Source of the DNA: Nitriliruptorales bacterium
Lineage (GTDB): Bacteria; Actinomycetota; Nitriliruptoria; Nitriliruptorales; Nitriliruptoraceae
DNA length: 64,000 nucleotides
Reading direction: 5' to 3'
NCBI GenBank assembly: GCA_024637135.1
Contig: JAGXFT010000018.1
Location: forward strand, 1,208 to 65,207
The notes beneath the pieces were generated by a model, which worked only from the letters and a program-made list of their open reading frames with translations, had not been told where the DNA came from and searched no databases. Shown one piece after another: positions 1 through 64,000 of this stretch (the stretch's first letter is position 1; every line of letters begins with the position of its first letter). Both the position numbers and the translations under genes were made by a program.

Positions 1-1
1 G

Positions 2-550
2 GACTATCCGGCGATCGTCCCCCTGGTCCCCAGCGGCGCCGACGCCTCGGCGGCCCACCTGACGTGGGACGACCGCCCGTTCGAGCCCGACACGTTGACG
101 TTCTTCGAGATCGCGGGCTGCTACCGGCGCTACCACGCCCCGCTGAGCCGCTCGGTGTACCTGGGCACACCGCCACCGGCGGTGCGCCGGGCCGAGGAGG
201 CGCTGCTGGCGGGGGTCGCGGCCGGGATCGATGCCGCTCGAGCGGGCAACCGTGCCTGTGACATCGCCGACGCGCTGCACCGCGAACTGGCCGCCGCCGG
301 GATCGAACGCGAGGGTCGCTGCGGCTACCCGATCGGGTTGTCCTACCCGCCGGACTGGGGGGAACGCACGATCAGCCTGCGGGCCAACGACACCACGGTG
401 CTGGAACCCGACATGACGTTCCACTTCATGCCGGGCCTGTGGACCGACGACTGGGGCCTGGAGATCACCGAGAGCATCCGCATCCGGGCCGACGTCCCCG
501 CCGAGGTGCTGGCCGACGTGCCCCGCGAACTCGTCGTCGTGGACGCCTGA
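2..550 (+). CDS. M24 (Xaa-Pro peptidase fold) protein, ectoine hydrolase DoeA/EutD-like; 5'-truncated by window edge
   Basis: Frame open from position 2 (DYPAIVPLVPSG..AAHLTWDD..FFEIAGCYRRYHAPLSRS..GYPIGLSYPPDWGERTISLR..MTFHFMPGLW..GLEITES), motifs typical of DoeA/EutD. Confidence 0.75.
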   Translation, partial: DYPAIVPLVPSGADASAAHLTWDDRPFEPDTLTFFEIAGCYRRYHAPLSRSVYLGTPPPAVRRAEEALLAGVAAGIDAARAGNRACDIADALHRELAAAGIEREGRCGYPIGLSYPPDWGERTISLRANDTTVLEPDMTFHFMPGLWTDDWGLEITESIRIRADVPAEVLADVPRELVVVDA

Positions 551-553
551 GCC

Positions 554-1753
554 GTGGCCTCGTCGGTGACCATGCCAGCCCCCGGCCACCACGGGGATCG
601 ACTGGACGCCACCCTCCACCTGCTGGCCGGGATGGTCGCCGAGGAGACCACCGAGGACCGTTCCAACGTCGCCGTGATCGACCTCGCCGAACAGGTGCTG
701 ACCGCGGTCGGGGCGACCTGCGTGCGGACCGGCGACCCGGCGTCCGGCAAGGCCAACCTGTTCGCCACCATCGGTCCTGCCGTCGACGGCGGCGTGGTCG
801 TGTCCGGCCACACCGACGTGGTCCCGGCCAAGGACGTCCACAACTGGACGACGCCGCCGTTCACGATGACCCGCCGCGGGTCTCGCGTGGTCGGCCGCGG
901 CACGGCCGACATGAAGGGATTCCTCGCCGCCTGCCTCGCGATGGCACCGGTAGTCGCGGCCGCGGACCTCGTTCGCCCCCTGCACCTGGCCATGACCTAC
1001 GACGAGGAGGTCGGGTGCCGTGGCGCACCGTGGCTGCTGGCCGACCTCGCCGCGACCGGCCCCCGTCCCGCGGCCGCCATCATTGGCGAACCGACCATGA
1101 TGAACGTGATCACCGCGCACAAGGGCTGCCACGAGTACCGCACGACCATCACCGGGGTGCCGGGCCACGGCTCGACCCCGGACCGTTCCGTCAACGCGAT
1201 CTGGCACGCCGCGCGCTACGTCGTCGGCCTCCACGGCCTGGCCGAGGGCCTGCGGGAGCGCGCACCGGCCGACAGCCCCTTCGACCCGCCGGAGTCGACC
1301 CTGAGCATCGGCACCATCCGCGGCGGCCAGGCCCGCAACGTGATCGCGGGCTCGTGCCACCTGGACTGGGAGTTCCGGCCCGTCAACGATGCCGACGCGG
1401 CCTGGGTCGCGGCCGAGGTGGCCGCGATGGAACTCGAGTTGGCCACCCAGTTGGCGGAACTGTCGCCGGACGCGCGGGTCGAGCGGATCACCGACGGCGA
1501 GGTCCGGGGCCTGGAGACGCCGACGGACTCGCCCGCGGTGGCGCTGATGGGCCGATTGCTGGACCACCCCCGGCTCGACGTCGTGTCCTACAACACCGAG
1601 GCCGGACTGTTCGACGCCGCCGGGATCCCGGCGATCGTGTGTGGGCCCGGCAGCATCGACGTCGCCCACCGACCGGACGAGTTCGTGGAGGTCGACCAAC
1701 TCCGGTCGTGCCTCGCGATGTTGGACCGCCTGGTCGTCGACCTGTCGAGCTGA
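554..1753 (+). CDS. argE: M20 family deacetylase, acetylornithine deacetylase ArgE-like
   Basis: SGHTDVVP, GRGTADMKGF, YDEEVGC, IIGEPT, GPGSIDVAHRPDE metal-binding motifs. Confidence 0.75.
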   Translation: MASSVTMPAPGHHGDRLDATLHLLAGMVAEETTEDRSNVAVIDLAEQVLTAVGATCVRTGDPASGKANLFATIGPAVDGGVVVSGHTDVVPAKDVHNWTTPPFTMTRRGSRVVGRGTADMKGFLAACLAMAPVVAAADLVRPLHLAMTYDEEVGCRGAPWLLADLAATGPRPAAAIIGEPTMMNVITAHKGCHEYRTTITGVPGHGSTPDRSVNAIWHAARYVVGLHGLAEGLRERAPADSPFDPPESTLSIGTIRGGQARNVIAGSCHLDWEFRPVNDADAAWVAAEVAAMELELATQLAELSPDARVERITDGEVRGLETPTDSPAVALMGRLLDHPRLDVVSYNTEAGLFDAAGIPAIVCGPGSIDVAHRPDEFVEVDQLRSCLAMLDRLVVDLSS

Positions 1754-1810
1754 CTCGTCCCTGACGGCCGGTCCTGCTCGTGATGGCGCACGGGATCGAC
1801 GGGCCGGGCG

Positions 1811-3076
1811 TCAGTCGTCGCGGGCGGCCTCGCCGCACCAGTGCCGCCGACGCTGGCGCAGGAAGCGTTCCTCGGCCCGGTTGTCGACCAACGCGAGCGC
1901 ACGGTCGGCGGCTGCGACGGCAGCGACGGAGCGACCCATCCGGGCCAGCAGTTCGGCCCGGGCGGCGTGCCAGTAGTGCCACTCATCCAGGTCCAGCCCC
2001 TCGATCTGGGACAGGGCCTCCGCAGCGCCCTCGACCTCGGCCACCGCCAGTGCCCGGTTCAGGGCCACCACCGCCGTGGGTTGCATGGTGAACAGGTGGT
2101 CGTAGAGCGCGACGACCTGCGGCCAGTCGGTGGCACACGCCGTCGGGGCGTCGGTGTGCACGGCCTGGATGGCGGCCTGCAGCTGGTAGGGCCCGGGTCG
2201 GTTGCGGGTGAGGCAGTCCTGCACGAGCCGGTGACCCTCGCCGATGGCGTCCCGGTCCCACCGCGACCGGTTCTGCAGGTCGAGCCGCACCAGCAGCCCG
2301 TCGGGCCCGATCCGGGCTGGGCGGCGCGACTCCGTCAACACCAACAGGGCCAGCAGGCCGGTGGCCTCGGCCTCGTCCGGCAGCAGGCCAGCGACCAGTC
2401 GCGCCAGCCGGACGGACTCGCGACACAGGTCGACCCTGGCCAGGCGATCACCGGTGGAGGCCGTGTGGCCCCCCGTGTAGATCAGGTAGATGGTGGCGAG
2501 CACGCCCGCCACACGATCCTGCAGGACGGATTCGTCCGGGATCCGGTAGGCGATCCCGGCATCGCGGATCTTGCGCTTCGCGCGCGACAGGCGCTGGGCC
2601 ATCGTCGGTTCCGGCACCAGGAACGCCCGGGCGATCTCGCGGGTGGTGAGCCCGCCGACCAGCCGCAGGCTCAGGGCGACCTGGGCAGGATGCGACAGCG
2701 CCGGGTGGCAGCAGGTGAAGAGCAGGCGGAGTTGGTCGTCAGGCATGGGCTCGGCCACCTCCTCGATCTCTTCACGGAGCGATTGGGCAAGGGCGGCCGC
2801 GATCGATCGCGGCATGCGAACGGACTCGCGCCGGTGCCGATCGATCGAGCGCCGGCGGGCGGTCGTGATGATCCACCCGGCCGGGCTCGGTGGCACACCC
2901 TCGACGGGCCAGCGTCGCAGGGCCACCTCGAAGGCCTCCTGGACCACCTCCTCAGCGACACCGATGTCGCCGACGAGACGGATCAGGGTGGCGACGGCCC
3001 GGCCGTACTCCTCGCGGAAGACCTGGTCGACCGTCGCCGCCGACGCCGCCGGAGCGGCTCGGTCGAGATGACTCAT
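1811..3076 (-). CDS. ECF sigma factor with long C-terminal TPR-like extension (ECF42-type)
   Basis: sigma2 (AEEVVQEAF), sigma4 (LRLVGGLTTREIARAFLV), LRLLFTCCHPAL, GPYQLQAAI; overlaps upstream DGPF/YciI gene. Confidence 0.85.
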   Translation of the reverse strand: MSHLDRAAPAASAATVDQVFREEYGRAVATLIRLVGDIGVAEEVVQEAFEVALRRWPVEGVPPSPAGWIITTARRRSIDRHRRESVRMPRSIAAALAQSLREEIEEVAEPMPDDQLRLLFTCCHPALSHPAQVALSLRLVGGLTTREIARAFLVPEPTMAQRLSRAKRKIRDAGIAYRIPDESVLQDRVAGVLATIYLIYTGGHTASTGDRLARVDLCRESVRLARLVAGLLPDEAEATGLLALLVLTESRRPARIGPDGLLVRLDLQNRSRWDRDAIGEGHRLVQDCLTRNRPGPYQLQAAIQAVHTDAPTACATDWPQVVALYDHLFTMQPTAVVALNRALAVAEVEGAAEALSQIEGLDLDEWHYWHAARAELLARMGRSVAAVAAADRALALVDNRAEERFLRQRRRHWCGEAARDD

Positions 3077-3438
3077 GCGTCATCGTCTTCCGGCTCGACC
3101 TGGAACGGACGGACCTCGATCCGCTCGCCACAGGCGACCGAGGCGCGCGCGCCCAGGTCCAGCGCAGCGTCGAGGTCGGGTGCCGTCACGACCCAGAAAC
3201 CACCCAACTGCTCCTTGGTCTCGGCGTACGGGCCGTCGGTCATCACCGCGCTGCCGGCGGTGGCGTCGACGATGGTGGCGGTGTCGGGGGCCTGGAGGCC
3301 ACCGGCGAACACCCACGCGCCGGACGACGCCAGGTCGGCGTTGAACTCGTCGACGGCAGCGAAGGCTGCCATCATCTCGTCCTCGCTGGTTGCCGGAGCG
3401 TCGAAGTCGGTGTGGACGGCGAGCAGGTACTGGTTCAT
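3073..3438 (-). CDS. YciI/DGPF-family protein
   Basis: TDGPYAETKEQLGGFW motif; CAGGAG RBS before ATG at 3438. Confidence 0.85.
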   Translation of the reverse strand: MNQYLLAVHTDFDAPATSEDEMMAAFAAVDEFNADLASSGAWVFAGGLQAPDTATIVDATAGSAVMTDGPYAETKEQLGGFWVVTAPDLDAALDLGARASVACGERIEVRPFQVEPEDDDA

Positions 3439-3489
3439 GGTGAACTCCTGAATTGTCACGTGCCGGCAGTGTGCCGACCTCACCCACCA

Positions 3490-3516
3490 CACGAACTGGA
3501 CGAACGATCCTCGACA
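3490..3516 (-). promoter_or_regulatory. Putative ECF42-type autoregulated promoter (TGTCGA-N17-CGTG)
   Basis: Minus-strand TGTCGA at 3516-3511 and CGTG at 3493-3490, upstream of the DGPF-ECF operon; resembles the reported ECF42 consensus TGTCGA...CG(A/T)C. Confidence 0.45.
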
Positions 3517-3555
3517 TCACGCCTCTGGACCGTGCGCTCGGCGCACGCCCGTTGT

Positions 3556-3584
3556 GTGTGCGACCGTGTGCGACCGTGTGCGAC
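3556..3584. repeat. 10-bp tandem repeat (GTGTGCGACC) x~3
   Basis: gtgtgcgacc gtgtgcgacc gtgtgcgac read directly. Confidence 0.85.
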
Positions 3585-3628
3585 GAGCACGGCTGGACGG
3601 ACAGATATCGGCGCGCAGTCTGCACGGA

Positions 3629-4159
3629 CTACGTCGACAGGTCCACCAGGGCCGTCACGGTGCGCCAGTTGCGGACCGTGCCGTCGACGCCCAGTCGTCG
3701 TGTCAGCAACGTCAACGACAGCCTGCTGTCGTGGCTGGCGGTGTCGTAGGCGAGGTGGACCTCCCGACCGACCACCCGACACCAGTCCGGGTCGAAGGAC
3801 TCGCCGTGGAGGTCCGCGACCGCGTCGGGACCGGGGGTCTCGGCCAGGAAGGCCACCATCGACCGTGTCGGGTCCGGATCGGTCCACGGATGGGCGGCCG
3901 CGGCCACGGCCAGGTCCTGGGCCGACCGGGCGATCACGGGGACGTCCACGTCGGCGGACGCCACCACGGCGTCATGGACCAGGTCGGCGACCCCGTGCTC
4001 ACTGCGGTGGCGCGTGGCCAGCACGACGTTGCCGCTCTGGAGGTACGTCCGGACGTCGGGATACCCGCGACCGTCCAGCTCGTCGCGCAGGCCGGGCATC
4101 GACACCCGGTTGTGGGCACCGACGTTGATGCCGCGCAGGAGGCAGACCCAGGTCGGCAC
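3629..4159 (-). CDS. DUF1697 family protein
   Basis: LLRGINVG..N, VRTYLQSGNVV, GTVRNWRTV. Confidence 0.85.
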   Translation of the reverse strand: MPTWVCLLRGINVGAHNRVSMPGLRDELDGRGYPDVRTYLQSGNVVLATRHRSEHGVADLVHDAVVASADVDVPVIARSAQDLAVAAAAHPWTDPDPTRSMVAFLAETPGPDAVADLHGESFDPDWCRVVGREVHLAYDTASHDSRLSLTLLTRRLGVDGTVRNWRTVTALVDLST

Positions 4160-4162
4160 GCG

Positions 4163-4990
4163 TCAGCCTTCCTGGAGCACGTCGTCGCTGGACAGGTCGT
4201 CCGAGAAGCGCCGATCGGGCAGGAACGCCAACTGGGTGCGCACCCGTGCCACCTCGTCGGTGTCGACCGTGCCCATCACCAGGCCCGGCTGGTCGGCCAT
4301 CGTCGCGACGGTGGCGCCCCACGGGTCGACGAGGGTCGTGTCGCCGCCGTAGGGCAGGTCACCACCGTCCACCCGCCGGCCCACACCGACGCGGTTGACG
4401 CCCAGCACGAACGCCTGGTCCTCGATCGCCCGGGCGGTCAGCAGTGCCTGCCAGTGCTTCCGACGACGGCTCGGCCAGTTGGCCGGCACGACGTACAGGT
4501 CGACGTCCGGGGCCAGTTCCCAGAAGACGTTCGCGAACCGCAGGTCGTAGCAGACGAACAACGCCACCCGGACGCCCTCGACGTCGACCACGACCAGCCG
4601 TCGCCCCGGGGCGAAGTGGTCGGCCTCGCCGCCGTGCGAGAACGGGTGCACCTTGTCGTAGTGGTGCAGGTCCCCGTCGGGCGACGCCAGCAGCAACCGG
4701 TTGGTCGGCCGTTCGTCGGTGCCCCCGTCGCGACAGGCGAACGACCCGGCCGTCCAGGCCCCGGTCATCATCGCCGCGTCACGCAGGAACGTCGCCGAGG
4801 GACCGTCGGAGGCCTCGGCGGTCCGTTCGGTGTCCATCGAGAAGCCGCTGGGGAACATCTCCGGCAACACGACCAGGCGCGCGCCGTTGGCCGCCGCCCG
4901 CGACACCTGCACGCCCAGCAGGGCGAGGTTGGTGTCGCGGTCCTCCCAGGCGAGGTCGGCCTGCACGCCTGCCACCTGCAGCCGGGCCAT
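4163..4990 (-). CDS. Carbon-nitrogen hydrolase (nitrilase superfamily, omega-amidase-like)
   Basis: LPEMF, YDKVH, VCYDLRF (E-K-C triad), ARAIEDQ. Confidence 0.85.
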   Translation of the reverse strand: MARLQVAGVQADLAWEDRDTNLALLGVQVSRAAANGARLVVLPEMFPSGFSMDTERTAEASDGPSATFLRDAAMMTGAWTAGSFACRDGGTDERPTNRLLLASPDGDLHHYDKVHPFSHGGEADHFAPGRRLVVVDVEGVRVALFVCYDLRFANVFWELAPDVDLYVVPANWPSRRRKHWQALLTARAIEDQAFVLGVNRVGVGRRVDGGDLPYGGDTTLVDPWGATVATMADQPGLVMGTVDTDEVARVRTQLAFLPDRRFSDDLSSDDVLQEG

Positions 4991-5640
4991 CAGTCGGCGC
5001 CTGGCCGGCCGTTGGCCGACGCGCCGGTCGCCAGGATGCGCAGTGGCGGCGGCTCGGACTCCAGCCCCTTGAGGCCGTTCCAGAGCAGGTTCACGAGGTG
5101 GCTGGCCATCCGATCGCGGTCAGGTTTGCCGGCCTCCAGCCACCACTCCCCCACGAATGCGACCGCGCCGATCAACATCCGCGCGTACATCGGGGCCGCC
5201 TCGGCGTCGAAGCCGCGGTCGGCGAAGGTCGCGAGCAGCAACTGCTCGACCCGGACCGCGACGTCGCCCATCACGGTGGCCAACGCGCTCTCGCCGCGCC
5301 CGACCGGGGCATCACGGACCAGCACCTTGAAGCCGTCACCGCGCTCGTCGATGTAGGTCAGGAAGGCCAGGGCCGCCTGTTCACCCGCGATCCGGGCCTT
5401 GTCGGTGGAGATGGCGGCCGTCATGCGGGCCGACAGTTCGTCGATCTCGCGGTCGACCACGACCGCGTAGAGCCCGTCCTTGCCGCCGAAGTGCTCGTAG
5501 ACGACCGGCTTGGTCACCCCGGCCCGTTCCGCGATCTCCTCCACGGTGGCGGCCTGGTAGCCACGCTCGGCGAACAGGCCACGACCGACCTCGATCAGCT
5601 GTTGGCGTCGCTGCGACCCCGTCATGCGGGTCGTGGGCAT
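4990..5640 (-). CDS. TetR/AcrR family regulator
   Basis: N-terminal HTH TVEEIAERAGVTKPVVYEHFGGK. Confidence 0.9.
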   Translation of the reverse strand: MPTTRMTGSQRRQQLIEVGRGLFAERGYQAATVEEIAERAGVTKPVVYEHFGGKDGLYAVVVDREIDELSARMTAAISTDKARIAGEQAALAFLTYIDERGDGFKVLVRDAPVGRGESALATVMGDVAVRVEQLLLATFADRGFDAEAAPMYARMLIGAVAFVGEWWLEAGKPDRDRMASHLVNLLWNGLKGLESEPPPLRILATGASANGRPGAD

Positions 5641-5713
5641 CGCGAGGCCTTCCGGTCAGGCGCGGAGGTGGGACGACGATCCGGCAGGACGCGCGAGCGC
5701 GTCGTGCCGGGAC

Positions 5714-6691
5714 TCAGGTCTTGGCTGGCCGCGGAAGGCGCTTGCGCTCCATCTGGGTGGCGCTCGGCAACTTCACGTTGCGAGCGATGCCGACCAGCTT
5801 CATCGCGCGGATCGTCATCCACGACAGGTCGAACTCCCACCAGCGCAGGCCGTGGCGGGCGGAGGCCGGAAAGGCGTGGTGGGCGTTGTGCCAGGACTCG
5901 CCGAAGGACACCACGCTCAACCACAGGTTGTTGCGCGACTCGTCGCGGGCCTTGAACGGCGTGGACCCGTAGAAGTGGCAGATCGAGTTGATCGACCAGG
6001 TCACGTGGTGGAGCAGGAAGACGCGGACGAGTCCACCCCACACCAACCCGGTGACGGCGCCGGCGAACGAGCCCGCCCACAGGCCGCCAAGCAGCGCGGG
6101 CGTCCCGAAGGTCACGAGGATGAGCCACGGGAACGACTTCTGGACCCGCACGATCCCCGGGTTGTCGAGCAGGTCGGGGGCCCAGACCTCGGCCTTGGTG
6201 CCCGACGGGGCGAACATCCAGCCCAGGTGCGCGTGGAGCAGGCCCTTGACGACTCCCTTGACGCCGTCGGCGGCCTCGAGGTGTGGCGAGTGCGGATCCC
6301 CCTCCTCGTCGGAGTAGGCGTGGTGGCGGCGGTGGGTGGCGACCCAGTCGATGACGCCGCCCTCGATCGCCAACGAGCCCGCGATCGCCCAGCCGACCCG
6401 CACCCAGTTGGGCACGTCGAAGGACTTGTGGGTCAGCAGGCGATGGAAGCCCACGGTGATGCCCAGTCCGGTCACGACGTAGAAGGCCCCGAACAGCACG
6501 AGATCCCGGCCGGTCAACCCCCAGCCCCACACCTGCACGGCCGCGAACAGGATCCCCAGCGGCGGGATGATCGAGATGGCCAGCATCGAGCGGCGCTGCC
6601 ACTTGACGGTCTTCTCGGTGGGAACTTCGACGCCACGGACGGTGGCGGCGACGGAGCGCATGTCGGTGACGACATCGGCAGGTGAACGCAT
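5714..6691 (-). CDS. Acyl-CoA (delta-9-like) fatty acid desaturase
   Basis: His boxes HRLLTH, HRRHH, HNAHH; GESWHN; membrane segments; start inferred at MRSPADV. Confidence 0.9.
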   Translation of the reverse strand: MRSPADVVTDMRSVAATVRGVEVPTEKTVKWQRRSMLAISIIPPLGILFAAVQVWGWGLTGRDLVLFGAFYVVTGLGITVGFHRLLTHKSFDVPNWVRVGWAIAGSLAIEGGVIDWVATHRRHHAYSDEEGDPHSPHLEAADGVKGVVKGLLHAHLGWMFAPSGTKAEVWAPDLLDNPGIVRVQKSFPWLILVTFGTPALLGGLWAGSFAGAVTGLVWGGLVRVFLLHHVTWSINSICHFYGSTPFKARDESRNNLWLSVVSFGESWHNAHHAFPASARHGLRWWEFDLSWMTIRAMKLVGIARNVKLPSATQMERKRLPRPAKT

Positions 6692-6946
6692 GGAGACCTC
6701 GAAGTGACGTGATCGTCGGTTCGGGTGTCCGACGGGTTTCGGATGGCGATCGATCGGCGCGCCGGGCGGTCGACGTGCCCGGCCCTCGTCGCCACCGCAA
6801 CCTACGCCAGCGTAACCCAGCGCCCGTGCGGGTGTGGATCTCCGGGGTGTCCGCCCGGCCAGTCGCCGCCGTGGCGTCGTCCGAGGAGCCGCTGCGGGCA
6901 CGGGTCCTCTGCGACGGCCGTCGTCGCCACCCCGTAGCGTGGGACC

Positions 6947-7816
6947 ATGCTGCCCGACGTCGACACGCCCGCCCCCGCCCCGGCCTCGCCGGGGCCTGCG
7001 CTGGGGGCCGACGCCGCAATCGTCGTCGCCCGGGCTGCCACCGTGGCCGATGCCACCGTCGACGACCTGCGTCCCCGCCTGCTGGCCGGCACGGGCCGGT
7101 CCCGCCGCCGGGACAAGCGCGATGGCAGCCCGGTCACCGATGTCGACCTGGTCGTGGACGAACTGCTGGTCGACGCCATCACCACCGAGTTCCCCGACCA
7201 TTCGGTGATCTCGGAGGAGGGCCGCACGACCTGGGACGGGGCGGCCTGGACCTGGATCGTCGACCCGATCGACGGCACCACCAACTACGCCGCCGGGCTG
7301 CCGTGGTGGTGCGTGTCGATCGCGTTGGCCCACCACGGCGAGGTCGTGTGGGGCCTGATCGACGCGCCGACGCTGGACCGGCGCTGGACCGCGACACGCG
7401 GCGGCGGGGCGACCGTCGACGGGACCCCGATGGTGGTCAGCGCGGCATCGGACCTGTCGATGCGCTCGACCCGCCACGAGCCCATCGCGGTCACCCCGGG
7501 CACGATCCGCCGGTGGCAGGGCGGCACCTTCTTCAAGGCACGGGTGATCGGGTCGTCAGCGCTGGAACTTGCGCTGGTCGCCGACGGGAGCCTGGCTGCC
7601 GCCTACCAACGGGTCCCCAAGGTGTGGGACGTGGCCGCCGGCCTGGTCCTGGTGACCGAGGCCGGCGGGGCCGTGCTGGCGGTCGACGACGACAGCCACT
7701 TCCCCCTGCGCGAGGGCGTGGAGTACCGCGACACCAGCGTGGTGACCGCGGCCGGGCCATCGGTCGAGTGGTGTCGCGACCTCGCCGACCGGCTGTGGCC
7801 GACCGCCGACGCCTGA
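6947..7816 (+). CDS. Inositol monophosphatase family protein
   Basis: SEE, WIVDPIDGTTN, WDVAAG motifs; TAGCGT -10 six nt before ATG (leaderless). Confidence 0.9.
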   Translation: MLPDVDTPAPAPASPGPALGADAAIVVARAATVADATVDDLRPRLLAGTGRSRRRDKRDGSPVTDVDLVVDELLVDAITTEFPDHSVISEEGRTTWDGAAWTWIVDPIDGTTNYAAGLPWWCVSIALAHHGEVVWGLIDAPTLDRRWTATRGGGATVDGTPMVVSAASDLSMRSTRHEPIAVTPGTIRRWQGGTFFKARVIGSSALELALVADGSLAAAYQRVPKVWDVAAGLVLVTEAGGAVLAVDDDSHFPLREGVEYRDTSVVTAAGPSVEWCRDLADRLWPTADA

Positions 7817-7864
7817 TCCGTGAGCGATCGCCTGCCAGCCGCCACGAGCGATGGCGACGTGCCG

Positions 7865-8626
7865 ATGATCACCAGGCGCACGCTGTTGTGGGACCTCGGC
7901 GGGGCGGTGGCGTTCCTGGCGACCGCGGCCTGCACCGGCCCGACCCCCCTCGACCAGTCTGTCGACCAGTCCGTCGATGCGTCGACGGGTGCGGGGACGT
8001 CACCGGCCGCTCCGACCGGCACGCCCGACCCCGACGTGCTGCGGTGGGAACGGGTCCTGGGCGGTGCGGCGGCGGCCTACGTGCTGGTGCGCGGCGACGA
8101 GGCCACGATCGTGGACACCGGCCAGGCCGGCACTGCACTGCCCATCCAGGACGGCCTCGAGGTCCTGGGGCTGGACTGGGACGCCGTGTCGTCGGTGATC
8201 CTGACCCACCGCCACCCCGACCATGTCGGGAGCCTCGACGACGTCGCGGCGCGCGCCGCCCAGGCCCGGCTGCTCGCCGGGGAGGCCGACATCCGGGCGA
8301 TCGCCGGCCCGCGCCCGGTGGCGGCCATCGGGAACGGGTCGCGGGTCATGGACATGGAGGTGCTGGAGACCCCCGGTCACACGCCCGGCCACGTCAGCGT
8401 CTTCGACCCCGCGACCCGGCTGCTGGTCGCCGGCGACGCCCTCACCGGCACCGAGGATGGCGGGGTGGCCGGTCCAAACCCGTCATTCACACCCGACATG
8501 GACCTCGCCACGACGTCCGCCGCCAGCCTCGCCACCCTTCGTCCCGACGTCATCCTGTTCGGGCACGGGCCGCCGGCATCAGTCGATGCCGCGGCCGGCC
8601 TGGACGCCGCAGTCGCCGGCACGTGA
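7865..8626 (+). CDS. MBL-fold metallo-hydrolase, probable Tat lipoprotein
   Basis: ITRRTLL twin-Arg signal, LATAAC lipobox, THRHPDH, PGHTPGH, GDAL, FGHG. Confidence 0.8.
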   Translation: MITRRTLLWDLGGAVAFLATAACTGPTPLDQSVDQSVDASTGAGTSPAAPTGTPDPDVLRWERVLGGAAAAYVLVRGDEATIVDTGQAGTALPIQDGLEVLGLDWDAVSSVILTHRHPDHVGSLDDVAARAAQARLLAGEADIRAIAGPRPVAAIGNGSRVMDMEVLETPGHTPGHVSVFDPATRLLVAGDALTGTEDGGVAGPNPSFTPDMDLATTSAASLATLRPDVILFGHGPPASVDAAAGLDAAVAGT

Positions 8627-8667
8627 CAGCCACGCCCGCGGACCTCGCGGCGGGCCGGTCCAATGAC

Positions 8668-8708
8668 GACGGCCCGCCTGTTCCCGGGAAGGGAACGGAC
8701 GGGCCGTC
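8668..8708. terminator. GC-rich hairpin between convergent MBL gene and ssrA
   Basis: GACGGCCCG...CGGGCCGTC outer stem with inner GTTCCC/GGGAAC stem. Confidence 0.55.
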
Positions 8709-8729
8709 AGTGGGACGCGATGCCATCGG

Positions 8730-9086
8730 TGGTGGAGCTGGCGGGAGTCGAACCCGCGTGCCGCGATCCCGCTGAGGGTGGCTCTACGTGCGTAGGTTCC
8801 GGATGATCTCGGACGACGGTGCTCCGGCGCCAGGCAGCTTCCGTCGTCCACACCATGAAAGGTTTCCCGCCTCACACCATGGTCACCATGAGGCGGTGGA
8901 GCCCTGTGTCGTCGCTGCGGCCCCCCTACAGGGCGTCAGGGGCGCAACGTCACTGCAATCAAGCAGCGAGAGCCAGGTTGTCCTTGGCATTTGTGTGTTT
9001 CGACTGGTGATTTGCGGGAGTCAGTCGATTCTCCCGGCACGCTCCTCGCAAAGCGGACTGACCACGGTCGAAACCGTTTCAGCCCC
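8730..9086 (-). ncRNA. ssrA: tmRNA; encoded tag (A)AKDNLALAA* at 8988-8959
   Basis: 5' GGGGCTGAAACGGTTTCGAC, 3' GGGTTCGACTCCCGCCAGCTCCACCA; tag ORF GCC AAG GAC AAC CTG GCT CTC GCT GCT TGA; adjacent to smpB. Confidence 0.97.
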
Positions 9087-9235
9087 GAGCAGGTCGTCGC
9101 ACGTCCCGGCATGGTGCCGGACGGCGACGCGATGGCATCGCTGTGGAGTTGTCAAGGTGATCCGGCGGCTGCCGGTCTGTGGAGGGTAACGGTCCGGGAG
9201 CCCACGAGCATTCCGACCCCGACCGCCTCAGCGCG

Positions 9236-9273
9236 CCGGACGTTGTGAGCCCCCGGGCGAACAACTCCAACGC
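9236..9273 (+). repeat. Dispersed GA-hairpin repeat, copy A
   Basis: GGACGTTGTGAGC-CCCCGG-GCGAACAACTCCAAC, similar to copies at 31977 and 60132/60199. Confidence 0.75.
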
Positions 9274-9307
9274 TCCCGGAGTGACCGGTCGTCGAAGCCA
9301 GCAGCCC

Positions 9308-9787
9308 TCATCGGGAGCGCCGAGCCTTCAAGGCACGGTCGATCTGGCGCTGGGCGTCGCGCTTGGCGGCGTCCTGGCGCTTGTCCGAGACGTTCTTGCC
9401 CTTGCCGATCGCGAACTCGAGCTTGGCCCGACCGTGGGAGAAGTAGATCCGGGTCGGGACCAGCGTCACGCCCTTGGTGGCGACGTCCCGTGCGAGGTGG
9501 TCCAGTTCGTGGCGGTGGAGCAGCAGCTTGCGCGGCCGGGACGGCAGGTGGTTGTTGCGGTTGCCGTAGACGTATTCGGGGATGTGGGCCTGTTCGAGCC
9601 ACGCTTCCCCGGTGTCCTTGTCCAGCCGGATCCACGCCTCGGCCAGCGACCCCCGGCCCTCGCGCAGCGACTTGACCTCGGTGCCGACCAGTTGCAGGCC
9701 CGCCTCGTAGCGGTCGTCGAGGAAGTAGTCATGACGGGCCCGGCGGTTGTTCACCGCCAGCTTCACCCCGGATGTCTTCTTCGCCAT
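9308..9787 (-). CDS. smpB: SsrA-binding protein SmpB
   Basis: NRRARHDY, EAGLQLVGTEVKSLR, RKLLLHR, GKGK..DKR; TATCGT -10 seven nt before ATG. Confidence 0.97.
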   Translation of the reverse strand: MAKKTSGVKLAVNNRRARHDYFLDDRYEAGLQLVGTEVKSLREGRGSLAEAWIRLDKDTGEAWLEQAHIPEYVYGNRNNHLPSRPRKLLLHRHELDHLARDVATKGVTLVPTRIYFSHGRAKLEFAIGKGKNVSDKRQDAAKRDAQRQIDRALKARRSR

Positions 9788-9825
9788 GTCGGCCACGATA
9801 CCGACCGGCTCGACCACGCCGCCGG

Positions 9826-11286
9826 CTAGCGGAACCACGGTGCCGGGTTGACGGCGTTGACGTAGGGGCCGCCCGCGTGGGTCTCGAAGTGCAGGTGCGG
9901 GCCGGTGGACAACCCCGTGCTGCCGACCCAGCCGATGACCTGCCCGGCGACCACTCGCTGGCCGGCACGTACGGCCAGGCGTTCCTGGTGGGCGTAGAGG
10001 GTGGCCACGTTCCCGTGGTCGATGACCACGACGTTGCCGTGACCGCCCGACGACCACCCGGCGCGATAGACGGTGCCGTCGGCGACCGCGTGGATCGGGG
10101 TCCCGGCCGACGCCCCGAAGTCCATCCCGGCGTGGATCCGGCGGGTCTTGAGGATCGGGTGGTAGCGCCCGCCGTAGCCGGACGTGACGCACCCGTCGAC
10201 CGGCCAGACCCAGTCCGAGGTCGAACCACAACGACCACCACCGCCACCGCCGGACGACACGACGCGACGCTGCTGTGCGACCAGTTCTGCCGCCGCGGCG
10301 GCTTCGGCGGCCGAGATCCGGGCCGCCTCAAGCCGCTCGGCCTCGACCCGCGCCGCTTCCCGGCGCGCGGCCAGTTCCGTCTCGACCTCGGCCTCCAATC
10401 GGGCCGTGACCTCGTCGAGCTGCTCCTCGGCGACGAGCCGGTCCTCCCCGAGGTTGGCGAGGTCCTGTTCGACCGTGGCCAACACGTCGGCACGGTGGCG
10501 CCGACGCTCACGAGTGCGACTGGCGGTCCGGCGGGCCTCGTCGTCGGCCGTCGCCCGTTCGTCGCGACTGGCCTCGGCGGCGCGGTTGGCGTCGGTGACG
10601 CGGGCCTCTTCCAGGGTCGTCGCGGCCAGCCGGTCCTGGCGCTGCAACTGCAGGCGGAGGTAGTCGGCGACGAGCTGGTTGTCGTCCTCGACGACCTGGC
10701 CGAGCAGGTGCTGGACGCGGACCACGTCGTTGAAGTCGTCCATGCCCAGCACCATCGTGGTCGACGACAGCTGACCGCCGTGCATCCATGCCTCACGCAG
10801 CCGTCGCTGGAGCTGGAGGCGGGTGGCGTCGAGCTGGACGTCGGTGGCCGCGAGCTGGTCGGTGACCTCGTCGCGTGCTGCACGGGCCGTGGTCAGCCGG
10901 TCCTCGGCGCCCTCGAGGCGCTCCTCGGCCAGGACCAGCTCGACGGCAGCGACGTCCGCGGCCTGGGCCGCTGCGGTCACCTCGCGGTCGGCCGTGTCCA
11001 ACTGGTCGCGTGCCCGGGCCGCCCGCCGCTCGGTCCGGCTCTCACCTCGCGCGATGGTGACCAGTTCCGCGGTGGTGTCGTCCCACTCGTCGCGCAACGC
11101 GTCGATGCGATCGTTGGTGACGACCTCGCCGTCGTCGTCGAGCACCGGGCTCGGTTCCTCGATCGGGCTCTCGGTCGGGTTCGCATCCTGGGCCCGGGCC
11201 GGTGGGGCCTGGGCCGATGCGACCAACACCAGGAGGACCCCGGCGACGAGCGCCGCGGTCCGAACGGCCGGCCGTGACCGGGCCAT
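9826..11286 (-). CDS. Secreted coiled-coil + M23 peptidase (EnvC-like murein hydrolase/activator)
   Basis: Signal peptide, long coiled coil, HAGMD and GPHLHFE M23 motifs; follows ftsX. Confidence 0.85.
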   Translation of the reverse strand: MARSRPAVRTAALVAGVLLVLVASAQAPPARAQDANPTESPIEEPSPVLDDDGEVVTNDRIDALRDEWDDTTAELVTIARGESRTERRAARARDQLDTADREVTAAAQAADVAAVELVLAEERLEGAEDRLTTARAARDEVTDQLAATDVQLDATRLQLQRRLREAWMHGGQLSSTTMVLGMDDFNDVVRVQHLLGQVVEDDNQLVADYLRLQLQRQDRLAATTLEEARVTDANRAAEASRDERATADDEARRTASRTRERRRHRADVLATVEQDLANLGEDRLVAEEQLDEVTARLEAEVETELAARREAARVEAERLEAARISAAEAAAAAELVAQQRRVVSSGGGGGGRCGSTSDWVWPVDGCVTSGYGGRYHPILKTRRIHAGMDFGASAGTPIHAVADGTVYRAGWSSGGHGNVVVIDHGNVATLYAHQERLAVRAGQRVVAGQVIGWVGSTGLSTGPHLHFETHAGGPYVNAVNPAPWFR

Positions 11287-11308
11287 GCAACCTCCCAAGC
11301 AGGACGTC

Positions 11309-12199
11309 TCAGACGTCCAGGAATCCCCAGAGTGCAACGACCGACGCCCCCGCGGTCATGGCCACGGCGGGGACTGCCAGCCATGGCCACACGCCCATGA
11401 TCTGTGTTGTCGTCAGGAAGGGCACGAACGTCAACGACCCCTGAAGGTTCGTGAACATCCAGTCAACACCGAACACGAGCATCCCCCACGCTATCGCAGC
11501 ACCAAGGAGCCCGGCAAGCACACCCTCCAACACGAACGGCAGGCGGACGTACCAACTGGACGCGCCCACCAGTTTCATGATCTGGGTCTGGTCCCGTCTC
11601 GCGAAGGCCGCCATGCGCACGGTGTTGCCCACCAGCACGGCCGCAGCGACCATCGCGATGGCCGCGATGATGCCCGCCGACCACCGGATGACGCCGGAGA
11701 AGGCCAGGAACTCGTCCAGGAGTTCCTTCTGGTCCACGATCGATTCCACGCCCGGCGACTTCTCGTACTGGGTCTTGATCGCGTCGAAGCGCTCGGGGTC
11801 GGTCAACTTGACCCGGAACGACGCGGGCAGGGTCTGTTCCTCGACGTTGTCGAGGAACACCGGTTCATTGGCGAACTGGCGTTGGAAGGCCGCGTACGCC
11901 TCCTGCTTGGACTCGAAGAACACCTGGTCCACGAGTGGGTTGGCCTCGAGGTTGTCGCGCAGGGCCTGTTGTTGGCTGTCGGTGATGGGGGGACACGACA
12001 GCCCGTCGCAGAGGTAGATCGAGACCTCGATCTTGCCCGTCCAGTCATCCGTGGCGGCATCGACCTGTTGTCGCAGCAGGATCGACGCCCCCAGCAGTGA
12101 CAACGACACCGTCACGGACAGGATGACGGCAATCGTCATCGACAGGTTGCGGCGCAGCCCGATGGCGGCCTCGTTGAGGATGTAGGACCAGCGTCGCAT
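11309..12199 (-). CDS. ftsX: Cell division permease FtsX
   Basis: GLRRNLSMTIA, LPASFRVKL, IMKLVGAS..VRLPFVLEG. Confidence 0.95.
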   Translation of the reverse strand: MRRWSYILNEAAIGLRRNLSMTIAVILSVTVSLSLLGASILLRQQVDAATDDWTGKIEVSIYLCDGLSCPPITDSQQQALRDNLEANPLVDQVFFESKQEAYAAFQRQFANEPVFLDNVEEQTLPASFRVKLTDPERFDAIKTQYEKSPGVESIVDQKELLDEFLAFSGVIRWSAGIIAAIAMVAAAVLVGNTVRMAAFARRDQTQIMKLVGASSWYVRLPFVLEGVLAGLLGAAIAWGMLVFGVDWMFTNLQGSLTFVPFLTTTQIMGVWPWLAVPAVAMTAGASVVALWGFLDV

Positions 12200-12310
12200 G
12201 GCGGCGGTCGCTCCTTGGGGTGGACGTGGTGGTGAGGTGTGGGCGGTGGCGCTGTCGTGCGTGCACGACATTGGCCCCGGGTGGTCGCACCCGGGGCCGA
12301 GGGGAGGTGG

Positions 12311-13009
12311 TCAGCTGGCGTAGCCGTAGACGCCACGCGCCTGGTCGCGGACCAGTTGGCCCTCGGACAGTTCGACGACGCGCTTGCGCATGGAGTCGAC
12401 GATGTGCTGGTCGTGCGTGGCCATGACGACCGTGGTGTTCGTGCGGTTGATGCGGTCGAGCAACTTCATGATGCCGATGGAGGTCTGGGGGTCGAGGTTC
12501 CCGGTGGGCTCGTCGGCCAGCAGGATCGGTGGCTGGTTGACGAAGGCCCGCGCGACGGACACCCGTTGCTGCTGCCCACCGGAGAGTTCGTGGGGCATGG
12601 CGTCGGCCTTGTCGGACAAGGCCACAAGGTCGAGCACCTCCGGCACGCGCTTTGCGATGACGCCACCGGGCATCCCGATGACCTCCAGCGCGAACGCGAT
12701 GTTCTCGGACACGGTCTTGTTGGGCAGGAGCTTGAAGTCCTGGAACACGTAGCCGATGTCCCGCCGCAGGGCCGGAAGCTTCCAGCGGCGCAGTTCGCCC
12801 AGGTTCTTGCCGGCGACGTGGATGGTGCCGGCGTCCGGACGGACCTCGCGGGTCAGCAACTTCATGAACGTGGACTTGCCGGACCCGGACGGGCCGACCA
12901 CGAACACGAACTCGCCACGATCGATCTGGACGGTGACGTCACGCAGGGCCACCACCTGGTCGTTGGACCCGGCCTTGTAGGTCTTCGTCACACCGTCGAA
13001 CGAGATCAT
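12311..13009 (-). CDS. ftsE: Cell division ATP-binding protein FtsE
   Basis: [40 protein letters not shown]. Confidence 0.95.
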
Positions 13010-13156
13010 GGCAGCATCACTCCACGAGATGGGAACGTCCGGTCGAGCCCCCCGCCGGGCCGGACGTCGAGTGTGTGCACCGTAGCAACAGAGGCCACAG
13101 CAACGCCCAGACAACCCGTTCTTCCGGCCAGCGCCCGTTGTCGTGAGTCGAAGGCG

Positions 13157-14275
13157 TCAGTCGTGAACGCGGTCCTCGGCCCGACGGCGCAGTTCGGCCT
13201 CGATGAACTCGTCGAGGTCGTTGCCGTTCAGGACCGAGTCGGGATTGCCCACCTCGTGGTCGGTCCGCAGGTCCTTGACCATCTGGTAGGGATGCAGCAC
13301 GTAGGAGCGGATCTGGGATCCGAACCCGACCTTCTGGCGCCCACCGCGGAGTTCGTCCAGTTCGTCCTGGCGCTTCTGGCGTTCGAGTTCGGCCAGCTTG
13401 GCGTTGAGGACCCGCATGGCCGCGGCTCGGTTCTGGTGCTGCGACTTCTCGTTCTGGCAGGACACGACGATCCCGGTCGGGAGGTGGGTGATGCGCACGG
13501 CCGAGTCGGTGGTGTTGACGCTCTGGCCGCCCGGCCCCGACGAGCGGTACACGTCGACGCGGATGTCCTCGTCCGGCACAAGCACCTCGTTGTCCAGTTC
13601 CGGCAGCACCGGCACCACATCCACCATCGCGAACGAGGTCTGGCGTCGTGCGTTGCCGTCGAAGGGCGAGATCCGCACCAGCCGGTGGACGCCGTGCTCG
13701 GCCGACAGCAGCCCGTAGGCGTCCGCGCCGGAGACCTCGAAGGTGGTCGACTTGAGGCCGGCCTCCTCGCCGTAGGACTCGTCGTAGACATCGGCGGAGA
13801 AGCCCCGGTTGGCGGACCAACGCAGGTACATGCGCTGGAGCATCTGGGCCCAGTCCATGGCGTCCACGCCACCCTCGCCGGCCTGGATGGACACGATCGC
13901 GTCATTGGCGTCGTGCTCGCCCGACAGCAACGTGACGACCTCGAGGCGGTCGATGTCGCGCGCGACCGACACCACGCCACGCGCGACCTCTGCCGCAGAC
14001 GATTCGTCGTCGACCTCGAGCGCGAGGCCGTTGAGGACCTCGAGGTCGTCGAGGCGCTCCGTCAGCGTGTCGTGGCGATCGAGGTCGTCGCGGACCCGCG
14101 ACAACTGGGTCGTGACCTCCCGGGCGTCGTCCGGGTCGTCCCACAGGGTGGGGTCGGCGGCCTGGCCCTCGAGGTCTTCCAGCAGCTGGCGCTTGGCCTC
14201 GATGTCGAGGTAGCCCCGGATGTGGTCGACCCGGGCGCGCTGGGCGGCCAGCGCGTCCGCGTGGTTGTCGGCCAT
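13157..14275 (-). CDS. prfB: Peptide chain release factor 2 (no programmed frameshift)
   Basis: RISPF anticodon-mimic motif, GGQ motif, IRSYVLHPY; continuous frame. Confidence 0.97.
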   Translation of the reverse strand: MADNHADALAAQRARVDHIRGYLDIEAKRQLLEDLEGQAADPTLWDDPDDAREVTTQLSRVRDDLDRHDTLTERLDDLEVLNGLALEVDDESSAAEVARGVVSVARDIDRLEVVTLLSGEHDANDAIVSIQAGEGGVDAMDWAQMLQRMYLRWSANRGFSADVYDESYGEEAGLKSTTFEVSGADAYGLLSAEHGVHRLVRISPFDGNARRQTSFAMVDVVPVLPELDNEVLVPDEDIRVDVYRSSGPGGQSVNTTDSAVRITHLPTGIVVSCQNEKSQHQNRAAAMRVLNAKLAELERQKRQDELDELRGGRQKVGFGSQIRSYVLHPYQMVKDLRTDHEVGNPDSVLNGNDLDEFIEAELRRRAEDRVHD

Positions 14276-14399
14276 GGGGATGGCTCCTTGTGGAACGGGT
14301 GGTGGACGACAGCGGTCACAGCCGCTGGAGTCGGTTCGGGCGGGGGCCATCGAGGCGGTCGCGGACGGCCCGGGCCGGACCGTGGCAGGCTATCCCCGC

Positions 14400-14457
14400 G
14401 TGCCCCTCGCGCTGGCGCGCTCCGGGCACGTTGCAGAACTCGCTTCGCTCGTTCTGC
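14400..14457 (-). repeat. Dispersed GA-hairpin repeat, copy E (two hairpins)
   Basis: Minus strand GCAGAAC-GA-GC-GAA-GC-GA-GTTCTGC followed by GTGCCC..GA-GC-loop-GC-GA..GGGCAC. Confidence 0.7.
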
Positions 14458-14524
14458 GGCCCGTGGGTCCTGCGGTGGTGGGCGTTGCAAGCGGCTTGGT
14501 GGTTCCGCATCAGGCTGCCGAGGA

Positions 14525-14887
14525 CTACGTCGAACTCTCGGCGTGGGATTCCTCGACGATCTCGAAGGACAGGAGTTCCGCCTGGCTGGCAGCAGGTCGG
14601 GCCTCGCCTGGTTCCTCGGGCGGGGTTGCGGGACGGCCAGTCTCGGTGTCGCCGCCGGCATGGCCGCGCTGGAAGGCCCGCGACTCCATCCAGTCGGTGA
14701 ATGCCTGCTCGGTCTCCCACTGCGTCACCACGAAGTAGCGGTCGGACTCGTCGGTCGGACGCAGCAGCTGGAAGGACTCGAAGCCCGGTGTGTCGTCGAC
14801 CTCGCCGGCCCGGGCGGCGAAGCGGCCTTCGAGGACCTCGCGACGCTCGGCGGGCACGGACAGGACGTTGATCTTGACGACGCTCAC
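14525..14887 (-). CDS. ABM-family monooxygenase (MhuD/IsdG-like heme oxygenase)
   Basis: VVKINVLSVP..LEGRFAARAGEVD..PGFESFQLLRP..YFVVTQW..AFQRGH. Confidence 0.8.
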   Translation of the reverse strand: MSVVKINVLSVPAERREVLEGRFAARAGEVDDTPGFESFQLLRPTDESDRYFVVTQWETEQAFTDWMESRAFQRGHAGGDTETGRPATPPEEPGEARPAASQAELLSFEIVEESHAESST

Positions 14888-14986
14888 GGCACGACTCCGG
14901 TGGTCGGTATGGCTCGGACGTCCACGTGTATCGGGCGCCGCAACGGCCTGCCACACCCGAGGCCGCCGGACCGAGCAACACGAGTG

Positions 14987-15682
14987 TCAGGCGCCGTCGA
15001 GGGCAGTCCGGAACATCACGGCGATGCGAGGGCCGGCGTCGGCGACCTTGGGCACGGCGTGTTGCCAGGTCCGCTGGCAGGTGCCGCCCATCACCAGCAG
15101 GTCGCCGCTGGCCGGTCGCAGGTGCCGGGTGTCGCCCCCACCTCGCAGGCGAAGCCGGAACGGCCGAGACGCACCCAGCGACAGCACGGCGATCGTCGCA
15201 CGGTCGCGATCGCGGGCACCGCGATCCCCGTGCCACGCCACCGAATCGCGACCGTCGCGGTAGAGGTTCGCCGAGACCTGCGTCAGCGCCACCCGGTAGT
15301 GCTGGCTCAACGCCGCGGCCATCCCCCGCAGGACGGCGAGGTCGTCGGGCAGGTCGCCGACCGTCCAGCGCGTCGACAGGCGAGGACAGGCGACCACCTC
15401 GTCGAACAGCACCATCTCCTCGGACCGCCACGACGCCGCCTCGACGATCCGGTCGAACAGCGCCTGGCTGCCACGGACCCAACCGGGCACCTCGTCGACC
15501 CACGCGGCCCGCGCCAGCACGTGGCGGCGGCGCTCCCGCATGGCACGATCGAAGGTCACCGCGCCACCGGGGCCGTCGGGGTCGAGCAGGGTCGCCTGGC
15601 GCGGGGCGACGTCGGCCAGCGAGACCGGCACGCGCCGGCCGCGTGGGGTGTGGGGTGGCGCCGTCGTCCCGGTGGTCTCCAT
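14987..15682 (-). CDS. AlkB-family 2OG-Fe(II) dioxygenase
   Basis: NLYRDGRDSVAWHGD, SLGASRPF, GDLLVMGG..QRTWQHAVPK, RIAVMFR. Confidence 0.9.
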   Translation of the reverse strand: METTGTTAPPHTPRGRRVPVSLADVAPRQATLLDPDGPGGAVTFDRAMRERRRHVLARAAWVDEVPGWVRGSQALFDRIVEAASWRSEEMVLFDEVVACPRLSTRWTVGDLPDDLAVLRGMAAALSQHYRVALTQVSANLYRDGRDSVAWHGDRGARDRDRATIAVLSLGASRPFRLRLRGGGDTRHLRPASGDLLVMGGTCQRTWQHAVPKVADAGPRIAVMFRTALDGA

Positions 15683-15689
15683 GTCCTCG

Positions 15690-15719
15690 ACCGTATCGAA
15701 CAGGTGTTCGACACGTCAA
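15690..15719 (-). promoter_or_regulatory. SigA-type promoter (TTGACG-N18-TACGGT) containing a LexA SOS box TCGAAC-N4-GTTCGA (15696-15711)
   Basis: Perfect actinobacterial SOS box between -35 and -10; -10 lies 7 nt before the ATG. Confidence 0.85.
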
Positions 15720-15802
15720 TCCCCGACGTGAGCCGGTGGCTCCTATCCTCGGGCAGCGCCCGGACGGTCCTGCGCCCGCCTCGACCGGCCTCGCGATCCG
15801 AG

Positions 15803-16138
15803 ATGGTGCGACTCCCCGACCAGGACGCCTTCGACAAGAAGTGGCGGTCGATGTCGTGGCGCGATCGGCGCGAGGTGCTGCGGACGGTCGGGCGCGGCCA
15901 AGCGATGCGCAAGCGCTCCGACGCCCGGTTGGCCGTCATGGCGGCGCGACAGCAACAGCGCTACTGGCGCTATGCGTGGTTGCTGGGTCCGCTCGTGTCG
16001 GTGTTCCTGATCCCCGACTGGATCGCCGTGGCCATCAACGCGGCCCTGATCACGATGGCCACGGCCGGGTTCGCCTGGTTCAAGCACCGCCGCGCCGTCG
16101 AGTCCGAACAGGCCAACCTCGAACGCCTCCAGCGCTAG
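15803..16138 (+). CDS. Small hypothetical membrane protein
   Basis: Coding-like C-terminal part of the long ORF (MVRLPDQDAF...), two hydrophobic segments, fills the intergenic gap. Confidence 0.7.
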   Translation: MVRLPDQDAFDKKWRSMSWRDRREVLRTVGRGQAMRKRSDARLAVMAARQQQRYWRYAWLLGPLVSVFLIPDWIAVAINAALITMATAGFAWFKHRRAVESEQANLERLQR

Positions 16139-16990
16139 CTATTCGAGGCGGCGGAACATGCGGATCGACAGGGGGACGAAGATCACCATGATCCCGACGA
16201 TCCACACGACCGACAACAGCACGGCCCGGGTCGGGTCGGTGCAGATCTCGGTTCCGCACAGGTAGCCGTCGACCGTCAGCGCCCGAGCGGCGTTGGACAC
16301 GTGGCTGACGGGGTTGACCTGCTCGGCGAAGAACCGCAGCGGCGCGGGCATCCCGGCCGTGGGCACGAACACCGACGAGATGAACGTCAGCGGGAACAAC
16401 CAGATGAACCCGGCGGACTGGGCGGCCTCGGGCTCCTTGACGGCCAGTCCGATGACCGCCGAGATCGACGAGAACGCCAGGGTCAGGCCGATGAGCAGCA
16501 GCAGGGCCAGCAGGGCCTCCCCCACCGACGTGACGATCCGGAAGTCCACCAGGTAGCCGACCACGACCATCACGACCAGGCTCACGAGGTTGATCGCCAG
16601 GTCCGACACGACGCGGCCCGCCATCACCGCCCCACCGGACATCGGCAGGGCGCGGAAGCGGTCGATGATGCCGCCCTTCATGTCCTCAGTCATGCCGATG
16701 GCCGTCGTGGCCGAGCCGAACACCAGCGTCTGCGCGATGATCCCCGGCATCAGGTACTGGACGTAGTCGAAGCCGGGGATCGGGATGGCGGTCCCGAACA
16801 CGTACCGGAACAGCAGGACGAACATGATCGGCTGGATCAGCACGAAGATCGCGATCTGCGGCTGGCGCAGGACCCGACGGAGGTTGCGTATCGCCACGAT
16901 CGGGCTGTCACGCCAGATCGTGCCCTTGTGGTTGCGCGCGGCCTCGGCGGCGGCGCGCCCGCTGGTGGTCGAGGCGGAGGTGGCGCTCAT
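16139..16990 (-). CDS. ABC-2 exporter permease (DrrB-like)
   Basis: QPIMFVLLFRYVFG, YLMPGI, GIIDRFRALP, FPLTFISSVFVP. Confidence 0.9.
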   Translation of the reverse strand: MSATSASTTSGRAAAEAARNHKGTIWRDSPIVAIRNLRRVLRQPQIAIFVLIQPIMFVLLFRYVFGTAIPIPGFDYVQYLMPGIIAQTLVFGSATTAIGMTEDMKGGIIDRFRALPMSGGAVMAGRVVSDLAINLVSLVVMVVVGYLVDFRIVTSVGEALLALLLLIGLTLAFSSISAVIGLAVKEPEAAQSAGFIWLFPLTFISSVFVPTAGMPAPLRFFAEQVNPVSHVSNAARALTVDGYLCGTEICTDPTRAVLLSVVWIVGIMVIFVPLSIRMFRRLE

Positions 16991-17976
16991 GCGACGCTCG
17001 CTTCGGTCGGGGTGGCGGCGTCCGCCGCGGCCTCGCTCGCGGCCCGCCCGGTCAGGTTCAGGAAGACGTCGTCGAGCGACGGCCGTCGCAGGCTCAGGTC
17101 GGCCACCGCGATCCCGGCGCCGTCCAGCGCGCGGACGGTGGCGGCCAGACGGCCGGCGTCACCGTGCGCCGGGAACGACAGGCGACCCTGGCGTTCGTCG
17201 ACCCACACCTCGCCGCCGGCGACGCCGACCAGTGCGGCCCGGGCGTCCTCCAGCCGGGACGTGTCGACCAGTTCGACGGCCACGGTCTCGCCACCCACGT
17301 CGGCCTTGAGCTTCGTCGCCGTGCCCAGTGCGATCTCGCGGCCCTGGTCGATGACCAGGATCTCGTCGGCGAGGCTGTCGGCCTCCTCGAGGTACTGGGT
17401 GGTCAGCAGCACGGTCGTGCCGAGTGCGACGACCTCGCGGATCACCTCCCACAGGCCCAGCCGACTGGCCGGGTCCAGCCCGGTGGTGGGCTCGTCCAGG
17501 AACACGATGTCCGGCGAGGCCACCAGCGACGCCGCCAGGTCCAACCGCCGCCGCATGCCCCCGGAGTACCCCTTCGTCGCACGGTGGGCGGCGTCGGCCA
17601 GCCCGAACCGGTCGAGCAGTTCGTCGGCCCGAGCCCGCGCCTGGGCCTTGCCGAGCCCGGACAACCGTCCGACCATGGTGACGTTCTCGTGGCCGGTGAG
17701 GTGCTCGTCGACGGCCGCGTACTGGCCGGTCAGGCCGATTCGCGACCGCACCCGGTCCGCGTCCTCGGCGACGTCGAAACCGGCGACGGTGGCGCGGCCG
17801 GCATCGGGCCGCAGCAGGGTCGTGAGGATCCGCACGGCCGTCGTCTTGCCGGCGCCGTTGGGCCCGAGCATCCCGAGCACGGTGCCGACCGGGACCTCGA
17901 GGTCGAGGCCGCCGAGGGCAACCGTCTCGCCGTAGTGCTTGACCAGGCCAGTGGCCTCGATCGCGGGGGCTGACAT
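16987..17976 (-). CDS. ABC exporter ATP-binding subunit (DrrA-like)
   Basis: GPNGAGKTT, YSGGMRRRLDLA, FLDEPTTGLD, LTTQYLEEAD, PSLDDVFL. Confidence 0.9.
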   Translation of the reverse strand: MSAPAIEATGLVKHYGETVALGGLDLEVPVGTVLGMLGPNGAGKTTAVRILTTLLRPDAGRATVAGFDVAEDADRVRSRIGLTGQYAAVDEHLTGHENVTMVGRLSGLGKAQARARADELLDRFGLADAAHRATKGYSGGMRRRLDLAASLVASPDIVFLDEPTTGLDPASRLGLWEVIREVVALGTTVLLTTQYLEEADSLADEILVIDQGREIALGTATKLKADVGGETVAVELVDTSRLEDARAALVGVAGGEVWVDERQGRLSFPAHGDAGRLAATVRALDGAGIAVADLSLRRPSLDDVFLNLTGRAASEAAADAATPTEASVA

Positions 17977-18102
17977 GGGGGTCCCGTCGTCGCTGGTACA
18001 GGGGTGGCCGGAGCCGTGGATTGCGGGCCGGCATCCGCGCGACCGTACGGGGGCCGCCACGCGGTCGGCAACCTCACGCCACGTGGGTCGAGCGGCCAGC
18101 GG

Positions 18103-19209
18103 TCACGCCGACGCATCCGCCTCCTGGTGCGCCTCGTCGCGATCCTGGGTGCCACCCTCGACGTCGTCGTGGGCCACGGTCGCCTGGATCTCGCCGGGAT
18201 CGGCCGCGTCATGACGCAGGAACGCCGCGAGTCGGCCCCGCCTTTCCGACAGGTCGTCGTAGGCGGCGTCGATCGTCTGGTCGTCATGCAGCGGGATGCC
18301 CGACCGACGCAGCGGCTCCAGCGGCGGGCGCGGCAGGACGTTGTCGCCCGGCGGCTGCACACCCATGTGTGCCAGTGAACGCAGGAAGTTGGTGACCGCG
18401 GCGCGGCAGGGCAGCACCGCCATGCGCCCGCACCCGACGTCGGCGTCGACCACGTCGGACAACAACGTCAGGGTCTCGTCGAGTACGACGATGGCCGGGG
18501 CCAGCGACGCGGCCCGGTCGCCACTGTGGAAGTAGGTGATGACGGGATAGGCGAGGTGGTGCTGGGCCAGCAGCGCGATGTCAGGGGTCAGGGCGATGAG
18601 GTGCAGGTCGAGGTCGCCGAGGCCCTCGCCGTCCCACGCACGCTGCAGGATCTCGTTGGGGTTGCCGCCCAGGGTGGCGACGGTGGCGGCGACCGCCCGG
18701 CGGTGCACGACGGCGTTGATGACCGGCAGGACGTAGGCCACGCTGACGCCGATGAACCCCACACCGGTCAACGACGCCAGTTGCTCGGCGAAGCGCCAGA
18801 CGCCCCCGCCGGGGTTGAAGTCGGTGCCACGGCCGAGTACCAGCGCAGCGGCGTAGTGGATCCGTCCGAAGGCCGGTTCGAGCGCCTCGCCGTCAGCCAG
18901 CAGTGAGCCCTCCTGGCCGAAGACCAGGCCCCACCCCAGGGTCATCAGCACGATCCACGTGAGCAGCACTAGCACGACGATCAAGGGGCCGGCAGCCCGC
19001 AGCAGCCAGTGCGCACGCACGTCCGGCCACCGCTGCCTGGTCTCGGTGTGGACCCCGCGGAAGATCCGCCAGGCACTCGACGACACGATCCTGGTGATCG
19101 GCCCGGGGCCGCTGCTGACCGACAACACCGTCACCGCGACGTCCAGCACGGTGGCGCCCACCAGGGCCAGTCCCACCAGAGACGGCACCGACGTCCAGAA
19201 TTGCAGCAT
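18103..19209 (-). CDS. Two-TM ion-channel-like membrane protein with cytoplasmic domain
   Basis: TM-pore-TM layout, AYVLPV, HLAYPVITYFH as in 'potassium channel family' proteins; start uncertain (19209 or 19251). Confidence 0.6.
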   Translation of the reverse strand: MLQFWTSVPSLVGLALVGATVLDVAVTVLSVSSGPGPITRIVSSSAWRIFRGVHTETRQRWPDVRAHWLLRAAGPLIVVLVLLTWIVLMTLGWGLVFGQEGSLLADGEALEPAFGRIHYAAALVLGRGTDFNPGGGVWRFAEQLASLTGVGFIGVSVAYVLPVINAVVHRRAVAATVATLGGNPNEILQRAWDGEGLGDLDLHLIALTPDIALLAQHHLAYPVITYFHSGDRAASLAPAIVVLDETLTLLSDVVDADVGCGRMAVLPCRAAVTNFLRSLAHMGVQPPGDNVLPRPPLEPLRRSGIPLHDDQTIDAAYDDLSERRGRLAAFLRHDAADPGEIQATVAHDDVEGGTQDRDEAHQEADASA

Positions 19210-19363
19210 GTAGTCCACCCCGTGCCCTCTCTCCCCATCACGCGTGGCCATCGGTCACGCGGACCCGATCGACGCTACCGCCCCGTGGCCCACTCCTCCG
19301 GCCGATCGCCGGGTCCCGGCCCGTGGGGACGGTCCACGTGCACGGCCCACGGCGGGCGGCGGG

Positions 19364-20044
19364 TCAGGCGGACAGGAGCATGTCGGCCGCAGCCCGCATG
19401 GAGTCCACCTGCCACGTGGCGATCGGGCTGCGTTCGGCGTCCGACGGCGCCACCCACATGGTGTCGATCGCGAGGTCGTGCGCGCCCTCGATGTCGGCGT
19501 GGTGGTTGTCGCCGATCATCACGGCACGGTCGGGATCCTCCCCGACCAGGGCGAGTGCGGTGGTGAACATCTCGGGCGCGGGCTTGGGTGCCGCGACCTC
19601 GTCGGCCACGACGACCCCGTGGAACAGGTCGCGGGTCCCGGACGCGGCGAGCCGGCCGTGCACCACGTCGGAGAAGCCGTTGGTCACCGCGATGACCGGG
19701 ACGACCGCAGCCAGTCGACGCAGGGCCCGCACCGCCCCCGGGAACACCGGTCCCGCCCGCCCGAGCCGGGACAGGTAGTCCGTCGACACGTCGGCCGGGT
19801 CGGCCGCCACCCCGGTCGCCTCCAACAGTTCGGCCCAGCGACGGACCCGCAACTGCTCGGCGGTGAGTTCACCACGCTCGTAGGCCTGCCAGCAGGCGAC
19901 GTTGATGCGTGCGTACACGGGTTGGACGGCGGCAAGGTCGTGCAGGCCCAGGCGGGTGGCAGTCCCGGCGAAGGCCATGGACTCGGCGGCCGGGTAGTCC
20001 AGCACCACCCCGTCCAGGTCACACAGGACCACCGCGTGCTCCAC
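19364..20044 (-). CDS. HAD-family hydrolase (YjjG-like nucleotidase)
   Basis: DLDGVVLD, VTNG, KP, MIGDN..DIEGA; GAAGGAG RBS before GTG. Confidence 0.85.
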   Translation of the reverse strand: MEHAVVLCDLDGVVLDYPAAESMAFAGTATRLGLHDLAAVQPVYARINVACWQAYERGELTAEQLRVRRWAELLEATGVAADPADVSTDYLSRLGRAGPVFPGAVRALRRLAAVVPVIAVTNGFSDVVHGRLAASGTRDLFHGVVVADEVAAPKPAPEMFTTALALVGEDPDRAVMIGDNHHADIEGAHDLAIDTMWVAPSDAERSPIATWQVDSMRAAADMLLSA

Positions 20045-20206
20045 GCCGACTCCTTCGCCTCGGACGACCGCGCACGGTAACGCCGGCCGTGCCCGTCGAC
20101 CGGCCCGCCTCGCCACCGGTGGCCCCGGTCGGTGGTCTCCATGGCCGGGCCTACGCTGTCGCGACGCCGCACGATCCGGCCCCGATCGGCCCGACAGGAC
20201 CATCCG

Positions 20207-21673
20207 ATGCCACCACCCCAGCAGACCGTCACCTACCGGTTGGCGGTGCAGAACCTGCCCGGGATGCTGACCCGGGTCACCGAGGTCATCGATGCCCACG
20301 AGGCGGTGATCGTCGGATCGGACCGGCTCGACGCCCAGCGCCACGTCATCATCCGCGCCATCAGCGTCGAGGTGCGTGACGACGTCCAGGCCGCGGCACT
20401 GGGGGCAGACCTGCAGGGCCTCGACGGGGTGGAACTCCTGGCCATCGACGACGACGTCATCGACGCCCACCTGGGCGGCAAGATCGAGATCGCCAACCGC
20501 CGTGCCGTCGACAACGCCCACGACCTGTCGCTGGTCTACACCCCCGGCGTGGCCAAGATCTGCCGCGCGATCGCGGCCGACCCCGTGGAGGCCTACCGCC
20601 TCACCATCAAGTCCAACGCGGTGGCCGTCGTGACCGACGGGTCGGCGGTGCTGGGCCTTGGCGACATCGGGCCGCTGGCCGCCCTGCCGGTGATGGAGGG
20701 CAAGGCGATGCTGTTCAAGTCCTTCGGGGACGTCGACGCGTACCCGATCCTGGTCGACGACCAGGATCCCGACACCTTCGTCGACACCGTGGCCCGCATC
20801 GCCAGCGGGTTCGGCGGCATCAACCTCGAGGACATCGCGGCGCCGCGCTGCTTCGAGATCGAGGGGAAACTGCGCCAGCGCCTCGACATCCCGGTCTTCC
20901 ACGACGACCAGCACGGCACCGCGGTCGTCGCGCTGGCCGCGTTGCTCAACGCCGCCATCGTCGTCGACAAGCCACTGGCGGACCTGCGCGTGGTCATCCA
21001 GGGCATCGGGTCCGCCGGCGTCGCCATCGCCAACCTGTTGGCCGCGGCCGGCATCACCGACCTGGTCGGCGTCGACCGCGACGGCATCATCCAGCCCACG
21101 CGTTCCAAGGGCCTGGACCCGATCCGACGTCGCCTCGCGAAGCAGACCAATCCACGTGGTCTGGTCGGTGGGCAGCGGGAGGCGCTGGGGGGCGCGGACG
21201 TGTTCATCGGGGTCTCCGGGCCCGAGTCGCTGCCGGTGGCCCACCTGGCCGTCATGGCCCGCGACCCGATCGTGTTCGCCATGGCCAACCCCACCCCGGA
21301 GATCCACCCCGACGTCGCCGCCGACCACGTCGCCGTGATGGCCACCGGCCGGTCGGACTTCCCCAACCAGATCAACAACGTGCTGTGCTTCCCTGGGCTG
21401 TTCCGCGGGCTGCTCGACGCCGCCGCGACCAAGGTCACCGACGAGATGAAGGTGGCCGCGGCCGAGGCCATCGCCGCCATCGTCGGCGACGACCTGGCGG
21501 CCGACCACGTGATCCCGTCGCCGTTCGACCGCACGGTCGCGGCCCGGGTGGCATCGGCGGTCGCCGACACCGCACGTCGCCAGGGTCACGTCCGTCCGGG
21601 CTCGCGCGGGTCGTTGGAGGAGGAAGCAGCGGCAGCCGCCCACGCATCGGCCCGCCGACGCATCGCGGACTGA
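20207..21673 (+). CDS. NAD(P)-dependent malic enzyme with N-terminal ACT domain
   Basis: [43 protein letters not shown]. Confidence 0.92.
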
Positions 21674-21691
21674 CCACGACCAACGACTGGT

Positions 21692-22072
21692 TCAGTTCAT
21701 CGGGCGCACGGCCAACTGGTCGCGGATCTCGGCCAGCAGGGTGGCCTCCTCCGTGCGAGCGGTCTCGGCCTCGACCTCCTCGGGGTCCGGACCCTTCATG
21801 CGGTTGTAGGCCTTGATGACGAAGAACAGCGCCAGCGCCACCAGCAGGAACTGCACGATCGCGGTGATGACGATGCCCAGCGAGGCCTGCCCGTCGAGGA
21901 ACACCCCGACTTCGTCGAAGTTGGGCTTGCCGAGGATGTAGCCGATGATCGGCATCAGCAGGCTGTCGACGATCGCGCCGATGACGGGGGCGAAGGCCGC
22001 ACCCAGGACGACGGCGACCGCCAGGTCGATCACGTTGCCCTTGTTGATGAAGTCCTTGAATTCCTGGATCAT
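21692..22072 (-). CDS. mscL: Large-conductance mechanosensitive channel
   Basis: EFKDFINKGNVIDLAVAVVLG, LLAEIRD. Confidence 0.95.
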   Translation of the reverse strand: MIQEFKDFINKGNVIDLAVAVVLGAAFAPVIGAIVDSLLMPIIGYILGKPNFDEVGVFLDGQASLGIVITAIVQFLLVALALFFVIKAYNRMKGPDPEEVEAETARTEEATLLAEIRDQLAVRPMN

Positions 22073-22192
22073 GGGGGAGGTTCTCCTGGGGCGGATGTGG
22101 GTGACCTGTGGAGGGGTCAACCGAGACACTAGTCATCGACGGCCGCGCGCCTGACGACCACTCTGCGCGGGCCGGGCTTCCGATGCCCGTCA

Positions 22193-22939
22193 TCAGCCGT
22201 CGTGATCTCCCAGTGCACGTCGTGCACGGGAGCCGAGGCCGTCGAGCCAGCCCGCGACCGTTGGCACGACGTCGGCCACGACCTCCTCGACCCGATGGGT
22301 GCGGCCGTCGACGGCCCGCGTGCGCGGCACGTGCAGGCCGTGGTCGGCACCGGCGACGCCCACCACGCGGGCAGGTGCACCGGCCCGGGCGAGGTGGGGT
22401 CGCAGGTCGTCGAAGCCACCGAACGGGTCGTCGGTGCCCTGCACCACCAGCATCGGCACGACCACGTCGGACAGGTGGGCGACGCGCAGGCGGTCGGGTC
22501 GCCCGGGCGGGTGCAGCGGGTAGGACCAGCACAGCACCCCGGCGACGTCGATCCCGGCGGCCGCGACCAGGCTGGCGACCCGCCCGCCGTATGAGGCCCC
22601 ACCGAGCACCCACGGCCGGTCCGGTTCGGCCTCCACGACGGCCTCCCAGGTCGCACGGAGGTCGTCGATGCTGGCCTCGGCGCGTGGTGGCGGGCCGCTC
22701 GACCGGCGCTGGCGGTACCCGAGGTTGACGCGCACGACCGGGTGGCCGTGGGACGCCAGACCGGTCGCCGCAGCCACCAGCACCGGTGCGTCGAGGTCGC
22801 TGCCGGCGCCGTGGGCGAGGACCACGCCCGTGCGGGTCGGGTCGGCCGGTGCCGGGTCGTGCCATGCGGCCGCCACGGCCCGGGGGTCGCCACCACCACG
22901 CACGATGGTGGTCCGTCGCGACGCGGCGTCCGGGGGCAT
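22193..22939 (-). CDS. Alpha/beta hydrolase (KANL3/Tex30-like)
   Basis: LAHGAG, GASYGGR nucleophile elbow, YPLHPPG, QGTDDPFG, GADHG. Confidence 0.85.
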   Translation of the reverse strand: MPPDAASRRTTIVRGGGDPRAVAAAWHDPAPADPTRTGVVLAHGAGSDLDAPVLVAAATGLASHGHPVVRVNLGYRQRRSSGPPPRAEASIDDLRATWEAVVEAEPDRPWVLGGASYGGRVASLVAAAGIDVAGVLCWSYPLHPPGRPDRLRVAHLSDVVVPMLVVQGTDDPFGGFDDLRPHLARAGAPARVVGVAGADHGLHVPRTRAVDGRTHRVEEVVADVVPTVAGWLDGLGSRARRALGDHDG

Positions 22940-24249
22940 CAGGACTCGCCGTCGACGGTCGCCGCCACCTCGGGTTCGACCAGGTCTGCGGGCACGTCCT
23001 CGTCGTCGGACGACGACGACTCGCCCGATGGGTGTGAGCCCACCTGGTCCTCGATGCCATGGGTGCTGGGCACGCTGCCGGCACCCAGGTCCAGCAGGCG
23101 CGCGATGGGGCGGCCGGTCAGGCCGTACACCGCAACCGTCATCAGGATCACCAGGAACGTCGCGGGGACCAGGTCCTCGGCCCCACCCAAGCCCAGGTCC
23201 TCCAGGCCCGAGCCGAACACTGATGCCGTTGCGGCGGCCACGATCCCCCGTGGGGCCATCCAGCCCACGAACCCGCGTTCCCGCCGGCTGAGGTCGGAGC
23301 CCAGCGAGGTGATCCACACGACGACGACGCGCAGCACCACCAGCACCGCGACCACGATCGCGACCGGCCCGACCAGCGCGGCCAGGTCGCCCAGGTCCAG
23401 GCGCGCCGCCAGCACGATGAACAGCACCGACGTCAACAGGACGCCCAGCGTCTCCTTGAAGCGGGCGACCCGGGACATCGACACGACTCCCTGGTTGGCC
23501 AGTGCGACGCCCAGCACGATCGCCGCCATCAGGCCGGCCTCGTGCCGCACCAGGTCAGCGGCGACGTAGGCGGCCACGATGGCGGCCAGCGACGTCAGGG
23601 ACGCGAGGTGCTCGTCCACGGCCTCCCACCGCAGCACCAGGACCAGCACCGCGGCCACGGCCAACCCCACCAGCGATCCGACCAGGAGCGTGAGGCCGAC
23701 CTGCAGCAGGGTGTCGATCCCGATCGAGCCCTCGCCCGCGAGCACGGTGTCGTAGACCAGCAGGGCCAGTGTGGCCCCGACCGCGTCGATGAACACGCCC
23801 TCCCACTTCAGGATGGACTCGACGGGGCCGCCGACGCCGATGAACCGCAGCAGCGGCACGACCACGGTCGGCCCGGTCACGGTCAGGATCGACCCGAACA
23901 CCAGCGCGACGGGCAGCGACATGCCGAGCACGTAGTGGCCACCGGCGGCGCCGCCGACCGCGGTCAGCAGGACGCCCCAAACCAGCAGGCGCCGGACCAC
24001 GGCCGACACGTCGCCACGCAACTCCCGGAAGTTGAGCATCAGCCCACCCTCGAACAGGATCACCGCGACGGCGAGGTCGACCCCGTCGAACAGGAGGTCG
24101 CCGAACAGCTCGTCCGGTCGGATCAGCCCCAGCCACCCGCCGACGCCCAGCCCGAGCAGCAGCAGGACCAGGATCGCTGGCGCGCGGACGGCACGCGCGA
24201 GCAGCTGGCCGACGATGGCCAGGACGATGATGAGGGCGAGAGATTCCAC
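22939..24249 (-). CDS. CPA1 (NhaP-type) cation:proton antiporter
   Basis: ILFEGG, VTGPTVV, KWEGVFIDAVG, MAPRGIVAA; about 12 TM segments. Confidence 0.9.
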   Translation of the reverse strand: MESLALIIVLAIVGQLLARAVRAPAILVLLLLGLGVGGWLGLIRPDELFGDLLFDGVDLAVAVILFEGGLMLNFRELRGDVSAVVRRLLVWGVLLTAVGGAAGGHYVLGMSLPVALVFGSILTVTGPTVVVPLLRFIGVGGPVESILKWEGVFIDAVGATLALLVYDTVLAGEGSIGIDTLLQVGLTLLVGSLVGLAVAAVLVLVLRWEAVDEHLASLTSLAAIVAAYVAADLVRHEAGLMAAIVLGVALANQGVVSMSRVARFKETLGVLLTSVLFIVLAARLDLGDLAALVGPVAIVVAVLVVLRVVVVWITSLGSDLSRRERGFVGWMAPRGIVAAATASVFGSGLEDLGLGGAEDLVPATFLVILMTVAVYGLTGRPIARLLDLGAGSVPSTHGIEDQVGSHPSGESSSSDDEDVPADLVEPEVAATVDGES

Positions 24250-24270
24250 GGACGGGCCCGGTCGCGGGAA

Positions 24271-24330
24271 GAGGTCGGCCCAACGGGACCTGCCCGAAGG
24301 GTATTCCGGTCCGACGTGTCGACACCCGTC
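24271..24330 (-). promoter_or_regulatory. Candidate nhaA-I (Li+/Na+-responsive) riboswitch-like leader
   Basis: Minus strand GGGTG...GGCAGGT-CCC-GTTGGGCCGACC directly upstream of the antiporter; resembles the nhaA-I consensus as recalled, not searched. Confidence 0.45.
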
Positions 24331-24414
24331 AGCGCTGGCACCCGGTTAGGGTTGGCGAGACGCGGGCCAACGGACGGGGCGGTCCGCGCCGGCCACGACC
24401 CAGGGGTGCTGCCA

Positions 24415-25041
24415 ATGGCCTATCCACAGCGGCTGCTGACCGACGACGAGGAGGTCCTGCGGGAATTCCACGCCCACTGGCGCGTGCTGCTGCCACCGAT
24501 CGGGATCGCACTGGGACTGGTGGTCGTCGCCAGCCTGGTCACGGCATTCGCCGGAACAACCATGGTCGGGGCCGTCACCCTGCCCACGGTGGCGTGGGTG
24601 GTGGCCGTGGTGGTCGGCATCGCGGTCTTCGTCCGCCCGGCCATCACCTGGTGGTACACGCGGCACATCCTCACCACGGAGCGGATCATCGTGCGCCACG
24701 GCGTGGTCTCGCGCAGCGGGGTCGAGATCCCACTCGAGAACATCAACAACGTGCACTTCAACCAGTCCCTGGTCGAGCGCATGCTGGGCTACGGGGACGT
24801 CCTGTTGGAGTCGGCCGGTGCCACCGGCCAGTCCCGGTTGGCCGACATCCCCGACCCGGAACAGTTCCAGTCCCAGATCTACGCCGCCCGCGAGACCCGG
24901 GTGCTCGCGCTGGAGTCCGGCGGGCGTTCGGTGCCGCGGGACCTCCCCGCGCAGTTGCAGACCCTGTCGGACCTCCACGACGCCGGCAAGCTCAGCGACG
25001 CGGACTTCGAGACCCAGAAGCGCCGCCTGCTCGACACCTGA
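24415..25041 (+). CDS. Membrane protein with bacterial PH (bPH_2) domain and C-terminal SHOCT
   Basis: LTTERIIVRHGVVSR, QSLVERMLGYGDV, LSDLHDAGKLSDADFETQKRRLL. Confidence 0.85.
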   Translation: MAYPQRLLTDDEEVLREFHAHWRVLLPPIGIALGLVVVASLVTAFAGTTMVGAVTLPTVAWVVAVVVGIAVFVRPAITWWYTRHILTTERIIVRHGVVSRSGVEIPLENINNVHFNQSLVERMLGYGDVLLESAGATGQSRLADIPDPEQFQSQIYAARETRVLALESGGRSVPRDLPAQLQTLSDLHDAGKLSDADFETQKRRLLDT

Positions 25042-25071
25042 ACCGTCGTCGCCGTCGCTGCGGCGCGCTGG

Positions 25072-25842
25072 TCACAGCCCGCGGACGGCACCCCCGTCGA
25101 CCCGGATCGCCGACCCGGTCACGTAGCTCGCCGCGGGTGACAACAGGAACGCCGCGACCGCACCGAGTTCTGCGGGCTCGCCGATCCGACGCAGCGGGAT
25201 GCCGGCCGCACCGGCAGCGCGTTCCTGTTCGGGCGTGGTGTCGTTGGCCGCGGCGCGGGCCTCGTACAGCTCGGCCAGGCGGTCGGTCCCGAAGCGACCG
25301 GGCACCAGCACGTTGACGCGCAGCCCGCGTGGGCCGACCTCGTCGGCCAGCATCTTCGCGTAGCCCCACACGGCAGGCCGGGCGATGTTGGATCCGGCGA
25401 TCCCGTCGATCGGTTCCAACGACGAGGTCGACGTGAGCACGACAAGGCTGGCACCGTCCTCCAGCACCGTCCCCAGGTGGTGCAGCAGTCGGATCGGACC
25501 CGCAGCAGCAACGTCCAGCGATCGCTGGAGGGTCTCCTCGTCCAGCCCCAGCGCGCTGGAGGGGGGCGGGCCCCCGTGCGACACGAAGGCGCCGTCGAGC
25601 CGACCGAAGGCGTCCATGGCCCCGGCGACCAGCGCCGCGGGCGCACCGGTGTCGGTCAGGTCGGCGACCACGCCGACGGCGGCATCCCCCAGTTCGGCGG
25701 CCACCCGCTCGACGTCCGCCGCGGTCCGGGCCGCCACGACCACACGGGCGCCCTCGGCCACCAACGCCTCGGCGACCGCGCGCCCCAGTCCGGACGTGGA
25801 TCCGGTCACCACGAAGACGCGCTCGGCCAGGTCCAGGTCCAT
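25072..25842 (-). CDS. SDR family oxidoreductase
   Basis: TGSTSGLG, GGPPP, SNIAR, PGRFGTDR, YVTG..VDGG. Confidence 0.9.
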   Translation of the reverse strand: MDLDLAERVFVVTGSTSGLGRAVAEALVAEGARVVVAARTAADVERVAAELGDAAVGVVADLTDTGAPAALVAGAMDAFGRLDGAFVSHGGPPPSSALGLDEETLQRSLDVAAAGPIRLLHHLGTVLEDGASLVVLTSTSSLEPIDGIAGSNIARPAVWGYAKMLADEVGPRGLRVNVLVPGRFGTDRLAELYEARAAANDTTPEQERAAGAAGIPLRRIGEPAELGAVAAFLLSPAASYVTGSAIRVDGGAVRGL

Positions 25843-25881
25843 GGGATGCTCCGCTCGTCCGTGCTCCGACGGACGACGACC

Positions 25882-26048
25882 CTAGGTGGCTGGTGCCGAA
25901 CGTGTTGTGCGACCGGCGCAGGACAGGTCGTCGCTGGCAAGGAGACGGTCCGAAGGCAATGCGGGGTCCATTGACGAGGATCGGCGACGCGGTCAGCGGC
26001 GGCATGGACCAGCCGGGCGTGTGACAGAGTTTGGCACCAGTCACCTGG
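25882..26048 (+). ncRNA. Candidate rod-shaped structured RNA (6S-like geometry)
   Basis: Six nested helices (about 56 bp, 11 G.U pairs on the + strand) separated by purine-rich internal loops; hand-folded. Confidence 0.55.
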
Positions 26049-26220
26049 CCATCCTGCGCGCCCCCGCCGCAGGTCCGTCGGCCACCGGAACACCCCACCG
26101 GCCGGGCACGTTCGCCAGTCCACGCCCCGCCGGGCCGTCGCCACCGGCCGCGAGCCGACCCGGCCGTGTCCCCACGCCCGAGCGGCGCGACCGGCACACT
26201 CGCCGGTGGAAAGGACCCGC

Positions 26221-28098
26221 ATGCCTCCCGGATCTGGTTTCGGCGCATGGCGCCTGCATGGGCTGGGCGACCCCGACGGACTGGGCGACCGGCCGCTGGA
26301 CCGCGACACCATCCGGCGGGCGTGGGGGCTGGCACGGCCCTTCCGGCGTCGGCTGGTCGGCTACCTCGTCATCATCGTGGTCGCCGCGGGCCTGGGGGCA
26401 CTGCCGCCACTGTTGATCCGCACCATCCTGGACGAGGCGATCCCCGACGGCCGCCTCGACCTGCTGTACCTGGTGGCCGGCGGCATGGTCGCGGTGGCGG
26501 TGGGGATCATGGGCCTGAGCCTGGTGGAGCGATGGCTGTCGTCCAGCATCGGGGAGCGCTTCATCCTCCGGCTGCGGACGCTGCTGTACGGACACGTCCA
26601 GCGGATGCCGGTGGACTTCTTCACCCGGACCCGGACCGGCGCCCTGATCACGCGCCTCAACAACGACGTGATCGGGGCCCAACGCGCGTTGACCGGCACG
26701 CTGGGCGGCATCGTCGACAACATCATCTCGGTCGGCGTGACGATGGTCGCCATGGTCCTGCTGGACTGGCGGATCACCCTGTTGGCGCTGGTCCTGCTGC
26801 CGCTGTTCGTGCTCCCGGCCCGGCTGGTCGGCCAGAAGTTGCAGGAGATGTCACGCGAGGCGATGGCGCTCAACGCCGACATGAACTCGGTCATGACCGA
26901 GCGCTTCAACGTGTCCGGGGCGATGCTCGTCAAGCTCTTCGGCCGCGGGGACCAGGAAGTGCAGGTCTTCGAGGACAAGGCCACCCGCGTGGCGGAGATC
27001 GGCATCCGGCAGGCGATCCACGGACGCATGCTGTTCGCGTCGCTGGGGCTGGTGGGGTCGCTGGCCACCGCGCTGGTGTACGTCCTTGGCGGTCGCCAGG
27101 CGATCGCCGGCACGCTCGAGCCCGGCACGGTCGTCGCCCTCGCGCTGTACGTCACCCAGCTGTACGGCCCGCTCGCCCAACTGTCCAACGCGCGGGTCGA
27201 CTTCATGACCGCCCTGGTGAGCTTCGAGCGCGTCTTCGAGGTGCTGGACCTGCCCCCCGCGATCGTCGAGGCGCAGGACCCGACCCCGCTGGCGGCGCCC
27301 CACGGCGACGTCTCGCTGCGCGACGTGTCGTTCCGCTACCCGGCGGCGGCGGGGTCCAGCCTCGCGTCGCTGGAGGGTGCCCAGCCGGCCCACGGCGGCG
27401 ATGCCTCCGACTGGATCCTGCGCCACGTCGACATCGACGCCCCGCGTGGCACGATGACTGCCCTGGTCGGCCACTCCGGCGCGGGCAAGACCACGCTCGC
27501 GATGCTGTTGCCGCGGCTCCACGACGTCACCGAGGGCGCGGTCACCATCGACGGCATCGACGTCCGCGAGCTGTCCTTCACGGACCTGTCGCACGCGATC
27601 GGCGTGGTCACCCAGGACCCCCACCTGTTCCACGACTCGATCGCCAACAACCTCCGGTACGCCGCGCCGGAGGCCACCGACGACCAGTTGGTGGCGGCCT
27701 GTCGGGCGGCCCGCATCCACGACGTGATCACCGGACTCCCCGACGGCTACGACACGATCGTGGGTGAACGTGGTCATCGTCTCTCGGGGGGCGAGAAGCA
27801 GCGGGTGGCGATCGCCCGCGTGATCCTGAAGGATCCGGCCGTGGTGGTGCTGGACGAGGCCACCGCACACCTCGACTCGGCCTCCGAACGCCAGGTGCAG
27901 GCCGCGCTCGCCGACGTGCTGGCGGACCGGACGTCGGTGGTGATCGCCCACCGGCTGTCGACCATCGTCGACGCCGACCAGATCCTGGTCATCGACGACC
28001 ACCACGTGGTCGAACGGGGCACGCACGCCGAACTGCTGGCCCGGGACGGCCAGTACGCCGACCTCGCACGGACGCAACTCGCGGCCGCGGCCCCCTGA
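26221..28098 (+). CDS. ABC exporter, fused permease/ATPase (MsbA-like)
   Basis: 6-TM domain, GHSGAGKTT, LSGGEKQR, LDEATAHLD, IAHRLST. Confidence 0.92.
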   Translation: MPPGSGFGAWRLHGLGDPDGLGDRPLDRDTIRRAWGLARPFRRRLVGYLVIIVVAAGLGALPPLLIRTILDEAIPDGRLDLLYLVAGGMVAVAVGIMGLSLVERWLSSSIGERFILRLRTLLYGHVQRMPVDFFTRTRTGALITRLNNDVIGAQRALTGTLGGIVDNIISVGVTMVAMVLLDWRITLLALVLLPLFVLPARLVGQKLQEMSREAMALNADMNSVMTERFNVSGAMLVKLFGRGDQEVQVFEDKATRVAEIGIRQAIHGRMLFASLGLVGSLATALVYVLGGRQAIAGTLEPGTVVALALYVTQLYGPLAQLSNARVDFMTALVSFERVFEVLDLPPAIVEAQDPTPLAAPHGDVSLRDVSFRYPAAAGSSLASLEGAQPAHGGDASDWILRHVDIDAPRGTMTALVGHSGAGKTTLAMLLPRLHDVTEGAVTIDGIDVRELSFTDLSHAIGVVTQDPHLFHDSIANNLRYAAPEATDDQLVAACRAARIHDVITGLPDGYDTIVGERGHRLSGGEKQRVAIARVILKDPAVVVLDEATAHLDSASERQVQAALADVLADRTSVVIAHRLSTIVDADQILVIDDHHVVERGTHAELLARDGQYADLARTQLAAAAP

Positions 28099-28218
28099 GA
28101 CGACGACACCGGGTGGCGCGACCGTGGTCGCCGTCGCACCGCTGGGGCACCATGTCGTCATGGGGCACCCCGCACCCCACCACCACAACCACCCCGACCC
28201 CGACCCGACGAGGCACGC

Positions 28219-29409
28219 GTGGCCGACCACTCCTGGATCGTGATGGACCTGGACCCGGACCTGCTGGACCGGGTCGACGGCTACCCCACCATCGGCCACC
28301 TCGACGAGGATCCCCCCACCGACCTGACCGTGCGCCAGGCGACCCTGTCCGACGACGAGGCCGCCGACCACCGCCGTCGGCCCGGGCGCCTGGTGGCCGA
28401 GTCGATGCCGTTGACGCTCATCGAGCCGGTCACGTCGACCGATGTCGCGGCCGACGCGCTGGCGGGCCCGACGTGGGGCGTGGTCGCCGTTGGTGCGGAC
28501 ACCTCACCACTGACCGGTGACGGGATCACGGTGGCCGTGCTGGACACCGGGATCGACGTGGACCATCCGGCGTTCACCGGCCTCGAGGTGGTCGAGCGCG
28601 ACTTCACCGGCAGCGGCAACGGCGACACCAACGGGCACGGCACCCACTGCGCCGGCACGATCGCGGGTCGCGACGTCGACGGGACCCGGATCGGGGTCGC
28701 CCCGGGCATCCCCCGCCTGCTCGCCGGCAAGGTGCTGGGTGACGGTGGCGGCGGGACCGACCTGATCGCCGAGGCGATCCAGTGGGCCGTCGACGAGGGC
28801 GCCAGCGTGTTGTCGATGTCGCTTGGCATCGACTTCCCCGGCTTCGTGGCCCGCATGGTCGACCGCGGCCTGCCGGTCGAGGCGGCCACGTCCCGCGCGC
28901 TCGCGGCCTACCGCGACAACCTGCGCCTGCTGGAGGCGTTGTCGGCCTACGTCCGGGCCCAGTTCCGCTTCGGGGAGTCGGGGATCCTGGTGGCAGCCGC
29001 GGGCAACGAGAGCCGCCGCGACGCCCCGGACCCCTACACCATCGACGTGGCTCCACCGGCCGCATCGCAGGGGTTCGTGTCGGTGGCCGCACTGGGCCGA
29101 GCGGATGCGGACGACCCGGACGGCGGGTTGACGGTCGCGCCCTTCTCCAACACCGGCGCGATGGTGGCGGCCCCGGGCGTGGACGTCGTGTCGGCGGCGG
29201 CGGGCGGTGGCCTGCGCAGCCTGAGCGGCACGTCGATGGCCACGCCGCACGTGGCCGGCGTGTCGGCGCTGTGGGCCCAGCGACTGCTGGAGGACGTCGG
29301 GATCGTCGACCCGTCGCTGCTCGCGGACCGCGTGGTCGGCACCGCCCGCACCGTGCCGGACGTCACCTTCCCGGACGGCGGGGCCGGGTTGGTCACGGCG
29401 CCCGCCTGA
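28219..29409 (+). CDS. S8 subtilisin-like serine peptidase, no signal peptide
   Basis: VLDTG, HGTHCAG, AAAGN, SGTSMATPHVAG. Confidence 0.92.
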   Translation: MADHSWIVMDLDPDLLDRVDGYPTIGHLDEDPPTDLTVRQATLSDDEAADHRRRPGRLVAESMPLTLIEPVTSTDVAADALAGPTWGVVAVGADTSPLTGDGITVAVLDTGIDVDHPAFTGLEVVERDFTGSGNGDTNGHGTHCAGTIAGRDVDGTRIGVAPGIPRLLAGKVLGDGGGGTDLIAEAIQWAVDEGASVLSMSLGIDFPGFVARMVDRGLPVEAATSRALAAYRDNLRLLEALSAYVRAQFRFGESGILVAAAGNESRRDAPDPYTIDVAPPAASQGFVSVAALGRADADDPDGGLTVAPFSNTGAMVAAPGVDVVSAAAGGGLRSLSGTSMATPHVAGVSALWAQRLLEDVGIVDPSLLADRVVGTARTVPDVTFPDGGAGLVTAPA

Positions 29410-29497
29410 CCGGCCCACCCACCCGGACGGGCGGACCCGGCGCGGACAGCGATCACCGCGGGCGCACGTGGGACCGGGTTTCGGGCACCCTGCAGCC

Positions 29498-31921
29498 ATG
29501 CCCGCCTCCCCGCCCCGACTCGCGCTGCCGATCGACGACGTGCTCGACGAGGTCGCGGCCAGCGGCCCCACCGTGATCGTCGAGGCACCACCGGGAGCCG
29601 GCAAGACCACCCGCGTCCCACCACGTCTGCTGGACGTCGTCGCTGGCCGGATCGTGGTGCTCGAGCCACGCCGGGTGGCGGCCCGGGCCGCGGCCCGTCG
29701 CATGGCCGAGGAAGCCGGCACGGCGGTCGGTGGACTTGTGGGGGTGACCACCCGGGACGACCGTTCGACCTCACGCGACACCCGTATCGAGGTCGTCACC
29801 GAGGGCGTCCTGGTCAACCGCCTGCAACGCGACCCGGACCTGCGCGGGGTCGGGGCGGTGGTGCTCGACGAGTTCCACGAACGATCGTTGGACGCCGACC
29901 TCGCCCTGGCCTTCACCCGCGAGGTGCAGGCGCTGCGTGACGACCTGTGGGTGGTCGTGATGTCCGCGACCCTCGACCAGGCCCGACTGCGCGCCGCCCT
30001 GCCTGACGCCACGGTCGTGTCGGCACCCGGCCGACGCTTCCCGGTCGGCACCACCCACCTCCCCCGTGACACCACCGCCGACCTGTCCGTCGCGGTCGCC
30101 GACGCCGTGGCCCGGGCGCTGGCGGCGACCGCTGGCAACGTCCTGGTCTTCGTCCCCGGCATGCGCGAGATCCGACGCGCCGTCGCCGCCATCGCCGGCG
30201 ACCGGCACACCGAGGTCATGGGCCTGCACGGCTCGATGTCGCGGCGCGAACAGGACGCCGCGCTGGCCCCGACCCGGCCGGGCACGCGCCGCGTCATCGT
30301 CGCCACCGACGTCGCCGAGTCGTCACTGACGGTTCCCGACGTGACCGCCGTGGTCGACTCCGGCCTGGTCCGCCGGCCCCAACTCCATCCCGCGACCGGG
30401 TTGACCCGGCTGGTGACCGCGTCGACCTCGCGCGCATCCGAGGCACAGCGTGCCGGCCGCGCCGGGCGGGTCCTGGCCGGGCACTGCTGGCGGCTGTACC
30501 CGGCCGCCGCGCCCCGGACGGACCATCCGACACCCGCCATGGCCACCACCGACCTGGCCGGCATGGCCCTGCAGGTGGCCAACTGGGGTGCCGACGTCGA
30601 CGAGCTTGTGTTGCTCGACCCGCCGTCCCCCGCATCCTGGGCGTCGGCCCAGCAGACCCTGCGGGACCTGGGGGCCGTGGGCGACGACGACCGCATCACC
30701 GACCATGGCCGGCGCCTGGTGCGGATCCCCGCCGACCCCCGGTTGGCCCACGTGCTGGTGCTGGCCGCACGCCACGGGCTGCTCGAGCCGGTCAGCCTCG
30801 CGATCGCGATCCTGTCCGAGGGCGATCCCGGCGACCGCGGCACCGCCGACCTCGACACCCGTCTCGACCTGCTGGCCCGCCACGACCGTCGCCACCGCCG
30901 CTGGCACCGCGAGGCCACCCGCCTGCGTCGTGCCGTGCGCGGCGTCGACCCGGACCCGGGCGCGCCGGTGGTGACCATCGGCGGCCTCCTGGCGGCGGGG
31001 TTCCCACGTCGCGTCGGCCACCGCCGCCGTCGCGGGCAGTTCACGCTCGCCAGCGGTCGAGGGGCGTTCGTCCGTGACCATGACCCGTTGGCCGACGCCG
31101 ATTTCGTGGTGGCGCTGGACGTCGACGACCGTGGCACGGACGGTCGGGTCCGGATCGGTGCACCGGTCCCCCGCGAGGACCTGGACGTGCTGCTCGGCGA
31201 CCGGATGACGCAGGACACGACCGCGGCGTGGGATCCCGACCGGGACGACGTCGTGGCCACGACGACCGTGTCCCTGGGCGCGGTGGTCCTCGAACGCACG
31301 CCAGCCCGCGTGGGCCGCCACGAACGCCACCTCGCCCTCCTCGACGGGGTCCGACACCGCGGGATGGGCCTGCTGCCGTGGACGGCGGAACTGCGACAAC
31401 GGTGTCGACGGGCGGTCCACGTGGCGGCGACCACCACGACCGCACTGCCGGCGATGGACGACGACGCCCTGCTGGCGGAACTGGCGGACTGGTTGCTGCC
31501 CTTCCTGGGATCGGCCCGGACCCGCGGTGACCTCGCCCGAGTCCCGCTGCGTGCCGCGGTGGACCACCGGCTCGGTCGCGACGGCTTGGCCGCGCTGGAC
31601 CGCCTCGCGCCGACGCACGTCACCGTGCCGTCGGGCCGGGCCGTGGCCGTGGACTACGACGACGAGCGTGGTCCGGCCATCCACGTCAAGCTGCAGGAGA
31701 TGTTCGGCACGACCCGCACCCCGGTGGTGGCGGGCCGACCAGTGGTCGTGGTGATGGAGTCCCCCGCCGGCCGCCCCCTGCAGATCACCAGCGACCTCGC
31801 GACCTTCTGGGCCGATGGCTACGCCGGTGTCCGTGCCGACATGCGCGGCCGCTACCCCCGACACCCCTGGCCCGACGACCCCGTGACCGCCACCCCCACC
31901 CGCCGCACCAAGCCACGCTGA
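29498..31921 (+). CDS. hrpB: ATP-dependent RNA helicase HrpB
   Basis: APPGAGKTT, DEFHER, MSAT, QRAGRAGR, KLQEMFG, SPAGRPLQITSDL..FW, GRYPRHPWP. Confidence 0.93.
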   Translation: MPASPPRLALPIDDVLDEVAASGPTVIVEAPPGAGKTTRVPPRLLDVVAGRIVVLEPRRVAARAAARRMAEEAGTAVGGLVGVTTRDDRSTSRDTRIEVVTEGVLVNRLQRDPDLRGVGAVVLDEFHERSLDADLALAFTREVQALRDDLWVVVMSATLDQARLRAALPDATVVSAPGRRFPVGTTHLPRDTTADLSVAVADAVARALAATAGNVLVFVPGMREIRRAVAAIAGDRHTEVMGLHGSMSRREQDAALAPTRPGTRRVIVATDVAESSLTVPDVTAVVDSGLVRRPQLHPATGLTRLVTASTSRASEAQRAGRAGRVLAGHCWRLYPAAAPRTDHPTPAMATTDLAGMALQVANWGADVDELVLLDPPSPASWASAQQTLRDLGAVGDDDRITDHGRRLVRIPADPRLAHVLVLAARHGLLEPVSLAIAILSEGDPGDRGTADLDTRLDLLARHDRRHRRWHREATRLRRAVRGVDPDPGAPVVTIGGLLAAGFPRRVGHRRRRGQFTLASGRGAFVRDHDPLADADFVVALDVDDRGTDGRVRIGAPVPREDLDVLLGDRMTQDTTAAWDPDRDDVVATTTVSLGAVVLERTPARVGRHERHLALLDGVRHRGMGLLPWTAELRQRCRRAVHVAATTTTALPAMDDDALLAELADWLLPFLGSARTRGDLARVPLRAAVDHRLGRDGLAALDRLAPTHVTVPSGRAVAVDYDDERGPAIHVKLQEMFGTTRTPVVAGRPVVVVMESPAGRPLQITSDLATFWADGYAGVRADMRGRYPRHPWPDDPVTATPTRRTKPR

Positions 31922-31976
31922 CCGAGCACCCGACGTTGCAATCGCAGAACGCCACCTCCGAAACCAACCCCAACCA

Positions 31977-32086
31977 GCTGGACGTTGCGAGCCGCCAGGC
32001 GAGCAACTCCAACGCGCCCGAGCGCAGCGAGGGCGCGCGACGACACCTCCGCGCGCCCGAGCGCAGCGAGGGCGCGCGACGACACC
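31977..32086 (+). repeat. Dispersed GA-hairpin repeat, copy B, plus two tandem 35-bp hairpin units (32013-32047, 32052-32086)
   Basis: TGGACGTTGCGAGC..GCGAGCAACTCCAAC then CGCGCCCGAGCGCAGCGAGGGCGCGCGACGACACC x2. Confidence 0.85.
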
Positions 32087-32129
32087 GGTTCGTTGGCACG
32101 GACGGGGTGCGTCGGGCACCCTCGCCACC

Positions 32130-32546
32130 ATGATCCCACTGCTCGCCGCCATCGGGCTCGGCGTCGTGGCCCTGCTGCCACGACTCCGTGCCGCCCGCGC
32201 CACCGCCCTGCCCGACCAGGCATGGGACCATTTCCTGGTCGCGTCCGGCATGCGGCCGGTCCCGGTGACGATGGCCGACGTCCAGAAGGTCGCCACCCTC
32301 GCCGACGTTCCGCCGTCACTGCTGGAACGCGCCGCCCTCGGTCGGGTCGACGGCACGCTTGCGCTGGTGGCCCCGTTGGTCAACGGTCGGGTGCTGCTGG
32401 CGGTCCGACGCAACGGACCGGCCCCGACCTCGCCGGGCCTGACCGTCCGCGACGGGTGGGTCATGGAGGTCCGACCTGGACCGGTCGAACGGGCCTGGGG
32501 CGACTCGTCGGTGCGGGCCGCGGCGACCGGGAGCGGCCGGCGCTGA
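32130..32546 (+). CDS. Hypothetical protein with N-terminal membrane anchor
   Basis: Hydrophobic N-terminus, coding-like composition, fills gap. Confidence 0.55.
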   Translation: MIPLLAAIGLGVVALLPRLRAARATALPDQAWDHFLVASGMRPVPVTMADVQKVATLADVPPSLLERAALGRVDGTLALVAPLVNGRVLLAVRRNGPAPTSPGLTVRDGWVMEVRPGPVERAWGDSSVRAAATGSGRR

Positions 32547-32582
32547 CCCGGGATGCCCATCCGGGTGCGTGGCGGGCGCGGG

Positions 32583-33761
32583 TCAGATCATGCCGTCGAT
32601 CAGGCCCGACGCGGCCGACTGGGCCCGCTCCAGCAGGCTGCGCTGCTCCCACCAGTGCTCGTCGACCTCGATGCAGTGGACGCGGTCGGACTCGAAGTCC
32701 TGGTCGAGGACGGCCACCAGGTCGGGGTCCAGTGCGATGAGGTCGATCTCCTCGTCGTGCTGGATCGAGCGGTCGTTGTAATTGGAGGACCCCACGTCGG
32801 CGATCAGCCCGTCCACCGTCAGGACCTTGGCGTGGAGCATGGTGCGCTCGTAGGACCACAGGGTGACGCCGGCCTCCAGCAGCTCCGGGTACGCCCGTTC
32901 CCCGTTGGCCTGTGGCAGTCGCTTGTCGATGTGGGTGCCGGGGAACATCACCTGCACGTCCACGCCGCGCTCCGCGGCGTCGGACAACCAGCCGGCCATC
33001 TCCTCGTTGGGCGAGAAGTAGGCCGTGGTCAGGCGGACGCGCTCGGTGGCCACCTCCAGCAGCACGCGCTTGAGCAACGCCACCGCCGACTCGCCCACCT
33101 CGGACTCGCCCAGCACCACCATCGCGCTCGCCGGTCCGTCACTGGGATGGGGCGGGAACAGGTCGTGGTGGGAACTCAGGGGTCGGCCGCTGGTCGCCCA
33201 GTCGTCGATGAACCCGGCCCGGATGGCCGCCACGGACGGCCCCGTGACCTGGAAGTGGCTGTCGCGCCACTCGTCCGGCGTGCGGGCGTCGCCGTCCCAT
33301 TCCTCGGCGATCCCGACCCCGCCCGTGAACGCCAGCGTCTCGTCGACCACGCAGATCTTGCGGTGCGTGCGCTTGCCGATCCCGGTCACGTCGGCGGTCT
33401 CGCCGACCGGTGGTCGGAACCAGTGCACGAGCACCCCGGCCTCCTCCAACGAGGTCACCAGGTCGCGGTTGATCCGTGCGGCCCCGAACACGTCGAGGAT
33501 GACGCGGACCCGGACACCGGCGCGGGCCCGTTCCTCCAACGTCTCCCCGATGACCCGTGCGGGCACACCGGTCCAGTAGACGAACGTCAGCAGGTCGATG
33601 GACCGGGTGGCCGCCTGCATCGCGCGCACCATCGCGGGGAAGATCTGGTCGCCGTTGCGCAACCGGGTGATGGTGTTGCCCGGGAGCATCGTCTGGCCGA
33701 GCATGGTCTCGAGGCGTCGGACCAGGGTGTCCCGATCGTGCGCAGAGTGGTGCCCCGACAT
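32583..33761 (-). CDS. Cardiolipin synthase (ClsB-like phospholipase D)
   Basis: Two HKD motifs, HRKICVVD and HAKVLTVD; GSSN. Confidence 0.9.
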   Translation of the reverse strand: MSGHHSAHDRDTLVRRLETMLGQTMLPGNTITRLRNGDQIFPAMVRAMQAATRSIDLLTFVYWTGVPARVIGETLEERARAGVRVRVILDVFGAARINRDLVTSLEEAGVLVHWFRPPVGETADVTGIGKRTHRKICVVDETLAFTGGVGIAEEWDGDARTPDEWRDSHFQVTGPSVAAIRAGFIDDWATSGRPLSSHHDLFPPHPSDGPASAMVVLGESEVGESAVALLKRVLLEVATERVRLTTAYFSPNEEMAGWLSDAAERGVDVQVMFPGTHIDKRLPQANGERAYPELLEAGVTLWSYERTMLHAKVLTVDGLIADVGSSNYNDRSIQHDEEIDLIALDPDLVAVLDQDFESDRVHCIEVDEHWWEQRSLLERAQSAASGLIDGMI

Positions 33762-33882
33762 GCGTGTTCCTCCCCGGGACGTGGCGCGTCACCCGTCCGA
33801 CTGACTGGTCGCGACCGTAGCGCGCCCCCGCTCCTACGATGGCGTCCGACGAGCACCCCACTCCCCCGCAGACAGGCCCACG

Positions 33883-34983
33883 GTGAGCGACGCGATGATC
33901 CGGTTGGTGGGCGTGACCAAGCGGTACCCGGGCGCCGCGTCACCGGCCGTCGACGCGCTCGACCTGACCTTCGACACGGGCGAGATCGTGACCCTGGTCG
34001 GACCCTCGGGCTGTGGCAAGACCACCACGCTCAAGATGATCAACCGGATCATCGAACCGACCGCCGGGACCATCACGGTCGACGGCACCGACATCACCTC
34101 GCGGCCGGCCCACGAACTGCGACGGGGCATCGGCTACGTGATCCAGCAGATCGGCCTGCTCCCCCACAAGACCGTCGAGGCCAACGTCGTCACGGTGCCG
34201 CGCCTGTTGGGCTGGGACGACGACCGGATGGCCGACCGGGCCCGCGAGTTGATGGACCTGATGGACCTCGACCAGTCGATGCTGTCGCGCTACCCGTCGG
34301 AACTGTCGGGCGGCCAGCGCCAGCGCGTCGGGGTCGCGCGGGCCCTGGCCGCGGACCCGCCGGTGCTGCTGATGGACGAACCGTTCGGCGCCGTCGACCC
34401 GATCGTGCGCCGTCGGCTGCAGGACCAACTGTTGTCGCTGCAGGAGGAACTGCGCAAGACGATCGTGTTCGTGACCCATGACATCGACGAGGCGATCCTG
34501 CTGGGCGACCGGGTCGCGGTGCTGAAGGTGGGCGGGACCCTGGCCCAGTACGCGACCCCGACCGAGTTGCTGTCCCACCCCGCCGACGACTTCGTGGTGG
34601 ACTTCCTCGGCGAGGAGCGGGCGCTGCGACGCCTGTCGCTGTTGGCGGTGGACGACCTCGACCTGCAGGACGGTCCGGTGGTCGACGCCGGTGCCGACGT
34701 CGGCACCGCGCGGGCCGCGGCCGACAAGTACGACGCCAACTGGGTCGGGGTGACCGACGACGGCCGCCTGCGCGGGTGGCTGTGGACCTCGACACTGGGC
34801 GAGGGCACCGCCGGTGACCACGACACCCAGGACTTCCGGGTCTGGATCCGCCCCGACGACTCGCTCCGGACCGCGCTGGACGCGATCGTGTCGTCGCGCA
34901 ACAACGTCGCGGTGGTGTCCGACGGCGACACCTACCACGGCATGCTGTTCGTCGAAGAGGTCACCGCGGAGCTGCTGGCATGA
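33883..34983 (+). CDS. Osmoprotectant ABC importer ATPase (OpuCA/OsmV-like, CBS domains)
   Basis: GPSGCGKTT, LRRGIGYVIQQ, LSGGQRQR, MDEPFGAVDP, FVTHD. Confidence 0.9.
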   Translation: MSDAMIRLVGVTKRYPGAASPAVDALDLTFDTGEIVTLVGPSGCGKTTTLKMINRIIEPTAGTITVDGTDITSRPAHELRRGIGYVIQQIGLLPHKTVEANVVTVPRLLGWDDDRMADRARELMDLMDLDQSMLSRYPSELSGGQRQRVGVARALAADPPVLLMDEPFGAVDPIVRRRLQDQLLSLQEELRKTIVFVTHDIDEAILLGDRVAVLKVGGTLAQYATPTELLSHPADDFVVDFLGEERALRRLSLLAVDDLDLQDGPVVDAGADVGTARAAADKYDANWVGVTDDGRLRGWLWTSTLGEGTAGDHDTQDFRVWIRPDDSLRTALDAIVSSRNNVAVVSDGDTYHGMLFVEEVTAELLA

Positions 34984-35666
34984 CGATGACGGTGGTGGAC
35001 GTGCTGGCCCAGGGCACGCCACTGGTCGACTGGGCCTGGATCCGCAACAACACCGACCTGATCTGGGAGCGCACGGTCGAACACGTCGTCCTCACGGTCG
35101 TGTCGGTGGGCGCCGGCATCGTGGTCTCGGTCCTGCTCGCGCTGCTGGCCCTGCGCTGGCGCCGCCTGGAGGGGCCGATCCTGGCCCTGGGGGGGATCCT
35201 CTACTCCGTGCCCTCACTGGCGGCGTTCGCGCTGCTGGTGCCCTTCTTCGGGCTGACCACGACGACCGCCGTGGTCGCGCTGACCACCTACACCGTGCTG
35301 ATCCTGGTCCGCAACATCCTGATCGGGCTGGACGGTGTCTCCCCCGACATCGTCGAGGCCGCCCGCGGACAGGGCCTGACCGAGCGCCAACTCCTGTGGC
35401 AGGTCAAGGCACCGCTGGCGCTGCCGGTGGTCATGGCCGGGGTCCGCGTGGCCACCGTGACCGTGATCGGACTGGTGACGGTGACGTCGCTGATCGGGTT
35501 GGGCGGGCTCGGCTTCCTGATCCTGCGCGGGATCCAGTTGCTGCCGGTGCTGTCGGTGATGGTGGTCGTCGGGACGGTCCTGTCCGTCGTGCTGGCCGTG
35601 GCCTTCGACCTGGCGTTGGTCGGCATCCAACGCCTGGCCACCCCCTGGACCAGGAGGGCCGCCTAG
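34980..35666 (+). CDS. Osmoprotectant ABC permease
   Basis: YSVPSLA, EAARGQG (EAA loop), GLGGLG. Confidence 0.9.
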   Translation: MTMTVVDVLAQGTPLVDWAWIRNNTDLIWERTVEHVVLTVVSVGAGIVVSVLLALLALRWRRLEGPILALGGILYSVPSLAAFALLVPFFGLTTTTAVVALTTYTVLILVRNILIGLDGVSPDIVEAARGQGLTERQLLWQVKAPLALPVVMAGVRVATVTVIGLVTVTSLIGLGGLGFLILRGIQLLPVLSVMVVVGTVLSVVLAVAFDLALVGIQRLATPWTRRAA

Positions 35667-36434
35667 ATGCTGGAACTCCTCGACCTCGTCCGCGACTTCC
35701 TGACCCAACCGGACCGCTGGAGCCTGACCGACGGATCGGGGATCCCGTTCCGTCTGGTCGAGCACCTGCAGGCCACGGTGGTGGCGACGGGCCTGGCAAC
35801 CGCCATCACCCTGCCGCCGGCCATGTGGCTGTCGCACCACAAGCGCGGTGAGGCGATCGCCGGGGCCCTGGTCAACATCGGGCGGGCCATCCCGTCGTTC
35901 GGCCTGATCATCATCTTCTTCCTGGTCCTGCGGGTGCGCTACGGCATGGGCGGCTTCTGGCCACTCATCCTCGCACTGGTGTTCCTGGCCGTTCCCCCGA
36001 TCTTCACCAACGCCTACACCGGCATCGCCGGGGTCGACCCCCACCTGGTCGAGGCCGCGCGCGGCCAGGGCATGAGCGAGTTCCAGGTCTTCCGACAGGT
36101 CGAACTGCCGCTCGGGGTGACGGTCGTGCTGACCGGGATCCGGGTCGCGCTGGTGCAGGTGCTGGCCACCGTCGGGATCGACGCCATCGTCACCAGCGGC
36201 GGCGGGTTGGGTCGCTACGTGGTCGACGGGTTCGCGGTGGGCGTGAACGGCTATGGCGCCGTGTTCACCGGCGCCGTGCTGCTGGCCGGGCTCGTGCTGT
36301 TCACCGAGTGGCTGTTCGGCTGGCTGCAGGACCGGCTGCTGCCGACGGGCCTCCGACGACGCGAACACCCCGACAGCGGCCTCGACGATCGACGAGACAT
36401 GCCTCCCCCGGGGACTGCCGTCGTCGGCGGCTGA
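35667..36434 (+). CDS. Osmoprotectant ABC permease
   Basis: GRAIPSF, PPIFTNAY, EAARGQGMS, VELPL. Confidence 0.9.
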   Translation: MLELLDLVRDFLTQPDRWSLTDGSGIPFRLVEHLQATVVATGLATAITLPPAMWLSHHKRGEAIAGALVNIGRAIPSFGLIIIFFLVLRVRYGMGGFWPLILALVFLAVPPIFTNAYTGIAGVDPHLVEAARGQGMSEFQVFRQVELPLGVTVVLTGIRVALVQVLATVGIDAIVTSGGGLGRYVVDGFAVGVNGYGAVFTGAVLLAGLVLFTEWLFGWLQDRLLPTGLRRREHPDSGLDDRRDMPPPGTAVVGG

Positions 36435-36561
36435 CCCACGTCCTGTTCGCGCGTTGGCCGCACGGTCGGGGTGAGCCGCATGGGAGACGGGGAACGATTG
36501 CGGTCGTAGGTTCGTTCCGATGCGTGATCACACGACCCACCCAACCCAAGGACGTCGTCCA

Positions 36562-37554
36562 ATGCGATCATCACGACTGCTCGTGGGCCTCGCCGCCCTC
36601 GGCCTGACCCTCAGCGCGTGCGGCGGCGTCAACGACGCCGGCACCGACGGGTCCGAATCCGCCGCCCCGGCCGACTCCACGCCAAGTGCGGCCCCGACCG
36701 CCACGTCGTCCGAATCGACGATGGCCAGTGAGACCGGAGGTGGTGACGGGGGTCCCGTGACCGTCGCGGGCTTCAACTTCCCCGAGTCCTCGATCCTGGG
36801 TGAGATCTACGCCCAGGCGCTGGAAGGCGCCGGCCTGGAGGTCGAACGCCAACTCGACTCCGGGACGCGCGAGATCCTGCTCCCCGAGATGCAGGACGGC
36901 AACGTCGACATCATCCCCGAGTACGTCGGATCGCTGTTGTCGACCGGCTACGGCGAGACCCCCGAGACCGACCCGCAGGCCGCGCTCGACCAGGCCGCCG
37001 GCGTCATCGAGGGTGACGGCCTGGCCTTGCTGGAGCCGGCCGAGGCGCAGGACAAGAACGTGTTCGTCGTCACCTCCGACTATGCCCAGGAGAATGACGT
37101 GACCGCGCTGGGCGACCTCGCCGACGTCGGTGACGTCACCCTTGCCGGTGGCCCCGAGTGCGAGGATCGCGAGACCTGCTTCGCCGGCTTGGCCAGTGTC
37201 TACGGGCTCGACAACGTGTCCTTCACCACGATCCAGGAGAAGGCCCCACGGCTGGCCGCCCTCAACGGCGATGACGTCCAGATGATCCTGCTGTTCTCCA
37301 CCGACCCGGTGTTCGAGGACGGTTCGCTGATCATCCTCGAGGACCCGGACAACCTCAGCCCGCCGGAGAACGTCATCCCCCTGGTCCGCCAGGAGGCGCT
37401 CGACGCCAACCCGGTGATCGCCGAGACCCTGAACGCGGTGTCCGCGGTGCTGACCACCGAGGGGCTGACCAGCCTCAACGCGGCCGCCGCCCAGGGTGAG
37501 CAGCCCGGCGACATCGCCGCCGGCTGGCTGGAGGAGAACGGCCTCACCGGCTGA
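36562..37554 (+). CDS. Glycine betaine/osmoprotectant-binding lipoprotein
   Basis: LSAC lipobox, FPESSILGEIYAQAL, IIPEYVG, PPENVIP. Confidence 0.88.
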   Translation: MRSSRLLVGLAALGLTLSACGGVNDAGTDGSESAAPADSTPSAAPTATSSESTMASETGGGDGGPVTVAGFNFPESSILGEIYAQALEGAGLEVERQLDSGTREILLPEMQDGNVDIIPEYVGSLLSTGYGETPETDPQAALDQAAGVIEGDGLALLEPAEAQDKNVFVVTSDYAQENDVTALGDLADVGDVTLAGGPECEDRETCFAGLASVYGLDNVSFTTIQEKAPRLAALNGDDVQMILLFSTDPVFEDGSLIILEDPDNLSPPENVIPLVRQEALDANPVIAETLNAVSAVLTTEGLTSLNAAAAQGEQPGDIAAGWLEENGLTG

Positions 37555-37575
37555 TCGCCACCACCAACCGAACAG

Positions 37576-37604
37576 CGACGGCCCGCCAATCCGGCGGGCC
37601 GTCG
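37576..37604. terminator. Probable bidirectional terminator
   Basis: 12-bp stem CGACGGCCCGCC/GGCGGGCCGTCG between convergent genes. Confidence 0.7.
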
Positions 37605-37622
37605 TCGTGTGTGTCGTGCCCC

Positions 37623-40061
37623 TCAGGCGCCGGGCTGCTGGTCCCGACCGCCCGTGTTCCCGTCACCCTCCGGCAGGCTCGTCGAAGGATCGGTCGAGGA
37701 ACCCTTGTCCGGGGAGGTGGTGGGTTCCTCGTCGGGTGTCGACGTCAGTTCGTCAGGGGTGGCGTCCGCGGACGTGTCCGGATCGGTGGCCGCCTCCGCC
37801 CCCGCGGCCGGCGTGGGGTCGCTCACCACGTCCTCCGCCGGCCCGTCCGGCGGGGCTTTGTCCTCGTGGCCCTTGAGGAGTTCCTCGGCGGGCTGGCGCT
37901 CGACCTCCCGGGCATCCTCGCGTTCCGCTTCCTCGGTGGCCTCGGCGGCCGCTTCGGACGACCCGGTCACGGCCGCATCCTCGACGACGTCGGCCTCGCC
38001 TGCGTCGGCGACCTGCTCGACGGTGGCTGACCGCTCGGCCGGCGCCTCGGGCGCAGCCGGGGCCGTCGGTTCGCCCGGTTCCTCGCTCGCCGGCGAGGTC
38101 GTGTCGGTGTCCGGCGTCGCCGGGGCGGAGGCCGGGGCGGCGGAGGTGGGCGTGGCCTCGTCGGAGCTGTCGGTCGGCGGCGGTGACCCGGCCGCGACCG
38201 CTGGCGCGTCCGACGGCGCGCGTTCCGTCGCGTCCGTGCCGTCCTGCACCTCACCGCGGGAGGCGGGGGCATCACCGGGTGGCGTGCTCGACTGGGCGGT
38301 ACGGGAGGCGACGGTGGCCTCGGCGGCCTGTTCCTCGGCCTCGGAGGTGGCGTCGGGCAGTCGGCGCTGGGTCTCGCCGGACGCCCATGCCAGGGCCTTG
38401 TCGTGACGCTCGTCGGGGGTGATGCCGGCAGCGACCATGGCCGCGTGCACGGCGACGGCGGGGTCGTGCTGGCCCTTGCGCGCGAAGGCCCACAACAGTT
38501 CGCGATAGGTCGGCTCGTCGACGGTGACCTCGGCCTCGGCCAACTGCGACAGCAGCAGCCGGGCCCGGTCCAGGTTGCCGGCGCGGGTCAGGGCACCGAC
38601 CAGGCGCGATCCGTCCGACACCGTCGGCGTGATCCGGGCCGAGATCATCTCGGTGACCAGTTTCGAGACGGTCTCGAACTCCTTGCGGTTGGCGTGGGCG
38701 GTGAGCAGCGAGCCCCAGTGCTGGCCCTGCGTGAGGGTGTTGGACACCCGCAGTTGGCGCAGCAACCGGACCGCGTCGTCCAACCGCCCGGCCGCGACCA
38801 GGGCCTCGACCAGGTCGGCGCCCCGCCGGCGGTCGGCGGTCAGGCCGGCCGCGATGGTCTCGCGGTACAGCGACAGGGCGAGGTCGAGTTCCTTGCGCCG
38901 CAGCAGCACCGCCAACAGGGCGGCCACCTTCGACGGCGGCGGGGGCACCCCCAGCATCAGCATCCAGTCCAGGGCCGCGATCGCCATCATGGGCTTCTTG
39001 CGGTCCAGCGCCAGGCCCATCATGGACTCGAGGTTGGCACCCGTCGGGATCGAGTCGTCGGAGAGCACGATCGCCTCGCGCCACACCCGCTGCAGGTCGC
39101 CGCTGTCGAGGACCGCTGCCAGCACCTGGTTGCGGTGGTGGCTGGTGACGGTGCCGCCGGCCTCGGTCAGGCACGTCATGCCGGCCCGCGCCGCGTCCAG
39201 GTCGCCCTTGCGGGCGTGGCCGTCGATCAGCGCCGACCGCGCCGAGTGGTCGACGGCGATGCCGGCCTCCACCAGCGTGGCCAGCAACTGGTCGCCACGG
39301 TCGGGGTGGCCCGCGCCGGCCATCATCTCCACCAGCCGGGTGGCGGTGACCGGGGACGGACCGGCGTCGACCGCGATCAGGTGGGCCACGAACGACTCCG
39401 CGTCGCGGATGGCCTTGCGGTCCATGACGTCGTCGAGCAACGGCCGGTAGTCGGCCTCGCCCGCCCGCACCCCGGCGCGTGACATCTTGTGGAGCAGGCC
39501 CCGTGCCTCGCCGAACTGGCGGGCCCGGACCCGCACGCCCAACACCCGCGGCAGCAGCCGGTCGGGGATCGGGGTCGAGCGGGCCAGGTCGTCGAGCCGG
39601 TCCAGGGAACCTTCGGCGGCATTGCGAGCACCGGCCAGGGCGATCTGCCACGTGACGCCGGCATCTCCCTCGATGCCCCTCGACGTCATCTCGTCGAGCA
39701 GGGTGCTCGCCCCGTCGAGGTCGTTGGCCGCCAGGTGAGCCTCGAGGTAGAGGCGGTAGTGGCGTGGCCCTCGGTCGACGTCGCGCTGCCCCATGGACTG
39801 CCACACCTGGCGGGCCATGCGCAGGTCACCGCTGAATCGTTGCAGGGCGTGGCTGTACCGATCCTCCGGCTCCGGTTCGGGCTCCGGCGTCGGCTCGGGC
39901 TCCGGCGTCGGTGGTTGTGGATCGGGGTCGGGCGACGACGCGGCCGGCTCGGCGGTCGACGACGGCTCGTCGGTCCGCGGGCCCGTGGGGGGCTCCGCCG
40001 GGTCCGGCGGGGGGGACCCGGGATCGGACGGGATCAACGGGGACGTGGGGGAATCGGACAT
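37623..40061 (-). CDS. Pentatricopeptide-repeat (PPR)-like protein: about 14 x 35-aa repeats with disordered Pro/acidic termini
   Basis: Tandem 35-aa units, e.g. YRLYLEAHLAANDLDGASTLLDEMTSRGIEGDAGV and YRELLWAFARKGQHDPAVAVHAAMVAAGITPDERH; repeat block about 38403-39860. Confidence 0.8.
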   Translation of the reverse strand: MSDSPTSPLIPSDPGSPPPDPAEPPTGPRTDEPSSTAEPAASSPDPDPQPPTPEPEPTPEPEPEPEDRYSHALQRFSGDLRMARQVWQSMGQRDVDRGPRHYRLYLEAHLAANDLDGASTLLDEMTSRGIEGDAGVTWQIALAGARNAAEGSLDRLDDLARSTPIPDRLLPRVLGVRVRARQFGEARGLLHKMSRAGVRAGEADYRPLLDDVMDRKAIRDAESFVAHLIAVDAGPSPVTATRLVEMMAGAGHPDRGDQLLATLVEAGIAVDHSARSALIDGHARKGDLDAARAGMTCLTEAGGTVTSHHRNQVLAAVLDSGDLQRVWREAIVLSDDSIPTGANLESMMGLALDRKKPMMAIAALDWMLMLGVPPPPSKVAALLAVLLRRKELDLALSLYRETIAAGLTADRRRGADLVEALVAAGRLDDAVRLLRQLRVSNTLTQGQHWGSLLTAHANRKEFETVSKLVTEMISARITPTVSDGSRLVGALTRAGNLDRARLLLSQLAEAEVTVDEPTYRELLWAFARKGQHDPAVAVHAAMVAAGITPDERHDKALAWASGETQRRLPDATSEAEEQAAEATVASRTAQSSTPPGDAPASRGEVQDGTDATERAPSDAPAVAAGSPPPTDSSDEATPTSAAPASAPATPDTDTTSPASEEPGEPTAPAAPEAPAERSATVEQVADAGEADVVEDAAVTGSSEAAAEATEEAEREDAREVERQPAEELLKGHEDKAPPDGPAEDVVSDPTPAAGAEAATDPDTSADATPDELTSTPDEEPTTSPDKGSSTDPSTSLPEGDGNTGGRDQQPGA

Positions 40062-40217
40062 CGTGTGGAACCTCGGATGGGCGCGCAGGAAACCGCCTGC
40101 ACACGGAGCGACCGGCCGTCGGTCGACAGCCACACACGGTAGTGGCGTGCCGTGTGGGACGACACCGGCCCGCCGCCGGACCGACTCCGTGGCGTCGACA
40201 CGGCCAGGAACCGGGAT

Positions 40218-41000
40218 TCAGGCCATGAGGAGGTGTTCCAGACCGACGGTCACCGGGTCGTCGAGGTCGGCCACCGCGCGGACCGCCAGGACCACACCCG
40301 CCATGAACGACGACCGGTCCAGCGAGTCGTGGCGGATGGTCAGGACCTCGCCCGTCCCGCCGGCGATCACCTCCTGGTGGGCCACCAGTCCGGGCAGGCG
40401 GACGCTGTGGACAACCACGCCGCGATGGACGTGGCCGCGGGCCCCGGGATGGGCGTCGTCGCCACCCACCGGGTCGACCGGTGTCTCGCGGGCGTCGGCC
40501 ACCAGGTCCGCGGTGCGCAGGGCCGTGCCGGACGGCGCGTCCACCTTGCCGTCGTGGTGGAGTTCGATGACCTCGACGTGGGGCAGGTGGCGGGCGGCTT
40601 CGGCCGCGAACTGCATCATCAGGACCGCACCGATCGCGAAGTTCGGGGCCACGAACACGTGGACCCCCGCGCCATCGGCCGCATCCGCCACCACGGCCAG
40701 GGCGTCGTCGTCCATCCCGGTCGCACCGACCACGACGTGCATGCCCGCTGCCACGAGCGCCTCGACGTTGGCGCGCACCGTGGACGGGGTCGAGAACTCC
40801 ACGGCGACGTCGACGTCGTCGGGCAGGTCGGCGATGGCGGCCACGATGGTGGGCCCGTCGTCGACGCCGGCCGGTGTGGCACCGTCGGCGGTGGGGTCGA
40901 CGGCACCCACCAGGTCCATCCCGTCGGCCCCGGCCACGGTCCGGCACACCTCCGCGCCCATGCGCCCACCGGCACCCACCACGGCCACCCGGATCCCCAC
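40218..41000 (-). CDS. dapB: 4-hydroxy-tetrahydrodipicolinate reductase
   Basis: GAGGRMG, APNFAIG, ELHHDGKVDAPSGTA, HSVRLPGLVAHQEV. Confidence 0.96.
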   Translation of the reverse strand: MGIRVAVVGAGGRMGAEVCRTVAGADGMDLVGAVDPTADGATPAGVDDGPTIVAAIADLPDDVDVAVEFSTPSTVRANVEALVAAGMHVVVGATGMDDDALAVVADAADGAGVHVFVAPNFAIGAVLMMQFAAEAARHLPHVEVIELHHDGKVDAPSGTALRTADLVADARETPVDPVGGDDAHPGARGHVHRGVVVHSVRLPGLVAHQEVIAGGTGEVLTIRHDSLDRSSFMAGVVLAVRAVADLDDPVTVGLEHLLMA

Positions 41001-41097
41001 GACTGCTCCTCGACCTCGACCTGCTCGGCCCCCGACCCTATCCCCCACCAGCACGATCCTGGCTCGCGACGGAACCGGGTGACCCCCCGGACACGAA

Positions 41098-41126
41098 CGT
41101 GCCCGGGCAACGGGTGCCCGGGCACG
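41098..41126 (-). terminator. Probable intrinsic terminator after pnp
   Basis: 12-bp stem CGTGCCCGGGCA/TGCCCGGGCACG followed by TTCGTGT on the minus strand. Confidence 0.6.
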
Positions 41127-41178
41127 GTCAGCGTGGTGCAGGTGTCAGCGTGGAGGTTGCCGCCGCAGCGGCACCGAT

Positions 41179-43638
41179 TCAGTCGCGCGAACGGCTGCGG
41201 GTGCGCGAACGGCTGCGGCTGCGGGAGCGGCCACCACCGTCGTTGCTGCCCGCGTCGTCGCCACCCTCGCGGCGGCGCGAACGGTTGCGGCCACCGCGCG
41301 AACGGTCACCCGACCCGTTGTCGGACGAGTCGTCGCGCGACTGCGGGGCCTCGTCGGCCTCCTCGGTCGCGTCGTCGACCTCGTCGTCGTCGGCGTCGTC
41401 GGCGTCGTCGCGGGTGTCCGCGGCGTTGCCGCCCAGGTCGTTCGGGGCGTCGGACAGCAGTTCGAGCTTGAACTTGCGGCCACCATCGAGGACCTCGAGG
41501 ATCTCGACCAGCAGCTTGTCGCCGACGTTCACGGCTTCCTCGCCGTGGTCCATGCGCGACCCGTCACCGAGCTTGCGCAGCTGGGAGATGTGGACGAGGC
41601 CGTCGGTGCCCGGGGTCAGCGACACGAACGCGCCGAAGTCCACGGTCTTGACGACGGTCGCGTTGAAGCGCTCGCCCTTCTCGGGCACCACCGGGTTGGC
41701 GATCGCGTTGACACGCGCGACGGCGGCCTCGGCGATCTCCTTGGTGGAGCCGTAGATGCGGGCGACGCCCACACCGTTCTCCTCCTCGATGTCGATCTGC
41801 GCACCGGTCTCCTCGGTGATCTCGCGAATGATCTTGCCACCGGGGCCGATCACGTCGCCGATCTTGTCCTTGGGGACGGTGATGATCTCGACCCGCGGAG
41901 CGGTCGGGGCGACCTCGTCGCGCGGCTCGGCGATGGCCTCGGCCATGACGTCGAGGATCTCCAGCCGGGCCTCACGCGCCTGCAACAGGGCGTCGGCGAG
42001 CACGTTGGCCGGCAGGCCGTCGAGCTTGGTGTCCAGCTGCAGGGCGGTGACGAAGTCACGCGTCCCGGCCACCTTGAAGTCCATGTCGCCGAAGAAGTCC
42101 TCGACGCCCTGGATGTCGGTCAGGGTGGTGTAGGTGTCGTTCTCGTAGATCAGGCCCATCGCGATGCCGGCGACGGCACCGTGGATCGGCACACCGCCGT
42201 CCATCAGCGCCAGGGTCGAACCACAGACCGACGCCATCGACGTCGAGCCGTTGGACGACAGCACGTCGGACACGACGCGCATCGCGTACGGCCAGGTGTC
42301 CAGGGCCGGCAGGACCGGCTTGATGGCGCGCTCGGCCAGTGCCCCGTGGCCGATCTCGCGGCGCTTGGGGGACCCGACACGACCGGCTTCACCGGTCGAG
42401 TAGGGCGGCATGTTGTAGTGGTGCATGTAGTACTTCTCGGTGACCGGGTCGAGCGTGTCCAACCGCTGGTTGTCGCGGGTGGTGCCCAACGCCAGGACGC
42501 TCAGCGCCTGGGTGTCGCCGCGCTGGAACAGCCCAGCGCCGTGGGTGGCCGGCAGCACGCCGACCTCGGCCCGCAGCGCACGGATGTCGGTCGGCGAGCG
42601 ACCGTCGATGCGGACGCCGGTGTCGACGACCTTGCGACGAACGACCTTCTTCTCGACCGTGCGGAAGGCTTCGCGGCCCTCCTTGGCGGCGCCGTCGCCG
42701 GCGTCGTCCCCGAGGTCGGCGACGTAGGCGTCGACGACCTCGTCACGGATGACGGACAGGGCCTCGTCCTTGGCTTCCTTGCTGGAGGCCTCATCGGCGT
42801 AGACCTCGGTGACACGGTCCATCGCCAGCGCCGACACGGCCTCGTAGGCCTCGTCGGAGTGGTTCGGGAACAGCGGCAGCTCGCGCAGTTCGCGGCGACC
42901 GACCTGGTCGACGAAGGCCTGCTGGGCCTCGCACAGCTGCTTGAGGATCGGCTTGACGTCCTCGATGGCCTGGCCGATGAGTTCCTCGGTCGGCTTCGGG
43001 GCGCCCATGTCGATCTTGGTGACGGCGTCCTCGGTGGCCTCGGCCTCGATCATCAGGATGGCGACCTCGCCATCGATGACGCGACCGGCGATGACCATCT
43101 GGAAGACGACGTCCTCCTCGAGTTCCTGGAAGGTCGGGAAGGCGACCCAGGAGCCGTCACGCAGCAGCGCGTAGCGCACGGAACCGACCGGGCCGTCGAA
43201 CGGCAGGCCGGACAGCATCGTGGCCAACGACGAGGCGTTCATGGCGACGACGTCGTAGGGGTCGACCTGGGTGGTCTGGATGATCGTGTTGACGACCTGG
43301 ACCTCGTTGCGCAGGCCTTCGACGAAGGTGGGGCGCAGCGGGCGGTCGGTCAGGCGGCAGACCAGGATGGCGTTCTCGCTGGGGCGACCCTCGCGCTTGA
43401 AGAACGAGCCGGGGATCTTGCCGTTGGCGTACATGCGCTCCTCCACCTCGATGGTGAGGGGGAAGAAGGGCAGGAAGTCCTTGACCTGGCTGGATGCCGT
43501 CGTGGTCGTCAGGACCTTGGTGTCGCCGATGCCGGCGACGACCGAACCACCGGCCTGCTGGGCCAGCAGGCCCGCTTCGAAGGTGAGTTCCTTGCCGTCG
43601 ATCTCGACGACGTGTTCATGGATTCCGAGTGCACCCAC
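41179..43638 (-). CDS. pnp: Polyribonucleotide nucleotidyltransferase (PNPase) with acidic/RS-rich C-terminal tail
   Basis: FFPLT, RLTDRPLRP, RREIGHG, SNGSTSMASVC, GDMDFKVAG, KH and S1 domains. Confidence 0.98.
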   Translation of the reverse strand: MGALGIHEHVVEIDGKELTFEAGLLAQQAGGSVVAGIGDTKVLTTTTASSQVKDFLPFFPLTIEVEERMYANGKIPGSFFKREGRPSENAILVCRLTDRPLRPTFVEGLRNEVQVVNTIIQTTQVDPYDVVAMNASSLATMLSGLPFDGPVGSVRYALLRDGSWVAFPTFQELEEDVVFQMVIAGRVIDGEVAILMIEAEATEDAVTKIDMGAPKPTEELIGQAIEDVKPILKQLCEAQQAFVDQVGRRELRELPLFPNHSDEAYEAVSALAMDRVTEVYADEASSKEAKDEALSVIRDEVVDAYVADLGDDAGDGAAKEGREAFRTVEKKVVRRKVVDTGVRIDGRSPTDIRALRAEVGVLPATHGAGLFQRGDTQALSVLALGTTRDNQRLDTLDPVTEKYYMHHYNMPPYSTGEAGRVGSPKRREIGHGALAERAIKPVLPALDTWPYAMRVVSDVLSSNGSTSMASVCGSTLALMDGGVPIHGAVAGIAMGLIYENDTYTTLTDIQGVEDFFGDMDFKVAGTRDFVTALQLDTKLDGLPANVLADALLQAREARLEILDVMAEAIAEPRDEVAPTAPRVEIITVPKDKIGDVIGPGGKIIREITEETGAQIDIEEENGVGVARIYGSTKEIAEAAVARVNAIANPVVPEKGERFNATVVKTVDFGAFVSLTPGTDGLVHISQLRKLGDGSRMDHGEEAVNVGDKLLVEILEVLDGGRKFKLELLSDAPNDLGGNAADTRDDADDADDDEVDDATEEADEAPQSRDDSSDNGSGDRSRGGRNRSRRREGGDDAGSNDGGGRSRSRSRSRTRSRSRD

Positions 43639-43741
43639 AGGTGCCTCCTTGGTGTCAGCACACCGACGAGGTGGCGACTCCGTTCGCGGGCGGGCGACCG
43701 GTCTGGTCGTGTCCGCCGGGTCCACGCGGGTGACCGGGCCA

Positions 43742-43825
43742 TCAGTGGTGGGGACTCGCTGCGACGATCACGTCCGAACCGTGTGGAGGCCGGTCGTGTC
43801 GAACTTGTCGAGCCCCCGCCACTGA
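43742..43825 (-). promoter_or_regulatory. Long stem-loop in the rpsO-pnp intergenic leader (candidate RNase III processing site)
   Basis: TCAGTGGTGGGG / CCCCGCCACTGA inverted repeat; RNase III-cleaved pnp leader hairpins are established in E. coli and Streptomyces. Confidence 0.5.
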
Positions 43826-44035
43826 CGTCCGATCGTGACGCGGGTCGAGTGGGGGGTCGTATTCCTCGTGGTGCATGTGGTGCGACCCGCCGGTTCCTCC
43901 GGCCCGGGTCGCGGGGTTGTCAGGTGGTGCGCCGGTCGGCGTCGATGCCCGTGGTGGGCCCGGCCGACCGGGATGGTGCGAGTCGGGGCGGCCACGCGCC
44001 TGATCGTTGGCTGGGGCGTGGTCCGGCCCGGGGGT

Positions 44036-44308
44036 TCAGCGGCGCAGTTCCAGCTCCGCGATGAGCGCGCGATAGCGCTCGATGTCCTTGTTGGACAGGT
44101 AGTTCAGCAAACGCCGACGCTTGCCCACCAGCTTCAGCAGCCCACGGCGCGAGTGGTGATCGCCCTTGTGCTCCTGGAGGTGGCCGGTGAGGTGGCTGAT
44201 CCGCTGGGTTGCCAGCGCGACCTGCACCTCCGGCGAGCCGGTGTCACCCTCGTGGGTGGCGAACCGCTCGATGATTGCCTGCTTGTCGTCGGGAAGTTGG
44301 ACTGCCAA
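44036..44308 (-). CDS. rpsO: 30S ribosomal protein S15
   Basis: [36 protein letters not shown]; TTG start after AAGGAG. Confidence 0.97.
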
Positions 44309-44648
44309 CGTTCGTCTCCTTGGTCGTCCTGCCACGTCGGGCACCACACGACCCCATCGATGGGGCTGGTGGTTCGGGGGTCGGTCCGCGTCCTGCGGCC
44401 GCTGGCACACGACCATCCGGCGAGACTGCCTGGTGGTGGTGCAGCGTGACCCCGACGCCCGAGCGGGCACGGCGAAATGATGGCCTGTCTCTCAGGCCAC
44501 CCCGAGTATCACCCATCCCCCACCACAACGCAAACCCACCGGTGTGGACCTTCGTCGCGATCGCGCCGAAGCGGGCGCTGCGCACGCGACCACATCGACG
44601 CGCCTCCGAGACCTGCGGCGTACCGTTGGCCGTCCGACGACGAGGCCC

Positions 44649-44915
44649 ATGCCGATGCCCCACGACGACCTGCGGATGCGTGACGAGGTGGCGGTGGACC
44701 ATCCCGGCGACCGGCTGGACGCCGAACTGCGACGCGGCGCGTTGCAGGCCGCGGGCATCTCGGCCCGGTTGGCCACCGACGACGCGGGCGGGATGCATCC
44801 CCACCTGGGACCGGCGGCAGGTGGCCTGCAGTTGCTGGTGCCGACCAACCAGGCCGACGAGGCCCGCGAGGTCCTCGCCGGACTGGACGACGGCACCTGG
44901 TCGATCGAGGACTGA
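44649..44915 (+). CDS. DUF2007-like small protein
   Basis: DAELRRGALQAAGI..DDAGG..LLVP..EAREVL. Confidence 0.65.
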   Translation: MPMPHDDLRMRDEVAVDHPGDRLDAELRRGALQAAGISARLATDDAGGMHPHLGPAAGGLQLLVPTNQADEAREVLAGLDDGTWSIED

Positions 44916-45073
44916 CGTGCCCCGCGTCCAGTCCTCCGCGATCGCGCCCGTCCCTCCTGATGTGGACGTCGACGTGTCGCAGACCCACGAGTCGATCCGG
45001 AGACCGTGGGACCCCTTCATCCATCGCCGGCGCTTCCTCGACGGTGCGCACGCCCCCGACGTGGGCGTGCGCA

Positions 45074-45115
45074 CGGAGACGATCTCGCGTCAACCGGAGA
45101 CGATCTCGCGTCAAC
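45074..45115. repeat. 21-bp perfect tandem duplication
   Basis: CGGAGACGATCTCGCGTCAAC x2, intergenic. Confidence 0.9.
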
Positions 45116-45203
45116 GTCGACGTTTCACGAGCGCCGTCCGGGACAGCCGTCGCACGCTCGACTCACAGGAACGAGCATGTCGGGTGCCCCGCCACGGCGG
45201 CCC

Positions 45204-46022
45204 TCAGGTGCGTGGCTGGGGGGCGAGGAGGAGTTGGCGCGACATCGCGACCGGGGTGCCGTCCGCGGTCTCGATGCGGCCGTCCTCCTCGACCAGTCCG
45301 TTGGTGGCCCACAGCGACTGGAAGTGACAGGCCAGCGGGCCGTCGAGCGGACCGGGGTGGCGCACGTGCAGGGTCAGTTCGACCGTCGGCGCCCACGACA
45401 TCGGCAGGCCGGCGTTGAAGACCGCGGGCGGGAAGGCGTCGCACAGGACGGCCAGCCCGAGCGCGTCCATCGGCCGTCCGTCCTCGAACGATCCCCACCC
45501 GCGCACCAGTCCGGTGCCCGTCGAGGCACCGGTTGCGAAGCCCAGGTCGTCGCGGGCCAGTCGTTGCGCCATCCGCAGGCCGATGCGGGGCATGACGAAG
45601 CCGTGCTCGGCGAGGTCGTCGGCCCCGGCGCACGCCTCGGGCGGCGGCAGTCCCAGCGGGGCACGGAGGTTGGCGCTGGGGCCGGGTTCGCCCAGGTCGG
45701 CGAAGGCGGCCACGACCTGCAGCGCGATCCGTTCGTCCTGGCGCATGGTCGCGGTCACGGTCGACAACCGCCGTCCGGTCTTGACCACCTCGACGTCGAT
45801 CGTCGCCGGGCCGAGCCGACCGGGACGCAGGAAGTGGCACGTCGCGGTCGTGACGTGGGGATGCGCGGCCTGCCGGCCCATCGCCCGCAGCACGATCGCC
45901 AACAGGTAGCCGCCGTTGGGATGGCCGTCGTCGGCCACGCCCCAGCCGTCGGCCACGACGCCCCGGAAGCGGCCCGCCTCCACCTGCTCCACCGCCGTGT
46001 CACGGTCGAAGCGAGCGGTCAC
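45204..46022 (-). CDS. Acyl-CoA thioesterase (double hotdog) family
   Basis: PNGGYLLA, HFLRPG, DAFPP, WAPTVELT, EEDG, SRQL. Confidence 0.85.
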   Translation of the reverse strand: MTARFDRDTAVEQVEAGRFRGVVADGWGVADDGHPNGGYLLAIVLRAMGRQAAHPHVTTATCHFLRPGRLGPATIDVEVVKTGRRLSTVTATMRQDERIALQVVAAFADLGEPGPSANLRAPLGLPPPEACAGADDLAEHGFVMPRIGLRMAQRLARDDLGFATGASTGTGLVRGWGSFEDGRPMDALGLAVLCDAFPPAVFNAGLPMSWAPTVELTLHVRHPGPLDGPLACHFQSLWATNGLVEEDGRIETADGTPVAMSRQLLLAPQPRT

Positions 46023-46954
46023 GCCAGCACCTCTCGCCCGTGTTCGATGTCACGATGGATCTGCGCGACCAGGTCCTCCACGCCGTCGAAGCGCTGCTCG
46101 CCACGGAGGCGGGCAACCAGGTCCACCACCACCTCCGCGCCGTAGAGGTCGACGTCGACATCCAGCAGGTGGGACTCCACGGTGATGCCCTCACCGTCGA
46201 ACGTGGGCCGGGTCCCGACGTTGGTCACCGCGTCCCATGTCGTCCCGGGGCCGTCGGGCTCACGCCGGGCAACCCGCGTGGCGTAGACCCCGGTGGCCGG
46301 GACGGCGAGGCCCGCCACGACGTCGACGTTCGCGGTCGGGACCCCGATGGTGCGCCCACGACCGTCGCCGGGGACCACGCGGCCCACCAGTCGGTGCGGT
46401 CGGCCCAGCGCGGCGGTGGCCGCCTCGACGTCACCGGCCGCGATGGCCGCCCGGACCGCCGACGAGGACACGACCCCGTCGTCGCCCACGACCAGGGCCA
46501 CCGCGTCGACGTCGAAGCCCAGGTCCTCCCCCATGGCCGTGAGGAGGTCGACGTCACCAGCGGCCCGGTGGCCAAAGCGGAAGTCCTCCCCGACCACCAC
46601 CCGGTTCGCCTCCAGCGGGCCGGCCAGCACCCGGCCCACGAAGTCCTCGGGCGCCTCCTGCGAGGCCGCGCGGTCGAACGCCAGCACGTGCACGTGGTCG
46701 ACCTCGGTCGCCACCAGCGATGCGACCTTGTCCTCCAGCACCTGCAGGGCGGGAGGGTGCTGACCGGGCCGCACCACCTCGAGGGGGTTGCGGTCGAAGG
46801 TGACCACGACCGACCGCACATCCCGGTCCCGGGCCGCGTCGACCGTGCGCGACAACAGCATCCGGTGACCACGGTGCACCCCGTCGAAGACCCCGATGGT
46901 CACGACCGACGGGGCGTGGTCGACGTCGTCCAGTCGGTGACTGACCGTGGTCAC
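46019..46954 (-). CDS. ribF: Bifunctional riboflavin kinase/FAD synthetase
   Basis: GVFDGVHRGH, GEDFRFG, SSSAVR, GRTIGVPTAN, NVGTRPTF, ESHLLD. Confidence 0.96.
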   Translation of the reverse strand: MTTVSHRLDDVDHAPSVVTIGVFDGVHRGHRMLLSRTVDAARDRDVRSVVVTFDRNPLEVVRPGQHPPALQVLEDKVASLVATEVDHVHVLAFDRAASQEAPEDFVGRVLAGPLEANRVVVGEDFRFGHRAAGDVDLLTAMGEDLGFDVDAVALVVGDDGVVSSSAVRAAIAAGDVEAATAALGRPHRLVGRVVPGDGRGRTIGVPTANVDVVAGLAVPATGVYATRVARREPDGPGTTWDAVTNVGTRPTFDGEGITVESHLLDVDVDLYGAEVVVDLVARLRGEQRFDGVEDLVAQIHRDIEHGREVLA

Positions 46955-47940
46955 GGGGTTGCCTCGACCGGGTCGACCGTCGCGGGTGCCGGATCCCCAT
47001 CGGCGGTGGCCTCGGGGCGGTCCTCCGGTCGCGCCAGCACCAGGTCCGGTCGTGCATGGTCGCCCCGGCGGCGGTAGATCCCGACCAGCTCGGCGTCGGC
47101 ATCCAGGACCGCGAAGGGCCCGTCACTGTGAGGGGCCAGGTCCAGCGGCAGCGAGCCCCCGTGCGCCAGTCGACGCCATGCCTGGTCGCCCACGGTCACC
47201 CGTGGCAGGTGGGCGACGGCGTCTGCCGGCGCCAGCAGTCGCGACCGCAGTTCGGTTTCGCCCAGCGTCGTGACCTCGTCCAGTGTCAGTGCCCGGTCGA
47301 CGGTGAAGGCGCCGTTGGCCACGCGACGAAGCGCCACCAGCGAGCCCCCGACTCCCAGCCGCTGGCCCAGGTCGTGCGCGATCGTGCGCACGTAGGTGCC
47401 GGCCGAGCAGGTCACCAGGAACGACACCGTGGGGTGCTCGCCGGGTTCCCAGTCCTCCATGACCAGGTCGTGGACCATGACGGTCACGGCCTCACGCTCG
47501 ACCACCGTGCCCTCGCGCGCGAGTTCGTGGAGGCGCCGGCCGTCGACGCGCTTCGCGGACACCATCGGGGGCACCTGCTCGATCGCACCCAGGAATCCCA
47601 TCAGGGCCTCGCACACCTGCGGCTCGGTGAGGTGGCTCGCGTCGGTGGTGGCGACGACCTCGCCGTCGGCGTCCTGGCTGTCGGTCTCGATGCCAAGCAC
47701 CGCGCGTGCGGCGTAGGTCTTCTGGCCGGCCTGCAGCACCTCGACCAGGCGCGTGGCCCGTCCGACGGCGCACACCAGCACACCGGTGGCCGCCGGGTCC
47801 AGCGTCCCGGTGTGGCCGACTCGCCCCATCCCGAGGGCGCGTCGCACCACCGCCACCACGTCGTGGGAGGTCATGCCGGCGGGCTTGTCGACCACCAGCA
47901 CGCCCGCGATGTCCGGGTCGTTCCTGCGCCGCCGGCTCAT
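46951..47940 (-). CDS. truB: tRNA pseudouridine(55) synthase
   Basis: DKPAGMTSHDVV, GHTGTLDP, QVPPMVSA, CSAGTYVR. Confidence 0.96.
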   Translation of the reverse strand: MSRRRRNDPDIAGVLVVDKPAGMTSHDVVAVVRRALGMGRVGHTGTLDPAATGVLVCAVGRATRLVEVLQAGQKTYAARAVLGIETDSQDADGEVVATTDASHLTEPQVCEALMGFLGAIEQVPPMVSAKRVDGRRLHELAREGTVVEREAVTVMVHDLVMEDWEPGEHPTVSFLVTCSAGTYVRTIAHDLGQRLGVGGSLVALRRVANGAFTVDRALTLDEVTTLGETELRSRLLAPADAVAHLPRVTVGDQAWRRLAHGGSLPLDLAPHSDGPFAVLDADAELVGIYRRRGDHARPDLVLARPEDRPEATADGDPAPATVDPVEATP

Positions 47941-48476
47941 GCCGTGGTCGCCGCCGGCCCGCCGGGCTCGTCCGCCGCGTCCCAGTCGCCGTCGATGGGG
48001 TCGGGTGCGACGTCGTCGGTCGGGTCGGCCCCGGTGTCCACCTGGTCGTCGCCAGCCTCGCCGTCACCGACCGCCATGTCCTCGCCGGCGCGCTCCCGGT
48101 CCCGGACCCTGCGGATCAGGTCCTCGACACGGGCCGCCTGTTCGGTCACCGGGTCGGGCTCGAAGCGGAGTTCGGGTGTCTTGCGGCTGGTGAGTTCACG
48201 CCCCAGCAGGCCCTGGATCCGGCCATGCGCGGAGGCGAAGGCGGCCGCGACCTGGTCGTCCGAGGCCGGCCGATCCCCGCCGGTGCGGCTGGGGTCGGCG
48301 GCCAGCAGGTCGTCCGGGACGACGGAGTACCAGATGGTGGCGTAGGACTGGTCGTTGGTGACCTCGGCGTCGGTGACCGTGACCAGTCGGAGGCGCGGGT
48401 CCGAAATCTCCTGTTGCAGGATCCGCGCGACCGCCTCCTTCACGACCCGTGACAACCGAGTGTTCGTGCGGGCCAT
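47937..48476 (-). CDS. rbfA: 30S ribosome-binding factor A
   Basis: ISDPRL..VTVTDAEVTND..ATIW, RKTPELRFEPD; next to truB. Confidence 0.9.
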   Translation of the reverse strand: MARTNTRLSRVVKEAVARILQQEISDPRLRLVTVTDAEVTNDQSYATIWYSVVPDDLLAADPSRTGGDRPASDDQVAAAFASAHGRIQGLLGRELTSRKTPELRFEPDPVTEQAARVEDLIRRVRDRERAGEDMAVGDGEAGDDQVDTGADPTDDVAPDPIDGDWDAADEPGGPAATTA

Positions 48477-48680
48477 CTGGTCCTCCGTGAACGGGGGCGG
48501 GCGGGGCCAGGACGGTACCAGCCGACCCCGCCAACCCGACCGTCCGACGCACCCGTCCGACCCGGCCTCCGGCCACGACGTCGCCCCGGGTCGTCCCGTC
48601 AGGACCGGTGTCCCGTGGCCACCGTCGGGCCGGCCGTACGCTGTCGGCCGGCCCCGTCCAACCTCGATTCCAGGACCACG

Positions 48681-49064
48681 ATGCCCCTGTTCGGCAACCT
48701 CCTCCGCGGAACACCGCGCGACGACCTGGGCCTCCGGGATGGTCGCCTGCGCCCGCCTCCGTCCACGCCCAACTGCGCCCACAGCCAGGTCGAGCCCGCC
48801 AACCAGGCCCACGTCGACCCGCTGCCGGGTGACTGGGACACGGTGGTCGCGGCCGTCGCAGCGCACCCGGAGGTCACGATCGTGACGCGCACCGACGACT
48901 GGGTGCACGCCGAGGCACAGACCCCGACCATGGGCTTCGTCGACGACATCGAGTTGCAACGCACCGACGACGGTGTCGTGCACGTGCGATCGGCGTCGCG
49001 CATGGGTTCCGGCGACCTCGACAAGAACCGCAAGCGACTCGACGCGATCCGCGCGACGTTGTGA
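48681..49064 (+). CDS. DUF1499 family protein
   Basis: PSTPNC, GFVDDIE, VRSASRMGSGDLDKNRKR. Confidence 0.85.
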   Translation: MPLFGNLLRGTPRDDLGLRDGRLRPPPSTPNCAHSQVEPANQAHVDPLPGDWDTVVAAVAAHPEVTIVTRTDDWVHAEAQTPTMGFVDDIELQRTDDGVVHVRSASRMGSGDLDKNRKRLDAIRATL

Positions 49065-49089
49065 CCGGGGCCAGCGGCCGACGCCCGGC

Positions 49090-49866
49090 TCACGCGACCA
49101 GGACCGCCGACCCCGCCAGTGCCAGCGCGGTGACCAGCGGCGTGTAGACGGCGTCGTCACGTCGCCCGAACCCACTGTCGTGGTCGGCCTTGGTGAAGCC
49201 GACGCGACGACCATCACCGACGGCTCGTGCCGCGAGCACCGCGACGCCGCCCACCACGATCCAGCGCGTGACGTCGCGACCAGCGACTGCCCACCATGAC
49301 GCGTTCACCAGGACGGCCGCCACCGCGATGACCAGCACGAGCATCGCCGCGGCCACGGCGACGGTCTGCAGCGGCGTGGGCACGAAGCTCGGTTGACCAT
49401 CCGGCTCGGTCGGCACGACGTCGTCTGCCCATCGTCGACCGCCGCCGGCCCAGTACAGGTGCACCAGCGCGATCGCCACCAGCACGACCACGCCCGCCCA
49501 TCCGGCGACCGAAAGGGCGGCGGTACCGAGGAACCCCGTGCCAACGCCCGCGGCCAGGGCAGCGATCGCGAACAGCGCCCACGCGAAGTGGCCCGGGAGC
49601 AGCACCACGATCAGCACCGTCGAGACGGCGGCGACCAGTCCCACGGTGGCGACGGCATCGGCCCCCACCACGATTGCGCCCAGGCCCACCCACGCCAGGG
49701 ACGTGAGGTGCCAGGCGAATCGCATCAGGCGCGCGGCCGGGGTGGGCGCCAGCCCCGGCGCCGACCAACGACTCGCCACCAGCGGCCGGATGACGGCCTG
49801 TTCCCCCAGGACGGAGTGCGCGACGGCAAGGCTTGCGAAGCAGCCGGCGACGACCATGGCCTCCAT
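49090..49866 (-). CDS. Multi-pass membrane protein with C-terminal DUF3995-like domain
   Basis: HLYWAGGG.W, RAVGD, YTPL; hydrophobic throughout. Confidence 0.7.
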   Translation of the reverse strand: MEAMVVAGCFASLAVAHSVLGEQAVIRPLVASRWSAPGLAPTPAARLMRFAWHLTSLAWVGLGAIVVGADAVATVGLVAAVSTVLIVVLLPGHFAWALFAIAALAAGVGTGFLGTAALSVAGWAGVVVLVAIALVHLYWAGGGRRWADDVVPTEPDGQPSFVPTPLQTVAVAAAMLVLVIAVAAVLVNASWWAVAGRDVTRWIVVGGVAVLAARAVGDGRRVGFTKADHDSGFGRRDDAVYTPLVTALALAGSAVLVA

Positions 49867-49880
49867 TGCTGATCTCCTCT

Positions 49881-49924
49881 ACCATACTGCTGAGTATGGT
49901 CACGACCATACCGGACAGTATGGA
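49881..49924. promoter_or_regulatory. Two tandem palindromic TetR-type operators
   Basis: ACCATAC-N6-GTATGGT (49881-49900) and ACCATAC-N6-GTATGGA (49905-49924) between divergent genes. Confidence 0.8.
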
Positions 49925-49936
49925 AAGGCGCCAACG

Positions 49937-50488
49937 GTGGGACGTCTGAGCAGTCGGAACTGGGTCGAGGCGGCGCTGGACGCCCTGGTCGAGGACGGCG
50001 TCCCGGGACTGAGCGTGCCCTCCCTTGCCTCACGGTTGGGGGTGACCAAGGGCAGCTTCTACTGGCACTTCGCCGACCATGCGACGCTGCTGGAGGCGAC
50101 GCTGGCCGGCTGGGAGGACAACGCGACCAACGAGATCATCCGGTACGTCGATGCCGTCGAGGACGACCCCCTGGCACGGCTGCGCGCGTTGGTGGGGATC
50201 ACCGTCCGGGCCGACGACCGCCATGCCCGCGTGGAAGGTGCCATGCGAGCCTGGGGGCATGGCGACCAGGACGTCGCCGCCGTCCTGCAACGAGTCGACC
50301 GACGACGACTCGACTACGCGACCGACCTCCTCACCGACCTGGGCCTGCCGCCGGAGACGGCTCGACGTCGAGCACACGTCCTGTACCGCGTCCTGGTCGG
50401 AGAGTTCGCCTTCGTCGCACTGGGCGATGAACCGCTGTCACCGGGCGCCGTCGACGAGTTGGTCGCGATGGTGTCCGCACCTGCCTGA
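49937..50488 (+). CDS. TetR/AcrR family regulator
   Basis: WVEAAL..LSVPSLASRLGVTKGSFYWHF. Confidence 0.9.
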   Translation: MGRLSSRNWVEAALDALVEDGVPGLSVPSLASRLGVTKGSFYWHFADHATLLEATLAGWEDNATNEIIRYVDAVEDDPLARLRALVGITVRADDRHARVEGAMRAWGHGDQDVAAVLQRVDRRRLDYATDLLTDLGLPPETARRRAHVLYRVLVGEFAFVALGDEPLSPGAVDELVAMVSAPA

Positions 50489-50519
50489 ACGACCGTGCGC
50501 CATCGGCGCCGGGTGACCC

Positions 50520-50873
50520 TCAGAGGTCCGGTCGCCAACCATGGGCATCCAGCAGGCCGGCGGTCGGGTCACCATCGAGGGCAACGACCGCGAGGTCGGC
50601 CACGACGCCCGTGACGACCACGCGCGGGTCGCGTTCGATGACCGCGACGACCCGGTCCAGGACGCGATCGACCCCCGCTGCCTCACCCGCCACGACCGCG
50701 ATGGCCAACGATGCCCGCTGCCACTGCTCGGTGTCGCCGACCTGTGCCACCGAGACGTCGAGGTCGCGTCGCAGTGCGGCCCTGGCCTTGTTGAGGATCG
50801 CCCGACGGCCCTTGAGCGAACCGGACTCGGGCAGGTGGAGGTCCACCCTCATCGCGCCGACGTGCACATCCAT
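50520..50873 (-). CDS. DUF503 (YlxP) family protein
   Basis: LHLPESGSLKGRR, VSVAQV..WQRA; normal position between infB and rbfA. Confidence 0.85.
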   Translation of the reverse strand: MDVHVGAMRVDLHLPESGSLKGRRAILNKARAALRRDLDVSVAQVGDTEQWQRASLAIAVVAGEAAGVDRVLDRVVAVIERDPRVVVTGVVADLAVVALDGDPTAGLLDAHGWRPDL

Positions 50874-51088
50874 GGAGGAAGCGGTCGTCGAGGATCACCG
50901 CCACCTCCAGTGTGCCGCACGCCGCACGTCCGGACCCGCCCCGACCCCTCGCCGGTGCACCCGAACCGGGACCGGCGCGACCGGCACCTGCTCGACCACG
51001 GACCGTGCGCCATGTGCACATCGTGGCTGCAGAGATGCGGTGACGTCGGCGCAGCGGTCGACGGCACGTGCTCGATAGCGTGCCGGCC

Positions 51089-52198
51089 ATGATCCCTGGA
51101 CCTGACGCCCATGCCCGTCCCACCTCCGACCCCGCCCCCGACGCCGCCCCCGACTCGTCGTTCACCGACGACGTGGGACGGCGCTGGACGGCTGTCCCAG
51201 GATGGTGCAACACGGCCACGGTCGGCATCCCGCCGCGGGCCGCGGCGACGAGCCTGCGCCAGTGTGTGGACGACTGGGAGGCCGGACGGCTCGACACCGT
51301 GGGTTTCGACGACGACGTCCGGCGCGCCCGGGCGGCGTTCGCGGCGCTGGTGGGGACCACGACGGACCGGGTCGCGATGCCGGGTGCCCTGTCCATCACG
51401 GCAGGATTGGTCGCGTCCAGCCTCCCCGACGGCTCCAGCGTGCTGTGTGCCCAGGAGGACTTCACGTCGGTGCTGTTCCCGTTCCTGGTCGACCAGCGGT
51501 TGACGGTCCGGACGGTCCCGCTCGACACGCTGCTCGACCAGGTCGACCACTCGGTCGACCTGGTCGCCGTGAGTGCCGTGCAGTCCGCCGACGGCCGGGT
51601 GCTGGACCTGGACGCGCTGGCCGCGACCGCCGACGAACACGGGGCACGGACCTTCGTCGACGTCAGCCAGGCCGCGGGTTGGCTCCCCATCGGCGCCGAC
51701 CGCTTCGACGTCGTCGGGGCGGGCGCCTACAAGTGGCTCTGCTCGCCCCGCGGGGTGGGCTTCCTGGCCGTGCGGGACGACGTCGACTGGCTGGTCCCGC
51801 GACTGGCCGGCTGGTACGCGGGCGACGACCCGTGGGACTCGATCTACGGTGAGCCGTTGCGGCTGGCCCCTGACGCCCGCCGCTTCACCGTGTCCCCCGC
51901 GTGGCTGGACATGCCGGCGACGGCCACGGCCCTGGAGGCACTGGACGACGTCGGCATCGACCGGATCCGGGCTCACGACGTGGCCCTGGCCAACCGCTTC
52001 CTCGGCCGGCTCGGCCTCGACCCCTCCGACAGCGCCATCGCCAGCGTCGCGACGCGGACCGACCCGGCGGCCGACCTGGCCGCGGCGAACATCGCCACCG
52101 CCGGCCGCGGCGGTCGCACGCGCGTCTCGTTCCACCTCTACAGCACCCTGGACGATGCTGACCTCGCGGCTGCCCTCCTCGAACCCCACATCCCCTGA
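51089..52198 (+). CDS. Class V PLP-dependent aminotransferase/desulfurase-like
   Basis: VQSADG, DVSQAAGW, AYKWLCSPRG, RVSFHLY; TAGCGT -10 seven nt before ATG. Confidence 0.85.
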   Translation: MIPGPDAHARPTSDPAPDAAPDSSFTDDVGRRWTAVPGWCNTATVGIPPRAAATSLRQCVDDWEAGRLDTVGFDDDVRRARAAFAALVGTTTDRVAMPGALSITAGLVASSLPDGSSVLCAQEDFTSVLFPFLVDQRLTVRTVPLDTLLDQVDHSVDLVAVSAVQSADGRVLDLDALAATADEHGARTFVDVSQAAGWLPIGADRFDVVGAGAYKWLCSPRGVGFLAVRDDVDWLVPRLAGWYAGDDPWDSIYGEPLRLAPDARRFTVSPAWLDMPATATALEALDDVGIDRIRAHDVALANRFLGRLGLDPSDSAIASVATRTDPAADLAAANIATAGRGGRTRVSFHLYSTLDDADLAAALLEPHIP

Positions 52199-52206
52199 CC
52201 ACCGCC

Positions 52207-52291
52207 GCTGACCCGACAACGAGCGGAGCGAGTTGTCGAACCTGCCCGAGCGCAGCGAGTGGCCAGGCGCTGACCCGACAACTCGCTCCGC
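52207..52291 (+). repeat. Dispersed GA-hairpin repeat, copy D (two hairpins plus inverted partial copy)
   Basis: CGACAAC-GA-GC-GGA-GC-GA-GTTGTCG and CCC-GA-GC-GCA-GC-GA-GTGG; GCTGACCCGACAAC duplicated. Confidence 0.75.
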
Positions 52292-52376
52292 CTGAACGCA
52301 TCCACCGGTCGGACCCGGGGCCCGACCCCGGGCCCTTAGGATCCGGCGCGGTGACCACGAGGACGGAGGTGGCGTC

Positions 52377-53510
52377 ATGGCGGCAGGCATCCGCGCGGAC
52401 GGCCCGCAGGGCGCGACCTTCATCGAGCTCTTCTTCGACCTGGTGTTCGTGTTCGCCGTCACCCAGGCCACCCACACCCTGGCCGAGCACCTGGACGTCC
52501 GTGGCGTCGTCACGACCGTGGTGGTCTTCTGGCTGGTCTGGTGGGCGTGGACCCAGTTCACCTGGACGCTGAACGGGGCCGACACGGAGCACCCGGGCGT
52601 CGAACTGCTGACGATGGTCGGCGTCGTCGCGGCCTTCCTGATGGCGCTGGCGCTGCCCGACGCACTGGGGTCCGGTGGGGGCTGGTTCGCGGGCGCCTAC
52701 ACCCTGGTCCGCCTGGTCGGCATCGCGGGACAGTTCTGGGTGTCCACCGGCGACGCGGAGTGGCGCAGGGCCCTCCGCACGTGGGCCAGCCTGTCACTGG
52801 GCGGCATCGCCCTGGTCGTGGTCGGGGCGTTGTTGGAGCCGGATGCGCGGCTGGTCGCCTTCGGGCTGGCGGTCGCGGTCGACCTGGTGTCGGCCTGGCG
52901 CGCGGGCTCGGGCGAGTGGCGCCTGTTCCCGGGCCACTTCGCCGAACGCCACGGCCTGTTCGTCATCATCGCGCTGGGCGAATCATTGATCATTGCCGGG
53001 GGCGTGTCCACCGAGGGCGGGCTCCAGCCGGCCACCATCCTCGCACCGGTGCTGGTCACTGTGGCCCTGTGGTGGACCTACTTCGGCTGGGCGAAGGACG
53101 CGATGGAGGCGGCCTGTGCCGACACGCCGTCGCCTCGGCGGGGTGCCTTCTGCCGCGACGTCTACTCACTCCTGCACTACCTCGTGATCGCCGGCGTGAT
53201 CGGCGTGGCGGTGGCGATCGAGCAGGCCGTCACCCACCCGGACGAACCGCTCACGACCGCCGGCGTCGCGGCGCTGGTGACCGGGATCGTGCTGTTCGTG
53301 GGGGGAACCGGCGCGGCCCTGGCACGGGCGGGCATCCGGGTACCCCGCGTGCGCCTGGTCGCCCTGGCCGTGCTGGTGGTCGGTACGGCCATCTTCGAGG
53401 TCGAGGCACTGGCACCCGCGACCGTGCTGGGCCTCGTCGCCGTGCTGGTCGCCGTGGTCGCCGTCGCCGAGCAGCGAGGCCACCCCGTGCCGGCCACCAC
53501 CGACGCCTGA
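52377..53510 (+). CDS. Low temperature requirement protein A (LtrA) family membrane protein
   Basis: ELFFDLVFVFAVTQ, WWAW, HFAERHGLFVIIALGES, LWWTYF. Confidence 0.92.
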   Translation: MAAGIRADGPQGATFIELFFDLVFVFAVTQATHTLAEHLDVRGVVTTVVVFWLVWWAWTQFTWTLNGADTEHPGVELLTMVGVVAAFLMALALPDALGSGGGWFAGAYTLVRLVGIAGQFWVSTGDAEWRRALRTWASLSLGGIALVVVGALLEPDARLVAFGLAVAVDLVSAWRAGSGEWRLFPGHFAERHGLFVIIALGESLIIAGGVSTEGGLQPATILAPVLVTVALWWTYFGWAKDAMEAACADTPSPRRGAFCRDVYSLLHYLVIAGVIGVAVAIEQAVTHPDEPLTTAGVAALVTGIVLFVGGTGAALARAGIRVPRVRLVALAVLVVGTAIFEVEALAPATVLGLVAVLVAVVAVAEQRGHPVPATTDA

Positions 53511-53612
53511 GCGTCAGTGCGCCAGCGGACGGCGGCGCCCGATCGGTCCCGCGCCCGGCACGCCGAACGGCCGACCCCCGCAGGGACCGGCCGTCGTGGT
53601 GTCGGGAGGCGG

Positions 53613-56396
53613 TCAGACGCGTTCGACCTCGACGGTCTCGAAGGCCTCGATGACGTCGCCTTCCTTGACGTCCTGGAACTTGGCCAGGCCGATGCCGCAC
53701 TCGAAGCCCTCGCGGACCTCGTTGACGTCGTCCTTGAAGCGGCGCAGGGAGGTCATGGTGTCCTCGGCGACGACGACGCCGTCGCGGATGACCCGCACGC
53801 CCGCCTCTCGACGGACGACGCCACGACTGACCATGCAACCGAACACGAAGCCGGCCCGCGGGACCTTGAAGATCTCGCGCACCTCCGCCTCGCCCATGAT
53901 CTGCTCCTGGAACTCGGGTCCCAGCAGCCCCTTCACGGCGCGCTCGATGTCCTCGAGTGCCTCGTAGATGATCTTGTAGAGGCGGACGTCGACGCCGGAT
54001 CGGTCCACGGCCTCGCGGGCCTTGGCGCCGGGCCGGACGTTGAAGCCGATGATGATGCCGTCGGAGACCTCCGCGAGTTGCACGTCGGACTCGGTGATGG
54101 CACCGACACCCTTGGACACGACCCGGACCTTGACCTCGTCCAGGTCCATCTTGACCAGCGCGTCCTCCAGCGCCTCGGCAGAACCGGAGACGTCGGCCTT
54201 GATGAGGACGTTGAGGACCTCCTTCTGGCCCTCCTTGACCTCCTCGGTCAACTCCTCCAGGGTCTTCGGGCGGGCCATGCCGGCCAGTTCGGCCCGACGT
54301 TCGCGGGCACCACGTCGTTCGGCGACCCCGCGGGCGAAGCGTTCCTCGTCGACGACACGGAACTCGTCGCCGGCCTCCGGGACCTCGTTGAGGCCCAGGA
54401 CCTGGACAGGCTTGGCGGGACCGGCCTCCTCGACCTGGTCGCCACGCTCGTCGAACATGGCGCGCACCTTGCCGTCGGCGGTGCCGGCCACGAGGATGTC
54501 CCCGCGGCGCAGCGTCCCGGCCTGGATCAGCATCGTGGCGACGACACCTCGACCGCGGTCGAGGTGGGCCTCGACGACACGTCCGCGCGCATCCTTGTCC
54601 GAGTTGGCCTGCAGTTCGAGCAGGTCGGCCTGCAACAGCACGACCTCCAGCAGGTCCTCGATGCCCTCACCCTGCAGGGCGGAGACGGGCACGGCCGGCA
54701 CCTCGCCGCCGTACTCCTCCACGACCACCTCGTGCTCGGCGAGCTGGCCCTTGACCTTGTCCGGGTTCGCACCCTCGAGGTCCATCTTGTTGACCGCGAC
54801 CACGATCGGGACGTCGGCCGCCTTGGCGTGCTGGATGGCCTCGATGGTCTGGGGCATGACGCCGTCGTCGGCGGCCACGACCAGGATCACGATGTCGGTG
54901 ACGTCGGCACCACGGGCGCGCATGGCGGTGAACGCCGAGTGGCCCGGGGTGTCGATGAAGGTCAGGGCGCGACCGTCGTGGTCGATCTGGTAGGCACCGA
55001 TGTGCTGGGTGATGCCACCTGCCTCGCCCGACACGACGTCGGCGTTGCGGATGACGTCCAGCAACTTGGTCTTGCCGTGGTCGACGTGGCCCATGACGGT
55101 GATGACCGGCGCACGTGGCGACAGGGCCTCGTCGTCCTCGGGCTCCTCGACGCCGAACTCGGCCTCCTCCTGGGACAGGAAATAGACGTCGAAGCCGAGC
55201 TCCGCACCCAGGATCTCCAGGGTGTCGTCGGGAAGGGTCTGCTGGACGGTGAACATCTCGCCCATGTCGAACAGCTTCTTCACCAGTGCCGCACCGGGGA
55301 TGCCGAGCTTGTCGGCGAGTTCTCCAAGTGGGACACCGGGCAGGACCTCGACCCGGTCGGTCGTGATCTGCTGCTCGATCGGCAGGTCCGAACGCCGCGG
55401 CCCACGCTGCATCTCCTGCTCGGCGGGGCGCTGCTTGTTCTTGCGCTTGCTGCCGCCGCCACGCTTGGGCCCTCCCGGACCACCGGCGTTTCCGGCACCA
55501 CCGGGGCCACCGGAGCTGCCGGGGCCGCCGCGGTTGACCGGCTGGCGGTAGGGCGAGGACGGACGTCCACCGCCACCGCGACCGGGGCCGCCGGTGCGGG
55601 GCGGCTGGGTCGGCTGGGTCGGACGAGCGGGGGCCTTCTTCAGGGGCGCCGGGATCGAGCGCTTGCCCACACCGCGCTGCGGCATGTTGACCTCGACGCG
55701 ACGGCGGGCCTCCACACCCTCACCCGTCGCGAGACGCGCATCGCCACCATCGGTGCCGCTGTCCTTGCTGCCCGGACGGACCGGGCGCAACGGCACCTCG
55801 CCCTTGACCAGGCGGGGCGGCGGCTTGCCGGGCATGCGACGGGCACCGCTGGCCGGGGTGGACTCGCCATCCTCGTCGGCCGCGGCCTCGGTCGGCTCGT
55901 CGGTCGAGGTCCCGGCGGCCGCCGTGGCCTCCGCATCGGGTGCGGGCGCCTCGGCCTCCGCCGCCGGCGCGTCGGTCGATGCCGGAGTGGCGTCGTCGTC
56001 CCCGTCGGTGGTGGCTGGCGAGTCGGACGTGTCGGCGACGACCTCGGCGGCTGCAGCAGTGGCAGCCTTCCGGGCCTCGGCCTCCTCCTGCTGCTTGCGC
56101 AGGTGGGGTGGGAGGACCTTGGCGGCCTTCTTCTTCGCCGGGGCGTCAGCCTTGGCGGCCAACTGCCGGTAGCGCTCCAGCTCATCGGCCTCGCGGCGGC
56201 GCTTGACCTCCGCAGCCGCCTTCTTCTCGGCAGCCGACACCCCCATCGACTCCTTGAGCCGCTGGGCGTCACCCATCGTCACCGACGACGAGTGACTCGT
56301 CACGTCGATGCCGATGTCCTTGAGTTGGCGGACCACTTCGGCGTTGGGGATGCCGATGTCCTTGGCGAGTTCGTAGACGCGGACCTTGTTGCTCAC
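53613..56396 (-). CDS. infB: Translation initiation factor IF-2
   Basis: [47 protein letters not shown]. Confidence 0.98.
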
Positions 56397-56776
56397 GCGT
56401 TGTGCTCCTTGGAGTGCTGGGCGCTCTCGAGATGGGTTCTGATGTCCGTCAGCGCGCGCAGCACCTGGTCGACGGTGCCGCCGCGAAGGCTGGCTCGCAG
56501 CCGTGCGGCGTCGCGGGCGGTGGCCCGATCCACGCAGTCGAGGTCGGGGCAGAGCGAGCTGCCACGTCCCGGTGCGTCCTGGTCCCAGTCGACGGCGATG
56601 TCGCCACCGACGCGGGCCAACCGGATCAGGTCCTGCTTGTCGCGAGTCCGACGACAGGCCACACAGGTTCGCTGCGGGCGACGCGGGGTCCCGACGGACG
56701 GCGATCCGCCCACGCGGGGAGGCTCGACGGACGAATGGGGATCCTGCGGCACCGGCGTGCCTGCTGCCGGACTCAT
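56393..56776 (-). CDS. ylxR: YlxR/DUF448 family RNA-binding protein
   Basis: PQRTCVACRR, LIRL, PGRG..LCP..DC; between nusA and infB; start uncertain. Confidence 0.85.
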   Translation of the reverse strand: MSPAAGTPVPQDPHSSVEPPRVGGSPSVGTPRRPQRTCVACRRTRDKQDLIRLARVGGDIAVDWDQDAPGRGSSLCPDLDCVDRATARDAARLRASLRGGTVDQVLRALTDIRTHLESAQHSKEHNA

Positions 56777-56918
56777 GTGATGGTACTCCCGTGGTGGGTG
56801 GGTGTGGACGGGTGTTCGGCCAACGGACGGACCGGCTGGCGGACAGCCGTGTGGCGCGCGACGCCCGTCCACTCGCGGAGCGATCGGGGTGCATGCCGGA
56901 GGGACGAGGGCTTCGGCG

Positions 56919-58067
56919 TCAGCCCTCGCTGTCGTCGTCGGAGTCCTCGAGGGCGGCCTTGCGGGCCTCTTCGGCGGCCTCGTAGGCCGCCGTGATGGCT
57001 TCCTCGCCCTTCTCGCCCAGCGGGTTGCCGAACTCGTCGATGAGGCCCTTGTCGAAGGCCTCCTGGAACGCAGCCTGCTCGGCCTCGAACTGGCTCTCGG
57101 ACTTGATGTCGATCCGCCAGCCGGTCAGCCGGGCAGCCAAGCGGGCGTTCTGGCCCTCGCGGCCGATCGCCAGCGACAACTGGTAGTCGGGCACCACGAC
57201 CATGGCCGTGGAGTCCTCGGGGTAGAGGTAGACCGCCGAGACCTTGGCGGGCGACAGGGCGTTGGCGACGAAGCCCTCGGGCTCGTCGGACCAGCGCACG
57301 ATGTCGATCCGCTCGGACTCCTGGTTGTGGAGTTCGCGCTGGACGCCCTTGGCGCGTTCACCACCCGGTCCGACGCAGGCGCCGACCGGGTCGACGTCGT
57401 CGTTGTTGGACATGACGGCGACCTTGGACCGGTAGCCGGCCTCACGTGCGATCGCCTTGATCTCGACCGTGCCGTCCTCGATCTCGGGCACCTCGAGGGC
57501 GAACATGGCGGCGACGAAACCGGGATGGCTGCGCGAACAGATGATCTGGGCTCGACGCGACTCGCGCCGGACCTCGGTCACGATCGCGCGGGTGTGCTGG
57601 CCGTGGTTGAGTCGCTCGTTTGGGACCTGCTCGGCGTAGGGCAGCAGGGCTTCGGTCCGACCGAGCTCGATCAGGGTCACGTTGCCCTGCAACGACACCT
57701 GGCCGGAGACGATGTCGCCCTCGCGGCCGACGTACTCGCCGTAGGTGGCCTCACGCTCGGCCTCGCGCAGACGCTGGAGCAAGACCTGCCGCGCGGTCTG
57801 GGCCACGATCCGCCCGAGGTCGCGGGGCGTTTCCTGCCACTCGCTGAGCACGTTGCCGTCGTCGTCCAGTTCCTGGGCGTACACGGTGATGCCGCCGGTG
57901 CTGCGATCCACGTGGACCCGGACCTCGTCGGCGTCGAACTGGCCGCTGCGCTTGTAGGCGGACGCGAACGCCGTCTCGAAGGCCTCGACGACCGTGTGGA
58001 ACTCGATGTCCTTCTCGCGGGCGATGAGCCGCAGGGTCTCGATGTCGATGGGCTTGTCGGGGTCCAT
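56919..58067 (-). CDS. nusA: Transcription termination/antitermination factor NusA
   Basis: [53 protein letters not shown]. Confidence 0.97.
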
Positions 58068-58139
58068 GTCCTACTCCTTTGCAACGGGTTCCGTGGAGGC
58101 GGGGGCGATCGCAACCACGGGTGGGGGTCGGCCGGTGGG

Positions 58140-58595
58140 CTACCAGGGCAGCACGATCCGGCCCTCGAAGACGTCGCCGAAGGGAATCTCGCGCTCGTCC
58201 TTGCCGACCTGCAGGGTCAGCCGCTCGGCATCCACGGCGACGATCGTGCCGGTGGTCTGGGTGTCGGTGTCGCCCTTGGCGTGGCGGACCTCGACCTCAC
58301 GACCGACGTTGCGGTCGAACTGCGTCACGGTGGTCAGCGGTCGGTCCACGCCGGGCGAGGTCACCTCGAGCGTGTACGAGCCGTCGACGACGTCGTCGGC
58401 GATCGGGCCCACCGCGTGCGAGATGCTGGCGATGGTGTCGATGCCGACGCCGTCGGGCGCATCGGCCACCAGCCGGACCACGCGCTTGTTGCGCGGGCCC
58501 GTCACCTCGACCTCGAGGAGCTCGACGCCGTGGCTGGCGACGACGTCGCTGATCGCGGCTCGCAGGGCGGACGCGGGCGTGCTGTCGGCGGCCAT
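58140..58595 (-). CDS. rimP: Ribosome maturation factor RimP
   Basis: YTLEVTSPGVDRPL motif, upstream of nusA. Confidence 0.93.
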   Translation of the reverse strand: MAADSTPASALRAAISDVVASHGVELLEVEVTGPRNKRVVRLVADAPDGVGIDTIASISHAVGPIADDVVDGSYTLEVTSPGVDRPLTTVTQFDRNVGREVEVRHAKGDTDTQTTGTIVAVDAERLTLQVGKDEREIPFGDVFEGRIVLPW

Positions 58596-58680
58596 GGGGT
58601 GCTCCCTTCGGTGCTCGGTGGCGGTGCGGTCGGGCCGTGGTCGGGCTGTGTGGTCGGCCCATGTGGTCGGGGGAACGACG

Positions 58681-58810
58681 GACGGTCGGCCCCGGAAGGC
58701 CGACCGCACGCGAATGCTGTCTGGTTGTCGTCGCCGTCCCGCCGACGACGGGGTGGCGACGTGCCTGCAGGACGGTTCGAGCAAGCTCGAACCGTCGACA
58801 CGCGACCGTA
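58681..58810 (-). promoter_or_regulatory. Structured rimP leader with putative -10 (TACGGT, 58810-58805)
   Basis: Perfect 12-bp inverted repeat 58771-58796 and GC hairpin GGTCGGCC/GGCCGACC near 58684-58705. Confidence 0.45.
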
Positions 58811-58897
58811 TCAGAGGTGGTGGGACCCCGCAGTGGTGACCCCGTCCGCCCGTCGGACCATCTGGAGACCGGCTCCGTGGACCCCGTCCCGGCGCGT

Positions 58898-59992
58898 TCA
58901 GGCGGGTCGGCGCACGTGGGCCAGGGCGCGGCCGTCGTCGTCGTCGAAGACGTGGAATGCCGCTGCCCGGAACCCGACCTCGTCGCCCTCCCGGGGCCAC
59001 GAGGTCGTGGCGACCGCCTCGATCGAGACCTGCCGTGCGCCGTCGCGAGCGGTCGCGTACACGATGGCCTCGCTGCCAAGGGGCGCGACCCGGTCGACCG
59101 TGCCACGCAACTCGCCGTCCGCGGGTGCCACCACCGACAACTCCTCCGGACGGATCCCGACCTGCACCGACGTGCGGGCCGCGATGTCGGGTTGCCACGT
59201 GCGCAGGCTTCCGGCCGGGGTGGCCAACCGAACGCGCTCGCCCGGGATCGCCGCGACCCGGGCGGGCAGGCGCACCAACGACCACGCGCCGACCAGGTCG
59301 GCCACGCCCATGGTCGCGGGTTCGGCCCACAGCACCTGGAACGGCGCGCACTGCACGATCCTGCCCCGCTCGATGACGGCGGTGCGGTCCCCCAGCGTCG
59401 CGGCCACCCGACGGTCGTTGGTCGCCACGAGCATCGTGCAGCCGTACCCACGACGGACCTCGTCGACCTGGCGCAGGACCTGTTCGCGGTTGACGGCATC
59501 CACCTGGGCCACGGGTTCGTCGAGCAGCAGCACGCTGGGCGATCGGACCATGGACTGCGCCGTGGCGGCCATGTGCCGTTCGCCCGACGACAGCGTGCGG
59601 GGCTTGCGGCCGGCGATCGCCCGCAACGCGAAGGCACGCAGTTCCGCGCCGATGCGGCGGTCCCGTTCCTCTCGGGGGGTCCTGCGCAGGCGCAGCGGGA
59701 ACTCCATGTTCCCGACCACGCTCAGGTGCGGCAGCATCCACGCCCCCTGGAAGACCATGGAGAGGTTCCGGTCACGGGTCGGCACGCCACTGACGTCCTT
59801 GCCGTCGAGCAGGATGCGGCCGCCGACCAGGTCCTCCAGGCCGGCGATCGCCTTCAGCAGGGTCGACTTGCCGGAGCCCGACGAGCCCAGCAGCGCAATC
59901 GCCTCGCCGTCGGCGACGCGCAGGTCGATGCCGGTGAGCACGGGTTGCGCCCCGCGCTCCACCACGACGTCGTCGAGCAGGATGGAGGCCAT
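58898..59992 (-). CDS. MalK-type ABC ATPase with TOBE domain, degenerate motifs, orphan
   Basis: GSSGSGKST, LSSGERH signature, LLLDEP, switch ATND instead of VTHD, GIRPE. Confidence 0.8.
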   Translation of the reverse strand: MASILLDDVVVERGAQPVLTGIDLRVADGEAIALLGSSGSGKSTLLKAIAGLEDLVGGRILLDGKDVSGVPTRDRNLSMVFQGAWMLPHLSVVGNMEFPLRLRRTPREERDRRIGAELRAFALRAIAGRKPRTLSSGERHMAATAQSMVRSPSVLLLDEPVAQVDAVNREQVLRQVDEVRRGYGCTMLVATNDRRVAATLGDRTAVIERGRIVQCAPFQVLWAEPATMGVADLVGAWSLVRLPARVAAIPGERVRLATPAGSLRTWQPDIAARTSVQVGIRPEELSVVAPADGELRGTVDRVAPLGSEAIVYATARDGARQVSIEAVATTSWPREGDEVGFRAAAFHVFDDDDGRALAHVRRPA

Positions 59993-60131
59993 GCCTCAGT
60001 GTGTCGCCCCGATGACCACCCTGCAGCACTGATTCGGCCCGAATCAAGGTCGAACGGCGGTGAAGACCGACCAATCCAAGCACCGACCCGCAGCGTCACC
60101 CGTGGTCCGCGCCCGGCGCTGGCCACGGGCC

Positions 60132-60257
60132 GGCTGGATGTTGTGAGCGAAGCGAGCAACTCCAACCTGACGCGAAGCGTCAGGCGACGAACCCGCCGGG
60201 CTGGATGTTGTGAGCGAAGCGAGCAACTCCAACCTGACGCGAAGCGTCAGGCGACGA
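60132..60257 (+). repeat. Dispersed GA-hairpin repeat, copy C: perfect 59-bp tandem duplication (60132-60190, 60199-60257)
   Basis: GGCTGGATGTTGTGAGCGAAGCGAGCAACTCCAACCTGACGCGAAGCGTCAGGCGACGA x2. Confidence 0.92.
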
Positions 60258-61407
60258 CAGGGACTCCGTCGCCGCGCTCGGCACGGATCTCCTCGGCCAT
60301 CTCCTCGGCGAACCACACGATGGTCTCGACGATGTCCTCCTCGGTCACCGTCGCAATCGTCTGGCCCTTCTTGATGATCTGGCCCTTGCCGTTCCCGGCG
60401 GCGACGCCAAGGTCCGCCTCGCGGGCTTCGCCCGGACCGTTGACGACGCACCCCATCACCGCGACTCGCAAGGGCACGTCGATCTTGCCGTCCAGGCCCT
60501 TCTGCACGTCCTCGGCAAGCTTCCACACGTCGACCTGGGCGCGGCCACAGGACGGACAGGACACGACGTCGAGGCCGCGTTCGCGCAGGTGCAGTGCCTC
60601 CAGCATCATGAACCCGGCCTTGACCTCCTCGACAGGGTCGGCGCTCAGCGACACGCGGATGGTGTCGCCGATGCCCTCGGCCAGCAGGGTGCCGATGCCG
60701 ATCGCGGACTTGACCGACCCCGAGTACTTCGGGCCGGCCTCGGTGACCCCGAGGTGCAGCGGGTAGTCACAGCGCTGGGCCAGCAGTCGGTAGGTCTGGA
60801 TCATCACCCACGGGTCGGAGTGCTTCACGGAGATCTTGGTGTTGTAGAAGTCGACGTCCTCCAGCAGCCGGACCTCGCGCAACGCCGACTCGACCATGGC
60901 CTCCGGGGTCGGGCCGCCGTACGTGGCCAACACGTCGTCTTCCAGCGAGCCACCGTTGACGCCGATGCGGATGGCGATGCCACGTTCGCCGGCCATGTCC
61001 CCGATGAGCTTGACCTTGTCATGCTTCTTGATGTTGCCGGGGTTGATGCGCACGCCCGCGCATCCGGCCTCGATGGCCGCGACGGCGTACTTCCACTGGA
61101 AGTGGATGTCGGCGATGACCGGCACCTGGCTGTGGGCGGCGACGTCGGCCAGTGCGTCGGCGTCCTGCTGACGCGGGACGGCGACCCGGACCAGGTCGAC
61201 CCCGGCGGCCTGGACCATCGCGATGGCCTGCAGGGTGCGGTCGACCTCGTGGGTCGGGGTGACGGTCATCGTCTGCACGCTGATCGGCGACTCCGAGCCC
61301 ACGCCGACCGGCCCCACCGTGACCTGTCGGGTGGGACGACGCTCCGGACCACCGGAATCGATGGTGGCATCAGGGTCGACGGTGAGGATGGGCAGGGACT
61401 GGACCAT
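60247..61407 (-). CDS. ispG: 4-hydroxy-3-methylbut-2-en-1-yl diphosphate synthase
   Basis: [53 protein letters not shown]. Confidence 0.97.
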
Positions 61408-61612
61408 GCGAAACGTCCTTGGTTCGTGGCTTCCAACGGTACCTCCGCCGCCCACCCGGACCGTCGTCCCCGGGTGGTCCGACGACCCGCTGGAAGGGAA
61501 TTTTCGCTGCCTCCGACGGCATCTCCGCCCGGCTCGACCCCCACCCGACAGGTGGTGTGATCCTGAGGTGGCTGCGTGCACGGGACCCGCAGACGACACC
61601 CGAGCGGGCGGA

Positions 61613-63259
61613 TCAGGGGAGGCGAAGCGGCGTGGCGGCGGAGGGGTGGACGGCGGCGAGGCCGTCCCGGAGGACCGCCAGCGCGTCCGCGACCTCGCCG
61701 ATCTCACGCAGGGTGCCGTCGTGGTCCAGGTGCCAGAAGCGGGCCAGGGACCCCAGGTGGGCGCGGTCGTGCGACACGGTCACGACCGCCCCGTCGAAGC
61801 CCTCCAACGCCTGTTCCAACGCCATGGCGGAGTCGATGTCGAGGTTGTCGGTCGGCTCGTCGAGCAGCAGCAGGTTCACGCCGCCGAGTTCCAGCAGGAG
61901 GATGGCGAGCCGAGCCTTCTGGCCACCGGACAACGTCTCGTAGTCCTGTCGCGCGGTCCCGACCAGCCCGTAGCGCGCCAGGGCGTTCATGGTCCGCTCG
62001 GTGTTGCCGGTCACGTCGTCGACGATGTCGAACGGCTGGCGCCCGACCAGGTCGGGCTGTTCGTTGATCTGGGTGAAGTAGCCGGGACGCACGGCCGTGC
62101 CCAGTTCGACGCGACCGTCATGGTCGGGGAGGTCGTCGGCCAACACCCGGATGAGGTGGGTCTTGCCGGTGCCGTTGGGCCCGATCAGGCCGATCCGGTC
62201 CCCCACTCGGACGTCGGCCGAGAACGGCTCGACCAGACCGTCAACGGCGATGTCGACCAGCTTGAGCATCCGACGGCCGGTCGTGCCACCCCGCAGTCGC
62301 ACACGCACGTGCTCGTCCTTCACGGGTGCGGGCGGCGGGCCCTTGTCGACCCACTGGCGCCAGCGCGTCTCGGCGGCGTCGGCCTTGGGGGCGAAGTTGT
62401 CGTAGTAGCGCGCCCGTTCCTTCAACAACTTGTAGTAGCGGTACAGGCGACGTTCCTCGTCCTGCCAGCGCTTGAGGGCGTCGCCCAGCCGTTCCTGGCG
62501 CTCGGCGCGCGCCTCTTCGTAGGTGTCGAACGCGCCGTGGTGGATCCACGCGCCGCCCGCCTCCAGCGTCACCAGCCGGACCGGGGCGGCCGACAGCAGG
62601 CCGCGGTCGTGGCTGATCAACAGGATCGTCTGGGGCGACGCCGCGAGGTCGCGTTCCAGCGCCAGCTTGCCCGGGACGTCGAGGTAGTTGTCCGGCTCGT
62701 CCAGCAGCAGGGTGTCCACCCCGGGTGCCCCGACCAGCGTCGCCAGGACCAGTCCCTTGCGTTCCCCGCCGGACAGGGTGGTGGCGTCACGGTGAGCGAC
62801 GTCGTCGAAGCCCAGTCCGAGCACCCGGCGACAGGCCGCGTCCCAGCGCGCCTCCAGCTCGTAGCCGCCGAGGTCGCCCCAGCGCCCGAGGTGCTCGGCC
62901 AGCGCGATGCCGGCCAAGTCGTCGCCACCCGCCAGCCGATCCTCGGCGTCACAGAGGTCGGCGTTGATCCGGTCCAGTGGGTCGGGTGCGAAGCGTCCCA
63001 GCAGGCGACGCACGTCGCGTGCGGTGGCCTCGGGTCCGAAACCGACCTCCTGGGGCATGTAGCGCACCGACCCCGGTGCCGCGACGGTGCCGTCGTCGGG
63101 TACCAACTCCCCGGCCAGCAGCCGCACCAGCGTGGTCTTGCCGACCCCGTTGGTGCCGATCAGCCCGGCCGTGACCCCGGTGGGAACCCGGAAGGACACG
63201 TCGGAGAAGCCCCCGACGTCGCCGGGATGGGTGAAGGCGAGATCCGTGACCGCGAGCAT
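61613..63259 (-). CDS. ABC-F family ribosome-associated ATPase
   Basis: Two NBDs ([20 protein letters not shown]; [19 protein letters not shown]), helical linker, no TM segments; TAGGCT -10 six nt before ATG. Confidence 0.9.
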
Positions 63260-63294
63260 CGTCACAGCCTACGCCAGCGACCCCCAAGACCGGT

Positions 63295-64000
63295 TCACGG
63301 CAGTTGGATGGGATTCACGATGTCGAGCCAGATCAGGCCGAGGCCGACCGTGCCCAGCACCAGCAGCACCGGGAGCGCCACCGCGGCCACGGTCCGTGGA
63401 TCCACCGTGAAGTCGGTGGGGCGGCCCAGCAGGGATCGCACGCGGTTGGTGACGACCTCGATGCCAAGCACGGCCAGGTGCCCGCCGTCCAGCGGTGGCA
63501 GCGGCAACAGGTTGAGCACGCCGATGAACACGTTGACGCTGACGACCATCAGGATCAGGAACATGATCCCGACGGACGCAACCCCCTGGCCGGTCATGGC
63601 CGCACCCCCGACCATCGAGATGCCACCCTCCATCGAACGTTGCTCGTTGCCGGAGATCTGGCCGAACAGTTGGCCGATGCCCTCGGGTCCGAAGACGTCA
63701 CCGATGGCCGACAGGCTCAGCCCGACCTGCGCCGGGACCGACCGCGGCCCGACGAAGGTCTCCCAGGCCGCATCACCGACCCCCAGTCGTTCTCGTCGTT
63801 CCATCGGGATGAAGCCAAGTTGCCCGACGGAGTCGCCGGTCTCGGGATCGGTGCCGGCGGTGGGCGTGCCCTCGAGGTCGATGACCTGGCCGTCGCGCCG
63901 GACCGTGATGGTGACCGGGGTGCCGAGGTTGGCGCGGATGGTGTCCCGCAGCACCAGGAAGTTGTCGGAGGTGACCCCGTCGATCGCCACCACGCGGTCG
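63295..64000 (-). CDS. rseP: M50 intramembrane metalloprotease RseP (PDZ); 5'-truncated by window edge
   Basis: PDZ segment and NLLPLPPLDGGH motif; upstream of ispG. Confidence 0.88.
   Translation of the reverse strand, partial: DRVVAIDGVTSDNFLVLRDTIRANLGTPVTITVRRDGQVIDLEGTPTAGTDPETGDSVGQLGFIPMERRERLGVGDAAWETFVGPRSVPAQVGLSLSAIGDVFGPEGIGQLFGQISGNEQRSMEGGISMVGGAAMTGQGVASVGIMFLILMVVSVNVFIGVLNLLPLPPLDGGHLAVLGIEVVTNRVRSLLGRPTDFTVDPRTVAAVALPVLLVLGTVGLGLIWLDIVNPIQLP

Follow-up and report, generated by a model that had tools for sequence, protein, structure and literature searches.

A pentatricopeptide-repeat protein inherited across the bacterial order Nitriliruptorales, with a conserved structured leader upstream of its gene

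The window analysed here, a stretch of 64,000 nucleotides from a bacterium of the order Nitriliruptorales, encodes on its reverse strand (37623..40061) a P-class pentatricopeptide-repeat (PPR) protein of 14 repeats. The gene is single-copy, has been inherited vertically across the whole order, and is preceded by a conserved RNA structure tied to it one-to-one. Proteins of this type are otherwise regarded as nearly restricted to the organelles of plants and animals. The interpretation that we favor, with a probability of about 0.45, is that the protein, itself non-catalytic, binds a single conserved RNA that is likely ribosomal, and is likely self-regulated through this leader.

Open reading frame calling and translation give a protein of 812 amino acids starting at the ATG at 40061, with a start-codon context identical in three relatives of the genus. 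The gene, its parts and its upstream neighbors are arranged as follows.

37623..40061, reverse strand: PPR gene, ATG at 40061, stop at 37623-37625
39864..40061, reverse strand: aa 1-66, an N-terminal extension rich in Pro and Glu and not conserved
39249..39863, reverse strand: PPR repeats 1-6 (aa 67-271), fast-evolving groove, Lys/Arg13 23%
38412..39248, reverse strand: PPR repeats 7-14 (aa 272-550), slow groove, Lys/Arg13 59%; predicted RNA-binding part
38355..38411, reverse strand: capping helix plus a short basic motif (aa 551-569), both conserved
37626..38354, reverse strand: acidic low-complexity tail, of variable length among orthologs
40218..40994, reverse strand: dapB, constant upstream neighbor, start approximate
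41179..43725, reverse strand: pnp (PNPase) open frame, then rpsO at about 44036-44380

That the repeats are PPRs rather than TPRs, as the initial annotation had claimed, is borne out by their period, profile scores and predicted fold. All 14 five-residue repeat starts quoted there are found in the protein, at spacings of 34, 35, 33, 35, 35, 35, 35, 34, 35, 35, 35, 35 and 35 residues, i.e., 35 in 10 of 13 and 33-34 in the others, which together with the last unit gives the 11 units of exactly 35 residues that it had counted. In the repeat region TIGR00756 reaches 86 bits (cut-off 20) and the Pfam models PPR_2, PPR and PPR_long reach 75 (cut-off 30), 63 and 51, against 33 bits for the best TPR model, TPR_19. 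Across 39 orthologs PPR_long matches all 39 and PPR_2 38, with best E-values of 1e-36 for PPR models versus 2e-14 for TPR_19. The predicted model (pLDDT 91.9) consists of 14 helix pairs and a cap, forming the PPR-type superhelix that had been expected, and PPRs lead its fold matches (Z 24.9; rmsd 12.2 over 349 aligned residues), the best TPR reaching Z 13.3. TPR family membership is thus ruled out. The high rmsd to PPR folds reflects a different superhelix pitch. Since mean identity between repeats is only 16% (maximum 40%), the array is old and not a recent DNA duplication.

The Pro/Glu-rich N-terminus and the acidic tail of about 250 residues are both present as described earlier, and neither is conserved; many orthologs begin only 3-10 residues ahead of repeat 1, and the tail, which in the window protein is rich in A, E, P, T and D and gives the last 250 residues a net charge of -46, is 5 to 309 residues long across 36 orthologs. 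The claimed absence of a signal peptide and of a catalytic domain also holds, the best 19-residue hydropathy within the first 60 residues being -0.69, and Pfam and NCBIfam scans of the window protein giving no further domain besides the repeats.

Orthologs of the gene occur in 88 of 95 Nitriliruptorales genomes, and none was found in the 48 sister-order genomes searched. These bacteria are free-living and, according to search listings, come from saline soil, desert and soda-lake habitats. The upstream neighbor is dapB at 36 of 39 loci, and the neighborhood is that of an older cluster, rpsO-pnp-(M16)-dapB-thyX-dapA-rnj, in which the PPR gene was gained between dapB and thyX. When PPR and PNPase trees are compared over 23 genomes, none of the nine supported PPR splits conflicts and seven are shared. 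The dN/dS to the nearest relative's gene is 0.10, the values to farther relatives (0.32 and 0.44) being inflated by saturation of synonymous sites. The suggestion of a long-resident native bacterial PPR is therefore well founded, and so is that of host-like codons (GC3 of 0.94 versus 0.92 in dapB). Eukaryotic contamination, recent transfer or a decaying relic could be read into the closest matches outside the family, which are eukaryotic PPRs (seven of the ten looked up come from named plants, algae or fungi), and into one genome, G119 (54% complete), where the gene lies in frame-shifted pieces. Such a reading deserves next to no credence, being refuted by synteny and tree congruence: dozens of independent assemblies, including three that are a single contig, have the gene at the same place with bacterial core genes on both sides, and codon composition and purifying selection also speak against it. 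Naming a donor was tried and given up, the nearest eukaryotic matches being scattered (lycophyte, prasinophyte, stramenopile, angiosperms, fungus) and repeat-driven. As for the array itself, it may have arisen by internal amplification or been imported whole; each repeat fits the other 13 about as well as it fits a eukaryote-like profile.

Repeats 7-14, unlike repeats 1-6 and the acidic tail, keep a slowly evolving groove. Evolutionary rates in repeats 7-14 are 0.48 for position 5 and 0.50 for position 35, as opposed to 1.39 on the outer face, and Lys or Arg at position 13, where Lys is a phosphate contact in PPRs (PMC4837458), is found at 59%, versus 23% in repeats 1-6 and 62% in the eukaryote-like control. 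The split at repeat 7 was picked after seeing the data, so that its p-values overstate. Position 35 also caps a helix, and its conservation may be partly structural. According to the base-binding 5/35 pairs in the available text of PMC6468296, tested on designer PPRs, binder codes are present in 62% (repeat 7), 100% (repeat 8), 87% (repeat 10) and 79% (repeat 13) of orthologs. Repeat 7 has T/T, T/S or T/N among orthologs and S/T in the window protein, repeat 8 has N/T or N/S with Asn311 invariant in 39 of 39 orthologs, and repeats 10 and 13 conserve A/D and S/D, with swaps staying inside the binder codes (S/D, G/D, A/D). The four kept pairs predict A, C, G and G, respectively. The initial annotation had called the code mostly non-canonical, which calls for refinement: repeats 1-6 have lost the binder codes, and these four repeats of the C-terminal half keep validated pairs order-wide; it had overlooked S/T in repeat 7 and A/D in repeat 10, both base-binding in the same source. 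The pairs that it gave for repeats 6 (T/D), 8 (N/T), 13 (S/D) and 14 (R/D) stand, whereas repeat 2 reads R/A and not R/D because its unit has 36 residues in this register. Non-binder pairs are conserved as well, namely E/P in repeat 9, whose groove is acidic, R/H in repeat 11 and R/D in repeat 14, the last binding no base in the available text of PMC6468296.

Over all repeats, a validated binder code is found in 32% (42% in repeats 7-14, 19% in repeats 1-6) versus 77% in the control, and a hydrophobic stacking residue at position 2 in 25% versus 65%; on both counts the array departs from a canonical one-repeat-one-base reader. Lys/Arg13 and the designer-PPR code pairs suggest RNA binding by repeats 7-14, with a partial read-out that may be about A-C-x-G-x-x-G. 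The conserved residues of repeats 1-6 sit on turns and outer helices (repeats 1 and 5), which points to a possible partner surface on these two repeats.

The degeneracy of most code pairs and position-2 residues would also fit a PPR fold repurposed as a TPR-like scaffold, where a conserved protein would offer a peptide to the groove of repeats 7-14 and the leader would have some other reader. Such a groove could be lined by invariant Asn, Trp and Arg, the core carries a slight net negative charge in 35 of 39 orthologs, and PPR folds also occur within large protein machines, as far as structure titles tell. We hold this to be somewhat unlikely, since conservation within repeats 7-14 is maximal precisely at positions 5 and 35, substitutions there remain within binder codes, and Lys/Arg13 of these repeats is retained at control level. 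Acidic residues at positions 9 and 35, moreover, are also seen in designer PPRs, and a dedicated structured leader is typical for RNA-binding proteins, by the available text of PMC8470358.

This leader RNA, previously unannotated, lies directly upstream of the PPR gene in 60 of 79 family genomes. Its elements in the window are listed below.

40136..40141, reverse strand: -10-like hexamer TACCGT, its T, A and final T unchanged across 60 of 60 leaders; putative promoter element
40109..40125, reverse strand: leader hairpin P1, 6 bp with a 5-nt loop
40083..40106, reverse strand: predicted H-type pseudoknot of stems S1 and S2
40103-40106 with 40093-40096, reverse strand: stem S1, 4 bp of the predicted pseudoknot
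40097-40102 with 40083-40088, reverse strand: stem S2, 6 bp; pseudoknot loop at 40089-40092
40071..40074, reverse strand: Shine-Dalgarno-like GAGG, 9 nt ahead of the start codon

A scan of 143 genomes gives 61 strong leader matches. Of these, 60 precede the repeats by 32-314 nt and share the strand of the gene, and the remaining one stands behind dapB at the end of a contig. No strong match was found in 19 of the 79 gene-bearing family genomes, nor was a leader found in a second family, where the PPR gene is coupled to dapB. Among 21 leaders not used for training, pairing holds in 252 of 252 cells, and 21 double changes occur. The pseudoknot stem S1, which lies outside the hairpin model to which the leader alignments were fitted, is fully paired in 53 of 60 leaders, with double changes at three of its four pairs. 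Of 60 random stretches of 260 nt, 25 contain a generic pseudoknot pattern, so that the prediction is carried by covariation and not by the fold pattern. An Rfam search gave no match to the leader, which counts as a new structured RNA motif. Mimicry of a protein's site on a stable RNA, which an S15-type operator would show, was looked for by eye in tmRNA, RNase P RNA and tRNAs, with no likeness seen. A sigma-70 scan, ill-suited to this GC-rich group, found no promoter. The one RNA run examined covers no part of the gene, which speaks neither for nor against its expression.

It is quite conceivable, if short of an even chance, that the leader is no operator for the PPR protein and serves as a 5′ stabilizer, a ribosome (S1) standby site or an unknown type of riboswitch. 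Pseudoknots at the 5′ end can serve as S1/30S standby sites, by the available text of PMC7708055, conserved unpaired bases in the leader are few, its distance to the start codon is highly variable, and the PPR code does not single it out, 48% of 840 permuted codes doing at least as well as its best register (40/60). Inspection likewise gave no clear code-to-base covariation between PPR and leader. A general stabilizer, however, would not be expected once per genome and solely before the PPR gene, and variable loops speak against a small-molecule pocket, as does the lack of an Rfam match against this reading as a whole. The window's own genome holds only one strong leader match, and a regulon of leader copies was rejected; a pattern search there gave one additional leader-like match, which has no P1.

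In the self-regulated RNA binder that we favor, the last eight repeats would grip a short single-stranded stretch of a highly conserved RNA, in all likelihood rRNA, and surplus protein would bind the hairpin and predicted pseudoknot of its own leader and so limit its synthesis, an autoregulation suggested by analogy with ribosomal protein S15. The code persists across orthologs that share only 26-33% identity, a constancy that rapidly changing mRNA leaders would scarcely require, and this makes a stable RNA the probable target. The predicted motif has several sites on rRNA that cannot be ranked, as it carries too little information, and no order-specific rRNA insertion of at least 4 nt was found among 5 + 5 sequences compared. 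Replacement of a lost RNA factor was considered and rejected: RNase P RNA, RnpA, RNase E/G, bS1 and the anti-Shine-Dalgarno are each present in 5 of 5 genomes, and the rRNAs have no order-specific insertion. An RNase E insertion as docking site was dropped as well, it being a variable acidic loop only 6-10 residues longer in several PPR-bearing genomes and equally long in some outgroups.

The role that is standard for P-class PPRs lacking a catalytic domain, by the available text of PMC3799425, is that of chloroplast PPR10. Here the protein would bind short sites in a few mRNAs and block RNase J and PNPase, which would fix transcript ends and free translation starts. Both nucleases exist in the host and are encoded on either side of the PPR gene; pnp and rnj predate it, however, and this adjacency is therefore uninformative on its function. 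In the 150 nt behind seven neighboring genes there is no convincing conserved motif site (sense and antisense counts are alike or mixed), the genome has no second strong leader copy, and an order-wide fixed code fits mRNA sites poorly, all of which makes such a role rather unlikely.

Organellar and designer P-class PPRs (maize PPR10, PDB 4M57/4M59; dPPR 5I9D-H; cPPR 5ORM) share with the window family the 35-residue helix-pair repeats, the superhelix, the absence of a catalytic domain, Lys/Arg13 and some 5/35 pairs. Unlike the organellar ones, this family is bacterial and chromosomal, single-copy order-wide, without a targeting peptide, equipped with its own structured leader, and keeps code and position-2 residues in part of the array only. 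The PPRs of organellar machines (plant mitoribosome mL102/rPPR5 and mS76; human mS39 and LRPPRC; plastid polymerase PAP1/PAP2), all among the sequence and fold matches, are degenerate long arrays in conserved housekeeping complexes and resemble the window protein; such subunits bind rRNA largely without the code. Their matches are nevertheless partial and repeat-driven and establish no orthology, and no rRNA expansion for docking was found among the sequences compared. Prokaryotic cyclase-PPR proteins (phylum family f30), of which we know no published family, also have PPR-like repeats in Actinomycetota, but with a 32-residue period, canonical N/N, N/T and N/D codes, an N-terminal cyclase-like domain and variable neighborhoods. 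Membership is excluded by the 35-residue period and, in Pfam and NCBIfam scans of the window protein, the lack of a cyclase-like domain; in the window family, 14 of 14 repeats score lower on the cyclase-PPR profile than on the eukaryote-like one. The PPRs of Ralstonia and other symbionts and pathogens, likewise repeats in a bacterial genome, are few, host-associated and horizontally acquired in the available texts of PMC3858423, PMC8190603 and PMC4029402, whereas the window family is vertically inherited across an order. The autogenous S15 (rpsO) operator of E. coli and mycobacteria, whose 5′ leader can fold as a pseudoknot (PMC8470358, available text), is similar in that a predicted leader pseudoknot, backed by covariation, precedes the gene of a putative RNA-binding protein; the PPR leader differs in sequence, matches nothing in Rfam and has no conserved U-G/C-G motif.

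In those three sources on bacterial PPRs, as far as their available texts go, these proteins are absent from bacteria save for a few host-derived cases; here one is an order-wide core gene that comes with its own conserved cis-RNA. It provides a one-gene bacterial system for asking how a PPR becomes indispensable, if the 5/35 code also applies beyond organelles, and what role the conserved non-canonical pairs R/H, E/P, G/T and R/D play. Considered alongside other PPR-like families of prokaryotes, it raises the question of PPR origin anew. It is tempting, though we think it rather unlikely, to go further and suppose that the order domesticated a PPR at its origin as a permanent component of the ribosome or of RNA maturation, one that reads RNA by a partial organellar code and governs its own production by way of a hitherto undescribed pseudoknot operator. 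If true, a free-living bacterium would have independently taken the step that mitochondria and plastids took.

The gene encodes a protein that domain models and a predicted structure both place among the pentatricopeptide-repeat (PPR) proteins:

37623-40061, minus strand, PPR gene, open reading frame of 812 aa
40083-40125, minus strand, leader (hairpin P1 and predicted H-type pseudoknot)

All 14 repeat starts quoted in the initial annotation are found there, spaced by 35 in 10 of 13 cases, and its choice of PPR over TPR is borne out by TIGR00756 (86 bits, where the best TPR model reaches 33) and, over the repeat region, by Pfam PPR_2 (75 bits), PPR (63) and PPR_long (51). Designer PPRs and PPR10 head the PDB sequence matches. 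The structure model, built from 39 orthologs (pLDDT 91.9, pTM 0.73), has 14 helix pairs and a capping helix, and the expected PPR-like fold is recovered from this prediction, whose top structural matches are PPRs (Z 24.9, rmsd 12.2, 349 residues aligned; best TPR 13.3). Two of ten proteins looked up bear database names, one a generic TPR and the other a generic PPR label. The gene is the sole strong PPR-like gene of its genome (G000); against the eukaryote-like PPR profile, one further six-frame ORF (G000:C14, C14-1_2064) reaches 21.6 bits.

When 143 genomes of the class were searched by profile, the gene turned up in 79 of the 86 from its own family and in 9/9 of the order's second family (6/6 without the unpublished G040, G044 and G045), as a rule once per genome. 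Among five of the seven misses, dapB also goes unmatched in three and lies at a contig end in two, and a few copies are truncated by contig ends. One genome (G119:C13:90835-92385; 54% complete) has the gene as frame-shifted pieces behind an intact leader, either from sequencing error or from decay, and another (G038, L068:2388-3128, minus strand) a partial second copy, profile positions 127-271, ~2.3 kb downstream of the full gene. The 48 genomes of other orders give two weak matches (E 1e-11 and 1e-5), neither with a Pfam family; in a phylum-wide sample of 380 genomes outside the order 372 have no match, the other eight being one such weak match and seven genes of a different PPR-like family. 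A search of 1.84 billion cluster representatives gives 18 family members that match in a single stretch at 1e-36 or better, followed by a few family fragments and, from 1e-32 down, multi-stretch matches; ten matches beyond the family were looked up, seven being named eukaryotes and three lacking an organism. One family member, labelled Glaciecola sp. (MAG) and 57% identical to an in-order ortholog, is probably a binning error.

The locus is as stable as the distribution. The usual order is truB-ribF-rpsO-pnp-(M16 peptidase)-dapB-PPR-...-thyX-dapA-rnj. Of 39 loci, 36 have dapB ahead of the PPR gene in the same orientation; thyX-dapA follows the gene in two of the remainder, and the last lacks a usable flank. 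All five sister-order genomes have the cluster without the PPR gene, dapB nearly adjoining thyX in three, which indicates that the gene was gained at the dapB-thyX spot in the order's ancestor. It follows as well that the nuclease neighbours are no evidence for PPR function. A nuclease roadblock on mRNAs, the PPR10 role described in part of PMC3799425, we regard as unlikely. In 23 genomes, the PNPase tree contradicts none of nine supported PPR splits and shares seven of them; dN/dS to the nearest relative is 0.10. With GC3 matching that of dapB, presence throughout the order, a fixed locus and trees in accord, the proposed host-like codons and long native residence both hold. The gene's 3′ end faces a convergent ABC transporter, apparently of the osmoprotectant type (33883-37554, plus strand), a neighbour it has only in the genus and in a single close relative. 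The PNPase has a low-complexity C-terminal tail (41179-41450), acidic and then Arg/Ser-rich, and outgroup PNPases likewise extend ~80-90 aa beyond the match. The rpsO-pnp spacer (~43700-44030; loci L029-L062) contains the motif GTCAGTGGAGAC, common to many in-order genomes and some outgroups and probably a pnp leader.

Conservation is uneven along the array. With positions numbered after the part available of PMC6468296, Lys/Arg13 and validated binder codes reach 59% and 42% in repeats R7-14 of 39 orthologs, and 23% and 19% in R1-6; a eukaryote-like control, 1554 repeats from 126 non-family matches chosen by likeness to the query and with only ten members looked up, gives 62% and 77%. In designer PPRs, according to sections of PMC4837458, position 13 touches phosphate and stacking on bases falls to position 2, which is hydrophobic in 25% here, against 65% in the control. 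Binder codes persist at R7 (62% of orthologs; T/T, T/S for A), R8 (100%; N/T, N/S for C), R10 (87%; A/D, G/D, S/D for G) and R13 (79%; S/D for G), so that the code described earlier as mostly non-canonical is so for most repeats but not for these four. The pairs kept at R9, R11 and R14 are E/P, R/H and R/D, the last binding no base in the portion seen of PMC6468296. Site rates in R7-14 are 0.48 at position 5 and 0.50 at position 35, against 1.39 on the outer face, the groove staying slower without cap positions (0.93); in the regular repeats R4-6 the groove (1.63) is faster than the outer face (1.19), the R7 boundary having been set after inspection of the data. Conserved residues of R1 and R5 sit on turns, and tail length ranges between 5 and 309 aa (36 orthologs measured). 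As read from sequence, the C-terminal groove would be a conserved ligand site with partial PPR chemistry, and the family no canonical reader over the full array. That the protein is a peptide-binding scaffold, to which the departures from canonical chemistry could point, seems unlikely beside the binder codes retained.

Our preferred reading, at a probability of roughly 0.45, is a cytoplasmic, non-catalytic putative RNA-binding factor, whose R7-14 would hold one strand of a conserved RNA, most likely rRNA, and which may feed back on its own synthesis through the leader, by analogy with S15 (feedback through a leader, described in part of PMC8470358). Checks for a lost RNA factor that the PPR protein might replace were negative, as was the search for an rRNA expansion serving as docking site. 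RNase E/G (G000:C202:20229-21104; loci L160-L164) has an acidic loop inserted within its catalytic domain, lengthening from 6-10 aa in basal members to ~35-100 aa across most of the own family and missing from most outgroups. ARAGORN finds two near-identical tRNA-Ser(cga) genes (C92 and C127) and a tRNA-Sec (C35) in the source genome.

The leader follows the dapB stop in family genomes: a -10-like TAssGT, a 6-bp hairpin, a CCAC spacer and a second 6-bp hairpin whose loop begins GYGG, both hairpins being recovered unaided by RNAalifold. Searched with a covariance model trained on 19 sequences, the 143 genomes yield 61 strong matches (E <=9e-5), never more than one per genome and none outside the own family, every other match being at E 0.001 or weaker. 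Of the strong ones, 60 precede the repeats by 32-314 nt in the gene's orientation, and the 61st follows dapB at the end of a contig. In 21 non-training leaders, aligned by fitting to the model, 252/252 cells are paired, 21 with double changes. The first bases of the second loop also pair with the spacer, in a stem not part of the model: 4/4 pairs in 53 of 60 sequences, register slip allowed, and 3/4 pairs with double changes in fixed columns (e.g., A-U replaced by G-C in three genera). With 4 bp, 0-2 nt, 6 bp, 0 nt and 4 nt, the predicted fold has the geometry of an H-type pseudoknot, and G-U pairs favour structure at the RNA level. An Rfam search gave no match, and the PPR code does not single the leader out. 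In six genomes (L034, L036, L037, L038, L040, L058) dapB and the PPR gene are separated by an inserted gene on the other strand and the leader stays with the PPR gene, consistent with the latter having its own promoter. A strong match is absent in 19 of the 79 own-family genomes with the gene (partial forms in some) and no leader was found in six second-family loci, where the gene abuts or overlaps the dapB stop; both count against a necessary role. For the leader taken by itself, a standby or stabilising element of the kind described in part of PMC7708055 is a plausible alternative.

As to origin, the Actinomycetota family f30 has a second PPR-like family in 7/10 genomes, with a class III cyclase-like domain ahead of ~20 repeats of 32 aa. 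Its proteins measure 1050-1100 aa in the four loci uncut by contig ends, the codes are the canonical N/N, N/T and N/D, and the neighbourhoods vary:

L090:7049-10201, plus strand, f30 PPR-like gene
L092:5384-8689, minus strand, f30 PPR-like gene
L093:7444-10677, plus strand, f30 PPR-like gene
L094:7420-10572, minus strand, f30 PPR-like gene
L091, L095, L096, f30 PPR-like genes

In the window's own PPR family all 14 repeats fit the eukaryote-like profile, itself selected for likeness, better than the 32-aa one; judging by sequence, a eukaryotic donor, though not nameable, would be the simplest reading, and a prokaryotic source a possible one.

In the portions available of PMC3858423, PMC8190603, PMC4029402 and PMC13386178, PPRs are absent from prokaryotes or occasional, tied to symbionts and pathogens. 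In mainly non-subscription journals (main texts) no article has both pentatricopeptide and nitrilirupt-, nor was a description of this family found. The PPR gene is a real, old, order-defining bacterial gene, and its leader a new cis-RNA motif.
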